From: Novakomyces olei
Lineage: Eukaryota
Direction of reading: 5' to 3'
Length of the DNA: 64,000 nucleotides
Assembly (NCBI GenBank): GCA_016906335.1
Contig: JADEYG010000009.1
Location: 62,001 to 126,000 of the forward strand
Part shown: one piece after another, positions 1-64,000 of the stretch
Layout of the letters: every line of letters starts with the position of its first letter
Position numbering within the stretch: the first letter of the stretch is position 1
The notes under the pieces: model-generated
Database searches by the model: none
What the model was told of the DNA's origin: nothing
Seen by the model: only the letters and a program-made list of their open reading frames with translations
Position numbers and translations under genes: made by a program

Positions 1-579
1 GTTTATAGGCCCGGGTACAGTGATATGATCGGTACCCAATTGCTCCCGAGCCGCCTCAGGAACCTCTTGAACTTGCTTCAAAGTTAGAATATACAATAAT
101 TATATTCAAATATACCATATTAACACCATCGATGAAGACTTCGTTTTTCAGTTTGTCCACCTTAATAATGGAACCTTCCCTTCCTTTATGTAGACCATTG
201 AGCACACGTACCTTTAGCTAGTTAGATCATGTTAAACATAAACTTAAAAACTAAACAAAAACAGATCAAGAGAATCGCAACCAGAACGCTCCACGAGCAA
301 TTGCGACTCAATGGAAACACTTTCGAATCTTACATTATCACCCACAGCAAAAAGCCAGCAGCGTATACGGTCCACCGGACGAACCGGGTTAACTTGCATC
401 ATTCGGTATTTAAGAGAAAAGATTGAAGAAGTCACTTGCGGCAGATGGTCTGGTTTCCACATATGGCCGAACGGACCTTTCTCCGATGGAACTTCACCGG
501 GCAAGGGCTTCGGCATTCCGGGCTTTTTGACCAGATCCTTGATGCGCTGAATGCGCCGCAGCGCCCGACCGCGAAGCAT
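1..579 (-). CDS. Mitochondrial ribosomal protein uL24m (MRPL40-like), 3' end runs off the window
   Basis: ATG at 579. Exon 1 ends ...RCWLFAVGDN, then a GTAAGA..CTAAC..AAAG intron. The next exon reads VRVLNGLHKGREGSIIKVDKLKNEVFIDGVNM, a KOW motif typical of uL24. The basic N-terminus resembles a mitochondrial presequence. Confidence 0.8.
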
Positions 580-1307
580 GGTCTCCAGACTAAGCCAAGT
601 TTTCCAAGCAGATTTTTATAGCCGATGAATAAATTGTCATATAAATTAAATTTAAGGCTAGAAAATAATTATTCGTCGCAGCTCTTGTACAATCTAGTTT
701 TATATTATAAGACCAGAAATTAAAGGTTAAAAGTGCACTAGAAAGAATACATAAATCAAGGTGGATACCAGAGTATTACTTTATGCTTATCGTGCAGTCC
801 TGTGTGGGTCTTTATGTTTTATCATTAGTTCACTCCGTTCACGTCACAAGACACAGGCGATTACCGTTGCCAATATCAATTGTCTTTCACGATAAAGAGC
901 TCTTAAAACTCGCGCCTTACTTTGTCCAGTCTGTATCACGATTCGGGTATTGAAGGTTTAGAAACCCGTTAGAAATCGAGTTTAATATTAACAAGAGCAA
1001 TGCGCCCCTATATCGTTATCAGTAAGATTTTGGTTATAGACCAGTCAATGGTTATCGATTATACCGTATATTTTAAACGTATTCGTATATTTTAAACGTA
1101 TTCTGTGGTGACGACTAGCGTATAAACGTAGTATCATCGCCCTCACCATAAGGTGAACAAGAGAACTGGAGCAAAGCGTGAAGGCTGTTTACGATAGGGA
1201 GCATAAGTAACCACCAGCGAGTCCCGAAATCAATGGATGATTGAACTCTGCCTCCAGGTTTGTGACGTTTTCGGGTAGCTTACCTTCCTGGGCTTGAAAC
1301 CCTTACA

Positions 1308-2597
1308 ATGACCAGCAAGAGACAGCGTCTCGAGAAATTGCTGCAGACTAATAGCGCCAAACGTGAATCTCTGGCCGGACTGGTTCGTCACCACAACCGA
1401 TGCAAATACTTGTTAAAGCTAACTTGGGTTTGAAGGCGTATCAATTGTACCAAACGACAGTGGAGGAGTACGTGCAGGATCTCGCATTGCAAACGTATCG
1501 AGGCCGAGAAACGCGGCAGCAATTGCAGAAACTGGGACTCAAATTGGACCATCCCGCGCCTGGAGTCGATATACACGGTCGGCCTTTTCAAACACCAAAC
1601 ACGGCACCGTACTATAAGTGCAAGTACTGTTCAAGAGAGATCGTTGCCATCCGATTCGCACCTCATTTGGAAAAATGTTTGGGCATAAGCGGACGGCAGA
1701 GCTCTCGCAACGCCACAAGAAAGTATCACCTCCATACCGTTTGCCCGCATATTCAGGATCTATGCTTGCCATTGTGCCGCACTATCTACCAGTGCATGGC
1801 TTGAATTCATTACAAATTATTTCTTTATTCTTCGTCTTTCCATTTTTTTTTACGTTTTAAAGATATATTGTTGTAAAATGCTACATCTCTCTGCATGTTC
1901 TAACCAAAGAATTGGCTCGAATTCTGCTTCAGCCAGCCCCTACGCCAATAGGAAGGGCGCTTCAGATGATGATGATGGGGATGGAGATGACGATGAGTCC
2001 GAGGGCTATGATGGCGGAAACGACGATAACGAGAGCAGCTTTAGCATGAGCGATAATGACAGCAATGTGTCAGTCAGGTATGGCTTATCAAATGGTCTGT
2101 GTTGATTGTTTTACAGTGGGAAAAACGGATCTTCTTCCCGGGTCGTCAGCCGGCCAGTTACAAGCGAAGCAGATTCGGGAACAGACGGTGACACCGGCAG
2201 TGAAAGTGCTAATGGAGACGCGCCGCGAAAGGCCAAAAGACGTAAACTTAAGACCAAGGTATTTTTCCTCTTACTTTCATTTTACCGAATTTATTATATA
2301 TCTTTAGTCTCCAAGGTTCTATTCAATTCGATCTTTTTATTATAAAGCATGGTCTTTGTATTCATTTATTACGCCTTGGTGATGGCTGGAGAGATATTGG
2401 CGTGAAACTCGGCAATTATTTACTCGTCATGTCTTGTCTATGATTCCCGAAATGTTTTTTCTATCCAATTATATCCTACATCTTTTTTATGTTATTGAAT
2501 GTTTACATGAAACCAGAACGCAACAATGAATCATCTCAAGCGCGACCTCGTCCCAAATGGCGCAAATGGTGCGTCGCCACTGTCGCGCATGATTTAA
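1308..2597 (+). CDS. SGF11: SAGA deubiquitination module subunit Sgf11 (multi-exon)
   Basis: Sgf11 zinc finger CKYCSREIVAIRFAPHLEKCLGI followed by GRQSSRNA. Spliced from ATG 1308 through an acidic, Ser-rich tail to a likely TAA at 2595-2597. The last exon is the least certain. Confidence 0.85.
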
Positions 2598-2681
2598 GGG
2601 AAGAATCAAAATGTCTTTTTGCGCAAAATGGTCTTGCTTGTACGTGTATTTGAGCATCTAGCATTTTTAAAGGCATTATCC

Positions 2682-2771
2682 AGCAGCATTATCATTTTGA
2701 TGTCGGGAATTATTAATTGGACTTAAAGCAGCATTATCATTTTGATGTCGGGAATTATTAATTGGACTTAA
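2682..2771. repeat. Perfect 45-bp tandem duplication (2 copies)
   Basis: agcagcattatcattttgatgtcgggaattattaattggacttaa at 2682-2726 and again at 2727-2771. Confidence 0.95.
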
Positions 2772-3289
2772 TAGTATAGATGGAATTTTTAATGTATCAT
2801 CTTTTTTATGACGACCACGAAGCGTGTCAAGTAATACAGCATCGTAATTCAATGATTTTTTGTAGTTTTTCCTTACCTCAAATGAGAAGCCATTTTACTG
2901 GGTCTTTTGGGCTGTATTTCTTATGAGTCAGTCCTATATTATTTACGATACAGTTATATTTCCATAGGTGTATACATATTGCTCGTAGGACCGATCCAAT
3001 GAAATGCGTTGGCTGGAAGGGTTACTTTACGGGAAACTATTATTGTCCAGAAGTAAATACAATTTTTGATTATTACTAATAAGAAATGAAAATGCTTATA
3101 TAAAAAGTCACTCGAGCGTTCACAAAAATTCGTTCTGCTTTATTATCCTTATTTAACAAAATCACCACTTAATTCTACCAAATACGAAAACTATTCATCT
3201 ATACAGAGTCGAAGACAATAAGCAAAAAGCAATCCTGCTAGACAAACCAAACGACCGCAGGGACAATGCAAGTCCTGTCACATCTCTCT

Positions 3290-5086
3290 CTATCGTGCAA
3301 CCTGCAAAGCTATCTCCTTCACTACCTCAAACGCATTTATATAATCTTTTTCTGTCTGTAAAGTGCCGCCGCCCACAACGCGAATAGCTTTTATTCCATT
3401 AACATGATCATGGCCCAAAACTGTCATGCTTAAAAATATCCTTCCATCCTGGTTTATCCGGTCGTGAACTTTTTGTGTAATCGCATTCTCCACCTCATGA
3501 TCTGTCCCACACTTTGTTTCATCGCTATGGCTTGCACCATTCTCATAGTTATGGACGCCGTTTTCCTCTTTCCTCTGTAAAGGCCGCACGGAAAAGCAAG
3601 TTAGCCCAAACCGTGGTGGTGCCTGTAGTGCAAACAAATCCGGTTCGGACTTTATCAGATCCAAAAACACTTGTGCAGCTTTTAATGAACGTCTAATATG
3701 AGCCTGCAGCCCTTGAAGCCCATACGATCGCATAACGAACCAGATTTTCAAAGATCGGAACCGCCGACCCAACGGCACTTGCCAGTCCCTATAGTCGGTA
3801 ACGCGACCCGAGTCGGATAGCTGATTCCGAAGGTAAGGCGGATTTATCGACAAAGCTTTTGTCAAATCTGATTTATGCTTCACAAACATACAACTGCAGT
3901 CGAAATTAGTAAGAAGCCATTTGTGCATATTAACGTCAAACGAGTCGGCCTGCTCTAATTGAGCCGCAAGCGGATGAAATTCGGGGCAGATTAAAGCAGC
4001 TCCCGCGTAAGCAGCGTCTACATGCAGCCAAGTACTGCGTAAATCGGATTTCTGCTCTCTTTCCTTTTTATTTTCCGTCTCAAAGTCAGATATCACACCC
4101 GCGATCCCCGCAATATCGTCAACGGCACAACTTCCCGTAGTACCAAACGTGGCCGTTACAAAAAAGGGGATCAACCCACGCGACTTGCACTTGATCATAG
4201 TCTCGTGGAAACTTTGCGCTGTAACTTGCCAAGTTCCAGGGCACGATTTTATATTGAGATAGCGAACGCCGAGTATTTGCGCAGCTTTTTGTGTACAAGA
4301 ATGAGCTTGATCTGAGCCAAGAGCAATGAGCTTAGACTGAATTTCTGCACGGTGGTCATCCACTGCATCAGAACCGGCAATATCGTCATTATAGCTGCCA
4401 TCAAGATCAGTACCGTCTTGATCATTAACGTCCTTGTTTTTGCGCATAAAACAATATTTGCGTAAACACCGTTCGCGGGCGGCAATCATAGCGACTAACA
4501 CGGCTTCCGAAGCGCTGCCCTGGATCACGCCGCCCCCACTGGAAGTGGAAAGGAAATGATTGGGTAAATGGCACGCTTTAGCGAGCCAATCGAGCACGAT
4601 CGTTTCGAGTTCCGTTACAGCGGGCGAGCAGATGTAGTTGAATGAGATGGCATTAAACATATCGGAATACATATCGCCCAAGATTCCGGGAAAGCTCGAG
4701 TTTGCTGGGAAAAAGGCAAAAAAATTCGGGGATTGCCAGTGAGTGATACCGGGCTGTAATTTATCAGTCAATGCTGATTTCTCCAAGGCAAAATGCAAAA
4801 TCAAAGTATGTAACGAAAGTAAAAAGCTCTTACGACAATATATTTTTCGATATCTGCTTGAATGTCGCCCCATTGCTCGCCGTTTTGCGGTATTTGTTCT
4901 GGCAGACGCTGCCTTAAATAACCCGGGGTTACTTCTGAAAGGCATTGCAGCGAGGATACTTGTTCTCGATATTGTATAACTTTTTAGAGTCAGCAAACGC
5001 AATTGCTATTTCTTGTCTGTAAATATGCCACTCATACTCCTGTCAACGGCCGCGTAACCTGCTTTGCGAAACTCTTCTGCGTCCAT
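3290..5086 (-). CDS. PLP-dependent aromatic L-amino acid decarboxylase (group II)
   Basis: MDAEEFRKAGYAAVD start at 5086 with two short introns. Motifs PGITHWQSPNFFAFFP, GGGVIQGSASEA, WLHVDAAYAGA, DSFDVNMHKWLLTNFDCS (PLP lysine) and DWQVPLGRRFRSLKIW. Confidence 0.93.
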
Positions 5087-5357
5087 CGCTGTCTCGACTC
5101 GTGGTCTGCTCAAATATATTTAATTTATCGGCAATTTAAGCATAGAAGACATACGTGCAAAAGATGATATATGAACCTGTATTTTGGATGGAAATTCAAG
5201 CAATATTCTTTGGTGATTATCTATGTTACATGACAAAATTCTAGTATAATTTTTATTCCTGTTTACATTATGGAGATAAGCTTTGGTGCGTAGTATAAAG
5301 CACGACATTTAGCTGCAAAAGCAATTGGGCAGTTTCGCTTCACCGCGACCATTTCAA

Positions 5358-6438
5358 ATGTCAGCGCGGCTGTGGGACGTGACAATCCCGTCTTCGGCAA
5401 AGCACACAGCCACTATAATTTTTGCTCATGGTATAGGCATAACTAGGATTGCAATCTCAACACACATAGGTTTAGGCGATTCGGGGTCAGGATGGCAGTT
5501 TCTAGCTGGTTATTTGCGACAACATAAACTGTGTGAGCATGTCAAATTCATATTTCCCACTGCTCCTCAGCAGCGCGTGACTGTAAATATGGGGTAGGCT
5601 TTTGGGATACTATTATCAAGATAAATCTTTTCATTATCTTCAGTCTGCTCTTTTGATTCTTTACTGCTCTACTTTTTTCTCAATCCACCACGCTCCTTTA
5701 ATGCTTTGGCCGTACTAAAGGTTTCAGTATGCCAGCACGGTCGTGGTTTGATATCCACGATTTGGGCACGGACACTTCGTACAACCAGGACGACGTTTTA
5801 CAATCATCTCGCCTCGTTCAGCAAATTATAACTGCAGAGGCGGACGCTGGAATATCACCCGATCGTATCGTTGTGGGAGGCTTTTCACAAGGTTGAGATC
5901 TGCGCTTGGGTAGCATTCGCTAACCTTAATGTTTAGGCTGCGCCGTTTCTATGCTTGCTGCTTTGACTTATGAGCGGCGATTGGCTGGTAAGTTGAGATT
6001 ATCTCTTTGCAATAGAGAAGCTGATTTTTATTCCAGGAATAATCGGATTCTCAGGATTCCTACCATTGGAGACACGCATTCAAGCGGTGGGCTATAGCGA
6101 ATGTTTAATTAGGCGTTTGTGCTAATTGGGCAGATGGTCACGGACGCAAACAAAGGCATTCCCGTGTTTTTGGGTCACGGCACACAGGACGGCATTTTAC
6201 CGTTCTTATTAGCCGAACGTACGCGCGACGCGTTGAACAAAATTCTCAAGACACCCGTCGAGTTTCATGCTTACCACGGTATAAAAAGCAATTCTTTTCT
6301 GAATATTATTTTTATCTGTTGTTTTCTTTTCGCGTTCTTTGTTAGCTGACCCAGGAATCTACAGGCATGGATCATAGTGCGTCTCCGGAAGAGCTGGCTG
6401 ATGTAGCCAAGTTCATTACCCGTATTTTGCCCCAATAG
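5358..6438 (+). CDS. Acyl-protein thioesterase 1 / lysophospholipase (alpha/beta hydrolase), multi-exon
   Basis: Spliced motifs HTATIIFAHG-LGDSG, VKFIFPTAP, WFDI, RIVVGGFSQG (nucleophile), PVFLGHGTQD and YHG-MDHS. Stop TAG at 6436-6438. Confidence 0.9.
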
Positions 6439-7003
6439 TTGCTCATAGAGACCGATAGATATCTATTTAAAATTGTTTATCAACGTTTTTAGAGCTTTGA
6501 TTTAAATATGTAAAGCACTCGACTGATTATGATTATTATCGCTTATTATTTTCGCGGTGGGTTTTTTTTCACACATAATACGAACGACTGTAGCGTTACT
6601 TATATATTTCATTTGATAAATTTCATGAGGATATATCCGTCTCGAGTAATATTGGACGTGTAGTCGTATCGTATATAGTGAAAAAGAGACCGCATATGAG
6701 CCAATTTTAAAGTTCTTTAGCCGAAGAATTTGAGAGGAACTTGGAACGTTTTCCATCGCCAAATTTGTGTTGTCGAGTCATCCAATGATTGTGGCTTCTA
6801 CGATCGTCTACGTTTGTCTATCTTCTTCTACGATCACGTGCAGCAAACAATATCTGCGGGCCCATTAGCCAATGAGCGGGGAGACGTCCTGATCCGGATA
6901 TATGATGTCATCTCCGGATTTTGCACGAAGGATGGAGAGCGAAAGAGGCGGACTATAAATATGAGGTGGTCATCCTCACGGATACAATGATAAGCGTATC
7001 ATC

Positions 7004-7492
7004 ATGTCACAAGAAGGAGACAAGACTTTTTCTGAGCAAGCGTAAGTGTCTACCATTGTGATACACAAATCACGCGACTGGTTTTACTATTTCAGACTTG
7101 CTTACTCCTCTAGTCACGAGTTTGCCAACAAGGTTTACCAGCAAGGCCACGACGCCTATGAGGCAGGCCGGGAAAAGCTCGACCATACCCTCCAAGATGC
7201 CAAAACGAGCGACAAATCTTACTTAGAGCAGGCTCAGGCTAAGGCAGAGGAGCTTTACAACTCTGGCAAGGAGCACCTCGGCTTGGGATCCGACCCCGGC
7301 CGCAAAGGTATAGGCGAGCAAGTCGAAGAGAAGATTACTCCGGATAGCTCAAAGAGCACTATCGACAAGGCTTCCGAGACTGTCACCAACAAGGCTGATA
7401 AGCTTGCTGGGGAAGTTTACTCCGACAAGGACAAGAACATTGGCCAGCGTGCTTTTGATACGGTACGCCGCGAGGCGGACAAGAAGGATTAA
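7004..7492 (+). CDS. Hsp9/Hsp12-family hydrophilin with an N-terminal LEA-like extension
   Basis: ATG 7004 and one intron (GTAAGT..TAG). The C-terminal half SDPGRKGIGEQVEEKITPDSSKSTIDKASETVTNKADKLAG matches the Hsp12/Hsp9 signature. Confidence 0.8.
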
Positions 7493-7861
7493 CTTGCATC
7501 CTTTTAGTCTATTAACTCCACCTTTAATGAAGTATAAATATTGAATCATTATCATTAATCCAAGTTAAGATATAAAATTGAGCGTTGTCTAGCCCAATCA
7601 ATAGAAACAGTAACTGTAAAAACAGGAATGTTGCAATAATCTTATCTGTGGTGACGGTCATAGAATACGGTTGTGTAATCAGTGCCTGAAAAAAAAAGGA
7701 AATCCAAACTCTCCGATATGAATTATATTCGAACGCGCAATTTACAAAGAAAAGTGTGCTTGTTTGAAGTTATTGACAGTATTATTACTATGTTACAGCG
7801 CGGACTCTTTTGAGACCAAACCTGGACCCCAAAATGAACTAAGAGCAATCCGCTTTTATTT

Positions 7862-9562
7862 TTACAAGCCATCTAAAACCTTCTCCTGTTCAACAATCGA
7901 AGTTTGGCCCGTCTTGTAAAGCAGATCGGCTTCATCTTCCAAGTATTGCTTTCCTTCCAGCACCGCCTTTTCAGGATCCACGAACAAAAGCAAGCAAAAC
8001 CCTAGGATTGTGCAAGGCAGTAAAAATGCAAATGCCATGTTTGTGTTGCCCCCACTCTTATCAATGATAGCCGATGTAATAAACGGGCCAATAAAAGCAC
8101 TCGTCTTCCCGGAAATCGTAAACAGGCTCCAAAACAAAAACATTTTGGGCCGTGGAACCAAATCCGAGAGAAAAGTGTAAGGTAGCTGGTACCATTGGCA
8201 CACAAGCAATCCAAAATATGCCTGATAAGCCCAAATTTCCCCCACATTCTTAAATCCCACGTGATGGGCCCAAATACCGATGAAGCCCCAAACGCAAAGG
8301 ATAACGATGCAGGCCACATTAAATAAAAGTACGGTCTTGGTGTGGAAGCGAAATTTTCTTTGACAGAGCCACATTATGAGCATCCCTGTGCCCTGTGTTC
8401 CAAAAGCCAATATTGTCATATAATTTAATTCAATTATAGAGTAGGAGATAACGCTATTTTGAAGTGTTCCAATCACGGTTACACACGTATTCAAAGAATC
8501 TGACAAGATGAAATAGGCCACGAGATAAATCGAGACGGCCTTGAGCCGTTTTAAATGTTTGATTGCCTGCCAAAGATTTACATAGCCAACCGTAGCAAAT
8601 GTTGTGCCTGGTGGTAACTTTTGCCCGGGTCTTTTTTGTTCCTTCAAGAACCAGGGGATCGCAAAGACTATCCAAATACCTGTTGTATAAGCAATGATAA
8701 CGTTGATGGCATTGGTATTTGTCGCCACATCACGGTTCGCATCTAGAGCAATTAAAATGCCTGCCCCAATGGCGAGTTGCACGACGGGTCCATAAGAAGT
8801 CCAAAGAAAAGCATAGTCTGCTATTTTATTGCGCTCAACCATATCAACCTCCATATACTCTCGTGGGCTCATTCGTCCTTCAACAACAGCCTTTTCATTG
8901 TCCTGCATATGCTTTTGATCACGAACGAGACCGGGCATTGCTGCTAAGAAATACGCGGTAGAATTGTTGAACATTACGTAACCAATTGCGTAAAGGGCAC
9001 ACGCGGCCTGCCAGTCTGCTCCTGTTCGAACTGCTAGCCAAGAAAACCCCACCCCCCACGAAATGACGCTAGTGACAACGCAGATCCATCGCCGCCATGA
9101 GCCATAATCGGCATATGCGCCGATAGTCAGACTGATCATCACCTGAATGGCAAATGAAATTCCCGAAATATCCAGTACAATTGCCGTAACCGGTTTAGGT
9201 GATCCCGCAAATGGGAGAACACATCGACCCGTCGAGCCACATGGGGCGTAGCCGTGAGGACCGCTTCCAACTTGATCGGGATTGTAACCCGCCTGAGCCA
9301 AAATGTTTTGCAGCTGGGACGGAGCATAGTTCCACAGCCCTATTCCCGTATTTCCAAAGTAATACAGATAGTAGCAAATCAATTCTAGTTTTGTCGTTGT
9401 TTTAGGAGGTTCTGAAGTTTTGGGAATGATATTGTCTTCATCTACAAGCGCTTGACCTGACGCATTCGCTTTTGCGTCTCGATCTATGAGAGTTACCACT
9501 TCTCCAGATTGTTGTTTGGACTCTGTGGAGAGCGGTTCAACCAAAGCTTTTGCGTTCTTCAT
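7862..9562 (-). CDS. Atg22-like MFS transporter (amino acid/small amide efflux family), intronless
   Basis: Single ORF with about 12 hydrophobic segments. Atg22-family motifs ISFAIQ, IGAYADYGSWRRW, RPGQKLPPG, YLVAYFILSDSLNT and SGKTSAFIGPFITSAI. Confidence 0.85.
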   Translation of the reverse strand: MKNAKALVEPLSTESKQQSGEVVTLIDRDAKANASGQALVDEDNIIPKTSEPPKTTTKLELICYYLYYFGNTGIGLWNYAPSQLQNILAQAGYNPDQVGSGPHGYAPCGSTGRCVLPFAGSPKPVTAIVLDISGISFAIQVMISLTIGAYADYGSWRRWICVVTSVISWGVGFSWLAVRTGADWQAACALYAIGYVMFNNSTAYFLAAMPGLVRDQKHMQDNEKAVVEGRMSPREYMEVDMVERNKIADYAFLWTSYGPVVQLAIGAGILIALDANRDVATNTNAINVIIAYTTGIWIVFAIPWFLKEQKRPGQKLPPGTTFATVGYVNLWQAIKHLKRLKAVSIYLVAYFILSDSLNTCVTVIGTLQNSVISYSIIELNYMTILAFGTQGTGMLIMWLCQRKFRFHTKTVLLFNVACIVILCVWGFIGIWAHHVGFKNVGEIWAYQAYFGLLVCQWYQLPYTFLSDLVPRPKMFLFWSLFTISGKTSAFIGPFITSAIIDKSGGNTNMAFAFLLPCTILGFCLLLFVDPEKAVLEGKQYLEDEADLLYKTGQTSIVEQEKVLDGL

Positions 9563-9697
9563 AGCCAACCGCCGTTCAAAGAGTGGGAGGGTAACGAGCG
9601 AGTGAGTGCCCGTTATATAAAAAGATTCTGTGCTGCTTTTTCGAAAGCTTAACGTTTATCAATCTACTTTTTATCAGCTTATCGTTCTTGCTGCTAT

Positions 9698-9710
9698 CTC
9701 CGTCGGCTGC
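9698..9710 (+). promoter_or_regulatory. Candidate Zn2Cys6 site CTCCGTCGGCTGC in the transporter/M24 divergent promoter
   Basis: Near-inverted copy at 10004-10016 (gcagccgaagggg) and an identical 10-mer at 13318-13327. It contains the CCG/CGG triplets typical of zinc-cluster sites. Several GATA/TATC cores lie nearby. Confidence 0.4.
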
Positions 9711-10168
9711 ATTCGCGTTCTGACAAGTCATTGACGATATGCCAAATTGGGCTGAGCGGAAGAACAGTATTAGCGATATCGAGTAAGTAGTATTGCGTTT
9801 CCCACATCCAATGATCCACCCGCCACAACAGGGGAGCCATGCGAGCAGCCAATCCTGTGCGGTTTGATAGGTGTCAATGATACTAACTAGTCAATTTATG
9901 CGTTTAACACTTTTCGCTTTAGCACGAAGCAAATTGTGGTTATAGAACAATAGGATTGCCTATTTCAGTACTGTTTTATTATTAGGTCGTCTCGTCCCAC
10001 CTCGCAGCCGAAGGGGCTACACCTTTTATTATATGTACACCTCTAGAATGTGTATCGAATATGATGTACATTAGATACACATGTCACAAGTGATAAGCGC
10101 CTCAACTGGTATCCCACGTATCGAGCACGTATATATCTAAACTACTCGCGGGCCCATAGTCAAGCGTA

Positions 10169-10903
10169 ATGTCTGTAGAAACAGTCGCCAAATGCGCTCT
10201 AGCATGCAATATCAAAGCCTCATTAGACAGCGAACAGTCGGTGGAGATATCGGACGAGCCTCCTCCCGGCTTAATTGAAGCCCAGCGTTTAGCAGTGCGT
10301 GTAGCAGAGCAAATCGTTCATCAAGTCCAGCCCGGTCAAACAGAAAAGGAAACGGTTCGTCAGGCAGACGATTTAATTCGTGAGCTGGGTGGTGCTGGAG
10401 TATGGACTCCCACCGTCGTTGGGTTTGGCATTGGAACACTCAGCTGTTTTCCAACTGACGTGCCGTCGGACCGCCCATTATGGAACATCGATCTGGGTCA
10501 CGTGGACGTCCATCCCATTACAAAAGCGGGATGGTGGGGAGATTGTACGCGGACACTTTACGTGGGCGGTAATCGGCCGCAGGGGAACGCGCTGGCTACT
10601 TTACAACGTATCCACAAACACGTTCTTGCATCGGCAACACCGGGAATGCGGGCTTGTGACCTTTTTGGGGTATTTGCTAAAGAGCTGGCAAAAACGGAAT
10701 ACGTTTTGCTCGACAGGCTACAAAATATCGGGCATTCATTAACTCAGAATTCATCATATGATTATGGCTACCTTGATGCCTATAATGAAACAGTTCTTGA
10801 AGGAGCATGGGCAATTGAGCCTTTCATTGGTAATCATTTGTACGGCGTAAAACTAGAAGACGTTTTATGGTTTGGTCCATCAAAAGTTACAGTGATCGAT
10901 TGA
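10169..10903 (+). CDS. M24-family (pita-bread fold) metallohydrolase, single domain, intronless
   Basis: 244 aa. Dimetal ligands appear in the expected order: VDVHP..WGDCTRT (D, D), IGHSL (H), AIEPF (E), KLEDV (E). There is no N-terminal creatinase/prolidase domain. Confidence 0.85.
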   Translation: MSVETVAKCALACNIKASLDSEQSVEISDEPPPGLIEAQRLAVRVAEQIVHQVQPGQTEKETVRQADDLIRELGGAGVWTPTVVGFGIGTLSCFPTDVPSDRPLWNIDLGHVDVHPITKAGWWGDCTRTLYVGGNRPQGNALATLQRIHKHVLASATPGMRACDLFGVFAKELAKTEYVLLDRLQNIGHSLTQNSSYDYGYLDAYNETVLEGAWAIEPFIGNHLYGVKLEDVLWFGPSKVTVID

Positions 10904-11084
10904 GATAATGAACTACATACCAAAAAAGATTTGAAAGTACCGAACAAAATCTCAGACAATTCCTATATGGCCTTTTATGAATCAGAGTTTCACAGCAAAT
11001 AGGTCACGTTGCGCTTTCCAAAGTAAAGTTCATTGAATAAACAAATTGAGTAAACAAAAGCACGCCGGAAAGCTCCAGTATATC

Positions 11085-12889
11085 TTAATTAATAAAGCTA
11101 GCAAATACATGCCTTATGAATGACTGTTCTGCCCGACGACTAAGAATTTCTCTAGGAGAAAGAGAAGCCTGGTATTTTCGAAAAACTTCGAGTTGAGGAA
11201 TAGTCCGCTTTGCGATGAATGTCCCCTTGTGAACTTGAAGCCAATCCCAAAACCTTGTAAATAATAATTGATAGTGCTCGACTTCAGGCTCTGAGCTTGC
11301 TGTTGAAAGCATTAGGCTTAGCACCGATCCAATTAAAGTCAGCGAATCCAGAGTCCCAATGTACCAAAATCCGTTCAAATGAGGCGTCTCTAAGGCTTCG
11401 AGATACTCTAACGCATTTATGATTCTCTTGTGGAGGGCAGAGCGACATAAATTTTGAATCTCTATTTTATCCTCATTCGCATTATTACACATTATCGTGA
11501 TTCGGCCAAGGGTAAGATTGGCAGCGTGGTAACATACCATTAAGCATGTTAAACCATATATTTCAGTGGAAGCGACGTTTAAACCATTCAACTTTATTCC
11601 CAAATCTTTGTTCCAGGTCGTGAGGCGAATTTGCAGAGGCTTGCAAGACTGCAAGTCAAAATTGACGGAACCGTCAGCGTTTCTAAACGGCCTCGTGGCA
11701 GAACTAAAAAGGTTAACCAAAAATTCAATTAATAAATGATAAAAATCAGATAAAAATATATAACAATATATTCTCTATTCCATTCTTACTAGAATTCTTC
11801 CAAAATCTGAGATATAATCTCGCTCAATTCCGCCAGTTTAAGAAACACCAAATTTTGCGCTCGGCTGGCAAGTGAGACATCCTCCGTTACGCCACTTTGC
11901 ACCAGATCAGATTCTTCCAAATTTCGAACGGCCCAATTAGAAGATGATATATGAGAAGGCGTTCCGTGAAACAAGGCCACCCATTTATCAGCAATATAAA
12001 TTGCCCAAGCCATTCTAATTCGCAATGACTTCTCCCATGCAGGTATAATCCAGGAAGAGCAATCTAGATGCAATCCTACAGCCTGGGCTTGCGCGACCAG
12101 CTGTGCAACCAATGTCCACGGTCGTCCCGTATCTTCCAAAGGTGATAGTAACATATTCAATAAACCTTGAATATCCGCCAATTTTGCACAAGATTTTGTA
12201 GCTGATTCTGCAATTAGCGATTTGCCGATATCCTTTAAGGGGAAGGCACTGGGCCTTTTTTCATTGCTTTCATGATCCCACCAGTCCAGAGCACAAGAAT
12301 ACATCCCGCACAGAGCCAACGGTGTGAAATAATGTCTGGTACGTTGAAACTTTTTTGCCCATATTTTCTCATCAAGAATAGGAAAACTGGGGTGAACGTA
12401 TTTGAAATATAGTTGGTTCAATTGGTCTGCATGAGGGTAAACTGCCTCTTCAATGCGTTTGAGGATATGATGTTTTGCCAACTCATCTTGTTGCGAATTT
12501 GATTGTATAAAAAAGCAAGAGTTTGGGTCGAATCGACGAACTTCTTCCCGCTCAGATAATCTCAGCTGGTCATTTTCAAATCTTATCAGATCAAAAGCGG
12601 CATTGCCAAAAGCACTACTCTGTCCATAAAAGTATGTGTCTTGCACAGAGTCCAAACTGAGGCTTTCGTTGATCCAAAACGTCTGAAATTCTTCGTCCCT
12701 GTCCCGGAAAAGGTCTCCTATCCGATCTTTTCGATCTCGCCACTTGGGTATGAGGGAATCATTTAATTCTAACGCGTCGCATTCGGTACCATGAAACGCG
12801 CACATTACACACGCCACTTCTGCTTCGCGTAAAACGCATCTGAGTTTCCGCCGTCGGCAGGCTGTGCAGGATGTCCATTTTCTAGGCAT
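11085..12889 (-). CDS. Zn2Cys6 transcription factor, Dal81/TamA-like (2 exons)
   Basis: Zinc cluster CTACRRRKLRC-x8-CVMCAFHGTEC. Fungal TF middle homology region YVHPSFPIL and DCSSWIIPAWEKSLRIRMAWAIYIADKWVALFHGTPSHI, which I recognise as Dal81/TamA-family-like. Intron at about 11710-11788. Confidence 0.85.
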
Positions 12890-13273
12890 TTTAATTCGTA
12901 AGACCCCCACTTCGTATCCGCTTGACCTTATCGCTCAGACAACCCACCCTTCCCATGTTCGCGCTTGTCAAAAGATGGAAAACCCTGTCTGTTTCTCGTA
13001 AGGATGCTCATTGTTTTATATTTGGAATTTTTGTCATAAGCTCGGTTTATCTGATAACCGATGGATGGGTGATTGCGTTTGATGCTGTGGTTACTTTTTG
13101 CAAATATCTGATTGAGACGTTCCAAAGCAATCATACCTTGCTATTTTGAGAATTCTGAATAAATTTATTGATGAATCACATTTGAATGTCAAGTGACACT
13201 CTCTTTCTCCACTCTGGAGCAATCAATCAGCACGTTTAAGCCTATTACAAGATGGCTTGTGTGCGATACGCGC

Positions 13274-13296
13274 GATAAACCAATTCTTGGTTTATC
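13274..13296. promoter_or_regulatory. Perfect 10-bp inverted repeat with a GATAA core on each arm
   Basis: GATAAACCAA-ttc-TTGGTTTATC in the TF/amidase divergent promoter. Further TTATC/GATAA cores lie near 12927 and 13047-13057. Confidence 0.5.
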
Positions 13297-13460
13297 TTGC
13301 CTATTTCGGGTTCCTGCCTCCGTCGGCGATTAGATCCCACGGATAGAATCCAAGCAATCTACCCACAAAGTAGGAGATAGCCCACACACCACGCAAATTA
13401 AATTGACGGCTACATTGGCGGCAACTTTAAGGGAGAACACAAAAGTCGCTTTCAATCTGC

Positions 13461-15563
13461 ATGGAGCCGTGGAGCAGTCGGGCTCAGCGAGCACAAAAGC
13501 AATGCATTGAATCAATTGATCCTCAGTTTTTATTAAAGAACATTTCTAGCAAGGACAAAGAAAATGCATTTGAATGCATGTCTCGTCGAGCAAACGAGAC
13601 AATGACGGAACAAGAACAGAACATGACGCTCCTTGACGTGTTTGATTTAACAAATAAGCTTGCAAGCGGGCAAATTACCTCAGAGGCGGTTGTAACGGCG
13701 TTTGCGAAACGAGCAGCCATTGCGCATCAGCTGACGAATTGTCTTACTCAGTTTTTTTACAACGACGGAGCATTGGAGCGAGCACGCCAGCTTGATAAGC
13801 ATTTACGAGAACACAAAAGTGTGGTTGGCCCATTGCACGGGCTTCCAATCAGTGTAAAGGACTGTTTTCATATTGAAGGGACGGAAACCTCTGCCGGATT
13901 TGTTACTTGGTTGGGGACAAAGTCGGTGGAGACTGCTGAACTTGTAAATATTCTTCGCAATGCTGGCGCAATTGTGCTCTGCAAGACTAACAATCCTCAG
14001 TAAGATCAGACCAAACATTCAAAGGAGTGATCTAAAAAATATTAAAACATGATCGAATTGCGCTTTAAAGAACAACTCAATTCGAAATCCATACTATTCC
14101 TTTTAAATATTTAATCTAATAGAAAGATCGCTTTTTTCAATCGAATGCGACAGCAATGCTCATGGACGGACTGTGAATCCTTATAATTTTCGGCTTAGTT
14201 CTGGAGGCTCGTCTGGAGGAGAAGGTGCTTTGATCAGTATGCACGGATCTCCTCTAGGTATTGGAGGGGTAATGAATTGCAAAAGTTCATCAAGCTTATG
14301 AATCGTTGCTTTTATTATTTTGGTTTAAAAATATCATTCTAATTATTAGGACAGCGGTGGATCGATCAGAAACCCAGCGGCGTCATGTGGGATTTATGGA
14401 TTTAAACCAACTTCTGGAAGAATTCCTCTTAAAGGCGCACGTGGCCCAATGGAAGGAAATGAAGCTCACACGGTATCGTCTGGACCAATGGCGTCTAGTC
14501 TCGCTTCCATCGAGATTTTTATGCGTACAGTTCTCGCAGCAAAACCATGGACAACAGATCCAGCATTAGTCGAAATACCCTGGCGGCAATTGCCTGTCGA
14601 TTTACCCGTTATTAAAGTAGGATTGATGGCTCACGACGGCTGTGTCCTGCCTATGCCGCCTATTGGGCGGGCCCTAGACCATTTGGCTTCAAAACTAAGG
14701 CAAAGTGCGCGCTTCGAAGTTGTGGAGTTTGAGACTTTTATGCAGTCTAAAATTAATCTTTTGATTGTGAGATGACTCTTAGTTTATTTATTTATTTATT
14801 TCAACATCTGATTATAAGTTTTAATGAAAATGATTTTCTTTGAATTCTTTTTTCAGTATGAACCTGTCTTTGCTAACAATAAATTAGCGGCGTCTGTTTA
14901 TGCCGGACGGAGGGAAAGACGTTCTCGACCACATTCTCGAATCTGGAGAGCCTATTGTTCCCTTGATTCAGTGGGCCCTAAAATCTCCTAATGCCAAACA
15001 GCTTTCTATGCATGAACTTTGGGATTGGACGCGGCAGCGACAGGAGTTTCAATTTGAATTTTTAAAGCATTGGAAAATGTTAGGCATTGATGTTCTCTTG
15101 TGTCCCTGTGCTCCTTGGCCAGCCGCCATACATGACACCTCGACCGTATGAATCAGATTTTTTATTACTTGGATATGCTTTGACTTTTAGAATTACTTTT
15201 ATTTTGATTTTATCCATATCAATGATTTCTCACTTTTTTAATGATGTAGTATTTTGGATACACGACATTATTCAATGTGCTTGACTACCCTGCAATCGCT
15301 TTCCCCACGGGACTCTTCTCGGACTCTGTCAAAGACAAAAAACCGGAAAGGGCATCGTTTTTATCCGCCGACGACAAAGAAATATATGATCGATGTGAGC
15401 TAATGGTTCTTTTTCCTTTTAGTTTGGATTAAAAAAGAATATTAACACGTCAGATGACCCGAATCTGTTTCACGGTTCACCAATCAGCCTTCAACTGGCG
15501 GCGCCTCGATGGCAGGATGAAAAGCTTTTGCATTGCTTGAAAGATATACTTGATCATTCTTAA
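13461..15563 (+). CDS. Amidase-signature family enzyme (AmdS/acetamidase-like), multi-exon
   Basis: AHQLTNCLT, GPLHGLPISVKD (catalytic Lys), KTNNPQ, SGGSSGGEGALI, G-DSGGSIRNPAA (catalytic Ser), FNVLDYPA and GSPISLQL..RWQDEK. Stop TAA at 15561-15563. Confidence 0.92.
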
Positions 15564-15871
15564 GAAAATTCAAAGTCTAAGAAAGCTTTCTCTTTAAGCA
15601 TAGACTGCAAAGGTCAGAAGGAGAATGAGTATACACTGAGCGATGTATTGATTTATTGTCGACTCAAAACACACCAAGGCAATTCCATAATATTTCATAA
15701 ATAGAATTAGCCTCCATAAACGACGTATAAAGCTTTCGACGTAATTTTGTAGTTTCATTATTAGATAAACGCCCAGTCGGTTTCAATGAATTCTTGGCTC
15801 AACTTTTGAGTAAAGCTGAAGGTATTTCTCTATTGCTAAAGATAAGCGTTTCATGATTTGACTATTTAAGC

Positions 15872-17159
15872 TCAGTATGAAATACGATCCCAGTATTGCG
15901 TTTCTTCAGAGCCTTCAATCTGTGAAGAATGTGGAACGTTTTGAAGAATAATTGCACAATCCTCAGGCTGAGCTGTACGGATTATGGCAGTGGTATCGCC
16001 TTTAAAATAATCGACATAGGCAATATTTGGCAATTTACCACATAACTCTTCCAGCATATTTTGAATAGCAGTTTTATTGCTCAAAGGGTCAATATTTTCG
16101 ATCTGGACGAGTACACCGGGCTTAAATTCCAATTTTCGTTTTTTGCTAGTAGCAAAAGGCTGAATTTTAAGCTCGGGACTCTCCTTCCACTCTGCACCAG
16201 TCGTCACTTCAACGTCCATTTCAGTATTGGCTTCTGCCTTGAAACCATTTGTCCCCTTATTTTCTGTATGCATCAGGCGCTTTTCATAGTGTATATCCTC
16301 ACTCATGAGTTCGGCATATTCTCGTTCCCTCTCCTCCCATTCCTGACTTTATGGTCTCGTTAGCTTTTGTAGTATATAATAAACGGTCTTACATAGTGCA
16401 AACGAGCCATCCCGGTTCAGAGACAAGACTACCGCGTTTAGCAATTTCGGACATAACCACGAAAACATAGCCCAGTTTGGAGGTGGTGACTTTTTGTACG
16501 GCGCCGAGATCGACCAGTAATTTATCGGCAAGCGCTGTGCAAAGCTGGACCGGCTTTGAACACAGTGATAACGGAAACGGTTCCTGTCTGTTAAATGCCA
16601 TTCATCATTTTAGTTTTTTGAATTTCAATCTATTAATTTCAATATGATTTTCTCTCGTCATGAAATTTGTATTTTTTCTTGTTTGAAGGCACTTCGTACC
16701 ACGTAAATAGTCCTCGGACCCCAATTTGTTTCCGGCCCTTGCTCAATTACTCTCATATGGTGTTTGTCTGAAGAAAGCGCCAGTTTAACGTATCCTTTGC
16801 CTTTAGAAATCGTATGCTGATGCTCAATCGCGCCCTGAATAAGCGTTTGTGAGGCAAACCCTTCAATTTCTGACAGCAAATCGGAGCATTCTAGTAACAA
16901 GATCACCGCGACGGAAAGATGAACAACTGTAAAGTGTTAGTTTACATCATCACACTTGCAACTTGCAGTCATTATATCCATCTATATTGCGATAGTATTG
17001 TGAAATTTGGCGGTTCAATCCTGCATCAGTCTGGCGGCGGTGTGTGGAAAAAAGAAGCGTTAATGCGGCCAAAATGTATTTCTGTTTAACTGCAAGATCG
17101 GTCGCCTGTTTAGCCGCAAAACTCTGGAGCTCATCATCAGGCCGGCGACGATTGCTCAT
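15872..17159 (-). CDS. pof8: La-related protein LARP7/Pof8-like (telomerase RNP component), 4 exons
   Basis: Degenerate La motif (DGYNDFVHLS), RRM1 (RTIYVEPFP..GYVFVVM..QEWEERE), and a C-terminal xRRM: KPGVLVQIENIDPLSNKTAI..IAYVDYFKGDTTAIIR..GSEETQYWDRI. This closely resembles the Pof8/p65 xRRM. The first intron is GC-AG. Confidence 0.8.
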
Positions 17160-17531
17160 GCTAGTTTTGGCTTCATTTCATTCGTTTTATTTACGATTTA
17201 TCGTTAATTTAATAATTTTATTCTTCCGTACTCTGAATTTGATCGTATCTTTTAGAGGTTTTTGTAAGACTGCGCGTACAAAATTATTCTAGTTGTACCG
17301 CGATAATAACTATTTTTAAAGTAAGCCAACCAGCTAAATTACTTAATAATTTAATTTCGAACATTTCAATTACTGAATATCTCAATTACTGAATATTACT
17401 TGTATGTTGTTATAGACTAAACTCAAAACTCCCAAAAATCAAAGCTGCAAAGGCCACATACACAAGCAACGCAGTGTTGAGGACATTTTCAAGTGCGCTC
17501 CAACATTGTAAAAGGACCTTTGATCTCAAAG

Positions 17532-19992
17532 ATGTCTGCGACTCAGAACAACGAGGATCTTATTGATTATGAGGAGGAAGAGGAGGAGCTGACTACTGGC
17601 GGTGGCGCAGCAGGCGGACAGGCTCCCGCTTCCAACGGCGCAGCAGCAGGCGCCAAAGCTGCGACGGATAACGGTGATAAAGGACAGGCCGACAAAAAGG
17701 GTTCCTATGTGGGAATCCACTCGACAGGGTTTCGTGATTTTTTGTTGAAACCTGAGCTGCTCCGTGCCGTGACAGATTGTGGTTTTGAGCATCCTTCTGA
17801 GGGTCAGTACTTTATTTAGTTTTTCCTCCGATCAACACGGAACATCCCTTTTATCATTGTATTTGTTCATCAAAACCATCATCATCATCATCATTTTCGG
17901 CATTGTCGGTGGACTCGTCGCAAAATATTTGGGCTCTTTGTGCGCCCAAGTATAGAATCGATACAAGTATTGGCTTTTGTATATGGAATTTGTCATGTTC
18001 AGCATCAGAGACAATAGCTTCTGTCTAATGCTTGGCGTGTGCAGAGTCAGCTTCATTGAACGATTGGCATCAGAGCTGGGCTTTCTTTGTGGCCCACATG
18101 CTACATGAGAAACGCATGATCACCGTTTATTTTATATTTATATCCTCTAGATTAAGTCGTTCCTGGCTTGGAAAATGATTTATTAGAATGATCTTCTTTT
18201 TTCTAGTCGTCCTTTTTTCTAATGTGTTTTTGCGTCTTTGTTGCCCCAATGCAATATCGATGTACACATAATGGTCATTAGCTCTTTTTTTTTGTGGTCT
18301 TTGGACTCTAATTTTTATTGGGCTTTAATTTCGATTGTATTTTTTATTCGATTTGCGTTCATTTTATTTTCCTTCAGCATCGCACCCAATCTGTACTGGC
18401 TTTGAATATGGTGGATTGGCAATGTCGCAATACACTGTTTAAAGGTCAATTAATATTTAATGATCACGAATAAAGTAATGGAGGAAAAACACATATAGCA
18501 CGCCCAAAATTGCCGAAGATTCCGCCAAAGATGCCGAATAATGTCTTGATGATGTTTGGTTTTGTTGATGATTAAAAATTTACGATTTCTGAAATTAGCG
18601 CTGACATTTTCGATCAACAGTGCAACAAGTATGCATCCCTCAGGCCATTTTGGCCAGCGACGTTCTCTGCCAGGTAAGTGAGCTATTTCGGACGTTTTAC
18701 CTTTGTTTCGGATTGAAGTTAGACCAACCTTTACACTATTATTTTAAAAGCTCAACAAGTTTAATTTTGTCCTGGATTTCTTTTCTCTTTATTTTCTCTA
18801 GTTTTTCGTTTGAAATTTTACCTAACACTCCAGGCCAAATCTGGTATGGGCAAAACCGCTGTGTTCGTCCTTGCAACGTTGCAGCAGATCGAGCCGGTAG
18901 ACGGCGAAGTAAGTGTGCTCGTGCTCTGCCATACTCGTGAGCTCGCTTTTCAAATCAAAAACGAGTATGCCCGTTTTACAAAATACCTACCCGATGTGAG
19001 AACTGCAGTGTTTTACGGTGGTGTTCCTATCGCCAAAGATATTGAGCTGTTGAAAGACAAATCTAAGTCTCCACACATTGTCGTTGCAACTCCAGGCCGT
19101 CTAAACCAGCTTGTGCGTGAAAATCATTTGCGTGTGAATCATGTTAAGCATTTCGTACTCGATGAATGTGATCGTATGCTGGAAGCTTTGGATATGCGTC
19201 GCGACATTCAAGATATCTTCCGTGCTACACCTCCGAGCAAACAAGTAATGATGTTTAGCGCGACCCTGAGCCAGGAAATTCGTCCAATCTGCAAAAAATT
19301 TATGCAAAACGTAAGAAATATTCAATTTAAATTATATGCTTATTTATTTTTTTATATATACGTGAATCTAACTATCTTTTAGCCGCTTGAAATCTATGTG
19401 GACGATGAAGCGAAGTTGACTCTGCACGGTCTGCAGCAGCACTACGTGAAATTGGCGGAAAACGAAAAGAATCGGAAGCTGAACGATTTACTCGATGACT
19501 TGGAGTTTAACCAAGTTGTGATATTTGTAAAATCCGTGGGCCGTGCAATCGAGCTCGATAAACTACTGAAAGCCTGCAGTTTCCCTTCGATTAGTATTCA
19601 CGGTGGTTTACAACAAGAAGAGCGGTATGTTTTATGCTCTAAACCTCCTTTTTGATCCAAAAATATTTACTAGTTTGCTGATATCTAGAATCAACCGCTA
19701 TAAATCGTTCAAAGACTTTAATGCTCGTATTTGTGTGGCAACCGACGTGCTTGGCCGTGGTATCGACATTGAGCGTGTGAACATTGTCATCAATTACGAC
19801 ATGCCCGATACAGCAGATCAATACCTGCATCGTGTAGGACGCGCTGGTCGTTTTGGAACGAAAGGTCTCGCCATCTCTTTTGTGGCTAGTCCCGCAGATC
19901 AGGAGATTATGGACAAAATTCAGGAACGTTTCGAGGTGAACGTGACTGAAATGCCTGAGCATATTGACATTGGCTCGTACATGAACGCGTAA
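17532..19992 (+). CDS. SUB2: DECD-box RNA helicase Sub2/UAP56 (5 exons)
   Basis: [66 protein letters not shown] and [12 protein letters not shown]. First intron spans 17803-18620. Confidence 0.97.
17866..18571 (+). other. Long-range complementary arms inside SUB2 intron 1
   Basis: 17866-17943 (tcatcaaaacca..ttcggcat..ggtgga..tcg..ttgggc..gtgc) is the imperfect reverse complement of 18498-18571 (gcac gcccaa..cga..tccgcc..atgccgaa..tgatgatg..tggttttg..tgatga). It includes G:U pairs that form only on the sense strand. Confidence 0.8.
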
Positions 19993-20265
19993 ACATGTTT
20001 ATTCTGCTGAATAAAAAGGGGCCGATTCGTGTTGGGCAATGCAGGTAGTGTCAGATCAAACAGTTTTGCAATTGAATCACGTATTAAGCGCCAGTATTGA
20101 TCGATATTGGTATTATTTGCGTATAGTAATAAGTGTATTTAACTGTAATGTTAGAATATCAGTCGGAATACCAATTGACGCCGTTTAGGCTGTATTGAAA
20201 CGCTTACCCGGTTTTGCTATAGAAAAGATAGTTTGAAATATAGAAATGCACGCTCTACATCATAT

Positions 20266-20316
<51 letters not shown>
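20266..20316. repeat. (TATT)n microsatellite
   Basis: About 12-13 consecutive TATT/ATTT units. Confidence 0.95.
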
Positions 20317-21098
20317 TCCTATCTAATTATACAATAACGGGTAGGGATGCCACGTTGTCTCGTTGCGTTAGTAATGTTTCAGTTTCGGCAATAAAGAGTA
20401 TGCGATTTAATGCTCGGAGGATGAACAGCCTTCAAAGTAGTCTAGTCTAGAATGCGGGAAAAGAAAAACGGGAATTATATGGAGTTTGCAAGTAATGTAA
20501 GATGTTGCGCCGAACAAAGTATAGTACAATCTTGGACTAAACTGGTATAGGTGTCGGATAATTGGTGGAGGGGAGAGACTAATTTTCGCTTTTAAGTATG
20601 TCATCATGAACTGATTGATCAGAGATTGATCAGAGAAGCATCGAGGCTATGCACAGACAAGAAACTGCGGTCTGGCAAATCGGCAATAGTAACAATAATA
20701 CGAAGCATAATCTGCAATAGTATCTGTTGTAATAACAGTTGTATAACTGAAATTTTCGTCCAAAAATTGACGGCTGGCATTACTGCTTCAGCAATACTTG
20801 TCAAGACATACAAGCCGTCCCAAAAGGGATCAAGGGAACTTGTGAAGCCAAGGTTACTTATATATGTATTTCGAACGAGAGACAGGTAAAGCATTGTAAC
20901 GCATAAAGTAAGGCCAGTAGCAGATACATTACATTTCCATAGACAAAACTGTGGAAGAAATACATCAGAAATCAAGACAAATAAGAATATACAAGACTGG
21001 GACCCGTAAATACATGCATATTTAAAAATCTTGAGAGCAGCACTTTGAGATCTCGGCTGTCTACATGAGCTTATAAATTTGGCTCGCGAGCGCGTCTT

Positions 21099-24000
21099 AT
21101 GGCCTCGTCCTACTCTGAAAACGAGCCGCCGCCACCACAAGCTTCAGTGTTCGGGCGACCGACGCCGGTGGCTATGAAGCCGCAAACGGATATAGCCGTG
21201 AGCGTACCTGCTGCTACTCCAGATACCACAAATGGGGAACGGAAATCTGTAAAGGATTTGGCTGCTCAGGAACTTGCCCACGATGAGTCTCTGGCTACGG
21301 AAATGTGGAGGATGTATGCAAAGCAAAAGGCACAGCTGCCGAACGGGGCTCGTATGGAGAATCTGAGCTGGCGAATGATGGCCATGTCCCTTCGCAAACA
21401 GGAACACGATCGTCGAAGGTACTTTAGATGGATATACGAAATTATTTTGTTGGGTTTTTGTCAGATTTAGGTTTTTGGAAACAGTTTCTCTTTCATTTGT
21501 TTATTGTTCCTTGATCGTTGTTGGAAATGAACTGCTTTTCGGAGTTTCGGCCTTTTTTTGTTCGTCTTGTTGAGAGTCACTTATGGATCACTAACCTTAT
21601 TAGGGCCTCTTTCAATGCTATTAATGCTTCTACGGAGACCCTGACCGGTTCAGGTGCCCTGTCCGGCTTCAGCGCTAGACCTGCTATACGTGATGGCGGG
21701 TTCTCTGGAGCCGCAGTCGGTGTAGGAAATTTTGGAGATAACGATTTCACGTTTGGGCCTATGCAGTTGGACGACAATATCTCGGATGCTGTTATGTCTC
21801 CTCCATCGGCTACAAATGTACAAGATCGATCCGGCGCCGGTAATAAGGCATTCAACGACCGAAGCGCTGATCGTGATACGATTGGTGCTGCTTTTGCTTC
21901 TGTACCTGCTACTCATGACAAAATGTCAGAGTTCGGATTTGTGCAGCGGCATGTGCGTAAAACTTCGTTTGATGTTGCAAAGGTATGTGTATTCAATTTA
22001 TTTTAAATCTATTTTCTTTTTAATATTTTCACCTCGCGAATCTAATGTCAAGGGCAAAAAACGACGAGCCGAATTTTCTCCACATATGCACGCTATCAAT
22101 TCTATTGTCATACCTCATGATACAGGAAACGACGTGGTAACACCGACAGATCCTCCGTCTTTTCCCCTGCAGACTTCACATCCAAACGCATACCCATATA
22201 ATATAGATCCCTTATCGCTGGACAACGATGTGGGATCTAACCCTTCGAGCTACCAGTCGTTCCAATTCCAAGAATCTCTGCACGACCATGGAGGCTTCCA
22301 ATCGCTTTACAACTCACTAAACAATTCTACTCATTCACAGGCTTTTTCACCAGCGTCAATGGTCTCTTCCGCTATCCAATCGCAAGCGACTACACCTCAT
22401 GCTTATCCAGAGATGAATGAAAGTATTTTCTTTAACGGGTTTGCTGGCAGTTTACCAATCAGAAACTCAAGTCACCAATCACCAGCGGAAAGCAGTTTGT
22501 TTTCACCTGAAGCTTCATCGGAAGTTACACCTTCTTCCGTCTCTTCTTCACACATGACGAACCCTTACCACCACAAACATGCCAGTTCATTCTCAAGTGC
22601 TTCGCATGTAAATCCTACACAGATTTTGAATGGGAGCAATAGTGCCAGAGACGTCAACTCCCTGCAACAGCACCAGCAAAACCTTGTTAAACAGTTTAGG
22701 CTACAAAAGCCCAAAAAGAGTGTTTTTACTTCGGGCGGGGATGATTCAGAGAATGATGATGATGATTCTATGAACAATAGTCTTCAACAATACACAAGTA
22801 ATCACTCAGTACATAGTACAGGTGGCTACAATGCACGAGGTTCCGCTATTCAATCACCTGTTGACCTTGTTGATCAGGGCCATCAGCAATCATCTGCGAT
22901 ATCTCCCGAATACATCCAGTCTCCCCGGAAGAGCAAGCTCGAGGGATTCTATCCTGTAAAATCAGGATCCCAGCAGCAGCAGGCACAGTCGCAAGTGCAG
23001 CCGCACTCACTGGGTTCACAGAATCCTCGGTACGGGACAGCAATGGGAATTGATCTAAGCCGGGCAAAGTTTTCAAATAATACCAATACTAATACTAATA
23101 CTAACTCTGTGAATAATAATGTGAATAATAATGTTAATAATAATAATGCAAATGGAGGATCAACCACACCCGGAGCACACGCTTATTCCTTCTCAAGTTC
23201 TGGGTTTGCCAATTCAAGTGCATCTCACTCGGCAGCTTCTTCATTACAGTATTCTGGAACTAATACTGGCCCCAGTACTGCTTCAACTAGCGCATATAAT
23301 TCATCAGGGCGGCCTCGCAAAGTTACAATTGCAACACCAGACACGGAATACGATGCCTGGCTTTCTACAACTCAGTCTTCTTCGTCTGCTGCTGCGGGAA
23401 TGCTTTCAAAAATCAATTCTTCTTCTAGCCTGAATGGATCTTTGCCTGTTTCATTGGACGATTCTGCCACCCGTGGATCTATGGCAGGGTCGCGTAAAAC
23501 GAGCAGTACTTCTCTTGCCTCGGATTCTGCTGTTGCGCGACGGAAATATGCGTCCTCGGGGAATTCGCCTGTTGCTTCAGGACCCGGAGTGGGTTCAGGA
23601 CCTTCAAATAATGCTCCAATTAATGCTGAAGACATGTTTAGTAAACATGATCGCGCTGGAGGAGCATCAGCTTCCTCCTCCTCTTCTCTAAAAGCCGGAA
23701 ACAATGGATTAGCAGCCGGTCCTGGAGCAGGATCGGTGGTGGGCGGGGTTGGTGCAAATAAATCGGAACTTGGATCCGCCCCGACATGTACAAACTGCCA
23801 TACTCAAACAACTCCACTATGGCGAAGGAACCCGGAAGGTCAGCCGCTTTGTAATGCATGTGGTCTATTTTTAAAGCTGCACGGAGTCGTTCGGCCACTT
23901 TCACTAAAGTCTGATATTATAAAGAAACGAAACCGTGGAGGCCCCTTGTCTTCAACGGGACCAGTTGTGGGAGGAGCAAATACTGCAGGTAGTACTACGA

Positions 24001-24779
24001 ATGCAAGTCTCCCAGGTTCATCAAGGGAAGGTTCTATTGTTTCCCTGAATAGTATGAGCGGCAAGCAGGAGTCTGGAGGGATTGCCAAAAGGTCGAACAG
24101 TTCAACGGCCGGAATGGGTCCCGGAAGCGGATCCGGATCCGGATCCGCTCACGGTCGGCGTCAGAGCTCAGTCTCGTCACGGAACGGTCAGGCGCATACG
24201 GCCGATAGTACACCGACTTACTCTCTCCAATCACCGGGAACTGAGCCTAATGGAGCCAGTTCGGGGATGAGAAGTGGAAGTCTGATTATTGGAGAGGATT
24301 CGTTGCGCACAGATGGAATTCAGCACCTTACAGAGTTTCTTGTAAATTTTGGAAATACTTCGGCTGCCTCTGAAAGGCCTAAAGACTCGAATGCTGGCGA
24401 CGGGTTGACGGCCGGTTCTCTGCATGATAGCACGGAGCTGAGTCCGGAGAAGGATCACAGTAATAGTAGTCGTGGGTTTAATAATGGACTGCACTTCCCG
24501 GACTTATTACAGGACAGCAGCCGAATGGCGGTGGACAGCTCGAGCCCCGCCGACGATCTTATATCAGCTGCCTCGCGCGGAAAGTCTCGTGATTTGTTTT
24601 CCCGCTCTGGCGATTCTCAGGTCGGAGGATCCAACAGGTTAGAGCACCGATTACATCAGCAGCAAGATTCAGGGTACTCTGCTCTTGGGTCCCGCGAGTT
24701 TAATCATATACCGATAAGCAGCAATGACGAAGATCAGCAAGCACATATGAGTGATTGGGACTGGCTGACTACGATCTAG
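21099..24779 (+). CDS. areA: Nitrogen regulatory GATA factor AreA/Nit2/Gaf1 (3 exons)
   Basis: N-terminal [15 protein letters not shown] motif, [21 protein letters not shown] finger [41 protein letters not shown], and C-terminal DWDWLTTI resembling the AreA WEWLTMSL tail. Confidence 0.93.
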
Positions 24780-26536
24780 TCAAATTAATTTTGTGCAATT
24801 ATCGCGAGATTTTACTTTGTAGCCACATGTGTCGTTGCTGGCCTGTTTGTGTGTTTGAGTCTCTTCTACTGGAAAGAGTATTCGTCTTGTCGATCTCAAC
24901 TATATTATGTCATGGGGCATTTGTTTTTGTTTGAAATTAGAATTTTTACGTCGTTTTATCGACTGCGGAGTATCATACTGTTGTCTTTTTGCCAGCTTCT
25001 TTTTTATTCTTTTTAAGTTTTGTGGAAAAGCTGTCTTTGATTAAGCAGATATTTGTATTTTGTTTTGAGGTAAATGTCTATTGTGAAAAGGTCAATATTT
25101 TAATTTGGGCGATGGTTATCGCGGCCTCTTTGGTGAAACAATTTTTCAATATTTCCAATGGTGGCTTGTTTTGTAAATTTAATGCGCTTTTCATCATCAC
25201 GGGCTTATGATCCGAAACCGACGGTCTGAAACCCGTAATTTGAACTTGTGGTGATTCCATGTTTTTTTATTTTATATGTCTACGGTTCATGTTTTTTTCA
25301 TACTTTATAGTTTTGTGAGCGGTTCGCTTATTGCGACTGCGTAGCTAGAGCCCAAACGACAAATTTTGTATATGATTGATTAGTTTTCGAGGTACATCTA
25401 ACGTTACTAAATTATAAACTCAGAGCTCCATTAATTCCTTACCGCATAGGCCCGGAAAAAACATGCTTTCAAGTGCCACTGCGTGCATTATTGCTTGACC
25501 ATTACAATATTTGATGAACTTTAAATCGGGTAATCGTGTGGATGCCATGTGGAGGAAACCACCAGAACGAATTTTTTTGAAAACGAGGCAATATTGGTAC
25601 AAAAATCTGCGCCAAAAGTCTTAAATTCTACCTGTCGCAATAATGTTAGTATAATGAAACGAGTTTTCTATTAGGTTTATGTATCGTAGTCCTCGGAGAT
25701 TCGGCAGTAGATCATTCGGTCCTAGATCGGCGACCATTGTCTCTATTAATAGCGCACGGCTAGAAAAAGCCAAAGACCTTAAAATAGAAAAATTTATGCA
25801 ACATTAATGGACTATTTAATTCCAATTGGTAGCGGCAGAGCTAAGCTAAATCTATGAAGCTCTGTTCACAATAGGGTACGCTTACTAAACCCTTATAACG
25901 AAAAATACGACAATAAGAAGGTATTATACGAATGAAATAATAATATTGTATAATTAGCCCACAAGATGATTATTGTTGTGATATTATACTGTGATATAAA
26001 TAGTAGTACGTCCCTAAGGTCTTTCAGCCTTACAATACACAGGCTTACTATTATTATACCTTCACAGCCCAAACCACTGGTAAAAAATCATCCACACAAA
26101 ATGAAAAATAAATACAGCCGCAGAGACAGCGTCAAGAGTGAAACAAATTGGACAGAGAAATAGTGCCTTATTCAAAAACTTGAGCATCTTTGGAGCGCAG
26201 ATATTGTATTTGTTCAAGGGCAGCGTACAGCAAACGATACACGTAATTAAAAGACTTAAACAAAGTGTATATAATATACATCATAGAGCGGTAATCAATC
26301 AATCAATTATTATTAATACTACTTGTAACTGAGTATTCAATCAAAACACAGCATTTGCAATAAGAATAGCAGGACATTTTATAATATGTCTACGAAATAT
26401 ACCGCTTTACGCATATAACTCGTAAGCCCCATACGCGAGGAAAACGAGCAGGGCCAACTGATCTCGTCAACGCGCATATATTGGGTGTCGAAGCTGCCGC
26501 GTTCTCGGCTTGGCACATTGTGCGTGTGTGTCCGAC

Positions 26537-29500
26537 ATGCAAGACGCTTCAGAGGGGCCAAAGCTGAGAATCTTGTGTGGTACGTTTTAATTTCCCCTCT
26601 TTTCCTTTTTCAATGTCTTGTTTGGATGCTTTTTGTCCACCTTTTCTTGCCTGAGAAAATCGGGTTTGGATTCCGCTATTGTTTGGATTCTGTATTTGCT
26701 CTATGCTCGTGGCACACGTTTATTTGGCGCGTACTTGAAGGTTCCGCTTTTGATTCCGACGGTGTGCCGCGAAATTTGGGCGTTTTCAGTGAATGATCTG
26801 TTTATAATGCTTTTCTCTATTTTTAAGAATTCGGTCCTGTTTACACGAATTGCTTTATTTTTCGATTTGAAATTGCTGTTGTCTGCATTGAGCAGGTAAA
26901 GCTTGGATTTGATTGGGTTCTGTGCGTCTGCCTGTTTAGACGGACCAGAATTTAGTGCGTCCGGTCAATTTTGAAAACAGTGTGGATAAAGGATTATACC
27001 TGGTTTCACTTTTATACGCGCTCCCATTCCGCAGAGAATTGGTTCAGTTTTCAGCTCAAAAGGCTATGGCCATATTTAGTCTTTAATCTGGTCTTTGTTT
27101 AAATTATGTTATTTGTTTGTTACCCCATAAATGCCTTTTTTTTTTCAGTTTTTTTTTCTTTAGTCAGTCGCCGCTGATCGTTTGGCATCAATTCTACAAT
27201 CTCCCATTTTCCAAAACTCGCCTTTTACAGATTTCGCACTTTATTTTGCATATGTATGATCATGAACAACACTAATGCCCTTCTAGTCGGCAGCTCTCCT
27301 TTGATCGCGTTTTTTGCTTGGCGCGTTCGGTCAAGCAATGCTTGTGAGTGTGATGTCGTATGGCCTTCGCATTACGATGCAATAGCGTCTTTTGGACTTT
27401 CAATAAAGTGAGGTTAGAGCTATTGTTCCACGTCTAACGTATATTAGGTCGTCGTCGTTGGGTGCAGAAAGATACAAGCCAGCGCAAAGTAAGACATTTT
27501 CATTTTTCATTTATTTTTATTCATTTGTCAAATAAATATAACAAGTAAATTTTTTCAAACGAATACTAATTTAAGTATTTCGGAATATACGAGAAGCGTG
27601 TAATGATTTACCGTACGATTATGTTGTTTGCCAGGCAAGCGCGGCAGACTGCATTGACGTTTCAAACATGATTGAATGCGCAGTTACGCCTTCGCATACG
27701 TGCATTGTAATAGAAACAGGAGACTCGTTGGATGCTGAATCGGAATTTTGTGCAAAGTTCCCAAGAAATTTAGTAGCAACCCTGGTTTGCGATGCAGATT
27801 TAATGCAAATTGGGCCTGCGGAGTTTGATCACATTGGCGAGGCTAAAGCGGTACTTGGCTGGATTTCTCCCAACGCGCATTTGCCATTGGAGGCTCAGCA
27901 GGACATGGTTGAGTCGCTGGCGCTTACACTTGAAGCGGGATCATTGCCATGTAGCATATCAGACAATATAATTAAGGAGAAATGGAGGCAATTAGTCGGC
28001 CCAATGGCTCTTTACCCGCTAACAGTCGTTATGAACGAGCCCAGTGTGGCCAAAATCGTATCTCGAGCAGCTGGCCGCGATCTTTTAACAGGAATCATTG
28101 AGGAGATTGTGTACTGTATCTCGGCAAGATTCAATGATGTGCAAGATGAAAAAATTAAATCAAGAAATGTCTATAACCGAATCACCGCTCGATCCTCTGC
28201 ATCAAATTCTGCAGAGGCCCAAAACCCATTGTACAAAGAATATGCATCCCGAAGGCCTCTGTCTCTCTCTGTTTATGTTCAACCTTTAGCTGAAATGATC
28301 TCGGACCTTGATCCGGATGTACCCCGTATCAAAACGGTCCATGCAATTCTGGAACAGTTGAATCAGAGCGATCGTCTGCCTTACATGTTGAACGGAGGCA
28401 ATTCGTCTTTTGACGGTTCTTCTGTGTCTTCATTCAGACAAGGGGCAACGGCAAGAAGAGGAGCTCCTCCTTATCCCTACAGCAACAACACTTCAAGCGA
28501 AATACTATCACGGCCTTCAATGTCGGCTCCGTCTTCCGCTGTCCTTGACCCTCAGCCACCCGAGTTGATTGGCGTCCCTGGTGCTGTTTCTCCCGATGCA
28601 ATTGATCCACGGGCCTTTATGAATGGACCAGACAGGTATGGTGGAGGTAGACAGCCGGGAACAGGTCCGGGACCTGTTCCGGGTCCCGGTAATGGTCTCG
28701 GTCCGGCCCCAGGCAATTATGGGGTTTCTCGGCCTCCAGTCCGTGCAATTCGATCGGTTTCGCAAATGAGTTTTGATCAGAATGGCGGTCAATTTCAGCA
28801 ACAAAGGATCCCCGGTCGGCCCCCTATTCCGATGGGCCTAGGTGTCAATCCTGGTCAAGCAAGGCGAGGCCAAATGCCTTTCCCTCCCGCACGTTCACCG
28901 GCAGGAATGGCCGGCCCGGGTCCCGGTTATTTTGACGAAGATGATGATGATGACGATTACGGAATGGCCGTTTACCAAAGAACCAAAGGCAGCGGTAATA
29001 AAGCCATGGGTCGTCGTCAGCCTCAGATTGATCCAGAGATGGTGGATATGATGAGCTTGACAAATAGGCGAACAAGAAAATCACAAAATATCCCCAACAA
29101 GGGCTACATGCGTTCAATGTTGAATGATGCAGAAGCAAGTGGACGTGTGCCCCCACAAATGATGAATGGGCCTCCTCCTCCTCGGGCAGGTGCTGCCTCC
29201 TATATGGGAATGCCTTCTCCCAGACTTCGGCAAGGAAGCCGAAACGGGCCCCCACCAATGAGCCCGGGCCCGGGATCGATTCCGGGCGAGCAACGAATTG
29301 TAGACAATCCCATGTTCTCCTCCACGGGAAGCCCGTACGCTATGGTGGACACGATGGAAGCGTCTAGAACAAATTCAATGACGACCCAGCGTGTTGATGA
29401 CCTCGGAATGTTACGTAGAGATTCGGCAATGGCCGGTGGAGGGATGCCTCGGTTAGGGTTGTCAAACAGTGGGGGTCCATACGGTGGGGGTCCATACGGT

Positions 29501-29908
29501 GGGGGTCCCTATGGTGGGGGTCCCTACGGTTCTGTCCCGTACGGTGGGGGGCCGTACGGTGGGGGCCGTGCGAACGGAGTCGGAGCCTCAACTAGCCGTC
29601 CGCAGCTTGTCTCGTCAAACTCTTCCGCAAGTTACTACAACTCCTCTACTCTTCGAGGCAATGGAAATGGCAATGATAATGGAAATTTTAGCGATTCGGC
29701 AGCAAATGGGGGAGGAAACGAAATCGATGAACCGTTAGCTCCGCCCCCACTTCCTCAGAAATCAGGTGGACAGCCTCCGGTACGGAGTGTTACGGGAAGT
29801 GCAAGTGCAAGCATACATTCCAATAGGGGAGGAGAGCATATGAGCTATGGAGAAGGAAGCAGTTCGAGCAGTTTAGAACGGAATAATTTGGGACATGATT
29901 ATACGTGA
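26537..29908 (+). CDS. Svl3/Pam1-like protein (degenerate ketopantoate reductase ApbA fold plus long Gly/Pro-rich tail)
   Basis: Reconstructed N-terminus MQDASEGPKLRILC|VGSSPLIAFFAWRV..NACECDVVW..FGLSIK|SSSLGAERYKP across a 707-nt intron (26580-27286) and two short introns. MIECAVTPSHTCIVIET, EKWRQLVGPMALYPLTV and DMMSLTNRRTRK match this fungal family. Confidence 0.75.
29470..29567 (+). repeat. Coding 15-bp repeat encoding (GGPYG)n
   Basis: ggggg(t/g)cc(a/c/g)ta(c/t)ggt-like units, about 6 copies, within the Svl3-like tail. Confidence 0.85.
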
Positions 29909-32900
29909 CTGTATAAAGTTTTGTTTATATATCATCGGATATTTTACTTCAGGTGAAGCGTATGGCATATGATATGATGTGGATGTCGCTTGTATCTATA
30001 GACTCTTGTCTTGGTTTTTGTTTTCTTTTTTTTTTTCTTTTCTTTTATGTTTTTTTAATCGATTTTTTAAATGCCCAGTGCTCTGCGCAGCAGACAGGGT
30101 AAAGGCTGATACACTTGTCAAAGCAACGATCATGGAAATCAAAAATAAGAAAAAATGTTCAAAAGAGAAGAAGAATTGTTAAATCAGCATTTATATTGAA
30201 TCCCGGTGATTGACACGTAATATGCATTTACTTTACACCTATAATAATTAAACGAAAAGGAATCAATGATGGGAAGCGTTGGTCTTCAATCTGTCAGAAG
30301 GGCATAATGGCCCCGGATTACACATTACTTGGCTGGTGTCTCGTTAAGCCGTGATCTTCAAAACAGTCTGTCTCATATACTAATTCTTAATACCGGGTAG
30401 TTGTTTAATAATCATTTGGTCCCGTTTTACTTTTTTTCGTTCAGGGCATAGTATTCGCAGTAACAACCCATATAAAATATACATATTAAATATTAATCTA
30501 CATGCAGAAATTGGTAGACTGGCTAAATTTAGATTTAGCTTTGTCTAAACATATGGGTTCATTCCCATTGTAGATACTTAGTATATATATATACTATATA
30601 CATAATATGAATTTGTATGCTAAGAAAGTCATAAGCTTCATGCTATAAATTTGCTCTTCGTTCGCTCGGCGAATTCTCCGTTGTTTGTTTGTAACTGTAA
30701 ATTACTTCACTTGATTACAGTCAACGAAGTCGGGAGTGGCATTAATTGGTTTTGCGTACAAGCAATTTTCGACTATCGCTAATAATTATAAACTGCGTTG
30801 GTTTTATAGCCGAGATATAAGCGATGCACAAGCAATGCTATTGTGCACAAGGCGATTAAACGAGCGAATGATCTTCCAATATCGAGAATCTCATATGGAC
30901 AGAGTAGCAAAAAATTGATTGGGTCGTGTTTAGTTTGTTACTGTACAGCTGTTACCGTATTGCTTTTGTTTATTCATTTAGTATTTTTTCGTTCACGGTA
31001 CATTAGTACGACTTCAACGTACATCGATCACATCAGTAGCGGCAATACGAAACCAGCTGACGCTGAGCAAAGTATATATAGACGCGTTATATTACATTAC
31101 ATAACGGTTCTGTGTAAGCCATCATGCGCGAAATATTAATGTAAAATGATGCTACACGTATACTCGACCATCCAAACAATCATACGCGCTCTGCATCTTG
31201 GCACTCGTTCACGTAAAACGTTTGCTTCTTCATACAGACGTGCTCGCTGTCCGCTGCTTTTCATGATATGCGCCGAAAGGGGTCGTCTTTCCCGTCGGTG
31301 AGGAGCAGAATCGGATAGACATGCAAACGCCGGATAAATTAATTGTCGTGATGAGGGGAAAAGCCAGCACGACTGGCCTTCGTCATTCTATGTACGCACT
31401 ATTTTTTAATCAAACTCAGTCAGTCGGCTTAGGTAATTATTAATCCATCAGGCCACGTGGGAATTTTCGGCAGATCTGTCGATGGCAGCATTTGTAGGCG
31501 CTGTTGTCAGTATGCTCATAATGTGAGTTTCAGGAAATGCGTAATTTTATTGGACAATATCACATATTTCAAGGCCTTGCAAAAGGATAATTGCAAAATA
31601 GCCGGTAAATCAATCATCTAATTATCTAAGCATTGTTTTTATTATTATGTTTATTTTGCACATTCTCAAGTTGCGCTGGCGTTAATTATACGGTCACCAA
31701 ACAACGGCAGATGGCGGCAGATGATTAATATTTAATGCTTACACACACATGGAGAATTACTTATTATTATTAATCTGCTCGCAACTTTGATCTTGGGAGA
31801 TCTAAGAAGGGTGGGAGGCGATATAAAAACGGAATAATTAAAAGGGTCCTGTTACCTCTCACGGTTGCATCGAAGGTGCCAGCAGAGGTATAGATTTGGC
31901 TTTGCATGAATGAGAGAGTGGGAAAGATGCATAGATGCTTGTAAAATTTTTTGGAATAGATTTTCGCAATGATCTATACATTCGTCAAAGACTGTGATTT
32001 TCCAGCCTTAAATATATACAGGTATTTGCGACAGATCTAGATCTGTACAAAAAGCATGACACATTCCCGTCTGCTTTAGGAAAGTGCGTTTAGTCTCAGG
32101 CACATGATCTGATAACATATCGACCAGTTTGGGCATTATTTACACGATTTGATAATAGGTTTTTCATTTAAAAATTTAAAGTGTTATTTGGCAGACAAGA
32201 GATGCGTGCTTGGGTAATAAAGGAGTGCAGGTATAACAGCTTGTTTAAGATCGAGATCTTCGGCAGCCGCGTACAGCATGCGGCGCGTTAAACCGAATGC
32301 GGAAAGGCTGGGTCTAAAAGGTTGGGTTGGTGAAACAAAGGCTGGACGATGATTTACCGAAGCCATTTGCCACCCACTTTCCCTGCCTGCCATACAAGTG
32401 CCTCTTGCAGCCCAAAGCGCTGTCCTACTAGGATGGAAGCATAGATACTTGGAAATTTTTGGAAATAATGATGACCGAGGCAATGCTAGTGGGGTATTCA
32501 TTTTTGGGGCCCATAACCGAGCGAGTAGTCTTGAGGATGAGTCAAATAGGAAAGAGGTGAGAATACAGGAAAGCTTGAAATATCATCCAAAACCCACAGG
32601 TGGCCTTGTGGGGAAAGAGAGGAGGGCTATCGGCAAAGAGGGGTTCATCAGCGGTGGAGGAGCGAGCATCGTGGTGGGGGCCGAGGGAAACCCAGAGCTT
32701 CCAGCCAGCCCAAGATTCAAAAGTGGCAGGTGTAATTAGCAATTCCTAATTGACAGGTCGCGTGGTGCCTAGTTCGATGCAAGCACGCTGATTGGCTGAG
32801 CATGCTTACGGAAGCCTGGGCCGAGGAGTAATCGCAAACAGGTACGTGCACAGAGTGCACGCAGGCCAAGTATTACGGAGTTTTGTACCTGCTCGCATCG

Positions 32901-33470
32901 CGAAAGCCGATCGACTGCGTCTAGCCACGCGGCTTTTCCGTCGCCTTGTTTGGCGAAACTTTTTGCGCGCACATACCATCAAAAGGTGAGGGGAGCACAA
33001 TCACTCTCTTTTAATTACCGTTTTGTTACCGGCCGAAATCCCATGCGATCCACCCATGTGCCAAGACAAATTGATCACCAGTGTGACACGCATGCATAAT
33101 AATAGAGGTAGAATCAACTGAAAAGGTTATGTAATACGCAGTGTATCCCAAGTAAGAATATTTGTGCAGCCAAACACAATTCGGCAATTTGCGTGACAGC
33201 AACTCGCCATGGGTGCAGCAAGCTCCATGCCAAAGGGAGATTCGGCAGATCATGGGCTGGCAAAGCCGAAGCCCAAAAAAGAAAAGTTTCCGCTCTAGAA
33301 CATTTCACTCTCGTCACAACCATCTGAAATGTGACTTGCATTTGGCTCGCCGTGTATGGGTATTATGCCTTGTCGCCAAACCCGTGTCGTCACAGCGCAC
33401 GGCGGGGTGTACCGCCAGCGTGTCTCCCTCTGCGCAAAAGCGTTCTCTTGTGTATATAGACTTGAGCTGC

Positions 33471-33635
33471 CTGTGTATACTGTGTTTTCTGTGTATACTG
33501 TGTATTTTGTGTATAGAAAGTCCCGCGGAACTGTCATGTAGCAATGACACCACTCACGCACGTATACGGTACTACGGTATATAGTGTACACATACGGTAC
33601 ATAGTGTACACATACGGTACATAGTGTACACATAG
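33471..33635. repeat. Two adjacent minisatellites (18-bp x2.5 and 20-bp x2.7) with mutual complementarity
   Basis: ctgtgtatactgtgt(t/a)tt at 33471-33515 and atagtgtacacatacggtac at 33581-33635. Confidence 0.85.
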
Positions 33636-33821
33636 TCACAAATCCGTATACTGATTAATTAAACGCCATTAATGGGTGTCCGGAGAATATGACATGTCAA
33701 CGTATATACGCCGAAATATTTACGTAAAGCCAACACAACCCTACCACACAATTGTGGACGAGTCCCAAAACGTAAAAATTAAACAGGTCGAGAAAAAGGA
33801 ACGATAAACCCAGCAAAACAA

Positions 33822-33870
33822 GAAATATTAAATAAAACAAATATTAAATAAAACAAATATTAAATAAAAC
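33822..33870. repeat. 16-bp tandem repeat x3
   Basis: aaatattaaataaaac repeated three times. Confidence 0.9.
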
Positions 33871-34324
33871 CCTGTGATTATCGCAAGGAAAATCGTCCAT
33901 CCATCCCTCTGTCGTCGTTCTTTTGCCGACGAAAACACTAAACAGCCCACAAGCCGTCCCATCCAGGCGAAGGAAAGGAGACATACGCAAGTTAAGAGTA
34001 AGAGGAGGCAGCGGGACAGGTGAGCGTATAGGAAAGCGCATACGAGACAGTCTAGAGTCTCCTGAAGCTCCATCCACAGGGCAAGAAAAGCCTTTGCCTC
34101 CGCTGACGTGCCAGAAAGATTCTGGCAGAGTAAAGGCACCGGCTTTGCTGTGCCTTTCTCACGACCGGGCGGCACTGCAGCACCTGAACCTGGACCTGAC
34201 TCCAGCGTGAGAGCCAGGAATCGCTCGTGTACCTGCCGGCCGACGAAAAATAAATAAAAAATAAAATAAAAAAGGCAGAGCAAGCGACGAGAGCAGGCCA
34301 CGGACCTGGACTCCTGTTGCCTGC

Positions 34325-35908
34325 ATGGTGTCTATAAAATCGCTGATCCACCATTCAAGGCCGACATCGCCTCTGCCGGACCAATGCAGCTCCGCGAGCG
34401 GCAGCTCTGCTGATCCAGGGCGGCCGCAGCAGCTGCCGACATGGAACATATTCCAGTCGCAGTTAAAGCAGGAGCCAAACTCTGCTGGTGCGGGTCACCA
34501 CCCTTTGCCAGAGGCAAAAGGCGGAGCGGCTCTGCCACCGATCTCGTCCTTCTTCCAGGCCCGCACGGACACGGGCCGCAATGGCCAAGTAAAGGCCTTT
34601 AATGGGGACAAGGAGGGAGGAGGCTCCCACAGACACAATATCGACTATGACGTGGATATGGACTCTGACGAAGAGGCGGTGAGACGGGGAGAGCAAAGGG
34701 CGTTGGCCCGGGACGAGTATGGCCGACTCTACCAGGCCCAAAAGTACGAGGCCGCTAGCGAAAGGCTCTACAGTAAGGAATACAGTACAGGCAAAATGGA
34801 TCCTTCAAGGTTTGCTACGGGCGACTATACGAGCCGCAGCAGTAGCAGCAACCACAGTAACTGCTCAAGCGGCAATTCTGGGCCGACTCTCTCTGCGCGA
34901 GAGCAAATGTACCATCAACAGCAGCAGAGGCACCATCAAACAGCTGTGTTTGGGACTACTCCGCCAGTGTACGCTGACTTTGCTCCTCCACCGGCTCACT
35001 CTCACGCTCAGCCGATCCCATACAACAAGAGCCACGTTCACGCTCATTCGGCTACTCGAGCAATCCCTACTCCGCCTTCGTTTGACGATCATTCAAGGCT
35101 GGCGGGCGGCCTGAACAGCGTTGGCTCTTGCTCTATCCCAAGAACTGGCAGCGTCGGGTCTAATGGCTCAAAGCTGCTTCCACCTGCAACTGCAACTGCT
35201 GCTGCTGCTGCTTCAAGCTACTCGTCTTCCGGCTTCATGTTTGGTGCGAGTCCGCTGGCCGGGTCAGTACCTTCCTCTGCCTCTTACGTCCCCACCCTCT
35301 ACTCGCCAGCAGGTACTGTCCCCACTCCAGGCAGCAGTGTCTCTGTTACACCAGGGGCAAGCAGCGTCAATGGAGGCAACGGCCCTTCGTATTCTCCCAC
35401 GAGTCTAATGCCTTTGCAGGACAATAGCGTGCCATCTTTAATGCCTCCAGCAAACGCCTATGGCTTTCAACTACAACAGCCAAATCATACAAATCATACA
35501 AATCATACAGCTTCGGCAAGTGTCAACCCGCTGCCAAATCAGCCGGGTCCAGCGGGGTTCGTACCCCACAATGTGAACAGTGCGGGGTTCCGTGCTTGTG
35601 CGTCCACGTCAGGCTCGCCTTTTGCTGCTACGCCATTGGCTACCGCCTCCAGTGCGCCTACTCCAAGTTGCTCAAGTTACCCTTTCCCTGTCGTCCCGGG
35701 AGCCAGTGCTTCTTATTTTTCATCCTCCCTGCCCTCCCCAACGACTAATGTGAACAATCACCACCATAATAACAGCCATAATAACGGGTATAATAGCAAC
35801 AATAATGCTGATAGCCAGCAAGCATCGACCCCGCTTCCGTCTCCGCCTTCTTCGGCTTCTTTGTTACAAGAGCCAAGGCAAAAGTCACAGCAGAGGTATA
35901 GGCAGCAA

Positions 35909-35940
<32 letters not shown>

Positions 35941-36283
35941 ACAAAAATTGGCCCGGCAGTTTCCTCGTTACGGGCTCAATATGGCAGAGAGCTTTGGTAA
36001 ACACTCGCCTTCCTCAGACGCTTTTTCTGGCAGTGCAAACAATGACGTCAATGAAGATTCCTCGTCACGGGCCGCCACCACGCTAGTAGGGGCTGGAGTA
36101 ACACTGGAAAAGTACGTGTGCGAGATTTGTGAAAAGTCTTTTTCCCGGCCCAGTTCTTTACGTATACATTCTTATTCACACACGGGAGAAAGGCCGTACG
36201 TTTGCACGTACTCTGGGTGCAATCGTGCATTTTCCGTCCGGAGTAATATGCGACGACATATGCGAGTACACGGGGTTTCATGA
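34325..36283 (+). CDS. C2H2 zinc-finger transcription factor, MtfA/FlbC-like
   Basis: 652-aa intronless low-complexity protein with poly-Q. Two C-terminal fingers YVCEICEKSFSRPSSLRIHSYSHTGERPYVCTYSGCNRAFSVRSNMRRHMRVH, and an LPPISSF motif near the N-terminus. Confidence 0.85.
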
Positions 36284-37800
36284 AGACGTTTTCTTTAAAA
36301 AATAATTTTATTGCTCAATTATGTATTTGGTATTTTTTTTTTTTTTTTTTTTCATCTTTTCTTTCGCTTGTAATACTTGCTTTTTTAACATTTTCGTATG
36401 GGTTTCGTTGTGAGGATAGAAGGTCCGAGGTTTTGGTTACAGTTGAATACTTGTCGAATTTGAATTTCTCTGTAAAGTCATGTCGTGCGCTTATCTATTG
36501 GCTGAGGGCAATAGCGTTGCGTCGACTGAATGGTTTTCTTTTTACCGCTTTGCTTTATTACCAATAATATCTATAATGATTCAGTTATATTTCAATGGTT
36601 TTAGTTTACAAGCTTTTATTCGAAATGTACATGTTTATGATTTTTCCCCCCTTGGCTTGCCTTTATTTCGTATTTCTTTTTGCTTTGTGTTTGATTTATT
36701 CTTCTTCATGATAATGATGATGGTCGCGAGATTGTGGTGTAGACGAAGAAAAGTATGATGATGTTTTTTGTTAAACAAGAGTATATTTTGTCCGCACTAT
36801 TAACATTGATGGTTTTTGTTTTGATCGTGAATTTAGAGGATAGAGATTGGTATGAGGGAGAAAGAACTAGAGAGCTGTCAGAGTTTAGATTGAATTGAGT
36901 TTCATATTAACCTCTATGATTGATTCTTTATGTTTTACGATAAATTAATATTACTATCACTTTTGTGTATTGCTTTGCGTTACAACGGACCGAGAGGTAA
37001 CCCACGAATAAATTTTGGTGCATGTCTATGATAAGCCGTAGAGGATCGGGTGGAGCCTCGGACGTAAAAACCGTGCCTGGCCAGATTTGGGCCGGAAAAA
37101 GCAAGAGTTGCAAAATCTACCGATACACAATCAGACATCCCTTTACCTTTATTCCTTTCTATTTATTAGAGGCTTTGCCATTCGGAATAGATCATAGTGG
37201 CCTTTATTTTTCAGAGCTCTTTTTGCATACATAGCTCGTCAGACCCTTTATGTCATTTGCTATCATGGGCCACAGCACACGCTAGCTTACATGCATTATC
37301 TTTAGTTTGAAAAGTTAACCTTTTAAATAGCGGAAATTGGTGAATAGAAACCGGGTTCATTCATTGACGTGATTGTTCACGACAATTTACAGACAATTCT
37401 TACTCTATAAACTCGTGCGCCGTCGTGGATTGAAGAACGAAGCAAACAGACGTGACAGAAGCAATACAGAGAATAATCGTACCTTGAGAATAATAACACA
37501 TTAAAAAATCACAATAAACAGGCTTAAGACTATATAGACTGGTTTATGTGATACTAAATTATGTAATACACAATTACTCTTGTGAATCATTCACTGTGCA
37601 GATACGATATTTGCTCGCTTAAATTTAGCACTGTTCATATATCTAATATATTCCATATCTTATTTGTCAGTTAGTCTGAAATATAAAATATTACTCTATC
37701 GCCTACAGAGCAAACAGGAAATAATAGTACTTTGTAATCGAATTAAACGCGAAAAGTATCCGTCTCCACTGTGGGGCTCCATACACACGAACCCGGGAAT

Positions 37801-38388
37801 CTATGATGACGCAGGACAGAGAACGATCTCATAGTCCGCGTTGACAGAGCAATGGTGCTCTTTGGTGTAATCGGAAGTATATGTGAAAGCTCCTTGGCAT
37901 CCGCTTTCGAGGCACTCAAACTCGGTGCAAGTACCGCCGAGCGTGTCACCGTGAGGCGTGACTTTCATGGGGATATTGAAGCCTTGATCTCCGATATCAA
38001 CGACAGTCTGCTCGTTCGTACTGCCACCATACTGAAAGTTGGAGTAGCCCATCTCAAAGACGGTAAGAGAACTCGTCCATGAAATGCCTGAAACTTCAAC
38101 TCCTCCTCCGCTCTCAACTGCTCCTGAAGAGCACGAAGAGGCATCGCCGTTGCAGCCAGTACGGATCCACAATCGACCCTTAAATTCGCTCGGCACTTGA
38201 ACACTCCAAGAGTTACCGGAATCTAGAGTCGTTCCTGTCGTGTCTGGAAGAGGCGAAGTGTCCTCAAACTTGTAAATTGCCGGCCAGACCGTCTGATCGC
38301 ACTCGTTGCTTACCGATACGGTGTACGCATTGGCAGAGCGCAGAGCAATTGCGGCCGCAGCAGAAATGAGCGTGGCTAGTTTGAACAT
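37801..38388 (-). CDS. Secreted small thaumatin-like (PR-5) protein
   Basis: Signal peptide MFKLATLISAAAAIALRSANA. Thaumatin motifs VSNECDQTVWPAI, GRLWIRTGC, GFNIPMKVTP and YEIVLCP. 8 Cys, intronless. Confidence 0.85.
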   Translation of the reverse strand: MFKLATLISAAAAIALRSANAYTVSVSNECDQTVWPAIYKFEDTSPLPDTTGTTLDSGNSWSVQVPSEFKGRLWIRTGCNGDASSCSSGAVESGGGVEVSGISWTSSLTVFEMGYSNFQYGGSTNEQTVVDIGDQGFNIPMKVTPHGDTLGGTCTEFECLESGCQGAFTYTSDYTKEHHCSVNADYEIVLCPASS

Positions 38389-39793
38389 CTTGCTTTATAC
38401 AAATGTAAAGCGTGAAAAGAGGGCAATTTAAAGAAAACGTGTAAAGGTTGCTTTTGTGTCCGCCTAGAGAGTGATGGCAAAGACAGTTTCCCTGGCTGAA
38501 ATCGCGAGGACTTTTTGGTAGTGAAAGAGAGTTGATTGAATCTACGGCATGGAAACGTAAACCTTTTTATATCTTGGCCGTTGCGCGCTTGTGGGGCTCA
38601 TACGGTGCGTTTATGCCCGATGAAATTAGAGCGAGATCTCCTTATTTTCCTTTGCGCTTGCCTTCTTGTTTCTCCTGCGTTATTACTTGCCTCCCTTTTT
38701 GACATCCCTTCCCGATCAATCAGGGGAATTTTGCCAATTTTTAATTTTCACCGGTAAATTTATATTAATTTAATCTGATTATTGTCGCGTTTAACGCGCG
38801 TTTTGCTGACAATTAACGTTGCCGTTGCGGGTAAGCTTACTTGACAAGGATCGATCGTGGCAGTGCACCGTTGTGTGTGTGTCACCGCCCAGCCAATTAG
38901 GTGCCGAATTTAATTTGACAGGTGTGCCGGAAATTAAAAGGTTGCGGTAACGTTACTTTGTCTCGGGAATTGATCTAATTTACGACAACCGGCACTTGAA
39001 ATTAAGATCCATTTTCCCGAGTAATTTATTATTTTATGTAATCAAGCATTTCAGTCGCTTTAAAATAGCAGAAATAAATGGATAATGAAGCGAACACTTA
39101 ATAAAATTAATAGACTATAAAATAAGCATAACGCAGACATAGGGCCGCAACGATTGATGCCAAGATTTCCCCCGATAAATTTAGCACGAGCCCTAAGGGA
39201 CTATCTTCACTATTCAAAAGCGTTAACGCTCGATCGAATTGAGACAATCAGACTTGGCGGTTGAGAAAACCGCGCTTTTGTTGTTATCCCTGCATCGCTC
39301 TGCATCGCTGTTTAATTTAATTCAGAGTTTTAGGTCAAGGTAGTAAAATAGGATGAAGGATGAAAAGAAAATATTTCACTGTAATTGTTATTAAAATCTT
39401 GTGCAACGAAACTATGGGCGTATCATCAGTATTATACTAGCGATTTTCTCATTTTAAATTCAAATAAAATTTTTAATTTATAACTTGGAATATATAAAGA
39501 CTTGCAGCAGTATTGCCTGCTTGGCAGCAAGCGTACATACGCTTCCTATGTAATTTAAATTTAAAGTCTGCACACATAAATTTTATGGTCAAATTTATCT
39601 TACTTCCAAAGCAAATATTATTTCTACACAGCCTACGGAAATTACACAATTTTTTCTTTATATATAAAATGAAAATTATGTATATTCATCAAATGCCGAG
39701 ATCATCGGTCCATGAGGCTTGTAGAGGCGACGGCGTGTAAGGACCCTAAATTAGTAAAATATTTTCTATTCACCACTCTTTCAAGTATACAGT

Positions 39794-41598
39794 CTAGAAC
39801 CCAAAAATTGTTTCCAGTAAACCGCGGGCCAACCTGGACCTTAGCGAATTTGCTCCTGGAGCAACACTCTGAGTATTTGTATCTAAACGCGGCTTGGAAT
39901 CAGTAGCGCTGTCTCCTCCACTAAGCCATGAAAGCCAGCCATTCTGTGGGCTCGGCTTGAAAATATCATCACTCTCCAGTAACTGGACGCGTTTCGCTCC
40001 TCGTACACTCGATTGTGGGGTATTCGCAAAAGATTGAGGACCCTGAGATTTTGGCGTTTGAAAAGCCAAAGACGGAGTCGTTTGGCTCCGGTGCATTCCC
40101 AGCACTTTATTAGGCAATCTTCCAGCTTTTGCTGGCGGCGGCGGTGTGGTCGTCGCGTTGTCCACCTCCATTGCATCTGCATCGGGCCCCGTAAAATTAC
40201 TTGATCTTTTATCTGTAATGTTGCCCGCATTATTATTTGTTACATTTTCGTCAAGATTACTTGAAGCGATGTTTGAGTTTTGCCCAAGCGCGTCGGCAGC
40301 GTAAACGCACCCAATCATATATTTCCCGCCCAAGAGCATAGCATTCGCGTTTACTGCGCGCTCAGCACTGGCAGCATCTGTATAATTGATTTGTAACCAG
40401 TTGCCGCCCAGCGTAACATTGCCTGAATCTCCTGCAGCACTAGAATGAGTCCTTATCGGCCCATATCGACGAAAAACGTCGAGTACGTGCTGTGTCAAAT
40501 TAGAAGGAAATCCGAATATAATAACGCTTGTTCCGTCAGGTGCAATTTTTTGCTGCTGCTGTTGCTGTCTTTGTTGACCCTCCCGTATTTCTAACGACTG
40601 AGGCGACTTTAATTGTGAATGCGACTGGGTTGATGAGGGAGAGAACTGCCATTGTTTGGTCGTTTCAGGACTAGAAGGCTCTACCACAGAGTCTAGACCT
40701 CTTGGGGAATCGTAGATAGATGTAATTGGCGGAGCTTCCTCTTGAGCTCGGAGCATAGTGATTCCTGTCAAACCAGCTTGGCCGCCAGCGTGCCGCGAAA
40801 CGGGTTTGGGAGTACCAAAACTCGATCCGCCATACGTTCCCGGTGGCGACGACGAAGTCCGCCGTGAAAGGGGTCTGAAGATTAGATATGCGAGTGAGGA
40901 GCAAGAAAAGATATTTAGATTGCGGTAACGTTTATTTAATCCAAAATCATGCACTGGAAAACAGATATCGAACCCACACAAAAGTGTAGAATTAAAGATT
41001 TTCATTAAGTTTTATAGTATTAAATAATATAAACGAGCAGAGGAAAGCCTAGTGGCAAAGGAACAGAAAGAAGCAGAATAAGCCAGCAAAAAAAAAAGAG
41101 AAAAGATATTTATTTGGAACAAAAACTTACGGAGATCCACGGCTGTACGACCGTTCAGCAGCTAATGGTGAGCTGCGTTCAGGTAGGAATTGCTGATTGC
41201 ATTAGTCAACTTTGCACAAAATACCGAAAAAAAAGACTATAAAATAGCAAGCGTACCTTTTGCTGTGAGGAGTTGAACCGTGACAGATGGCTTGGCACGT
41301 AACGTCTATCACTTGACCCTCCCAGACTAGCGCTAAACCCTTGCCGGCCGGGCTTCGGCCCGCGGCGTAAAGGGCTTGCATTAGAGTACCCCGGGCTGCC
41401 AATTGAACTCGGCCCCAGATTCTCGCCTCGAGCACCGGTAAACTGGTTCAGCGAAGGAGAGCTGACGGAATAAGTCATTTGCTGTGGGGACTGTTGTTGA
41501 GAGGGGAATTGCTGCTGATTAAAAGACGAAGCATTTCCCGACGCAAAACCCGGCGATCCCTGCTGAGTTAAGGAAGGCGAGTTTAGCTGCGCCTGCAT
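39794..41598 (-). CDS. NUP53: Nucleoporin Nup53/Nup35 (Nup40-like), 3 exons
   Basis: PPITSIYD motif, Nup35-type RRM SVIIFGFP..FRRYGPI..GGNWLQINY..AERAV..NAMLLGGKYMIGCVY, and C-terminal amphipathic helix LLETIFGF. Confidence 0.85.
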
Positions 41599-41655
41599 TT
41601 TAATCAAACAGCCAAGTCGATTTGGCTACAGCCAATGAATATTAGCGCTGATCAC

Positions 41656-41696
41656 ACGCGTCAAAAATTTTTGGGTCAAAGTCGCGTCCAACGCGA
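41656..41696. promoter_or_regulatory. MCB-like cluster (ACGCGT, TCGCGT, ACGCGA) upstream of NUP53
   Basis: Three CGCG-core elements within 41 bp, 60-100 bp upstream of the NUP53 ATG. Confidence 0.4.
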
Positions 41697-42069
41697 ATCA
41701 ACAACGATCTCGACTCAACTTCATACAGAAAACAAACAAAAAACAAAATAAAAAATATAGATGGATCTATATCTTTTGTGAACATTTAAATAATTTGAAA
41801 TATATACATAATTTGAATGAAAAATATATACGTATATCAACGATGGCAATAGAGGCAAAATACACAAATAGGAAAAATACGTTCTATGCTCTCATACAAA
41901 GTTCTGCCCTTTAACGGTATAACTATGGTGCATAATGGATTTGCGTCGCAGATTGAGTTGCTACTGAACTCATATTGTTACTTGGTCCCAGTGAACAGTA
42001 ATAGAACATGCAACCAAGTACTGTAAGGAGTATATCAAGTAAAACGGATTGTCGCCTGGGCGACGTATT

Positions 42070-42076
42070 TGTTTAC
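42070..42076. promoter_or_regulatory. Forkhead consensus site (TGTTTAC) upstream of the NIMA kinase
   Basis: Exact GTAAACA on the minus strand, about 40 bp before ATG 42115. Confidence 0.4.
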
Positions 42077-42114
42077 ATAATCAACAAACGAGCACAGTAA
42101 TTGGCACTCTATGA

Positions 42115-43785
42115 ATGGAGACGTACGAGCCGCTCGAGGTGATCGGACATGGCTCGTTCGGCATTGTTCGAAAGGTATAATTAAGCATTTACATTTACAT
42201 TATATCTAAACTTAATCCCAGGTTCGCCGTCAGAGAGATGGAGCGATTCTGGTTCGAAAGGAAATCAACACTAGAAGAGTACGGAGCGAACACGAGAGGC
42301 GGCAAATTGCTCGTGAAATAGAGAACTTGGAAGCCTTGTCTCATCCAAACATTGTCAAGTATCATGAGCGCCATGTGGATACAGGCACGGGTCTTTTATA
42401 CATATACATGGACTACTGCAGCCAGGGCGATTTGGCCCATATGATTGCTCAGCATCGGGAGCAGGGCACTGCCTTTACGGAAGAGCAAATATGGGCCCTT
42501 TTTTACCAAATTGCTACAGCGCTCGAAACCTGTCACGATCCATCAACTGGGCACGTTTTCCTCCACCGTGACCTCAAGCCGGATAATGGTGAGTGCTTCT
42601 TCTTTTTGTGTTTTGCTATGTAATTATTCCCTTTTCTGTTTTATACAATTTGTACTCCGTTTGTGTTTGATCTGTTTGTGGATTTGCTTCTATTTATTCT
42701 TTTGCCTGAGCACGTTTGAGCTTGGCTGGGTATCAACTGACTTAAATCTAGTATTCATGGATGCCGACGATACAGTTAAGCTCGGAGACTTTGGCCTTTC
42801 AAAAGCATTAGAGGCTACACGGCAATGCTTTGCTCAAACCCTTGTTGGCACTCCTTATTACATGTCTCCAGAGATCATAAATAACAAGCCTTACACCACT
42901 AAATCCGACATTTGGTCGCTAGGCTGTGTAATGTACGAAGTTGCAACACTACACGTACCCTTTGATGCTGCAACGCGTTCAGAGCTGGACCAGGCCATCA
43001 AAATTGCAAATTATGCGCCTATACAGAACTATAGTAAAGAGCTCTGTGCTGCTATTTCCGCATGCCTACGTGTGGATTTCCATCAAAGGCCTTCGGCGGC
43101 TAGACTTTTAAAACTGGCACAAATGCGATTGGCCAAGGATCGTCTTGAGCTCAGTGCTAGGGCCCAGCGTCTGCAAAAGTTCGAGTCAGAGCTTGAAGCC
43201 AAGCATATAGAGCTGTGCAGACGCGAACAGGAATTAATTGAGGCAAAGGAAAGGTTATTCGGGCATTGGCAAATTCATGAAAAAGTAATTACTCATAATC
43301 AGTTGACGGCACAGGTCCAATCACCTACAGTTTTCTCCTCTGATGTTTGCATGACAGACTCGCCTTTACAGCCGTATAATCGTCTAAAAGATACAGAGAT
43401 GGCTCCATCTATTATCCGAGCGCCATTGGTGGCAGTAACAAATGTATTTCCAGCTTTAAACGGCGCGGAAGGAGCTACAGCGACTCCGACTAAACCTGCG
43501 GCTTTGAAATCTTTGAACTCTAACAACTTGTTCTTGAACAGACAGGGAAGGGGAATGAGAAGTCTAGAGATTGATCAGTCACCGCCATTGAATAATTTAC
43601 TGAGCAAAGCGGTCAAACGTAATGCGTTTGTACAAAGGCAGCAAAAACCTGAAAACGAACAAGCGTATATGGGAAGCGCGTTTTTAAGACAAGTCAAAAA
43701 TGGTGACAATGAAAGCGAACATGAGAGTGATGATTATGATATCCCAAGTCCTTTCTTAAAGAAGAATGAGCGACGAATGCTGTAG
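42115..43785 (+). CDS. NIMA-family Ser/Thr kinase (NimA/Fin1/Kin3), 3 exons
   Basis: YEPLEVIGHGSFGIVRK, ILVRKEIN, LSHPNIVKY, FLHRDLKPDN, VKLGDFGLSK, FAQTLVGTPYYMSPE, a coiled coil, and C-terminal DIPSPFL. Confidence 0.93.
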
Positions 43786-44023
43786 GCACAATTATATATA
43801 GACTTGCGGGCACGTCTCTTTGACACTAATGATGAGAATTCTTAACATATTTATTGACATAAATGACTTTAATCTAAATGAACAGACATGTAGAAACTAA
43901 CTGATCATGCGTGAATATCTAGAAAGATAGAATCGGCACAGAGCTACTATTATGTTTGGATCTGCCCACAAGTCAAAGTCAGTGTAATATATTGATGCTC
44001 CATCGGTTTATCATTAGAAATCA

Positions 44024-44580
44024 CTAGCTCTTTTCTCCCAACGATTTTAGCAGACTCAGGTAGACGTCTTTGTTGAAGCCGGATGCAGCCTTTTGGAAGT
44101 TAGTAAAGCAGGAGAAACAGCAAAAGATTTAAAAGGGAGCTATTAAATAAAATTGCATAGAAATAAAATCCATTGCTGGTGCCAAAAGAAGGAGAAACCG
44201 ATTTTTCAATTACCCTCTGATTATCCCAATCAACCAAGAGCGGGTTCCCATTCTTTATCTCTGCAATATCATCGGCAATGTTAGAATAGCCCGCTTGCCC
44301 CTCTCGATGCTTTGCAATTTGTCGAATAATATCAACCTGAGTACCCGTTGGCCCCTGGCTATCGAGATCAAGATCGAACTCTGGCAGATCGAACGGTATC
44401 ACGTTCGTTTCGCCCTTGTCCGGGAACAATTGCTTGCCATGGCTTCGCTCAAGCGCATTCTCCAGTAGGCTCTTAGCCAGCTGCGAAGCCTGAGACTTGG
44501 TGCGGTAGCTTTAAAGATCAGCATTATTTCAAAATAAATCCAGTCACGAACAATAAGGTTAGAGTGGGAACGGATCTCAT
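44024..44580 (-). CDS. FMP46: Fmp46/DUF1687-like mitochondrial thioredoxin-fold protein, 3 exons
   Basis: Reconstructed MRSVPTLTLFYRTKSQASQLAKSLL..EFDLDLDSQGPTGTQVDII..NPLLVDWDNQRVIEKS|AASGFNKDVYLSLLKSLGEKS. This matches the family pattern ITLFH..S..LL / FELEV..PPT.DQ / P..VDW.N. Confidence 0.7.
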
Positions 44581-44759
44581 CGGGCTGGCTTCGTTTTGTG
44601 GAGTCTTGCGCAAGTACAATGATATCATATAATAAATAGTACGATAGATTATACTATGTACAGGCAATGCCTATCTATATATAGCGTAAATTGTATAAAG
44701 ATACCGAAACACAGTTATTTGAAGTACTTGTAGAGTAGATCAAGTATGGTAATTAGAAA

Positions 44760-44779
44760 TAGGGTTAGGATTAGGGTTA
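44760..44779. promoter_or_regulatory. Telobox-like TTAGGG repeats (possible Tbf1/Teb1 sites)
   Basis: tagggttaggattagggtta about 180 bp upstream of the FMP46-like ATG. Confidence 0.35.
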
Positions 44780-44927
44780 TGAATATATTTGTTAACTGCA
44801 AGACTCAAATAGACAATTGACGCTAAATACTTTGTTCATTACCTGCAGGTCCATCGTTTACGTAGGCACTCTTTGCAACCATCTATCTCCAATCTATATA
44901 TACACAAATCCTTCGCCAATGCCTCCT

Positions 44928-46355
44928 CTATACCGCAATACCGGCCACATCATGCTCAATACTGCTGCCCACAACGGGCGGTCTTCGGCAGTTTTGTGCA
45001 CGCCACCAAGGAACATTTTCATCATCATCATCATCATAATCATGATCGTCATTAACATCAACGTTTTGATTACCCTGCCTCTCGGATTGTGGCCTGTCTG
45101 TTTCCTCGGTTATGATTCCCTTTTCAATAGCGTCAGCAATTACCCTTCTAACCAAAACAACCACTTCATCCAATGAATTTACAGTGAAGAACTTCATGCG
45201 ACCCACTTCGTTGCGGTCAGGCACGTTGGCATCAAACAGTTTTCTGCACATTTTAAATATATGAGACTTAATCCCAATCAGCGCTGTCTGGTCCTGGTCT
45301 AAGCCATATTGACGAATCAAATCAGCATATTCTGCTACCAGATTATCCAATCGCGGATGCCTTATTCGCCAGTCCAGTCGTGGGTTTTGAAAAATCGCTG
45401 GGTTGCTTAATGATCCCTCTGCAGTCATTACTCCATCTGCGCCGGTAGCCTCGAGGCATTTCTCAAAATCTTTAGCGTCCAATACGTTTCCATTTGCAAA
45501 TAGCACTGTATCTGGCGGCAAATTATCCCGCAAATATCTAATCTGGCTCCAATCAGCGACTCCAGTTAGAGAGCCTTTTTGCTCGCGAGTTCGGCCGTGC
45601 ACAGTCAAGATAGATGCACCTGCTTCCAGAATGCGTCGAGCATAAGCCAGAGTCTTATCCTTGTCTGGGAAAATGCGAATCTTTGCAGTTACGGGGACGG
45701 ACAAGTTGGCGTGCAGTGTCTGCACAAGTTCACATACAAGATCCCATTCGTCCTGTAAAAAGGAGCCATAATGGCCTTTACGAGCAATTCCCTGGGGACA
45801 TCCGAAATTGATGTCTACTGCTACACAATCCGATTCAATTAGCCGAGCAGCTCGCAATAATTCGCTAGGCTTATTCGCCGCAAACTGTTTTGTTAGAATT
45901 TATTTGTAATAAAATTAAAAAGAGATGGAAAAACCTAAAGATTCGAAAAAAGACAAGACATAGTGTAGTGCGATGTAATGAAAGAAACGTAAAACAAAAA
46001 CAAAATAAATTTCTCTGTTCAGTGAGACGATCAAACGTTAACGAAACCACAAATGAATAGACACAGCTATGGCAACACTTACCTGAATAAAAAGCTTTGG
46101 CTTCTCTGACGCAACAGTGGTGAATATCTTATTTCTGTACGAAGGACTCTCACAAAACAGTCGGGCATGAAGCATCGGAGAATAGCACAGATCTGCTCCA
46201 TAGCGCAGAGACAAAAGCCGCCATGCCAGTTCAGACTGGTCGACCATGGGAGCAAGAATCTTTTTTGGCGATCCAATCGACTCGTAAAATGCTCGGCCAT
46301 GAAGCTTTGGCACCCGCATGTTTTTGTCTGCAAGATTTGAGGCGTCGGGGGCCAT
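44928..46355 (-). CDS. DUS1: tRNA-dihydrouridine synthase Dus1 (2 exons)
   Basis: KLHGRAFYESIGSPKKILAPMVDQSELAWRLL, LFIQ|FAAN, AVDINFGCPQGIARKGHYGSFL, LTVHGRTREQKG and ANGNV. Confidence 0.93.
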
Positions 46356-46705
46356 CTGTTGTTGCGGGCGAACAAACTGCACTGATCGCGAAAAGACGCC
46401 TTTTTCCAAGAAGCAAAGCTTATCGTGCAAAGTATATTGATTGCCGGATTAATACTGAAAAGGGTCAATTAATATAATGCTTTTATTTTATTTTTATACT
46501 ATAGAAAAGAGCGTATTATGCTTGTGTGATAATAATTTAGTACGATTACTATACGAGAGAAATATAAAATTATTCACGAGGCGGGCAAAGTTTTCACTTA
46601 ATCATATTGATAACGAATAATAATAAAAGGCTCTATAATGAAAATAATATTTAATATTTTGATAAAATAGAGAAAAAAAAAGCACAGAGCAAAAGCCAAG
46701 TGCAA

Positions 46706-48508
46706 ATGGTGTCGATAAGTACGGCCTTTACTCGCCTCAGTTTCACTAATATTTATTTTAGAAAAACAAAGCAAACGGCGCTCTACTCGTCTTCGAGCCA
46801 AGATTGAAAAAAGGGCAAATGCGCATCAACGCAAACAGCGCAAGCTGGCAAAAAAAAATCCTCAATGGAAGAGCCGTGTGAAGAAGGACCCTGGTATCCC
46901 CAACAATTTTCCGGGCAAGGAAAAAATGATCCAGGAGATTGTTGCACAAAAGGAGCGTAGGGACGAAGAGAGGCGTCAAAAACAAGGAAAGGCTCGTGAG
47001 CAACGGGCATTGTCCGGACAAGCAGGAACTGAAGATCAGATTGTACCTGACGATGAGCAAATGAGCTTAGATTCTGAAGATGAAAGGGCCGAAATTCTCG
47101 CCGCCTTGGCTGAAAATGCACAAGAAAGAGATGCAGAATTTGAGAACGAAGAGGGAGACGACGATGATGATGAAGACGAGGAAATGGATTCAGAGCAAGG
47201 CGATGACTCTGAAGGCGAAGAGCATTTTACTGCTGCTTCAGAGCATTCACGTAAAGCTTTTGACAAAGATTTTAAAAAAATAATTGAGCTCTCTGATGTT
47301 GTGCTATACATCCTCGACGCACGTGATCCACGTGGCACAAGATCAAAACAGGTGGAAAGTGCTATTCGTGAAAGTTCGGAGGACAAACGTGCGATTCTTG
47401 TATTAAACAAGATTGGTACGTTTTAGAATTTATTTTTGTTTGACAGCTCTACGATAATTAGTTTATCCAGTAGCTAGCCTGGACTACTATTTTTATTATC
47501 ATTGTCTATTCTGATCTCTCTTTTTTCTGTTTTTCTTTTAAATATATTTGATCCAATTTATTTTCTTTTATTTTATTTTATTTCAGAGTAATTAGCTTCA
47601 GCTTAATTGTCTCATGTTCTTCATGACTATTCTAACTTCCAGACTTGGTCCCTCCCAAAGTCCTGCATGACTGGCTTGTGATACTGAGGCGCTCGTTTGC
47701 GGTATTGCCTCTAAGAGCGAGCAGCAGTGTTAACGCACACACTTTCAACCATAGCTCTCTTTCTTCCAAAGCCACGATTCAAAATCTGGTGCGTGCGCTA
47801 AAAGGGTTTGCCGCCTCAAAGAACTTGAAGCGCTCCTTGACTGTGGGCATTATTGGGTACCCGAACGTGGGAAAGTCTTCCGTTATAAATGCACTCATGT
47901 CTCGAGGAGCGTCGAAGGAGCCTTGTCCCACAGGTGCGGAGGCCGGTGTTACTACGTCACTGAGACGAGTTAAACTGGACAGCAAGCTGACTTTGATAGA
48001 CTCGCCGGGCATCGTTTTTCCCGGGCAAGAAAAAGAAAATAACAAAAATAATAGGGAGTCCAGGAGTGAAGCGCGGCTCGCTCTTGTTGGTGCGATCCCT
48101 GTACAAAAAGTTCAGGATCCTGTTGGTGCAGTCAGTCTAATGCTTTCAAGACTCAAAAACCCGGCAGCAAACAGCAATAATAATTTATTGAAAAAGATTC
48201 AGGAATATTATCAACTCCCTCCGCTCGTCACTAGCGACGATTTCGATTATACTACTGATTTTCTGGTCAACGTGGCACGGAAACGGGGCCGTATTGGCCG
48301 CGGTGGCATCCCTAATCTTGACGGTGCGGCTAAAGCCGTGATTGCTGATTGGTGTACGGGACGAATTCAATGGTGGGTTGAACCTGAAACTACGGATAGT
48401 GTTGCAGCTGCCGATGTAAGGGCTGTAGTGAACGAATTTTCAGCTGCTTTTGATCTGGATGGTTTGCTTGCAGAAACTGCCGTCACTGGAGATAGCGAGA
48501 TGGATTAG
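46706..48508 (+). CDS. NUG1: Nucleostemin-family GTPase Nug1/Grn1 (60S biogenesis), 3 exons
   Basis: Basic N-terminus ..NPQWKSRVKKDPGIPNNFPGKE and a circularly permuted GTPase: DVVLYILDARDP, LVLNKI-D, GYPNVGKSS, DSPGIVF. Confidence 0.93.
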
Positions 48509-48672
48509 ATTGGAGGATTTCTAGTGCTAATCTCATTTCAGGAGTGGGGTTTCGAGACAAGGTCTTTATAGAAATGGAGTGTTGTGAATTTATACTGGTT
48601 GAGATAAAATGCATTTGTTTATATGTTTACAATTTAAACTCTAACCCTAACCCTATACTTATTTACATTAAA

Positions 48673-49829
48673 TTAGCTAATTATGGCGAGGGTCAAATAG
48701 ATCCAGCCATCGCTGTAAGCTGCTTCTTGAGCAATTTCCACCAGATCTGCTTGCATGGAGAGTAGCGTTCCATGCAAGACTGGCTGACAGTAAATACAGG
48801 TACGCTTTGACGGGAAAAGCTGCGGCACCAACTGATTAAGCGCATCTCCAACGGTAAGAAACTGCCGATTTTCAGAGCGAGAAATTTGCAGTGGCGTCTG
48901 CAAAGGAGGAATTGCGTCGGGAAGATGTAGTCGCAAGGGCACGTTTCTAAATGGTTCCTCCCGTGGCCACAACAAAGTGTTGATTTGCCAGAAGCCGTGG
49001 TAGTCGTCTGATATAGTCAGCAATCAATAGGAATTATTACTACCAAGATGTTGCTACTCAGAATCATAAATAATAAATTCCGAAGAATAAATTTGTGTTA
49101 TACGGATCCAAACGTGTACGTTATGACAAAACAAATAATGGAATATATAAATCAAAAATAATACCTTGTAAAATACAATCCCATAATTGATGAGATTGAT
49201 CGCGCGCCAATTCTAATATAGTACGCACGTGTCCACGTCGAAAATATTGAGCCTTTTGATTAAATGCATTTTCGTCAATAAACGCTACCTCTTTTAGCGA
49301 GTTCATAAACGCACTGCGAGCAAAATCATCCGTACGTTCGAGTAGGAGATTTTTGGGATAATTTGATAATCGCATCGAAATTTTCCAAGGCAAATGCGCG
49401 GGCAAAGATGTCTCGCATTCGATAAAATCAACGCCAGCTAAAAGGTCGAATAATAGCCCAATTGGCCAGTGCCTGGATGTTTATACAGACGAACGAAATA
49501 AGCATAAAGAAACAAAGCAATTACCATTTGAGAGGCACTTGTTCAAATTCGAACCAGACTGCTTTGCGGTCAACATCGCCTACCGCGTCAAAGAAATAAT
49601 CTAAACATTCATCGACGATTGATGAGAAATAATCCAGTCGGCGCACAATTGTCTGTTTCTCTGTTAGAAAGATCGGCAACGTACGCTAACGTACATGAAA
49701 CGCGGGCAGCGATAAGCCGCCTGTGTATTCTTGAGAATCAAGCGAAATTATAAGAGGAACTGATCGCGCCCAGACCCATTTGCGAAGCGTTCTATCGGCC
49801 TCGGGTCTGCTCAATTCGCGGTCTGTCAT
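48673..49829 (-). CDS. ATG5: Autophagy protein Atg5 (multi-exon)
   Basis: LRKWVWARSVPL N-terminus, [53 protein letters not shown]..PVLHG and YSDGWIYL. Confidence 0.9.
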
Positions 49830-50033
49830 GGAGCGTCATGTGCAGGAGCAATGATTGATGTACTCTATTATCAATAAATTAATATTAAAAGAATAATTAT
49901 ATTAATTTTACAATTATAGGCGTATTTATTTCTCCAATTTATTCAATTTTATCTGTTTTTATCTATTTATTGCACTATTTATTGCATTATTTATTATCTG
50001 CCGTTTATTTACTGTCTATCGTCATCCAGCGCT

Positions 50034-50429
50034 ATGGAGAATGATCTTTTAGACCTGATTTTGCAGGCTTTACACACTGTCCAGCGCACGCTGGTGCTGC
50101 ATATAGCACCTGCTCTGCGCACAGCACTGCGGAACCATCCTGATCTTGTTTCTACGCTGCTTTTACTAGCGATTTTGTACATTTCAATCTTGATCCTGGG
50201 CCGTGTTTATCGCACAATAATAACGCTTTTACAGTTGGCGATCTTTGCTGGTGCTGCCGCGCTCGCGATCTATGTTGCATCCGGCGGCCAGGATGCCCTC
50301 TTTGTTGTACGCGCAAACGCGTGGCGGCTGCTCCGGTCGGTAGGCGATTTTGTGATTGGTGGGAACACGCGTAACCAGATATTCACGTCTCCTTTAGCCA
50401 AATATTTCTTTTGGACCGCGTCTGTTTAG
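50034..50429 (+). CDS. Small two-TM membrane protein, Apq12-like (nuclear envelope/NPC biogenesis)
   Basis: 131 aa. PDLVSTLLLLAILYISILILGRVYRTIITLLQLAIF resembles the Apq12 family hairpin. Confidence 0.55.
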   Translation: MENDLLDLILQALHTVQRTLVLHIAPALRTALRNHPDLVSTLLLLAILYISILILGRVYRTIITLLQLAIFAGAAALAIYVASGGQDALFVVRANAWRLLRSVGDFVIGGNTRNQIFTSPLAKYFFWTASV

Positions 50430-50765
50430 CAGAGCCTGTGATTATATTACTTGCGCTTGATTTAATGTTTAATTTGGGAAACGGGTTTACGCGTTTGCTG
50501 GCTAGACGTGCAATTAAAGTCAGAGGTAAATAGTATATTCGAGTTAAAAACGGTGTCCGTCCCGCTTTCACCCACTGTTGTTGACCTGTCATTGCCAACT
50601 TTTGACTTACTCGAGCGATGCAGACGCCAATGGCAGTAAAAAGCGAGTGACTTGGTCCTGTACTTTTTTTTGGCGAAATAGTAAACGAGGATAAACGTGC
50701 AACGCTTGATATTAACAAAAATAATCTATAATTACAATCTAACAGTACAGGATTTTTATAAAAGT

Positions 50766-53668
50766 CTAACCGCAATATTTGTTCACTTTTGTTAGCAGTA
50801 GTTAACAAAAACAATATGGAAAATCAAGGAATTAAAGAGTCAAAATCAAAAAGACTTACATGGACAAAGCGCCACTGTTCCCATTTTTGCTCCACCGAGA
50901 CCAGCAAGTGTAAGAAGGGCGTTAGCGATACCGCCAACGCCTTCTCCGGCTGCCAGTCCAGCAGCAATCGCTATAGCGCGTAGTTCCCACCCGACAGGAT
51001 TATTTTTCCACCAGTAGTATGATATTAAAGCGCCAATCAGCCTGCGACGTTAGATTGAAGAGAAATCTAATAAATCAAATCAAGACGTAAAGAGACGGCA
51101 GAATCATACATCGCTGTAGAATAGCAAGTCTGTGGCAGAGTGAAAGCCAAACCGATAGCGTTCATATTTGGAACGTATTTTCTATGCTCAATCTGCACGT
51201 ATCGATACTTGATAACCACCGTGCTTACGCTGACTAAGCCCATTATTCCAGCAAAAGCAAGGCAGCTTCCGGGAATAGGAATCTCTTCGGCCGTAACTGC
51301 CTCGGCTACCACTCGCCAAGCTTGAACTGAAGGAATGGAAAAAGGGCAATTGTCGCTAGAAACTTGCAATATGCAAGGATAAGCAGATGCAAAGAGCAGG
51401 AAGAAAAGTGTACAAAGCCAAATAGAGCAAAAGGCTCCTACTATTTGTGCAACAAACTGGGCCCAAGGCGAAGCTTGCAGCAAGTATCCACTAGATTGTT
51501 AGACCAGATAAAACAGTAAACGATGGTGAATTGATAGGAAATATAAATATAAAAAAAATTAGTTAAATTTAATAAGTAAGATAAAACAAAATACATTGCT
51601 ATTTATTGACAAGGCTCAAAATCACGAGTTGAAGACAGCAAATATATATAAAGATAAAATTATAATGAAACCAATTACTATTATATTTTTGCTTTAGTAT
51701 TTCATTGTTTCATTGTTTTGTTGCTTTATTTATACTCACGTTTTCAAATCGCCCAGCATATCTACAGATTGTGAGGCTGCGCCGGCAGCAACAATTCCCC
51801 CCGTCAAATTCACTAATTGTGAAGCAGCCGCATCAAACCCGGACTGCAAGTGTGTAATCCCACCAAGAACAATTTGGCTTGCTTTAGCACAAGTCGTGAC
51901 AGGGTTTATATCGATAGTCCCAGAAGACTGAGCTGCAATTATACTGAAAACAAAGGCCAGTCCAATAGAAACAGCCGTAAGTAGGACAGGAACAGAATAT
52001 TGTGCACGTAAAACAACACATGTAAATACGATAGACAAGCAGGCTCCACCCGCCCAGGCCCAAGTGGGGACCTGTTCGCTTTCGGGCCTTGTATCTGTGA
52101 GTGCCCCGTGCGTATTTGCACCATTATCTTCGTTACTGCCCGCATCCACCGACTCACGGCCCAAATTCTGCATGGGAATTGATGAAAGAAACTGATAATT
52201 AACCCTAACCCTAGAAGTTCTGCGTCTCAGGGCCTCAGTGGCGGCAGAGACCAAAGGCCCCAGGTTCATTGCTACCTCAGCAAAAGAAGCAAAGAACAAA
52301 ATACCCACTCCAACCCAAAGGTTCCAGTATCTGGGAGAGGGAAGACTGTCTTCTGCAAGCTCCATACTTTCAAAGTTTTGCAAGCCAGATGCCTCGTCTA
52401 CAATCCGGCCAGTAGTAGCACCAAATGCCTTTACTATAGGCGCCACTATGACCCATGCAAACAGAGAGCCTCCAAAAAACGAGAGAGATGCATTTAAACC
52501 TGAAAGAACTCCAGCCCCGAAAAAGGCCGGAGTCATTTCGATCACCCAGTTCCAACTTTCTAGCCAAACTGCCAATTTCCAGCCTGTCAGGCGGTAGAGC
52601 CACCAAAAAACATGAAGGTTGTATACAATTCCGGGAGCGTACTGAGCAAAAACTACAAAGCCAGTGGCTGAGCAAAAGGCATAGGTTAAAGCCTGGGCTT
52701 TAAGAAGTGCAGTTTCTGCTCCACGGGTAGCGTCCACGTGAAAAGCACGGATCGTGTGTGCAACGGCTGTTGGTGTCGGGAATACCAACTTCATATGTAA
52801 AATGTAAAGCTTTCTCAGTGGTACTGCAAAGAATAGGCCATAGTAAGCCGAGCTCACGGAGAACGTTATAAGCTGGTGGATTAGAAGATTGTGAAATTGT
52901 ATAAAATCATTTTGTGGAGGGCAATTGCATTGTTTTAGTCTCAATAAGCACCCTTTCATTTCATCAATCAAATGGCTTTTCTGTCTGTTTGTTTTTAATT
53001 CTTGGTTTATTATAATCGTTTTATTTCTTCCTGGGTTACTCCCGCTTACCCTCCAAAAATCATCGGCTGGTCTTTCCGATAAAAGACCCAGTTGGTACAT
53101 TGCTGGCACAGCACCAATGTATATAATACCTAGCGAACCGGCTGCGCTTGCTGCCGTTTGTACCGTGACCTATACGATGTAAGCCAAAGAATCAATAGGG
53201 CTAATCAAGGCGGCACACAGCCCATACTGGAATGGCCTGGTGGGCAGGAAAAGAAAAGCCAGTAATAAAGACGTTGTAATTTTAAGAGTACCTACATTTT
53301 CCTTTGGGCCAAAGTATCCGCCGCCCAGGTACGTTGGTGCTCGAGTAGCGATATTGCGTAGAATAACAAACCCGAGAATAGCTCCAAACAACGACGAGCC
53401 AAACGTCCAGCCCGTTTTCAAGCCTAAATAAATACTAGAGAACAATAAGCGTAGCAACTGAGTGAACTGCTTACTTTGACGCAGAGACAATCGCTCCCAG
53501 CGCACAGCCAACGAGCACGGCTCTAATGCTTAATTGCGATTCTTCTACCGTCCCATCGTCGGGAAAAGGCGCACACGGGTCAATTGGAGCTGGAGGCTCA
53601 GGATCGTAGTCGAAATCTGATAGAATATCGCCGTCAGAGTCATCGCCGTCCGTTGTCCCGCTTTTCAT
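50766..53668 (-). CDS. OPT-superfamily (YSL-like) oligopeptide/metal-chelate transporter, multi-exon
   Basis: QLSIRAVLVG..ASN-IYLGLKTGWTFG, FGPKEN, VPAMYQLGLL, LVFPTPTAVA, DINPVTTCAKASQ, DMLGDLKT, AGLAAGEGVGG and C-terminal CPLNKYCG. Confidence 0.9.
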
Positions 53669-53875
53669 GTTAATGGCAAAGGAGCGACTAATTTGAGGAA
53701 TCCATATCAGCTATTTATTCGCTTATATTATGAATATTCAATCGTGAATATTAATCGTCCTAGTCATACAATATGGGCGGAGTGGCCAACTCTGTTTAAT
53801 AAATAATAATATTTTGTCTATTTGCAAATCGCGATAAGCGTGCCGATACATACAAAGGATCTGACCAGTCCTTAA

Positions 53876-56321
53876 ATGGAGACCTCGACCAATGCAGATC
53901 TTTCAACTTCACTCGATCGTGCTCACATCAGCCAAGACGGCTCTATGCCGCCAGCAGCAGCCGCGCCTGCTGCTAATGCTGAAGCACCGGCCGCGACAGT
54001 TAGCAAAAGCCAGCTGAAAAAGGAGGCTAAAAAGGCACAGAAGGAGCAAAAGGCAAAACTTCCCAAGCCTCCAAAGGCAGCTAAAGCAGAAAAGCCAGAG
54101 ACAGACTCTAAAGCCGGCTCAGATATCTACTCTGTCGGGTTTCTGGCAAACCTTCATAAACCTGGAGGAAATCCACAAAGGAACCCGGAGCGTATGAGGG
54201 AGCACCTTGCCGCCACGGGCGGTAAAGTTTTTACTCGGTTTCCTCCTGAGGTAAATATAATGGCTTTTTGACCTTCTTGAGTCTTTAGTTTGGTTTTTTT
54301 TTTTTCCCCGATAATAGAAGCACAGTTTAGAAGCACAGTTTTGTTACTGATCAAGTGGCCTATTGATATTGTTCCTCAGTTCTATATTCTCTCTCTTATC
54401 CGAATTTGCGGGCCTATTTTTCCAGTGTATAATTTTTGATCGCAGGTGATGACTCCAATTTTTTACTAGCGAGCGCATTTATCTTCCAGTAAATGTTTGC
54501 TTTATATTCTTTTCTTCCTTTTCCTCTTCGCCTTTATCTTTACACTTTCTGCGAAAAGACCTTCTTTCGAAGTCTGGTTTCTAATTATTATTTATTATGT
54601 ACATTATTTTGAACAGCGTTACTGTGTCCCGATGGCCATCAATGTCTCAATATCTTCAATTCTTTTTACACAAGCAGCCTACTAAGCAACAGCCGAACGG
54701 TTACCTCCACATTGGACACTCTAAAGCGCTTTTAATAAACTTTGGCTATGCCCGTCATTACGGTGGCCATTGCTACCTCCGGTTTGACGATACGAACCCC
54801 GAGGCGGAGGACGAGACTTATGCGCAAAGCATCCTGGACATGGTGGACTGGCTCGGTTTCAAACCGTACAAGGTCACTTACTCTAGCGACTACTTTGACA
54901 GGCTGTACGAACTGGCAGAGGACTTGATCAAGCGCGGTTATGCCTACGTGGACCATTCAACAGACGCAGAAATAAACCAACAAAGGGGCGGTGATTCACA
55001 CGGTCCTCGCCACGAGTCCAGGTGGCGAAATCGTCCGATTGAAGAGTCACTCACCGAGTTCCGGGCAATGAAAGACGGAAAGTATCGGCCCAAGGAGGCT
55101 GTTTTACGTATGAAACAGGACATTAGCAGTGGAAACCCACAAATGTGGGATTTGGCCGCCTATAGAGTACTGGAAAAGCCTCATCATCGTACAGGCACGC
55201 GATGGCGGATCTATCCAACATATGATTTTACTCATTGTCTGGTGGATTCGTTTGAAAACATCTCTCATTCGCTTTGTACGGTAGAGTTCCAGTTGGCAAG
55301 AGAGAGCTACGAATGGCTCTGCAATGCTCTGGACATTTACTGTCCTGCTCAGCGAGAGTATGGAAGGCTAAATGTAATGGGAACAGTGCTGAGTAAACGT
55401 AAAATTTTGAGACTAGTAAACGCCGGCGTCGTCCGTGGCTGGGACGATCCTCGGCTGTATACTCTCGTCGGCCTTCGGCGGAGAGGAGTCCCTCCCGGAG
55501 CAATTTTGCAGTTTGTGTCGGAGCTCGGAGTGACTACGGCCGACGCTGTTATCAAGCTGGACCGCTTCGATGCGGTAGTGCGGAAATACCTGGAAAACAG
55601 TGTACCCCGGCTCATGATGATTCCGGACCCCGTGCCCGTGATTATTGATAATTTACCGCAAGATTACTTGGAAGAAATAAACCTGCCCTTTAACCCTAAA
55701 ATTCCGGAAATGGGATCACGCAATGTTCCGTTCACGGGTACCGTGTACATTGACCGATCAGATTTCAGGGAGCAGGACTCCAGCGATTATTTCCGGCTGG
55801 CTCCGGGCAAACGTGTCGGGCTTTTCCGAGTGCCCCGGCCTATCATTGCCACGGGATTTACACGGGACCCGTCTACGGGGCTGGTGACAGAGATACATGC
55901 GCACTATGAAAACGAGGGGGAGGCAATGGCAGCAAAACCCAAGGCCTATATTCAATGGGTAGCCAAGTGCCCGGAGAGAGGATCGCCTGTGCATATCGCA
56001 CAAGTGCGTGAAGTAGGCTCCCTTTTTTCTGTGGATAACCCTACAGTAGCCAAGGACGTACTGGATGTTGTCAACCCTACTTCTGAAGTCATTTTGGAGA
56101 GGGCCGTTGTGGAAACGGGTATCCATGATGTGCAGAAATCTGCTCCGTGGCCTAAAGTGGCCTCCCGCGAACAGGGCCATGACGATTCATCCGCACCTGA
56201 ATCAGTTCGGTTTCAGGCTATGCGTGTCGGGTATTATTGTATGGATAGTGATTCCCGACCGGATGCAATTGTGCTAAACAGGATTGTGACCCTGCGTGAA
56301 GATGTTGGCAAGAATGCGTAG
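53876..56321 (+). CDS. GLN4: Glutaminyl-tRNA synthetase (2 exons)
   Basis: [17 protein letters not shown] (HIGH motif), [25 protein letters not shown] and FQAMRVGYY. Intron at 54251-54692. Confidence 0.96.
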
Positions 56322-56638
56322 ACATCTCAGGCTAGTAATACACAGTTTTAATTAGATTTTATAGTCAAAGTCTCGCGCTGGTCTTTTTTTTTTCAAATAT
56401 ATTTATATTTATATTTATTATTACAACTCTTTCATAATATCACGAAATGCATATGCCATTCCTCATATCATTCAAATCATACTATCAAACATTCGTCATC
56501 CACTAGCTACATACACTTTGTCATTCACTCTTAAGAGACACGGTCCCGTATGTCTTTCTCCATTGAAATTAGGCCTTTATTCTTTTTTTTCTCCCTTTTT
56601 TTAAGAACATTTTATTCTATCTTTTTCTCCCCCTTCAT

Positions 56639-58312
56639 CTATTTTTCCTCTTTGGTTTGCGGTTGCTTGTAATGATCAACATTCATATCGTTCAGCCCTA
56701 AATCCTCGTTTTGCTCGTACGTTCGTTCATAGTCGGTTATAGTCATTTCAGGATCAGGATCAGGAGCATACAGGTTTTGCACATAGCTGGCAGCAAGAGC
56801 ATCATCAAGGATCAGAGTAAAAGGCTTTTCTCCCTTTCTTACACTGCGTAAATCAGCCAAAAACTTTTCCCACTTGGCTTTTTGCTCAGGAGGCATAGAA
56901 TCAGCTTCACGAGTATAAACTCGTGAGTACAATTCCTCGTCCACTTGGGCTAAAAGGCCCTCAACCGTGGTAAAACGGCCGCCCAGTGTTCCCGGAGCAA
57001 GATCAAGATTAATTTCAGGAATTGAAAAGGATGCAGTTTCGCTCTTGAGAATATCACGGGACAAATCATCAGGCAAATCCTTGCAGTGCAAAACAATTCT
57101 GCGGCCTTTGGGAGGAACTGCTCCACCGGTTTTAACCTCGTTTGATCTGTACCCACAGCGTTCACAATTTGTTGCCATCAAGATGACTTGTTTAAAATGA
57201 GGAATGTCAACTAGTTTCATGTGCGTTTCACACGGGTGCATACAGCTCGGACACGTGGCCGGGAAAGTCTGTACTTCTTGTTCAAACGACGAAACTGGAT
57301 CATCATTGAGTACACTAGCAGACTGATCTTGTTGCTGATTAGATTGAGGCTGATTAGATTGAGGCTGATTAGATTGAGGCTGATTAGATTGAGGCTGATT
57401 AGATTGAGGCTGATTAGATTGAGGCTGATTAGATTGAGGCTCGATGCCAGCTCCAGCTGCCTCTGTGTTCTCCAGTCCGAGTGCAGCATTTTGTTCAGGA
57501 GTTCGATCAAACTGCCTTAATGTCCACAAGTTGGCAGCCTCGCCAGGCTGGGGTTCAATAAAGCTGTTGCCTGCAGGATCTTCCAGCTCAAGGACAAAAG
57601 GCAGCTCTTGGCCATCGCGCAATTTCCGCGCATGACTCAAAAATTGCTCAATCTTTTCAAAACTCGCGGGGTCCGTATGCCGGCGCAGAGCCTGTCCGCT
57701 TTCCAGATCGTTAATGACGTCAGTCACAACGCCTTCAATAGTGGTCAATTGCCCCCGCTGTGCCGGAATTTCAAGGTCGAGCGCCGGGATTCGAACTGTG
57801 CACGTATCGCTCTTGACCACGTTGCGGTCTAGACCCTTGCGCTCTGTGACCTTGAAAGTACAGACACTGCCACGCGTCTGTATCTGCCCGGCACTTTGCA
57901 CTTCCGAGTTCCGGTACCCACAGTGCGGACAGTAAAAGCTCATGAGAACAATCTCGTGAAAGTACGGGATCGATGTCAGTAAAAGCCTCGTTGTTCCGTT
58001 TTTACCGCAGTTCATACACAGCGATTCAATTTCCTGCACTGGAGAAGTCTCATTGCCTTTGCCTTCCGATCCTGTATCGGCTCCTGTATCGGCTCCTGTA
58101 TCGGCTCCTGTACTCGATAATGGGGCTCTGCCATCGGTCCCGTCCTGCTTGGCCACTTGCGGCTCTGCCGCCTGCCGTTGCCGGTCAATAGTCTCGACCG
58201 TTTCGCCTACTGACTGGAACATGGGAGCAGTGGCATTGCCTTGCTCCCGCTCGGCTCCACTGCCAGCAGGGTCCGCTGTCGGAGGCTGATTCTGGGTCTG
58301 TGGGTCCACCAT
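56639..58312 (-). CDS. ZPR1: Zinc finger protein Zpr1 (eEF1A chaperone)
   Basis: Two ZPR1 modules: IESLCMNC..CPHCGYRN and FPATCPSC..CERCGYRSNEVK, plus GGRFTTVEGLL and EDLGLNDM. Confidence 0.95.
   Translation of the reverse strand: MVDPQTQNQPPTADPAGSGAEREQGNATAPMFQSVGETVETIDRQRQAAEPQVAKQDGTDGRAPLSSTGADTGADTGADTGSEGKGNETSPVQEIESLCMNCGKNGTTRLLLTSIPYFHEIVLMSFYCPHCGYRNSEVQSAGQIQTRGSVCTFKVTERKGLDRNVVKSDTCTVRIPALDLEIPAQRGQLTTIEGVVTDVINDLESGQALRRHTDPASFEKIEQFLSHARKLRDGQELPFVLELEDPAGNSFIEPQPGEAANLWTLRQFDRTPEQNAALGLENTEAAGAGIEPQSNQPQSNQPQSNQPQSNQPQSNQPQSNQPQSNQQQDQSASVLNDDPVSSFEQEVQTFPATCPSCMHPCETHMKLVDIPHFKQVILMATNCERCGYRSNEVKTGGAVPPKGRRIVLHCKDLPDDLSRDILKSETASFSIPEINLDLAPGTLGGRFTTVEGLLAQVDEELYSRVYTREADSMPPEQKAKWEKFLADLRSVRKGEKPFTLILDDALAASYVQNLYAPDPDPEMTITDYERTYEQNEDLGLNDMNVDHYKQPQTKEEK
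57334..57441 (-). repeat. Perfect coding 15-bp repeat x7 encoding (PQSNQ)7 in the Zpr1 linker
   Basis: gctgattagattgag repeated 7 times without mismatch. Confidence 0.95.
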
Positions 58313-58929
58313 TTCGTCGCCTAAACGTACACGCTTGGCAGGTTCAGAAACTGCTTCTGTTTTGCGATCCAGTTTGACTCGTCTGCGAGCTCGTCGCCAA
58401 CCTGATTTTTTTTTTAATTATTCTTTTCTTGATTTATTTCGTTTTTGATTTATTCTTTTGTATTTATTTAATCTCGGAATTTTAGGGTAGTGTTATCGTA
58501 CTATTATTATATGCTGTCATGTGACTAGAAGTTTCTTATCGAGCAGTAAAGAAGGAATTAATATTACATAATATGAATATAATATTGATTAAATAATGTT
58601 GAAAACATGTTCAACATATTAATGAACATAATATTAGTGAATATAATATTAAAGTATATTTGAGAGTATATAATATTAAAGAGTACATAATATAATATTA
58701 GAGAGTATGTAATTAAAGAGTACAATGTACTCAGTTATATTCTATTCTACACGTTACTTTGTTCATATTTATATTGTCCATATTATATTATTCTTATATG
58801 CAAATATATTACGGGCGCTCGCTGCGGCAGAATCAGTGATAATTTCACGTATAAACTAATTACTGCAAACTTTCACTTCAGCTCGAGTTGCCTCAAATCC
58901 TCGAACCTTCGAGGCCAAAATCAGCAAAG

Positions 58930-60935
58930 ATGCAGGCAGGGCCGGTCGTAGTGATGAGTAAGCGCACGTTGAAACTTTATCTAACGCGAACAGATACGAA
59001 CAGCGAACGGCAATCTGGTCGTCGTGCACAATTATCAAATATCAATGCAGCCAAAGCCGTGGCAGATGTACGCGCCCTCCTTTGAATATTTGCCTTTAAT
59101 TCATTTATTTGTTTACGCTCAAATGAAGCAAGACTAATAGAAATTTTCTGACTCGTTCTGCCTTGTCTGGCTGCAAATGCTAACTGTGTAGATTATACGG
59201 ACGTGCTTGGGTAGGATCGTGCAAAGGAATGACTAATAATATTAGGCCCAAAGGCAATGCTTAAAATGATGCTTGATCCAATGGGAGGCGTTCTCCTCAC
59301 AAACGACGGTCACGCTATTCTTCGGGAGATCGAAGTTGCCCATCCAGCCGCGAAAAGCATGATTGAACTGAGCCGTACACAAGACGAGGAAGGTGGGTTT
59401 ATTTTTTTAATTTCTATTTTTGATTTTTTTTATTTATTTTTTTATTTTTATTTATTTATTTGCTTCTTTCTTTCTCTCTTTGTTTCTTTTTTTTTTTTTT
59501 TTCTATTTCTTTATTCTATTATTGTATCCCTAATCTTTAACTGCTTCTAACGACAGTCGGTGACGGCACTACAACGGTCATTATTCTAGCGGGCGAGATT
59601 CTAGCGTACTCTGTGCCCAACTTGGAGCGCAACATCCACCCCGTAGTCATAATATCCGCCTTCAAGCAAGCACTGTCCGATGCTTTGCAGGTGATCGAAG
59701 ACGTTTCTGTCAAAGTCAATGTGGACAGCGACACGGAGATGAACGAGCTGATCCGCGTTTCAATCGGAACTAAATTCGTCTCCCGCTGGAGCAAGCTAAT
59801 GTGCCATTTAGCTCTTCGAGCAGTGCGTACAGTGGCCACTGAGGCTAATGGCAAACGTGAAGTGGACATCAAACGCTATGCCAGGGTAGAAAAGGTCCCT
59901 GGTGGAGAAATCGAAGAGTCCTGTGTCCTTGACGGAGTCATGTTGAACAAGGACGTAACGCACCCCAAGATGCGTCGGCGCATTGAGCATCCGCGTATCG
60001 TTCTGCTCGACTGCCCGCTCGAGTATAAGAAGGGCGAGAGTCAGACAAACATTGAGATTGAGCGTGAGCAGGACTGGAACCGGATCCTTGAGATTGAAGA
60101 AGAGCAGATTAAGCATATGTGTGACTGCATCTTGGCAGTTAAGCCCGACCTGGTTATTACGGAGAAGGGTGTGAGCGATCTGGCGCAGCACTATTTGCTC
60201 AAGGCCAATGTAACTGCGCTGAGGCGTGTACGTAAAACTGACAACAACCGAATTGCACGAGCAGTGGGGGCCACAATAGTAAACAGGGTAGAGGACTTAA
60301 AGTCTGGTGATGTAGGGACGATGTGCGGCCTGTTTGACGTCCACAAGATTGCTGATGAATACTTTACGTTTCTGACCGGCTGTAAGAGTCCCAAGGCCTG
60401 TACAATCCTGCTGCGAGGCCCCAGTAAGGACGTTTTGAATGAGATTGAACGCAATTTGCAGGACGCCATGTCCGTTGCCCGCAACGTGTTCTTCCATCCA
60501 CGTCTGAGTCCCGGTGGGGGCGCAACAGAGATGGCTATCCGTACAATATTGGGGCAAAAGTCGCACTCGATCGAGGGAGTCTTGCAGTGGCCCTATCGTG
60601 CAGTAGCCGAGGCGATGGAGGTTATTCCAAGGACACTGGCCCAAAACTGTGGAGCCAATCCGATCAAGGTGCTTACAGCGCTGAGAGCAAAACATGTGGA
60701 GGGCCAACACTCGTACGGAGTTGATGGAGAAACTGGGAAGATCGTTGATATGCACGACTACGGAGTATGGGAGCCTCAGGCAATTAAATTGCAGTCTGTA
60801 AAGACGGCAATTGAGAGTGCCTGCCTTCTTTTACGCGTGGACGATATCGTTTCTGGAGTTCGAAAGCAGGGCGAAAAGTCTCAGGCTTTGGGCGGGCCTC
60901 AAGTGGGTGAGGACGCGCCTGAGCCTGAGGGCTAG
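58930..60935 (+). CDS. CCT3: Chaperonin CCT/TRiC gamma subunit (5 exons, including a 19-nt micro-exon)
   Basis: MQAGPVVVMN..NINAAKAVAD-IIRTCLGPKAMLKMMLDPMGG, SRTQDEE-VGDGTT, DIKRYARVEKVPGG and LDCPLEYKKGESQT. Confidence 0.97.
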
Positions 60936-61251
60936 ACAGATCTAGTATAAGAATTGGCAGAGACAGGAAAGAATAGAAATAAATGAAAATAAATGAAAAA
61001 TGTGCTGATTTAAGGTTTAAAAGAAAAGTAGAGCGAGTCGGTAGAATTGAAATAAGACCAGAAAATTAGCGAAAAATGGCAGGACTAGTTGGGAGTAGTG
61101 TGTATATTTATAACCCTATCAATTGAACAAAAGAGCAGGCAAGGGTTTAACTTACCAAACAGTACCTGGATTTCACATAATTTTATTTATTTTACATAAT
61201 TTTATTTTATTTTAATTATTTTTCATTCAATTATTCTAGCAACGATTGTGC

Positions 61252-63446
61252 TCATCTACTCCTCGCCTCGCTCACGGCTTTCCCCAGTTCGTTCAGAGCC
61301 TCTGAGTAGACAGGAAACGCAGCCACAACTTGCTCATCCTTCGCTCGAATATGGCTCTTTTCAACTGCTCTCTGCCGCTGTAAAGAAGCCGATTGCAGGA
61401 TATTATGGGCAAATCGACGGCCGTCCTTTGGCGCCAGTAAAGTCCACGCATCGCCTTCGTTTCCCGCCCGGGCAGTGCGTCCGACCCGATGGACATAAGC
61501 CCTCAGAGATAGGGGAGCATCGTAATTCACTATATGCCGTGTCGAGGGGACATCGACACCTCGGCTCATAAGATCAGAGCAAACAAGGATACTTATCTGA
61601 TCATCACGAAAGGCTCGCAAAGCCTGCCGTCTTTGGTCGCGAGTCATATCCGAGGAAAAAAGGCCGACAGTTTGGTCTGTACCTTTTGTTATCAGTTGCA
61701 ATAATCGAGCCAGCCGGGCGGCAGTTACAGTACTGCGGGTAAAGATAATTACATTACGCAGCCCGTGTTCCTGTAAGAGCGCATAAAGCGCCAGCGGCTT
61801 TTCTACTTGGCCTTCTACATGTACCGCATGCTCTGTCAGTGTCGGCGGCAAGGAAAAGAAAGAAGCTTCGTCTAGGTTAGTGTCTACTGTCGCTGATAAG
61901 GGAATCTGCCTTGTCTGCTCTGGCTCTAGATCTGGGTCCGGTTGCGCTTCCATCTTGTCGCTTTCTCCACCCATATCCCTTCGCGTACCCGTTTTTGCGG
62001 GTTCGTTCAAGCTGCCTTGGAAGACAAGTAGCTTCGGATTGCGTAGATTAAGCGACTGAAAAACTCCCGGTTCTCGGGTCAGCGTGGCTGACAATACCAG
62101 TTTGCACAGTGGATTACACGCTCTTTTATCACTGACAAAATCTGTAGAGATCCGGCCACAGTACTCGTCACCGCTGCCGCTTCCAATCTGCCAGGGAGCA
62201 TTGAGCTGGCCACTTGCTTTTGTATCTGGTTGAGCCAAATGGATGTTCAGAACAGGCAACCAGTCTTGGAACTCTTGGTTCATTAGCCGATCGGCCTCGT
62301 CGAGCACGATAAACTCTAAATGCTGCAAAGTGAACCCAGGAGTCAGTTTTATATGGTCGACAAGTCGGCCTGGAGTGGCCACTAGGATATCAACAAGGCT
62401 CTCTGTCGTGTACGGATGGTTTCGGATTAATAGAGTCTGTTCTGCGGCAAACGATTTGGTACCGTTGGCAACAGCCACCTGAGAATTAGCTTGGAGCAAA
62501 TGATTAATAATTGATTAATCAATTATTTATTTATTTAACTAATTGTCATACCTTTAAGCCTGAGCCAGCTCCAATTTGCTCTAGTACCGTGCGTACTTGG
62601 GCACAAAGCTCACGTGTCGGTAAAATAATAAGAGCTCGTAAACGGCAAACTTTTCGTTGCATTAATTGCTATTCCAATGAGCGAAAAGTCATATTTAATA
62701 AGCTTGCTTACATTAACAATGGGAATAGAGTAGGCTAGAGTCTTGCCAGACCCCGTGGGCGCATTCACACACAGATCGTGGGCACACCGAGCATAAAACG
62801 GGAATAAGCGCAGTCGTCGGCACTGTTCAAGCAAGAAAGAAATCAGCCCATATTGCACGGAAAACATGTCTGAAACTTTAATACGGGTCGCCAAATTGCG
62901 TTTAATCCTGGAATCCAAGCCATTTACAGAGGCAAACTGTACCAACTTTGCCGATGAAGAAACGATAGGGTTCAGCAGCCAGTCTGGCAAGGCTTCTTGC
63001 AGTAAGCGTTGCCGAGACTGAGCGTGAGCAAATTGCCGCTGCTCACTACTATACAAATTACTCTCTGTCTGTTCCATAACAGTTCCGCTTTGTTCGGAAC
63101 CGATGGGACTGTTTGCATCGTCCTCTGCCACGTCCTGATGACTTGCAACGTTATTGCTTGATGTCTTTTCCCCACTGGCTCGACTGGCCGTTTCCAAGTC
63201 ATTTTGGCTCTTAAGTTTCTGCTCCAAACTGTCCTCCACGTCACTTGAGCCCTCGTTTACAGGAGTCGGCTCTCGATCTGAACCTGCGCCATTGACTCTA
63301 TCGACTTTGCGACGCTTTCGCGATAGTTTTGCATTAAGACGAGCTAACCGGTCTGCCGAATTGTCATTAAGCTCATTAGCGGTTTTAATATCTTGTGCCT
63401 CCGCCAGTGAGGTTGCGTCTGAAGGAATAAACCGTCGTGAAAACAT
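61252..63446 (-). CDS. DBP6: DEAD-box RNA helicase Dbp6/DDX51 (3 exons)
   Basis: LPDWL, DLCVNAPTGSGKTLAY, LRALIILPTREL, DILVATPGRLVDH, LDEADRL, KLVLSATLT, FSLPPTLTE and YVHRVGRTARAG. Confidence 0.9.
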
Positions 63447-64000
63447 AACCCTTCACTATTGCCGATCAACGGCTGTCAGTATCAAACACACTCTGCATCG
63501 ATCGCTGCCAATATTGATTTAAATAAATATTATTATTTTGAATATTAGAACACCTTTTCATAATTTACTATGCCAAGGAAATACGTGCACTATATAAATT
63601 TGACTGCTGTATACTGTGAAATCGTATCAAGTTTACGAGCAACGATCGCTACCGTTATTATACTTTTCTAACGCATTTATTACGGGGAAAACATATAATC
63701 CGGGAAAAGACGTCTAAAAAGCAAACAAAATTTGTCAGTCACGTGCGTCCTTTTCTGCCTCTAATTGCAAGGGACCAGTTTGTTGGTACTGCTGAAGGAT
63801 TGGTGGAACAGCGTGAACTTTTGGACTTTGGCAATATGGAACAGACTCGTTAAATAGCAGCCCGACCGGTCAAGAAGCGAAACTATACTCAGCGACTACA
63901 AGGCAACAACCGGTAAATGGCCTGTAACAACATTTTGCCGTAACATGCTACAGACTGCAACTTTGCGTGCAACTAAATGGACGATAACAGTTTACGTTTT

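Follow-up and report, generated by a model that had tools for sequence, protein, structure and literature searches.

Genes and Features of the Locus

The locus at positions 7862..15563 of the 64-kb window (the whole stretch of DNA analysed here) holds four intact open reading frames arranged as two divergent pairs, with the M24 and transcription factor (TF) genes converging. Its features are:

7862..9562, minus strand: Atg22-family MFS transporter gene, 566 aa, intronless, PF11700
9563..10168, no strand: divergent promoter 1, 606 bp, six HGATAR sites (four within 9656-9699)
9698..9707, plus strand: CTCCGTCGGC element, copy 1, a CCG-N-CGG everted repeat and candidate Zn2Cys6 site
9956..9966, plus strand: putative element TTGCCTATTTC, copy 1, 11 bp, common to both promoters
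10169..10903, plus strand: single-domain M24 metallohydrolase gene, 244 aa, intronless
11085..11703, minus strand: Zn2Cys6 TF exon 2 (joined model 569 aa, stop-free)
11704-11789, minus strand: Zn2Cys6 TF intron, the sole intron of the gene
11790..12880, minus strand: Zn2Cys6 TF exon 1, with the six-cysteine cluster (residues 5-34) and Fungal_trans domain
12881..13460, no strand: divergent promoter 2, 580 bp, six HGATAR sites
13297..13307, plus strand: TTGCCTATTTC element, copy 2, in promoter 2
13318..13327, plus strand: CTCCGTCGGC element, copy 2, 134 bp ahead of the inferred start codon of the amidase
13461..15563, plus strand: amidase-signature amidase gene, 536 aa, six exons
13461-13999, 14127-14268, 14350-14766, 14888-15145, 15250-15394 and 15454-15563, plus strand: amidase exons

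An Hsp12 gene flanks the locus on the left, and genes for an xRRM protein and for a helicase that we take, from its sequence, to be Sub2-like flank it on the right. The four genes of the original prediction, with their positions, order, strands and back-to-back pairing, were confirmed by open reading frames, profile matches and joined exon models. DNA contigs from two of three sequencing runs cover the locus, in a single piece in one (possibly the source run) and in several pieces with zero differences in the other, which comes from a different study. Since these second-study contigs also cover the locus without differences, it is no assembly chimera. The reading as a real catabolic locus is supported.

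The transporter matched PF11700 over profile positions 1-480 of 482 (362.6 bits, cut-off 24.1, E 4e-108), and no other PF11700 match turned up in its own genome (1 of 2 candidates scored). For the amidase, two exons matched PF01425 with 92.5 and 75.6 bits (cut-off 27); the gene has five GT-AG introns and no internal stop, and its Lys-Ser-Ser triad (K133, S208, S232) stands at what we take, by comparison with FAAH, to be amidase-signature spacing. The TF (569 aa, one intron) carries both a Zn2Cys6 domain (PF00172, 21.1 against a cut-off of 21) and a Fungal_trans domain (PF04082, 64.1 against 23), with an Atlas score of 0.97. Its zinc-cluster pattern presumably resembles that of the TamA/Dal81 family; the TF search returned no named match, and no tool confirmed the “Dal81/TamA-type” label it had been given. 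The host genome contains at least three other paralogues (35, 32, and 40% in partial matches), and a TF paralogue also adjoins an amidase, an NCS1 permease and a racemase at G000:C7:2572-2580 kb. There are further TF and amidase pairs in this genome, and therefore such a pair can stand alone.

The GATA cores reported for both promoters proved to be enriched, with six HGATAR sites in each (p 0.031 for promoter 1 against 2000 dinucleotide shuffles, and p 0.0085 for promoter 2). When the window is cut into 212 overlapping tiles of 600 bp, eight of them hold at least six such sites, and three of the eight are these promoters. The element said to be common to both promoters is also there: the 64 kb hold just two exact copies of CTCCGTCGGC, at 9698 and 13318 (35 copies genome-wide), which lie 136 bp from the ATG of the transporter and 134 bp from the inferred ATG of the amidase, respectively. 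The CCG-N-CGG pattern occurs eight times in the whole window, including once per promoter. A shared 10-mer of any kind appeared in 44% of 3000 shuffles, and one with two CGG/CCG triplets, a class chosen after seeing the element, in 0.6% of 3000. As a candidate Zn2Cys6 site the shared repeat is suggestive only.

A Single-Domain M24 Enzyme

The M24 protein matched PF00557 (Peptidase_M24) with 67.8 bits (cut-off 23, E 1.5e-18), and its predicted model (pLDDT 97.8) has the pita-bread fold and belongs to this superfamily. Among solved structures the fold comes nearest to Xaa-Pro peptidases (Z 26.4, rmsd 2.1, 214 aligned; TM 0.82-0.87), followed by creatinase (Z 24.2) and EutD (Z 22.2). Alignment to the Pyrococcus furiosus prolidase gives D113, D125, H189, E217, and E230 as the dimetal ligands, all five kept in 160 of 161 family rows; the Hyaloscypha copy has lost D113.

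The make-up of an Xaa-Pro dipeptidase or aminopeptidase P is not found here, the N-terminal creatinase-like domain of these enzymes (ca. 350 aa in all) being absent from this 244 aa protein. The match to 1pv9 covers only chain residues 137-330, and the relatives listed measure 195-262 aa in a search restricted to proteins of 134-427 aa. The scores for the NCBIfam equivalogs PepQ (27 against a cut-off of 630) and type I methionine aminopeptidase (19.6 against 171) also fall far short. Nor does the protein resemble the EutD/creatinase type: those are two-domain proteins that have lost the metal ligands, EutD being metal-independent, whereas the M24 protein is single-domain, with intact ligands and 17% identity to EutD. 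At the columns where the prolidase has H192 and H291 (1pv9), which we take to be second-shell peptidase histidines with a catalytic role, the M24 protein has T96 and Y197, and none of the 161 family rows has His at either position in the alignment, a comparison of sequences and not of modelled side chains. The peptide-like substrate that had been offered as an option is weakened by the loss of both histidines from all 161 rows. Our working reading is that of a predicted non-peptidase M24 subfamily.

A Conserved Pair of Genes in Other Fungi

Among the best 120 of 475 matches, the closest to the transporter was KAI1621880.1 from Exophiala viscosa (about 74-75% identity), and the M24 of that fungus, KAI1621881.1, is the consecutive accession on the same 1,351,285-bp contig. 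Besides E. viscosa, two or three contig sets carry transporter and M24 together: the pairs P0004/P0287 (4444), P0005/P0403 (15647), and P0122/P0404 (19795) are on contigs of identical size, as is P0002/P0282 (12568), for which the assignment is ambiguous. Linkage was found in four of the eight fungal-type M24 clusters, one of them ambiguous. The linked transporters form one clade of 6 rows with a support of 98, and the transporter falls in a separate 100-supported subclade (9 rows of a 36-row tree drawn without yeast Atg22). Cadophora and Hyaloscypha, which have the M24, are not represented among the best 120 of the 475 transporter matches. We regard it as very probable that transporter and M24 form a conserved unit. 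The TF search in other fungi, which covered proteins of 199-636 aa, gave one match among 3939 candidates, at 34% and on a contig of unrelated size; no conserved TF homologue was found among these candidates on the contigs linking transporter and M24. Of the synteny expected for four families, the link between transporter and M24 is borne out and none for the TF emerged from this search; as the conserved core we count these two genes instead of four.

Bacterial Origin and Spread of the M24 Gene

The intronless M24 shares 60-72% identity with the nearest bacterial proteins, most of which are actinobacterial. Of its 277 matches we considered the best 120; eight of these were fungal-type by diagnostic residues, three of the eight coming from named fungi, and the remaining named matches were bacteria at 65-68% identity. 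The nine fungal-type copies group together in a single clade (100/100) between the bacterial rows of a 32-row tree; in a 74-row tree this clade has an SH-aLRT of 83 and lies within a 99-supported, mostly actinobacterial group. We are in little doubt that the M24 is of bacterial origin, and the tree shows a single entry into fungi, from Actinomycetota.

The host is a yeast-like fungus, Taphrinomycotina-like by uL3 (716 bits to the Schizosaccharomyces pombe entry vs. 648 to Chaetomium) and uL4 (543 vs. 414). Despite this distance its transporter and M24 are 75 and 70% identical to those of E. viscosa, and we infer that the pair, scattered over distant ascomycetes, has probably been transferred from fungus to fungus. 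On the evolutionary axis only, one could also think of a single ancient bacterial transfer into an early ascomycete, with vertical descent, near-universal loss and no transfer between fungi. In the transporter tree the window copy does lie outside, as sister to the other linked copies, and an AU test did not reject a position of the window M24 outside the other fungal-type M24s (p 0.217). However, this scenario appears improbable, with 70-80% identity across subphyla at ca. 1.7 bits per residue, a value that matches uL3 (1.77) and exceeds uL4 (1.27) and Nug1 (1.05) against Chaetomium, with just the three named fungal species among the best 120 M24 matches, and with the window M24 nested with Cadophora and Hyaloscypha in its tree (97/93).

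The Bacterial Operons and the Substrate Class

In 40 GTDB loci with this M24 we found LacI in 36, a GATase1-like protein in 36 and an NMT1 or ECF transporter in 37, together with PfkB/ribokinase (24), nitrilase-family (20), BtpA (17), M20 deacylase (15), and nucleoside hydrolase (11) genes. An amidohydrolase was present in 17 of 20 NMT1-type loci. Of the ECF-type loci, 15 of 17 lacked both nitrilase and M20 genes in the surrounding 8 kb, and therefore a second, amide-cleaving step does not regularly accompany the M24. An amidase-signature gene was met in one of 64 bacterial M24 loci, and 43% relatives had a carbamoylase/nitrilase-type gene alongside in all three plasmid regions read. The conserved bacterial neighbours scanned included no peptide transporter family and no biosynthetic or resistance family; the GATase1-like protein, the commonest bacterial partner, was not found in the host genome.

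Because these operons combine LacI, NMT1/ECF importers, ribokinase-type kinases, nucleoside hydrolases and C-N amidohydrolases, the substrate should be sought among pyrimidine-like or ribosylated compounds and not among peptides, and a non-peptide heterocycle or riboside is the prediction toward which we lean slightly. This bacterial origin, with its operon context, is the main point that the original prediction missed. The cleavage in two steps that it proposed does have a parallel in the bacterial M24 operons, where a hydrolase is followed by an amidohydrolase (nitrilase-family in 20 of 40); for the fungal amidase such a step stays conjectural.

A Possible Pathway and Its Alternatives

We propose that transporter and M24 would import and open a small nitrogen compound other than a peptide, the best candidate being a cyclic ureide or amidine of the pyrimidine-like kind, or an N-riboside of one. 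The fungal transporter, linked to the M24 as described, would replace the bacterial NMT1-ABC or ECF importer. In a second step the amidase could act on the ring-opened amide and set free ammonia or an amine, standing in for the bacterial nitrilase/M20 gene, while the TF may bind the CCG-N-CGG sites to induce transporter and amidase, an AreA-type GATA factor acting with it under nitrogen limitation. The regulator and amidase next door are likely to play a part; that both belong to the same pathway as the pair has, in our estimate, slightly less than an even chance, and the explanation as a whole, core plus amidase, TF and nitrogen control, is put forward tentatively, as a little more doubtful than probable. 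A bolder and rather unlikely version is that the M24 proteins are an undescribed subfamily, in bacteria part of an unassigned LacI-NMT1/ECF-GATase1-M24 operon, with a novel reaction by which a modified or damaged pyrimidine nucleoside or base is degraded, and that fungi rebuilt the pathway from the M24 only, an Atg22-family importer and an amidase, the unit then passing between ascomycete subphyla.

It could also be that two unrelated modules abut, a mobile transporter and M24 pair having been inserted next to a resident TF and amidase pair that serves another amide, with the shared promoter words due to chance or to general nitrogen control. Conservation extends to the transporter and M24 only, these are intronless against one intron in the TF and five in the amidase, a TF paralogue has an amidase, permease and racemase beside it elsewhere in the genome, and a shared 10-mer as such is commonplace (p 0.44). 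Against this stand the single CCG-N-CGG in each promoter, out of eight in the window, at like distances from two ATGs, a pair without a regulator of its own here, and the amidohydrolase of 17 of 20 bacterial NMT1-type loci, and we consider such an arrangement doubtful. Scavenging of peptides is a quite unlikely reading, in which the M24 would be an unusual dipeptidase or aminopeptidase and the transporter, vacuolar or in the plasma membrane, would move amino acids or small peptides. Xaa-Pro dipeptidases are indeed the top sequence and fold matches, the five metal ligands are retained, and the transporter, as the only PF11700 match found, could be a general Atg22; however, identity to those peptidases is just 18-24%, the N-terminal domain and the presumed catalytic histidines are gone, and in bacteria the gene is accompanied by NMT1/ECF importers, ribokinase-type kinases and nucleoside hydrolases, with no peptide transporter family among the conserved neighbours scanned. 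Least probable of all is detoxification, the M24 deaminoacylating or opening an antibiotic of the aminoacyl-nucleoside type from soil bacteria, with export of the product by the MFS protein. A nucleoside-related context joined to an aminopeptidase fold would suit it, as would episodic selection behind the patchy spread and the decay of one copy. The importers, LacI regulators and sugar kinases of the bacterial loci are rather typical of feeding, no biosynthetic or resistance family came up among the neighbours scanned, and the GATA enrichment counts against detoxification since it fits nitrogen control.

Known Systems and Significance

The working analogy for the pathway proposed above is EutD/DoeA-EutE, a pita-bread enzyme beside importer, regulator and deacylase, in which EutD is described as opening a tetrahydropyrimidine ring and EutE as deacylating the product (PMC8739950), ring opening followed by amide cleavage. 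EutD (PDB 6twj) differs in its two domains, 389 aa and 17% identity, against the single domain and five metal ligands found here, and no ectoine-type neighbours were seen among the conserved bacterial genes around the M24. The DMSP lyase DddP, as presented in PMC8163506, is likewise a metal-binding non-peptidase M24 of bacteria and some ascomycetes, but it has 13% identity, Z 19.8, 437 aa with an extra domain and another gene context (PDB 4b28). Xaa-Pro dipeptidases (prolidase, PepE/PepQ) and type I MetAP give the best fold matches with the same five ligands, and are set apart by the low identity, replaced histidines and missing N-terminal domain discussed above. Among fungal systems, the hxn nicotinate cluster of Aspergillus nidulans offers a similar grouping of transporter, enzyme and regulator under nitrogen control (PMC5746545), and the DGD1/DGD2 pair of Saccharomyces an acquired enzyme with an adjacent Zn2Cys6 factor (PMC10169451). 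Their enzyme families are different, and substrate, induction and regulator dependence are reported there as proven and are predicted here. TamA/Dal81 is also a Zn2Cys6 and Fungal_trans factor beside nitrogen-catabolic genes, TamA being portrayed as a wide-domain AreA co-activator (PMC6494665; PMC10169451), while the present TF, of 569 aa, belongs to a set of at least four paralogues. In bacteria, the rikA locus of Salmonella (STM3547-STM3550) puts a PfkB ribose kinase beside the same GATase1-like family in a pathway proposed for an unknown substrate, with a DMT transporter and a phosphotriesterase instead of M24 and NMT1/ECF importers (PMC13432705).

The surprise is limited, because small catabolic clusters of fungi that include a horizontally acquired enzyme are of a well-known type. 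What was an anonymous fungal cluster becomes a testable lead to an unassigned pathway, as the bacterial operon narrows the substrate class of a small, confidently modelled and highly conserved enzyme, which persists from soil actinobacteria to scattered fungi. Knowing the substrate would put a function on a non-peptidase M24 subfamily, on an Atg22-like transporter clade and on several uncharacterised bacterial genes, and would supply a further example of a catabolic enzyme from bacteria that has spread through different subphyla of ascomycetes. If the bolder pyrimidine reading is true, it would provide a substrate for the Atg22-like subfamily and a handle on the GATase1-like (PF07090) and BtpA proteins.

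Gene models and integrity of the locus

The four genes lie where the original prediction had placed them, as Pfam matches and exon models bear out:

9562..7862, minus strand, transporter (566-aa ORF, Pfam ATG22, intronless)
10169..10903, plus strand, M24 enzyme (244-aa ORF, Pfam Peptidase_M24, intronless)
ORF start 12880, Zn2Cys6 factor, TF (569 aa, one intron, Pfam Zn_clus and Fungal_trans)
after 13461, amidase (536 aa, five introns, Pfam Amidase on two exons)

The TF and amidase models are free of stops once their exons are joined at GT-AG sites, and K133, S208 and S232 are present in the amidase model. The host genome comprises 14.3 Mb in 15 contigs. Contigs from two runs of two different studies cover the locus, unbroken in one case (possibly the source) and in the other in pieces without differences; run X3 had no coverage of it. 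This two-study coverage indicates that the bacterial-looking M24 gene belongs to the fungal chromosome (contig C9 of the host genome, G000), and rules out contamination as the source of the M24 locus. In both GC and GC3 the four genes, whose GC3 is 0.41-0.46, resemble three of the four window genes compared, and thus give no sign of recent transfer. The right neighbour of the amidase is a La-related xRRM-domain protein (PF19977; window 15872-16348, minus strand), and 2.9 kb left of the transporter, past a thioesterase-like gene and Hsp12, lies a pyridoxal-dependent decarboxylase (PF00282; 3290-5005, minus strand). The transporter (7862-9562), for which a hydropathy scan gave six segments at the strict threshold, is the only PF11700 match found in the host genome (one of two candidates scored). 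Canonical Atg22 may be absent from this genome, or may have been missed through introns.

Fold and active site of the M24 enzyme

The structure model of the M24 enzyme, built from a 78-row input (pLDDT 97.8) and superseding an earlier one from 23 close rows (pLDDT 67.8), is a lone pita-bread domain. By Z score, it matches Xaa-Pro dipeptidases best (26.4), then creatinase (24.2), MetAP (23.3), EutD (22.2) and DddP (19.8), with identities of 12-24% throughout. All five metal ligands persist in 160 of 161 M24 rows, the Hyaloscypha copy lacking one, and none of the 161 deviates at W79, C93, W122, R128, N186, S190, Y197, W214 or K228. In MetAP and aminopeptidase P, second-shell histidines, equivalent to H192 and H291 of prolidase, bind the peptide and set its orientation; the corresponding columns are T96 and Y197 here, and hold His in none of the 161 rows. 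The enzyme is within M24, outside the prolidase and MetAP families, and it probably acts on a non-peptide.

Bacterial origin of the M24 gene

Our M24 search gave 277 matches, and eight among the best 120 were fungal-type by ten diagnostic residues, with scores of 8-10/10 in fungal-type rows vs. 0-3/10 in the other 152 rows. Three of these eight are named: Cadophora sp. DSE1049 (73%), Exophiala viscosa (70%) and Hyaloscypha variabilis (72%). The other named matches among the best 120, at 65-68%, come from Micromonospora, Propionicimonas, Salinibacterium, Pseudolysinimonas, Kineococcus, Microbacterium, Rubrobacteraceae, Mesorhizobium and similar taxa. A GTDB scan retrieved 40 loci (44-69% identity), 36 titled as actinobacteria and four as proteobacteria. 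The family is small, with eight representatives at E <1e-30 in a full-library search.

The nine fungal-type rows, including that of the window, form one group both in a quick 74-row tree (SH-aLRT 83, within a mostly actinobacterial clade supported at 99) and in a careful 32-row tree with long branches removed (100/100). The latter omits two long-branch Bifidobacterium rows, sister to the fungal group in the 74-row tree (support 80), together with all distant rows (the protein matches of the P0131-P0156 set and the loci L030, L032-L034 and L036-L041) and several near-duplicates. The simplest reading of these trees is one entry into fungi from Actinomycetota. A viral collection yielded 28 pattern matches and no relative, and a metagenome scan for fungal contigs with M24 gave 24 loci, all at 58-72% GC and none matching the transporter, TF or amidase. 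The Hyaloscypha variabilis copy (KAN0099261.1) carries D113G, H115Y, C126Y and R183H on a long branch, and looks like a case of decay.

Pairing with the transporter and spread among fungi

Among the best 120 of 475 transporter matches there are eight close relatives at 55-74%, the next ones being at 40-46%. The best match, from E. viscosa (KAI1621880.1/XP_062667767.1), is consecutive with its M24 (KAI1621881.1/XP_062667768.1). Other transporter and M24 records share contig sizes (P0004/P0287, 4444; P0005/P0403, 15647; P0122/P0404, 19795; P0002/P0282, 12568), this last pair being ambiguous, as the bacterial-type P0082 is also at 12568. For Cadophora and Hyaloscypha no transporter appeared among these 120. 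The TF search gave one match (34%, on a 4770-bp contig) among 3939 candidate proteins of 199-636 aa. The linkage of all four genes that had been predicted is therefore seen elsewhere for the transporter and M24, in four of the eight fungal-type M24 clusters (one of the four uncertain), as deduced from accession numbers and matching contig sizes, and not for the TF. By these matches, the conserved unit is the transporter plus M24.

Two markers place the host. The uL3 protein scores 716 bits against 8esq, 650 against 7pzy and 648 against 7olc, and uL4 scores 543 against 8esq, 449 against budding-yeast entries and 414 against 7olc. Entry 8ESQ goes with an S. pombe paper (PMC9949351), 7PZY with one on C. 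albicans (PMC9132455) and 7OLC with one on Chaetomium (PMC10191838). Nug1 gave no separation (S. pombe 260 vs. Chaetomium 264 bits), and the CCT3 matches included no informative taxa. On uL3 and uL4, the host is Taphrinomycotina-like.

The window and E. viscosa pairs are 75% (transporter) and 70% (M24) identical, at ~1.7 bits/residue, like uL3. Such similarity across distant hosts, together with the patchy range, favours transfer of the pair from fungus to fungus. The placements disagree on its direction: the 32-row M24 tree nests the window with Cadophora and Hyaloscypha (97/93), both Leotiomycetes, an AU test did not reject a position outside (p 0.217), and a transporter tree (35 rows out of the best 120 matches) puts the window outside the other linked copies.

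The bacterial operons

We read the 40 GTDB loci with 8 kb flanks, 34 of them being at least 14 kb long. The neighbours include LacI (36 loci), a GATase1-like family (36), an NMT1-type ABC binding protein (20), an ECF S component (17), BtpA (17), PfkB/ribokinase (24), nucleoside hydrolase (11), nitrilase-family (20), ArgE/DapE-type M20 (15) and HAD (7) genes. NMT1 and ECF are mutually exclusive across the 40, and two layouts recur (e.g., L012:1261-8669 and L021:5002-12408): ECF with PfkB and BtpA in 17 loci, with nitrilase in two, and NMT1-ABC in 20, with nitrilase in 17. Importers of the NMT1 and ECF kinds handle vitamins and nucleobase-like compounds, and the ribokinase and nucleoside hydrolase neighbours point to a possible riboside substrate. 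The GATase1-like gene, missing from four of the 40 loci, was not found in the host fungal genome either, so that M24 may function without it. The same family adjoins Salmonella STM3547, which has ribose kinase activity and whose neighbours are described as unstudied in its 2026 report (PMC13432705).

More distant relatives occur on nine plasmids. In the three plasmid regions read, the relative adjoins a hydantoinase/carbamoylase-family amidase or a nitrilase-family gene, plus an ABC binding protein. On a Raoultella plasmid (L083:6067-12330), nitrilase, glutamine amidotransferase, ABC, M24 and LacI genes are flanked by IS5-family transposases, which indicates that the operon is mobile in bacteria too.

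One cluster or two modules

It had been proposed from the sequence that both promoters carry GATA cores and a common element, and both do. HGATAR occurs six times between transporter and M24 (p 0.031) and six times between TF and amidase (p 0.0085); at least six occur in eight of 212 overlapping window tiles, three of which are these promoters. CTCCGTCGGC has exact copies in the window at 9698 and 13318 only (35 genome-wide), and the 11-mer TTGCCTATTTC is likewise common to both promoters. Some common 10-mer appeared in 44% of 3000 shuffles, i.e., at chance level, and one with two CGG/CCG triplets in 0.6%, a class picked after the fact. CCG-N-CGG, with eight copies in the window, occurs once per promoter, at a distance from the ATG of 136 bp for the transporter and 134 bp for the amidase, whose ATG is inferred. 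These elements are suggestive, short of proof, of a common nitrogen control of both pairs. An AreA/Gat1-type GATA factor (PF08550 and PF00320; ~21100-24779, plus strand) lies ~5.5 kb past the amidase, probably by chance, and is likely the reader of the GATA sites. TamA, described as a homologue of Dal81 (PMC10169451), is an AreA co-activator also able to bind DNA (PMC6494665).

The main alternative is that two unrelated modules lie side by side. The host genome holds TF paralogues, and one adjoins an amidase, an NCS1 permease and a racemase, so TF and amidase pairs occur independently; the common promoter elements weigh on the other side, and we consider two unrelated modules rather unlikely. 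That paralogue's region (L071, G000:C7:2572001-2582000, and L072) has the TF paralogue, amidase, NCS1 permease and Asp/Glu/hydantoin racemase, then amidase, SnoaL, class III aminotransferase and cupin; small nitrogen-catabolic modules are numerous in this genome. The closest paralogue (35%; L074:1-1940, G000:C7:802 kb), with no adjoining amidase within the 19 kb read, has a zinc cluster that looks more TamA-like, and may be the true wide-domain co-activator.

A possible pathway

In a single four-gene pathway, the transporter would import a pyrimidine-like compound (a cyclic ureide or amidine) or a riboside of it, the dimetal M24 would hydrolyse the ring or an N-acyl bond, and an amidohydrolase would then release ammonia or an amine. 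EutD-EutE offers a model for this order (PMC8739950). The amidase-signature enzyme would stand in for the bacterial nitrilase/M20 in the fungus, and regulation would come from the Zn2Cys6 factor, acting at CCG-N-CGG jointly with the AreA-type factor. The analysis establishes the genes, the fold and ligands of the M24, its bacterial origin and gene context, and its pairing with the transporter; the class of substrate, the two reactions, the regulation and the spread from fungus to fungus are inferences. As a whole, from import to regulation, we regard this mechanism as tentative, nearly as apt to be right as wrong.

Small fungal catabolic clusters are of an already known kind, and DddP is a non-peptidase M24 found in some ascomycetes (PMC8163506). 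In the main texts of the open-access literature, neither the cluster nor the M24 subfamily nor the bacterial operon was found described, and the main text of the E. viscosa genome paper has no occurrence of "peptidase" or "nucleoside" (PMC10411609). As far as our searches of that literature reach, what is new is the pairing, across subphyla, of an Atg22-like transporter with a single-domain M24 that is devoid of the two histidines and comes from an unassigned bacterial operon. The bacterial M24 operon, apparently undescribed, merits a study of its own.

Follow-up and report, generated by a model that had tools for sequence, protein, structure and literature searches.

An intronless M24 gene among fungal genes

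The gene described here lies in a 64,000-nucleotide stretch of the Novakomyces olei genome (assembly GCA_016906335.1, contig JADEYG010000009.1, positions 62,001 to 126,000 of the forward strand), referred to below as the window, and is listed with its closest neighbors in Table 1. The exact open reading frame (ORF) that the earlier note had put forward, uninterrupted and encoding 244 amino acids, was recovered in our analysis, and its frame is closed upstream by an in-frame stop codon (positions 10157 to 10159) directly before the start. A Pfam search assigned the product to the Peptidase_M24 family (PF00557; E value of 1.5e-18; 67.8 bits, the cut-off being 23), with a match that spans residues 37 to 232 and covers profile positions 5 to 203 out of 208. 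This match was the sole one, i.e., Pfam found no second domain in the ORF, and only 36 residues precede it, in agreement with the proposal that the protein lacks the N-terminal creatinase/prolidase domain. The run of motifs that had been read from the sequence was also found, in the forms VDVHP, WWGDCTR, LDRLQNIGHS, IEPFI, and GVKLEDVLWF.

Table 1. Features of the M24 locus (positions are those of the window)
Feature	Position	Strand	Description
ATG22-like MFS transporter	7862..9562	-	Single ORF, 566 aa; PF11700, E 4e-108, profile 1-480 of 482
Intergenic region	9563..10168	.	606 bp between the divergent ATG22-like and M24 genes; GC 44.1%
M24 metallohydrolase gene	10169..10903	+	Intronless ORF, ATG to TGA, 244 aa; PF00557; single-domain
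N-terminal extension of M24 protein	Residues 1 to ~25	+	Poorly conserved, low model confidence, absent from bacterial orthologues
Zn2Cys6/Fungal_trans transcription factor	11085..12889	-	572 aa; PF00172 and PF04082; convergent to M24
Amidase-signature gene	13431..14775	+	PF01425; pieces 13431-14003 (profile 2-102) and 14350-14775 (profile 150-277); first exons only

All five ligands of the dinuclear metal site, as previously claimed, are present. By direct indexing, these are D113, D125, H189, E217, and E230, which align, both pairwise and through the profile, to D209, D220, H284, E313, and E327 of the P. furiosus prolidase (PDB entry 1pv9). In an alignment of 48 family members, four of the ligands are invariant and the remaining one, D113, is conserved in at least 90% of the sequences; the family-invariant residues comprise E59, W79, D125, D182, N186, H189, N206, W214, E217, P218, and E230. 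Not every copy appears to have been maintained, however, since the one found in Hyaloscypha has lost ligand D113. At the N terminus, the protein is poorly conserved: bacterial orthologues start at approximately residue 26 of the query, whereas the fungal copies carry an extension of 20 to 25 residues.

The absence of introns had been considered telling, given an intron-rich neighborhood. This description holds for part of the surroundings only. The gene encoding the Zn2Cys6 regulator contains one intron of 86 nucleotides (positions 11704 to 11789, GTAAGA..TTTTAG), the removal of which yields a coding sequence of 1,719 nucleotides without internal stops, and the amidase gene comprises at least three exons, with the two Pfam-matching pieces located in separate ORFs. 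On the other hand, the ATG22-like gene and another gene in the window, encoding a pyridoxal phosphate (PLP)-dependent decarboxylase of 571 amino acids, are uninterrupted. Since both are single long ORFs (566 and 571 codons, respectively), the missing introns of the M24 gene are weak evidence by themselves.

The M24 gene is physically integrated into the fungal chromosome and has ameliorated to fungal base composition. With a GC content of 48.6% and a GC content at third codon positions (GC3) of 42.0%, it resembles four neighboring genes (GC3 of 40.7 to 45.5%), while 9 out of 10 sampled bacterial orthologues have a GC3 of 71 to 94%; the tenth, from Bifidobacterium aquikefiri, has one of 40%. 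Eukaryotic housekeeping genes flank the locus on both sides and include those encoding Sgf11, HSP9/12, DEAD-box helicases, a GATA factor, Nup35, and Dus, as well as a class I Glu/Gln tRNA synthetase, ZPR1, and CCT. Two public sequencing runs contain the stretch. One of these, X1, is possibly the window's own source, but contigs from the other (X2), which was generated in a separate study, are identical to the window (0 differences) and bridge positions 10003 to 10329 and 10558 to 11352, thereby crossing both ends of the ORF and, on the upstream side, linking it to the intergenic region.

These observations bear on the most mundane explanation, in which the gene is a bacterial contaminant or the product of a chimeric assembly. 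While the bacterial affinity of the protein, detailed below, is what such an origin would produce, and while run X1 cannot be counted as independent, the bridging of both junctions in X2 makes contamination or chimerism unlikely. Moreover, the codon composition is that of the fungal neighbors rather than that of nearly all sampled bacterial orthologues, the flanks consist of AT-rich fungal intergenic DNA beside intron-bearing genes, no neighbor from a bacterial operon is found in the window, and the named fungal orthologues reside on fungal contigs of 0.29, 1.35, and 2.9 Mb. We therefore give this explanation hardly any credence.

Relatives in fungi and bacteria

Relatives were collected with a protein search against 5.8 billion clusters, which returned 277 matches; the statements that follow refer to the best 120 of these, and the fungal distribution is thus viewed through one protein database. 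The named fungal proteins were those of Cadophora sp. strain DSE1049 (PVH79416.1; 73% identity), Hyaloscypha variabilis (KAN0099261.1; 72%), and Exophiala viscosa (KAI1621881.1; 70%). Bacterial relatives, mostly from Actinomycetota, are about 223 amino acids long and 60 to 71% identical. Among them, the named ones (64 to 69%) belong to Micromonospora, Salinibacterium, Microbacterium, Kineococcus, Propionicimonas, and Mesorhizobium, with other bacterial-type proteins reaching 70 to 71%. The two groups can be told apart by a C-terminal motif, the fungal form of which, GVK[LM]ED[VL]LW[FL]G, occurs in 8 of the 120 proteins, the other 112 containing a bacterial form; five of the eight fungal-type matches are metagenome or Logan proteins, which were called fungal from this motif and their tree position only. 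Automatic JGI annotation names the relatives "Xaa-Pro aminopeptidase" or "Xaa-Pro dipeptidase."

Several further scans delimited the family. With HMMER, a scan of 1.84 billion representatives produced only 8 clusters at an E value of ≤1e-30 and 30 at ≤1e-10, from which we conclude that the family is small and tight. In a protein atlas, the nearest clusters were bacterial M24 proteins, and a metagenome scan with protein P0005 returned only loci with identities of ≤68% (L041 to L059). When the genomes of 185,579 prokaryote species were scanned with a pattern, 40 orthologue loci with 44 to 69% identity were revealed, divided over Actinomycetota (36 loci) and Pseudomonadota (4 loci). In the bacterial family to which one carrier belongs, no more than 3 of the 201 genomes sampled had the gene, which is thus an accessory gene that is rare among bacteria as well. 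A search of literature listings and abstracts yielded nothing on this M24 subfamily, on the function of PF07090 (a domain of its bacterial neighbors, see below), on the combination of GATase1_like and M24 genes, or on a transfer to fungi.

Among known systems, the closest are uncharacterized bacterial proteins of about 223 amino acids, annotated as "M24 family metallopeptidase" and encoded beside GATase1_like genes. They belong to the same family as the fungal proteins, sharing 60 to 71% identity across the whole domain along with the invariant residues, but the fungal copies differ from them by their N-terminal extension, their own C-terminal motif, and their fungal codon composition.

Phylogeny

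Two maximum-likelihood trees were built, a quick one with 84 rows and a careful one with 65 rows (LG+C20+F+G4 with PMSF). For the root of both, eight paralogues (tandem or second copies) from the same bacterial loci were used; these have long branches, and long branches meet at the root, which is a caveat to the rooting. In both trees, all fungal-type rows were found deep inside Actinomycetota. For the nine fungal-type rows of the careful tree, this placement rests on a series of nested branches with UFBoot/SH-aLRT support values of 100/96, 98/95, 100/98, and 99/99, and the layers outside them are formed, starting with the outermost, by Thermoleophilia/Gaiellaceae, by Acidimicrobiaceae together with Mycobacterium, and by Streptomycetaceae/Sporichthyaceae. 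Simple distances agree with this nesting, since the protein from the window is 64 to 69% identical to the copies from Microbacteriaceae, Micromonospora, and Rhizobiales, compared to 53% for a Mycobacterium copy and 47% for a Gaiellaceae copy.

In the same tree, the nine fungal-type rows form a clade (93/99) together with two Bifidobacterium copies. Because the latter combine a long stem (1.05) with a low GC content, their joining with the fungi may be an artifact. When Bifidobacterium was left out, the fungal rows constituted one clade (SH-aLRT of 100) inside a crown clade of 38 rows (99), with values of 99 and 99 for the nested branches around them and a sister branch that was supported at only 36. 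Approximately unbiased (AU) tests did not reject fungal monophyly (p-AU of 0.431). Forcing the 48 bacterial orthologues into one clade, with the fungi outside, lowered the log likelihood by 20.8 and gave a p-AU of 0.058, a borderline value at which this topology is not formally rejected at the 0.05 level.

This borderline value and the fungal base composition of the gene speak for a second explanation, namely, that the gene is an ancient, vertically inherited fungal gene that was lost in nearly all lineages. Vertical descent is, however, hard to reconcile with the 64 to 69% identity between the fungal proteins and the copies from Microbacteriaceae, Micromonospora, and Rhizobiales, given that those bacterial copies themselves share only about 46 to 53% identity with the query-aligned copies that Gaiellaceae and Mycobacterium, from the same phylum, possess. 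Between the fungi and the root lie four nested branches, all of them supported, and a search of 5.8 billion clusters placed only eight fungal-type proteins among the best 120 of 277 matches. We consider ancient inheritance very improbable. The claim in the earlier note that the protein looks bacterial, and that its gene is a candidate for horizontal transfer, thus gained support from the bacterial matches (60 to 71% identity), the nesting within Actinomycetota, the fungal base composition, and the bridged junctions; the phylogenetic check that it had proposed placed the fungal rows inside a bacterial clade, and neither a broad, vertically inherited fungal clade, as far as the one protein database shows, nor a chimeric assembly was found. 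In our assessment, it is very likely that the fungal M24 gene is of bacterial origin and was acquired by horizontal transfer.

Whether the fungal copies go back to one such transfer is a separate matter, as each fungal lineage might have obtained its copy from bacteria independently, instead of through one acquisition and subsequent vertical inheritance with loss or spread among fungi. The named carriers do belong to different classes: Cadophora and Hyaloscypha are members of the Helotiales, and Exophiala of the Chaetothyriales. In addition, the quick tree left Exophiala P0006 and P0009 unresolved beside the main fungal group, and the free topology of the careful tree needs two changes of the fungal label, with 52% of the bootstrap trees having one. 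Against this stand the results of the monophyly test and the full SH-aLRT support obtained without Bifidobacterium, as well as the C-terminal motif mentioned above, which is common to all eight fungal-type proteins and found in none of the other 112 listed matches. Finally, the same eukaryotic, ATG22-like gene adjoins the M24 gene in both the window and E. viscosa (see below). Separate transfers would not yield a shared neighbor, and this adjacency therefore counts against them. All in all, several independent transfers seem improbable to us.

Predicted fold and comparison with known M24 enzymes

An AlphaFold2 model, calculated with the family alignment as input, had a mean pLDDT of 93.3 and a pTM of 0.87, with residues 1 to 20 as the weakest part (pLDDT of about 51 to 53), and the protein is confidently predicted to adopt the pita-bread fold. 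A Foldseek comparison of this model with the PDB resulted in 238 matches with E values of ≤0.001, and the best 49 listed were all M24 enzymes. The highest-ranking matches were prolidases and Xaa-Pro peptidases (TMq of 0.75 to 0.79, root mean square deviation [rmsd] of 2.2 to 2.9 Å, and 22 to 24% sequence identity); likewise, the family profile matched prolidase 1pv9 with an E value of 8.9e-21. The alignments to PDB prolidases begin at approximately chain residue 130.

One possibility raised by these similarities is that, in function, the protein does not differ from ordinary Xaa-Pro dipeptidases (prolidases) and simply lacks their N-terminal domain. Apart from the closest solved sequences and folds and the automatic database names, the metal site points in this direction: M24B prolidases (1pv9; 1wy2 from P. 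horikoshii; 5cdl from Deinococcus) have the C-terminal pita-bread catalytic fold in common with the fungal protein, and their five ligands of the dinuclear metal center align one to one. In other respects the proteins diverge. Prolidases are about 350 amino acids long and possess an N-terminal creatinase/prolidase domain, which is missing from the 244-residue fungal protein. Prolidase residues H192, H280, and H291 take part in substrate binding and catalysis. The positions of these P. furiosus histidines are occupied by T96, Q185, and S196 in the fungal protein and are not histidines in the family consensus either. The NCBIfam equivalog model for PepQ (NF040821) fell far short of its cut-off of 630 bits, with a score of 27, and the protein was not matched by any other NCBIfam model, those for methionine aminopeptidases (MetAPs) included. 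The genomic context of the fungal gene and its family also differs from that of prolidases; in bacteria, it consists of small-molecule uptake systems and CN_hydrolase, M20, PfkB, and BtpA proteins rather than of functions in peptide metabolism. We thus regard a truncated prolidase as unlikely, although it is the strongest of the alternatives considered here.

Two other identities were rejected. Type 1 MetAPs (M24A; E. coli, 2mat) are comparable in size, consist of a single pita-bread domain, and share the five ligands, but their Foldseek matches were poorer than those of the prolidases (TMq of 0.68 to 0.75 and rmsd of 3 to 5.7 Å, compared to 2.2 to 2.9 Å), and they resemble the protein far less in sequence (phmmer E value of about 1e-4). 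MetAPs are commonly regarded as universal, whereas among 201 sampled genomes from one bacterial family, only 3 contain an orthologue of the protein studied here, and none of the NCBIfam MetAP models matched. Creatinases combine an N-terminal creatinase domain with a metal-free active site, which does not fit a protein without that domain in which all metal ligands have been kept; the corresponding entries, 1kp0 and 1chm, ranked only 22nd and 35th in the Foldseek search.

The closest precedent, likened here by description, is the dimethylsulfoniopropionate (DMSP) lyase DddP, a bacterial-type enzyme with an M24 fold that acts on a nonpeptide substrate and is found in a few ascomycetes. In the source consulted (PMC4108388, citing Todd et al. 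2009), DddP is described as M24-like, as occurring in marine bacteria and some ascomycetes (Fusarium and Aspergillus), and as carrying an additional N-terminal domain, so that, going by that description, it would be a two-domain protein, in contrast to the single-domain fungal M24 protein. No DddP entry was present among the best 49 of the 238 Foldseek matches.

Gene context in bacteria

Bacterial copies of the gene have a characteristic neighborhood. A GATase1_like gene (PF07090), as detected by tblastn with representative sequences, is present in 36 of the 40 bacterial loci; it is directly adjacent to the M24 gene, on the same strand, in 29 of these, and is separated from it by a tandem M24 paralogue in six more. 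It is missing from all four Pseudomonadota loci. The surrounding operons are of two types, the first of which contains an SsuA/NMT1-type ABC transporter, a LacI regulator, a CN_hydrolase, and an ArgE/DapE-like M20 hydrolase (15 to 23 loci per component) and the second an ECF transporter, a PfkB kinase, and a BtpA-family protein (15 to 17 loci per component). The location of the bacterial M24 genes in uptake operons, together with genes encoding other C-N hydrolases, suggests a role in the salvage or catabolism of a small nitrogen compound.

None of this context is found in the window. When representatives of 23 bacterial neighbor families were compared to the window with tblastn, only the M24 ORF itself was matched; GATase1_like, ABC and ECF transporter, CN_hydrolase, M20, PfkB, and BtpA genes were all absent. 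Since a GATase1_like partner is lacking in the window, the mode of action of the fungal enzyme may not be that of the bacterial ones.

A conserved pair with an ATG22-like transporter

Instead of the GATase1_like operon genes of its bacterial orthologues, the fungal M24 gene adjoins a gene for a eukaryotic, ATG22-like transporter. The best match of this transporter was found in E. viscosa (74% identity), all other named matches, mostly Atg22 proteins of Basidiomycota, being only 40 to 46% identical. In E. viscosa, the transporter and the M24 protein are encoded consecutively (KAI1621880.1 and KAI1621881.1; also XP_062667767.1 and XP_062667768.1) on a contig of 1,351,285 bp. As the genes are adjacent in the window and consecutive in E. 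viscosa, the pair is conserved in at least two genomes. Other close matches of the transporter were located on contigs of 12,568 and 4,444 bp, sizes equal to those of the contigs bearing M24 matches P0002 and P0004, and these two metagenomic contigs probably carry the pair, too. No contigs equal in size to those of the remaining five fungal-type M24 matches were seen among the transporter matches. The ATG22-like transporter, having the same, seemingly patchy distribution as the M24 protein among the matches listed, is its co-distributed partner.

The two genes are divergently oriented, and the region between them presumably serves as their shared promoter region. A repeat search of this region returned only short matches in two copies. 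A few candidate GATA-type sites were spotted in it by eye.

Whether the pair is part of a larger cluster, with the M24 enzyme as its core, can be answered in part. The co-distribution of the transporter and its position next to the M24 gene in E. viscosa fit the idea of a core enzyme, put forward in the earlier note, but this does not extend to the Zn2Cys6 regulator, which is not co-conserved: a search with its first exon revealed relatives with identities of ≤39%, none of them on an M24-bearing contig, which gives no support for counting it as part of the module. No polyketide synthase (PKS) or nonribosomal peptide synthetase (NRPS) genes were seen among the scanned ORFs of the window.

Proposed origin and function

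Taken together, we consider it likely that the M24 gene was captured from a bacterium, was kept, and became paired with a transporter, and that its product cleaves a C-N bond of an imported nitrogen compound. The gene, encoding a stand-alone pita-bread enzyme, would have entered a fungus ancestral to a small number of ascomycete lineages, most likely from a crown actinomycetotal lineage near the Micrococcales. The capture probably took place once, a single acquisition being compatible with the tree. After the transfer, the protein would have gained its short N-terminal extension, while the base composition drifted toward that of the fungal genome. The gene would have stayed under selection since then, given that the copy from the window has lost none of its five metal ligands and none of the residues that are invariant in the family.

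The working unit is probably a pair of a hydrolase and a transporter, i.e., the M24 protein and the divergently encoded ATG22-like member of the major facilitator superfamily (MFS), as these are adjacent in the window as well as in E. viscosa. We infer the enzymatic activity, the class of substrate, and the role of the transporter as follows: the dinuclear metal center (D113, D125, H189, E217, and E230) would activate a water molecule, which would lead to the cleavage of an amide, peptide-like, or amidine C-N bond in a small nitrogen compound that the transporter delivers. The replacement of the helper histidines (by T96, Q185, and S196) and the occurrence of the bacterial genes in operons for uptake and C-N hydrolysis suggest that an ordinary Xaa-Pro peptide is not the substrate.

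The type of event reported here is already known, while the enzyme subfamily is uncharacterized. Few of the known transfers from bacteria to fungi have been documented in detail, and the present case is unusually clean, combining 60 to 71% identity to bacterial proteins with full amelioration and the pairing with a transporter. Since the named fungal carriers are associated with roots and soil, the M24 gene may mark a nutrient source that is specific to this niche. Its practical value is modest: the discovery of enzymes gains a candidate, and catalogs of horizontal gene transfer gain a worked example.

A more far-reaching reading, which we put forward as a speculation with rather low odds of being correct, is that the M24 and ATG22-like genes make up a mobile "import and cleave" cassette, consisting of a bacterial enzyme and a eukaryotic transporter, that has moved between distant soil- and root-associated ascomycetes for the use of nitrogen and has thereby spread across Helotiales, Chaetothyriales, and the lineage represented by the window. 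If so, the cassette would give its hosts access to a nitrogen compound, the salvage of which is otherwise confined to rare actinobacterial GATase1_like and M24 operons with ECF or ThiY-like ABC uptake systems, and the fungal pair would be the simplest handle on the substrate of this uncharacterized bacterial pathway. Since the named fungal carriers are associated with roots and soil, the M24 gene may mark a nutrient source that is specific to this niche.

Genes around the fungal M24 gene

The ATG22-like MFS transporter gene that diverges from the M24 gene encodes a divergent paralogue, with a handful of close matches (55-74%) followed mostly by Atg22 proteins of Basidiomycota (40-46%); a second Atg22-family protein of Exophiala viscosa shares only 44% identity with it. 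Several candidate GATA-type sites, recognized by eye only, lie in the intergenic region shared by the two genes (9563-10168).

Features of the window and of the bacterial loci
Feature	Sequence	Position	Strand	Remark
PLP-dependent decarboxylase (PF00282)	Window	3290-5005	-	Nitrogen-related
ATG22-like transporter	Window	7862-9562	-
Candidate GATA-type site TGATAAG	Window	near 10090		By eye
Amidase-signature enzyme gene	Window	13431-14775	+	Nitrogen-related; intron-split
OPT oligopeptide transporter	Window	51736-53169	-	Nitrogen-related; farther from the M24 gene
Tandem M24 paralogue pair	L035-L040 (Thermoleophilia/Gaiellaceae)	about 5364-6074 and 6001-6681
M24 copies of Bifidobacterium aquikefiri and B. 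psychraerophilum	L020, L024	match at 6001-6675

The Hyaloscypha variabilis copy

Among the fungal copies, that of Hyaloscypha variabilis (P0020) has the longest branch (0.36-0.37). Its N terminus is shorter, and in the family alignment it carries G at metal ligand D113 and Y at H115. This protein may be a decaying copy or may have been misannotated.

Bacterial copies and the donor question

At six bacterial loci (L035-L040), a tandem M24 pair is found downstream of GATase1_like, the upstream copy being 37 to 40% identical to the query. At L021 and L022 an additional, more distant M24 copy lies a few kilobases away. The four Pseudomonadota copies (L016-L019, Rhizobiales-like), which group together with support of 100/100 (UFBoot/SH-aLRT), are nested within the actinobacterial crown clade, a placement that suggests transfer of the gene between bacterial phyla. 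Their loci are without GATase1_like and have BtpA immediately upstream; at L016, an MFS gene follows downstream.

The two Bifidobacterium copies are low in GC and are located within a complete bacterial operon. In the careful maximum-likelihood tree (65 rows, 9 of them fungal-type), they group with the fungal clade (93/99), and their identity is 57 to 59% to the fungal copies versus 54 to 55% to other bacteria. This grouping could be the product of long-branch or compositional attraction, or else it could be a pointer to the donor lineage.

Follow-up and report, generated by a model that had tools for sequence, protein, structure and literature searches.

The first intron of a SUB2 gene carries a real, statistically solid long-range inverted repeat that can form structure, and the helix between its two arms is predicted to dominate the fold of this intron in the pre-mRNA. 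The gene encodes a DEAD-box helicase of the Sub2/UAP56 type and lies on the + strand at 17532-19992 of the window, the whole 64-kb stretch of DNA that was analysed. Its five exons splice to an open frame of 448 aa, and its four introns measure 818, 160, 72 and 64 nt from first to last. The layout of the gene and the parts of intron 1 are as follows.

17532..17802, + strand: exon 1, from the ATG at 17532 to HPSE and the first base of Val91; matching exons occur in metagenome loci (tblastn)
17803..18620, + strand: intron 1, 818 nt, phase 1, GTCAGT...CAG
17803..17808, + strand: 5' splice site GTCAGT, whose +3 base is a pyrimidine; predicted partner 18600-18605
17856..17865, + strand: outward extension of the helix, with 18573-18586; 10 predicted pairs, p 0.61-0.79
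17866..17943, + strand: left arm of the inverted repeat, including (CAT)6 at 17877-17894
17944..18497, + strand: looped-out interior, 554 nt, with no family match, convincing ORF or structure excess
18498..18571, + strand: right arm of the inverted repeat, pairing with the left arm
18601..18605, + strand: likely branch-point motif CTGAC, read from the sequence, with its A at 18604, 16 nt upstream of the 3' splice site
18621..18673, + strand: exon 2, 53 nt; spliced frame open
18834..19310, + strand: exon 3; spliced frame open
19383..19624, + strand: exon 4; spliced frame open
19689..19992, + strand: exon 5; spliced frame open

The 159 aa of exon 3 share 87% identity with Schizosaccharomyces japonicus Uap56 and 86% with S. 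pombe uap56; a Pneumocystis protein follows at 85% and one from Neolecta at 84%. The named Uap56/Sub2 proteins that it matches contain PF00270 and PF00271, and no identical protein was among the matches listed when this exon was used in a protein search. The assignment to SUB2, first made in a sequence-only reading of this DNA, is borne out by the S. japonicus match. Because exon 3 best resembles proteins of S. japonicus, S. pombe, Pneumocystis and Neolecta, the host fungus looks like a member of the Taphrinomycotina type, with fission yeasts, Pneumocystis and Neolecta as its closest named relatives. If intron 1 were left unspliced, the reading frame would run into a TAG stop at 17817-17819, five codons in, which is where ORF 17493..17819 ends. 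Branch points follow a CTRAY consensus; introns 2-4 of the gene contain CTAAC or CTGAT at distances like that of the CTGAC motif in intron 1.

The arms of the repeat are each about 75 nt long and about 77% alike, with five gaps in their alignment, and they lie 554 nt apart. RNAduplex joins them through 57 pairs, 55 Watson-Crick and two U:G, at -69.6 kcal/mol, and the resulting helix has many internal loops and bulges. The sequence-only reading had picked out these arms by eye, and all four of the complementary segments that it quoted pair as claimed; its estimate of about 550 nt looped out and about 110 nt left outside became, in silico, 554 nt and 112 nt (63 + 49 nt). It had also proposed folding the intron, and the predicted stem was recovered in the MFE and centroid structures alike, with a mean predicted pair probability of 0.88 across 56 core pairs. 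The whole-intron MFE is -217.5 kcal/mol, with a z of -4.27 against 20 shuffles and -4.28 against 40, and when the right arm is barred from pairing the fold loses 45.9 kcal/mol. In the predicted fold the 5' splice site pairs with the branch motif (p 0.97-1.00), within an outer duplex that is not above chance (z -1.56, 35/500 shuffles). A search of Rfam with 17000-20500, on both strands and at E<=1, gave no matches. Within the interior (17944-18497), the ORFs that lie wholly inside are all of 55 aa or less and none is convincing, and there is no excess of structure (MFE z -1.21).

The pairing of the arms far exceeds that of shuffled sequence. Dinucleotide-shuffled arm pairs average -33.9 kcal/mol with an sd of 4.7, and 0/500 reach -69.6. 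Aligning the 5' half of the intron with the reverse complement of its 3' half gives a score of 31, compared with 13.9 +/- 1.9 for shuffled introns, of which 0/1000 score as high. This half-against-half statistic was used in place of an alignment of the whole intron with its own reverse complement; in that alignment, with G:U rewarded, self-overlapping alignments dominate and 125 of 1000 shuffles reach the observed score. When the window is cut into 1264 sliding segments of 818 nt, intron 1 comes first with +2/-3 scoring (46, with the next locus at 32), second with +1/-1 and third with +5/-4, and the segments that outrank it are long, loose alignments. Intron 1 holds the strongest compact inverted repeat of the 64-kb window.

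The sequence-only reading had taken the G:U pairs between the arms as favouring an RNA structure over a DNA element, and this was not sustained. Only 2/57 pairs of the core helix are G:U, and the antisense arms pair at -65.8 kcal/mol (z -6.9, with 0/500 shuffles as good). The argument fails because the arms are strand-symmetric, as expected of a repeat of DNA origin. Over the whole intron, the sense strand has a z of -4.3, compared with -0.76 (20 shuffles) or -1.13 (40 shuffles) for the antisense strand. The repeat is thus most readily understood as an inverted repeat of the DNA that enters the pre-mRNA on transcription.

Metagenomes were scanned with exon 3, and the comparison covers the best 80 of 248 matching loci, with a top identity of 78-81% in this very conserved exon. 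Splice junctions in these loci were located by tblastn and a junction search, that is, from the DNA sequence alone. An intron at the identical position (phase 1, after HPSE) occurs in L005, L017-19, L023, L053, L054 and L076; the shortest of these are about 111 nt (L005), 74 nt (L054) and 58 nt (L023). The 3' end of an intron at this position is also visible in L007, L022 and L029, whose contigs do not include exon 1. In another group, comprising L001, L002, L003, L004, L006 and L077 (the same as L080), a phase-1 intron lies 21 nt upstream; in L006 it is about 161 nt long. Judged from these junctions, the position of intron 1 appears to be old and common to distant fungi, and because it is shared with distant loci the intron would predate the repeat. 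The long first introns in which a stem was sought are given below with their lengths, MFE z and the number of shuffles reaching their inverted-repeat score.

L017, same position as intron 1, 451 nt: z -0.28; 24 of 500 shuffles
L018, same position, 449 nt: z 0.73; 199 of 500
L053, same position, 559 nt: z -0.56; 23 of 500
L076, same position, 392 nt: z 0.95; 56 of 500
L001, upstream position, 306 nt: z 2.08; 161 of 500
L002, upstream position, 142 nt: z -0.64; 500 of 500
L003, upstream position, 181 nt: z 0.52; 458 of 500
L004, upstream position, 406 nt: z -0.93; 16 of 500
L077 (= L080), upstream position, 266 nt: z 0.30; 5 of 500

None of these nine introns of distant relatives contains a comparable stem. 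Their inverted-repeat scores range from 4 to 16, compared with 31 in SUB2 intron 1, and the nominally low shuffle counts in L077, L004, L053 and L017 belong to scores of 11-16 without an MFE excess. Conservation of the stem in orthologous introns, which the sequence-only reading had named as a check, was thus not seen (0/9), in relatives whose distance precludes a fair test of covariation.

Within the window, introns were called heuristically from ORF-pair junctions. None of nine other candidates (160-814 nt) has a closing stem, and their MFE z values run from -1.11 to +1.97; one of them has a nominal repeat signal (8/300 shuffles) with no MFE excess. A regex-based histogram of intron lengths had no peak above the shuffled control. 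The description of intron 1 as far longer than most introns here holds against the other introns of the gene (160, 72 and 64 nt) and against eight heuristic introns of 70-355 nt, but not against an 814-nt candidate at 26762-27575.

We also considered whether the arms are the termini of a multi-copy MITE, the outcome that the sequence-only reading had said would speak against it. The results point the other way, as neither the window nor 17.8 Mb of contigs (at a likeness of at least 80%) contains another copy and no target-site duplication was found. BLAST of the intron against the 64-kb window returned the (CAT)n microsatellite and short chance matches, all non-significant and at most 35 nt long. 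The contigs (131,496, 17.8 Mb, probably the source assembly) gave no second copy of the repeat at a likeness of at least 80%, a threshold below which more diverged copies may fall. The four records returned were the source itself and three with pieces of 18-38 nt at low-complexity spots. A second contig set carries the same stretch with 0 differences, i.e. no polymorphism. For target-site duplications, there were 0 boundary pairs with at least 7/8 terminal complementarity plus a direct repeat of at least 2 bp. Like a MITE or foldback DNA transposon, the SUB2 repeat has long terminal inverted repeats, a non-coding interior and an overall size of about 700 bp; unlike one, it lacks a target-site duplication and any other copy (in the window, and in 17.8 Mb at a likeness of at least 80%). 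It may be an old insertion that is now unique.

Inverted repeats are also found in the symmetrical introns, stwintrons and introner-like elements of filamentous fungi, where they are 45-55 nt long with about 73% identity in the portion of the source considered here (PMC8469720). In that portion, the likeness to SUB2 intron 1 lies in imperfect, hairpin-forming inverted repeats and in the absence of flanking target-site duplications. However, these elements form multi-copy sister families, have their repeats at the very ends of the intron and sit at new gene positions, whereas the SUB2 repeat is single-copy, has its arms 63 and 49 nt inside the intron and occupies a position that appears to be ancient. 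An introner-like element fits poorly here, since no related copies were found (in the window, and in 17.8 Mb at a likeness of at least 80%) and the phase-1 position after HPSE is shared with L005, L017-19, L023, L053, L054 and L076.

With about even confidence, we explain the stem as a lineage-specific, single-copy repeat that an old intron gained by inverted duplication or foldback insertion; its RNA helix would be either zipper-like or merely tolerated. Its origin would lie at the DNA level, as an inverted duplication or as a foldback-type element that inserted into an ancestral intron some 110 nt long. Such an event is suggested because the parts outside the arms have a normal intron size (their 112 nt fall within the 64-160 nt of the gene's other introns), because the position is apparently ancient, and because the repeat is symmetric and unique. 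In the transcript, the arms would close into a helix of some 57 bp that brings the intron ends together, and the oversized intron would then be spliced as if it were of ordinary size. The helix may have been selected for this shortening role, or it may just be the reason the insertion was tolerated. Several points weigh against this explanation, among them the linker lengths and the spacing to the branch motif given below. An insertion origin is weakened by the lack of a target-site duplication or second copy. The pairing of the splice site with the branch motif in the predicted fold would hinder, not help, splicing. Transcription reaches the right arm about 600 nt later than the left, which may give local folds a chance to compete with the helix.

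The RP51B intron work of Goguel and Rosbash reportedly concerns the same principle as the zipper stems to which the SUB2 helix can be compared. Zipper stems are found in long S. cerevisiae introns of the RPS17B type, and in the sections of the source considered here they are poorly conserved in sequence and patchy across orthologous introns (Rangan et al. 2025, PMC12350175). The same sections give criteria of a minimum of 6 bp, linkers that total 42-85 nt and at least 20 nt to the branch point (PMC12350175). Measured against this partial account, the SUB2 helix likewise pairs a stretch that follows the 5' splice site with one that precedes the branch point, and it is predicted to reduce the effective distance across an intron of unusual length. 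It differs in being far longer, with a 57-bp core, in its loop of 554 nt, and in its host, which is neither a ribosomal-protein gene nor from the Saccharomycotina. Its placement is that of a zipper stem, with 17867-17943 paired to 18498-18571 and the branch motif at 18601-18605. The core stem leaves 63 nt and 29 nt on its two sides; once the predicted 10-bp extension is counted, 14 nt separate the helix from the motif. The linkers of the core stem add up to 92 nt, or 86 nt if the splice-site hexamer is left out, narrowly outside 42-85 nt, a threshold that was modelled on the S. cerevisiae spliceosome. We infer that the SUB2 helix would work like a zipper stem, though it is not a strict member of the class. 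No description of a SUB2/uap56 intron stem in fungi was found in the literature, supplementary files aside. Some literature matches to the name SUB2 concern the Plasmodium protease SUB2.

It is also possible, though we think it rather doubtful, that the repeat is a neutral relic. It would then be leftover DNA of an old foldback or MITE-like insertion, or of a replication template switch, with no effect on splicing or expression. The strand symmetry of the arms, their identity of just about 77% with five gaps, the lack of a stem in any relative examined (nine introns) and an interior without a detectable feature are all consistent with this. The transition mismatches between the arms point the same way: on the sense strand two of them become U:G and one becomes C.A, a split with no sign of RNA-directed selection. 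However, a helix of -70 kcal/mol with a mean pair probability of 0.88 is hardly inconsequential for an 818-nt intron, and it is still almost continuous despite a divergence of about 23%. The failure to find a target-site duplication or other copies counts against an inert insertion as well as against the duplication or foldback insertion that we prefer.

The sequence-only reading had instead proposed a structure-gated intron that senses Sub2 activity, which we consider improbable. In such a scheme, the rod, including the GUCAGU:GCUGAC pairing, must open for splicing to proceed, and the supply of Sub2 would set how often this happens and so provide feedback. In the predicted fold, the 5' splice site with its +3 pyrimidine does pair with the branch motif, at the high probability given above. 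Among lineages with this intron position, 4/7 have a +3 pyrimidine (the window, L017-19, L053 and L054), compared with 0/12 of the introns further downstream in these genes. In L017/18 and L053 the splice site is again complementary to the branch motif over five pairs, and the lineages differ from one another in both partners (C:G, U:G, U:A). First introns are mostly long, at 111-559 nt compared with 38-79 nt downstream (the exceptions being L023 at 58 nt and L054 at 74 nt), and retention of intron 1 would bring a stop after five codons.

Autoregulation of this kind has precedents in YRA1 of yeast, said to have a self-regulated intron in the gene of an mRNA export factor, and in a human relative of SUB2. 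Human DDX39B intron 6 requires DDX39B for its own splicing, in the part of the account considered here (PMC11317157). With YRA1 and with intron 6 of DDX39B/DDX39A, as far as that part goes, SUB2 shares a host gene of the same pathway or family and a long intron with a non-consensus splice signal and frame-ending retention (PMC11317157). The human DDX39B/DDX39A case differs in involving another intron and C-rich polypyrimidine tracts, and in the same part of the account it involves no long-range stem (PMC11317157). Several findings argue against such a role for the SUB2 stem. Nothing ties Sub2 to the 57-bp helix, the long stem is present in 0/9 long first introns of distant relatives, and the outer duplex that contains the splice-site pairing is within chance (z -1.56, 35/500). 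DEAD-box proteins of the Sub2 class unwind short duplexes locally, and are not known to open helices of about 57 bp. The lineages compared are in addition few and not independent, with splice junctions inferred from DNA.

A related scheme, to which we give if anything slightly less credence, treats the end-to-end rod of the intron as a gate on splicing. Here the 57-bp stem would clamp the GUCAGU:GCUGAC pairing, and opening would depend on a helicase, possibly Sub2 itself, giving a DDX39B-like feedback. The conserved core of this gate would be the +3 pyrimidine with the two-sided complementarity, and the stem would be a lineage-specific reinforcement. The hints of regulation are circumstantial and concern intron 1 as a whole, and not the stem as a sensor.

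We think it very unlikely that the hairpin is a source of small RNAs, with the helix of the excised intron cut by Dicer into siRNA-like RNAs. The helix is long (57 bp) and stable, and fission yeasts, which have RNAi, are among the closest named relatives; against this, it is interrupted by many internal loops and bulges, the window holds no second genomic target, and there is no Rfam match. Chance complementarity within an AT-rich, microsatellite-bearing intron is hardly credible and was rejected because no shuffle reaches the observed pairing (0/1000, 0/500) and the repeat is the top compact one in 64 kb, even though (CAT)n opposite GATGATG makes up part of the pairing and a loose RNAduplex scan of the window (702 blocks) averages -49 (sd 10.6) with 10 blocks at -74 or below, a high background inflated by the very large loops that it permitted and so not comparable with the arm helix.

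If the helix acts as predicted, structural shortening of oversized introns would reach beyond the Saccharomycotina, to a fission-yeast-related lineage, and would occur in a non-ribosomal gene as well. On the same condition, SUB2 intron 1 would be a clean natural example of an inverted-repeat insertion neutralised through its own folding. The long, weak-signal first introns of SUB2 across fungi, a pattern drawn from 13 metagenome lineages and one that includes donors with a +3 pyrimidine or of the GTAC type, are a better lead than the stem itself. The product of SUB2 is an essential export helicase, and first introns that are several-fold longer than their neighbours and have non-consensus signals would make regulated, possibly self-regulated, splicing of this gene testable in fungi.

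Among distant fungal SUB2 loci recovered from a metagenome scan (junctions inferred from sequence), the first intron spans 111-559 nt, versus 38-79 nt for the downstream introns of the same loci (L001-L006, L017-L019, L053, L076 and L077). Short first introns were found as exceptions in L023 (58 nt) and L054 (74 nt). In SUB2 intron 1 of the window the 5' splice site (17803-17808) is predicted to pair with the branch motif (18600-18605), and a five-pair complementarity of this kind recurs at the intron ends of L017, L018 and L053, where the variable pair differs by lineage (C:G, U:G or U:A).

Another candidate long intron lies at window 26762-27575 (approximately 814 nt; GTGTGC ... CTAAT ... 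AAG by a heuristic junction call) and would link the ORFs at 26419-26796 and 27575-29908. A closing stem is absent from this candidate, with its inverted repeat matched by 38 of 300 shuffles and a minimum free energy z of 0.92. The two ORFs may instead be distinct genes rather than one spliced gene. Elsewhere in the window, 39306-39479 and 39639-39826 form a loose, long inverted alignment of about 190 columns at low identity. It scores 36 under +1/-1, outscoring the inverted repeat of SUB2 intron 1 (17866-17943/18498-18571) under that scheme only and not under +2/-3. An (ATTT)n microsatellite is also present at ~20264-20317, about 270 nt 3' of the SUB2 stop codon.

X2, a sequencing run from a second study, also carries window 17400-19925, at approximately 3-6x word depth and with no differences across its seven contig pieces. 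That run thus contains this organism too, in low abundance. This stretch was absent from X3 and X4, two sibling runs.

In a second group of fungal loci, the SUB2 first intron sits 21 nt upstream of the position it has in the window, in phase 1 within Gly84. Counting L077 and L080 as one locus gives six distinct loci.

First introns of the second group
L001: 115-420
L002: 318-459
L003: 677-857
L004: 1469-1874
L006: ~3765-3925
L077: 3661-3926, equal to L080: 1269-1534

Donors are GTAC-type in five of the six (GTATGT in L004), and all six use the acceptor AAG. Five of the introns were measured for composition and are C-rich, at 31-39% C. The heptamer GCGGCGA occurs inside 5/6, with GAGGCGA in L006. 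The heptamer may represent a conserved intronic element.
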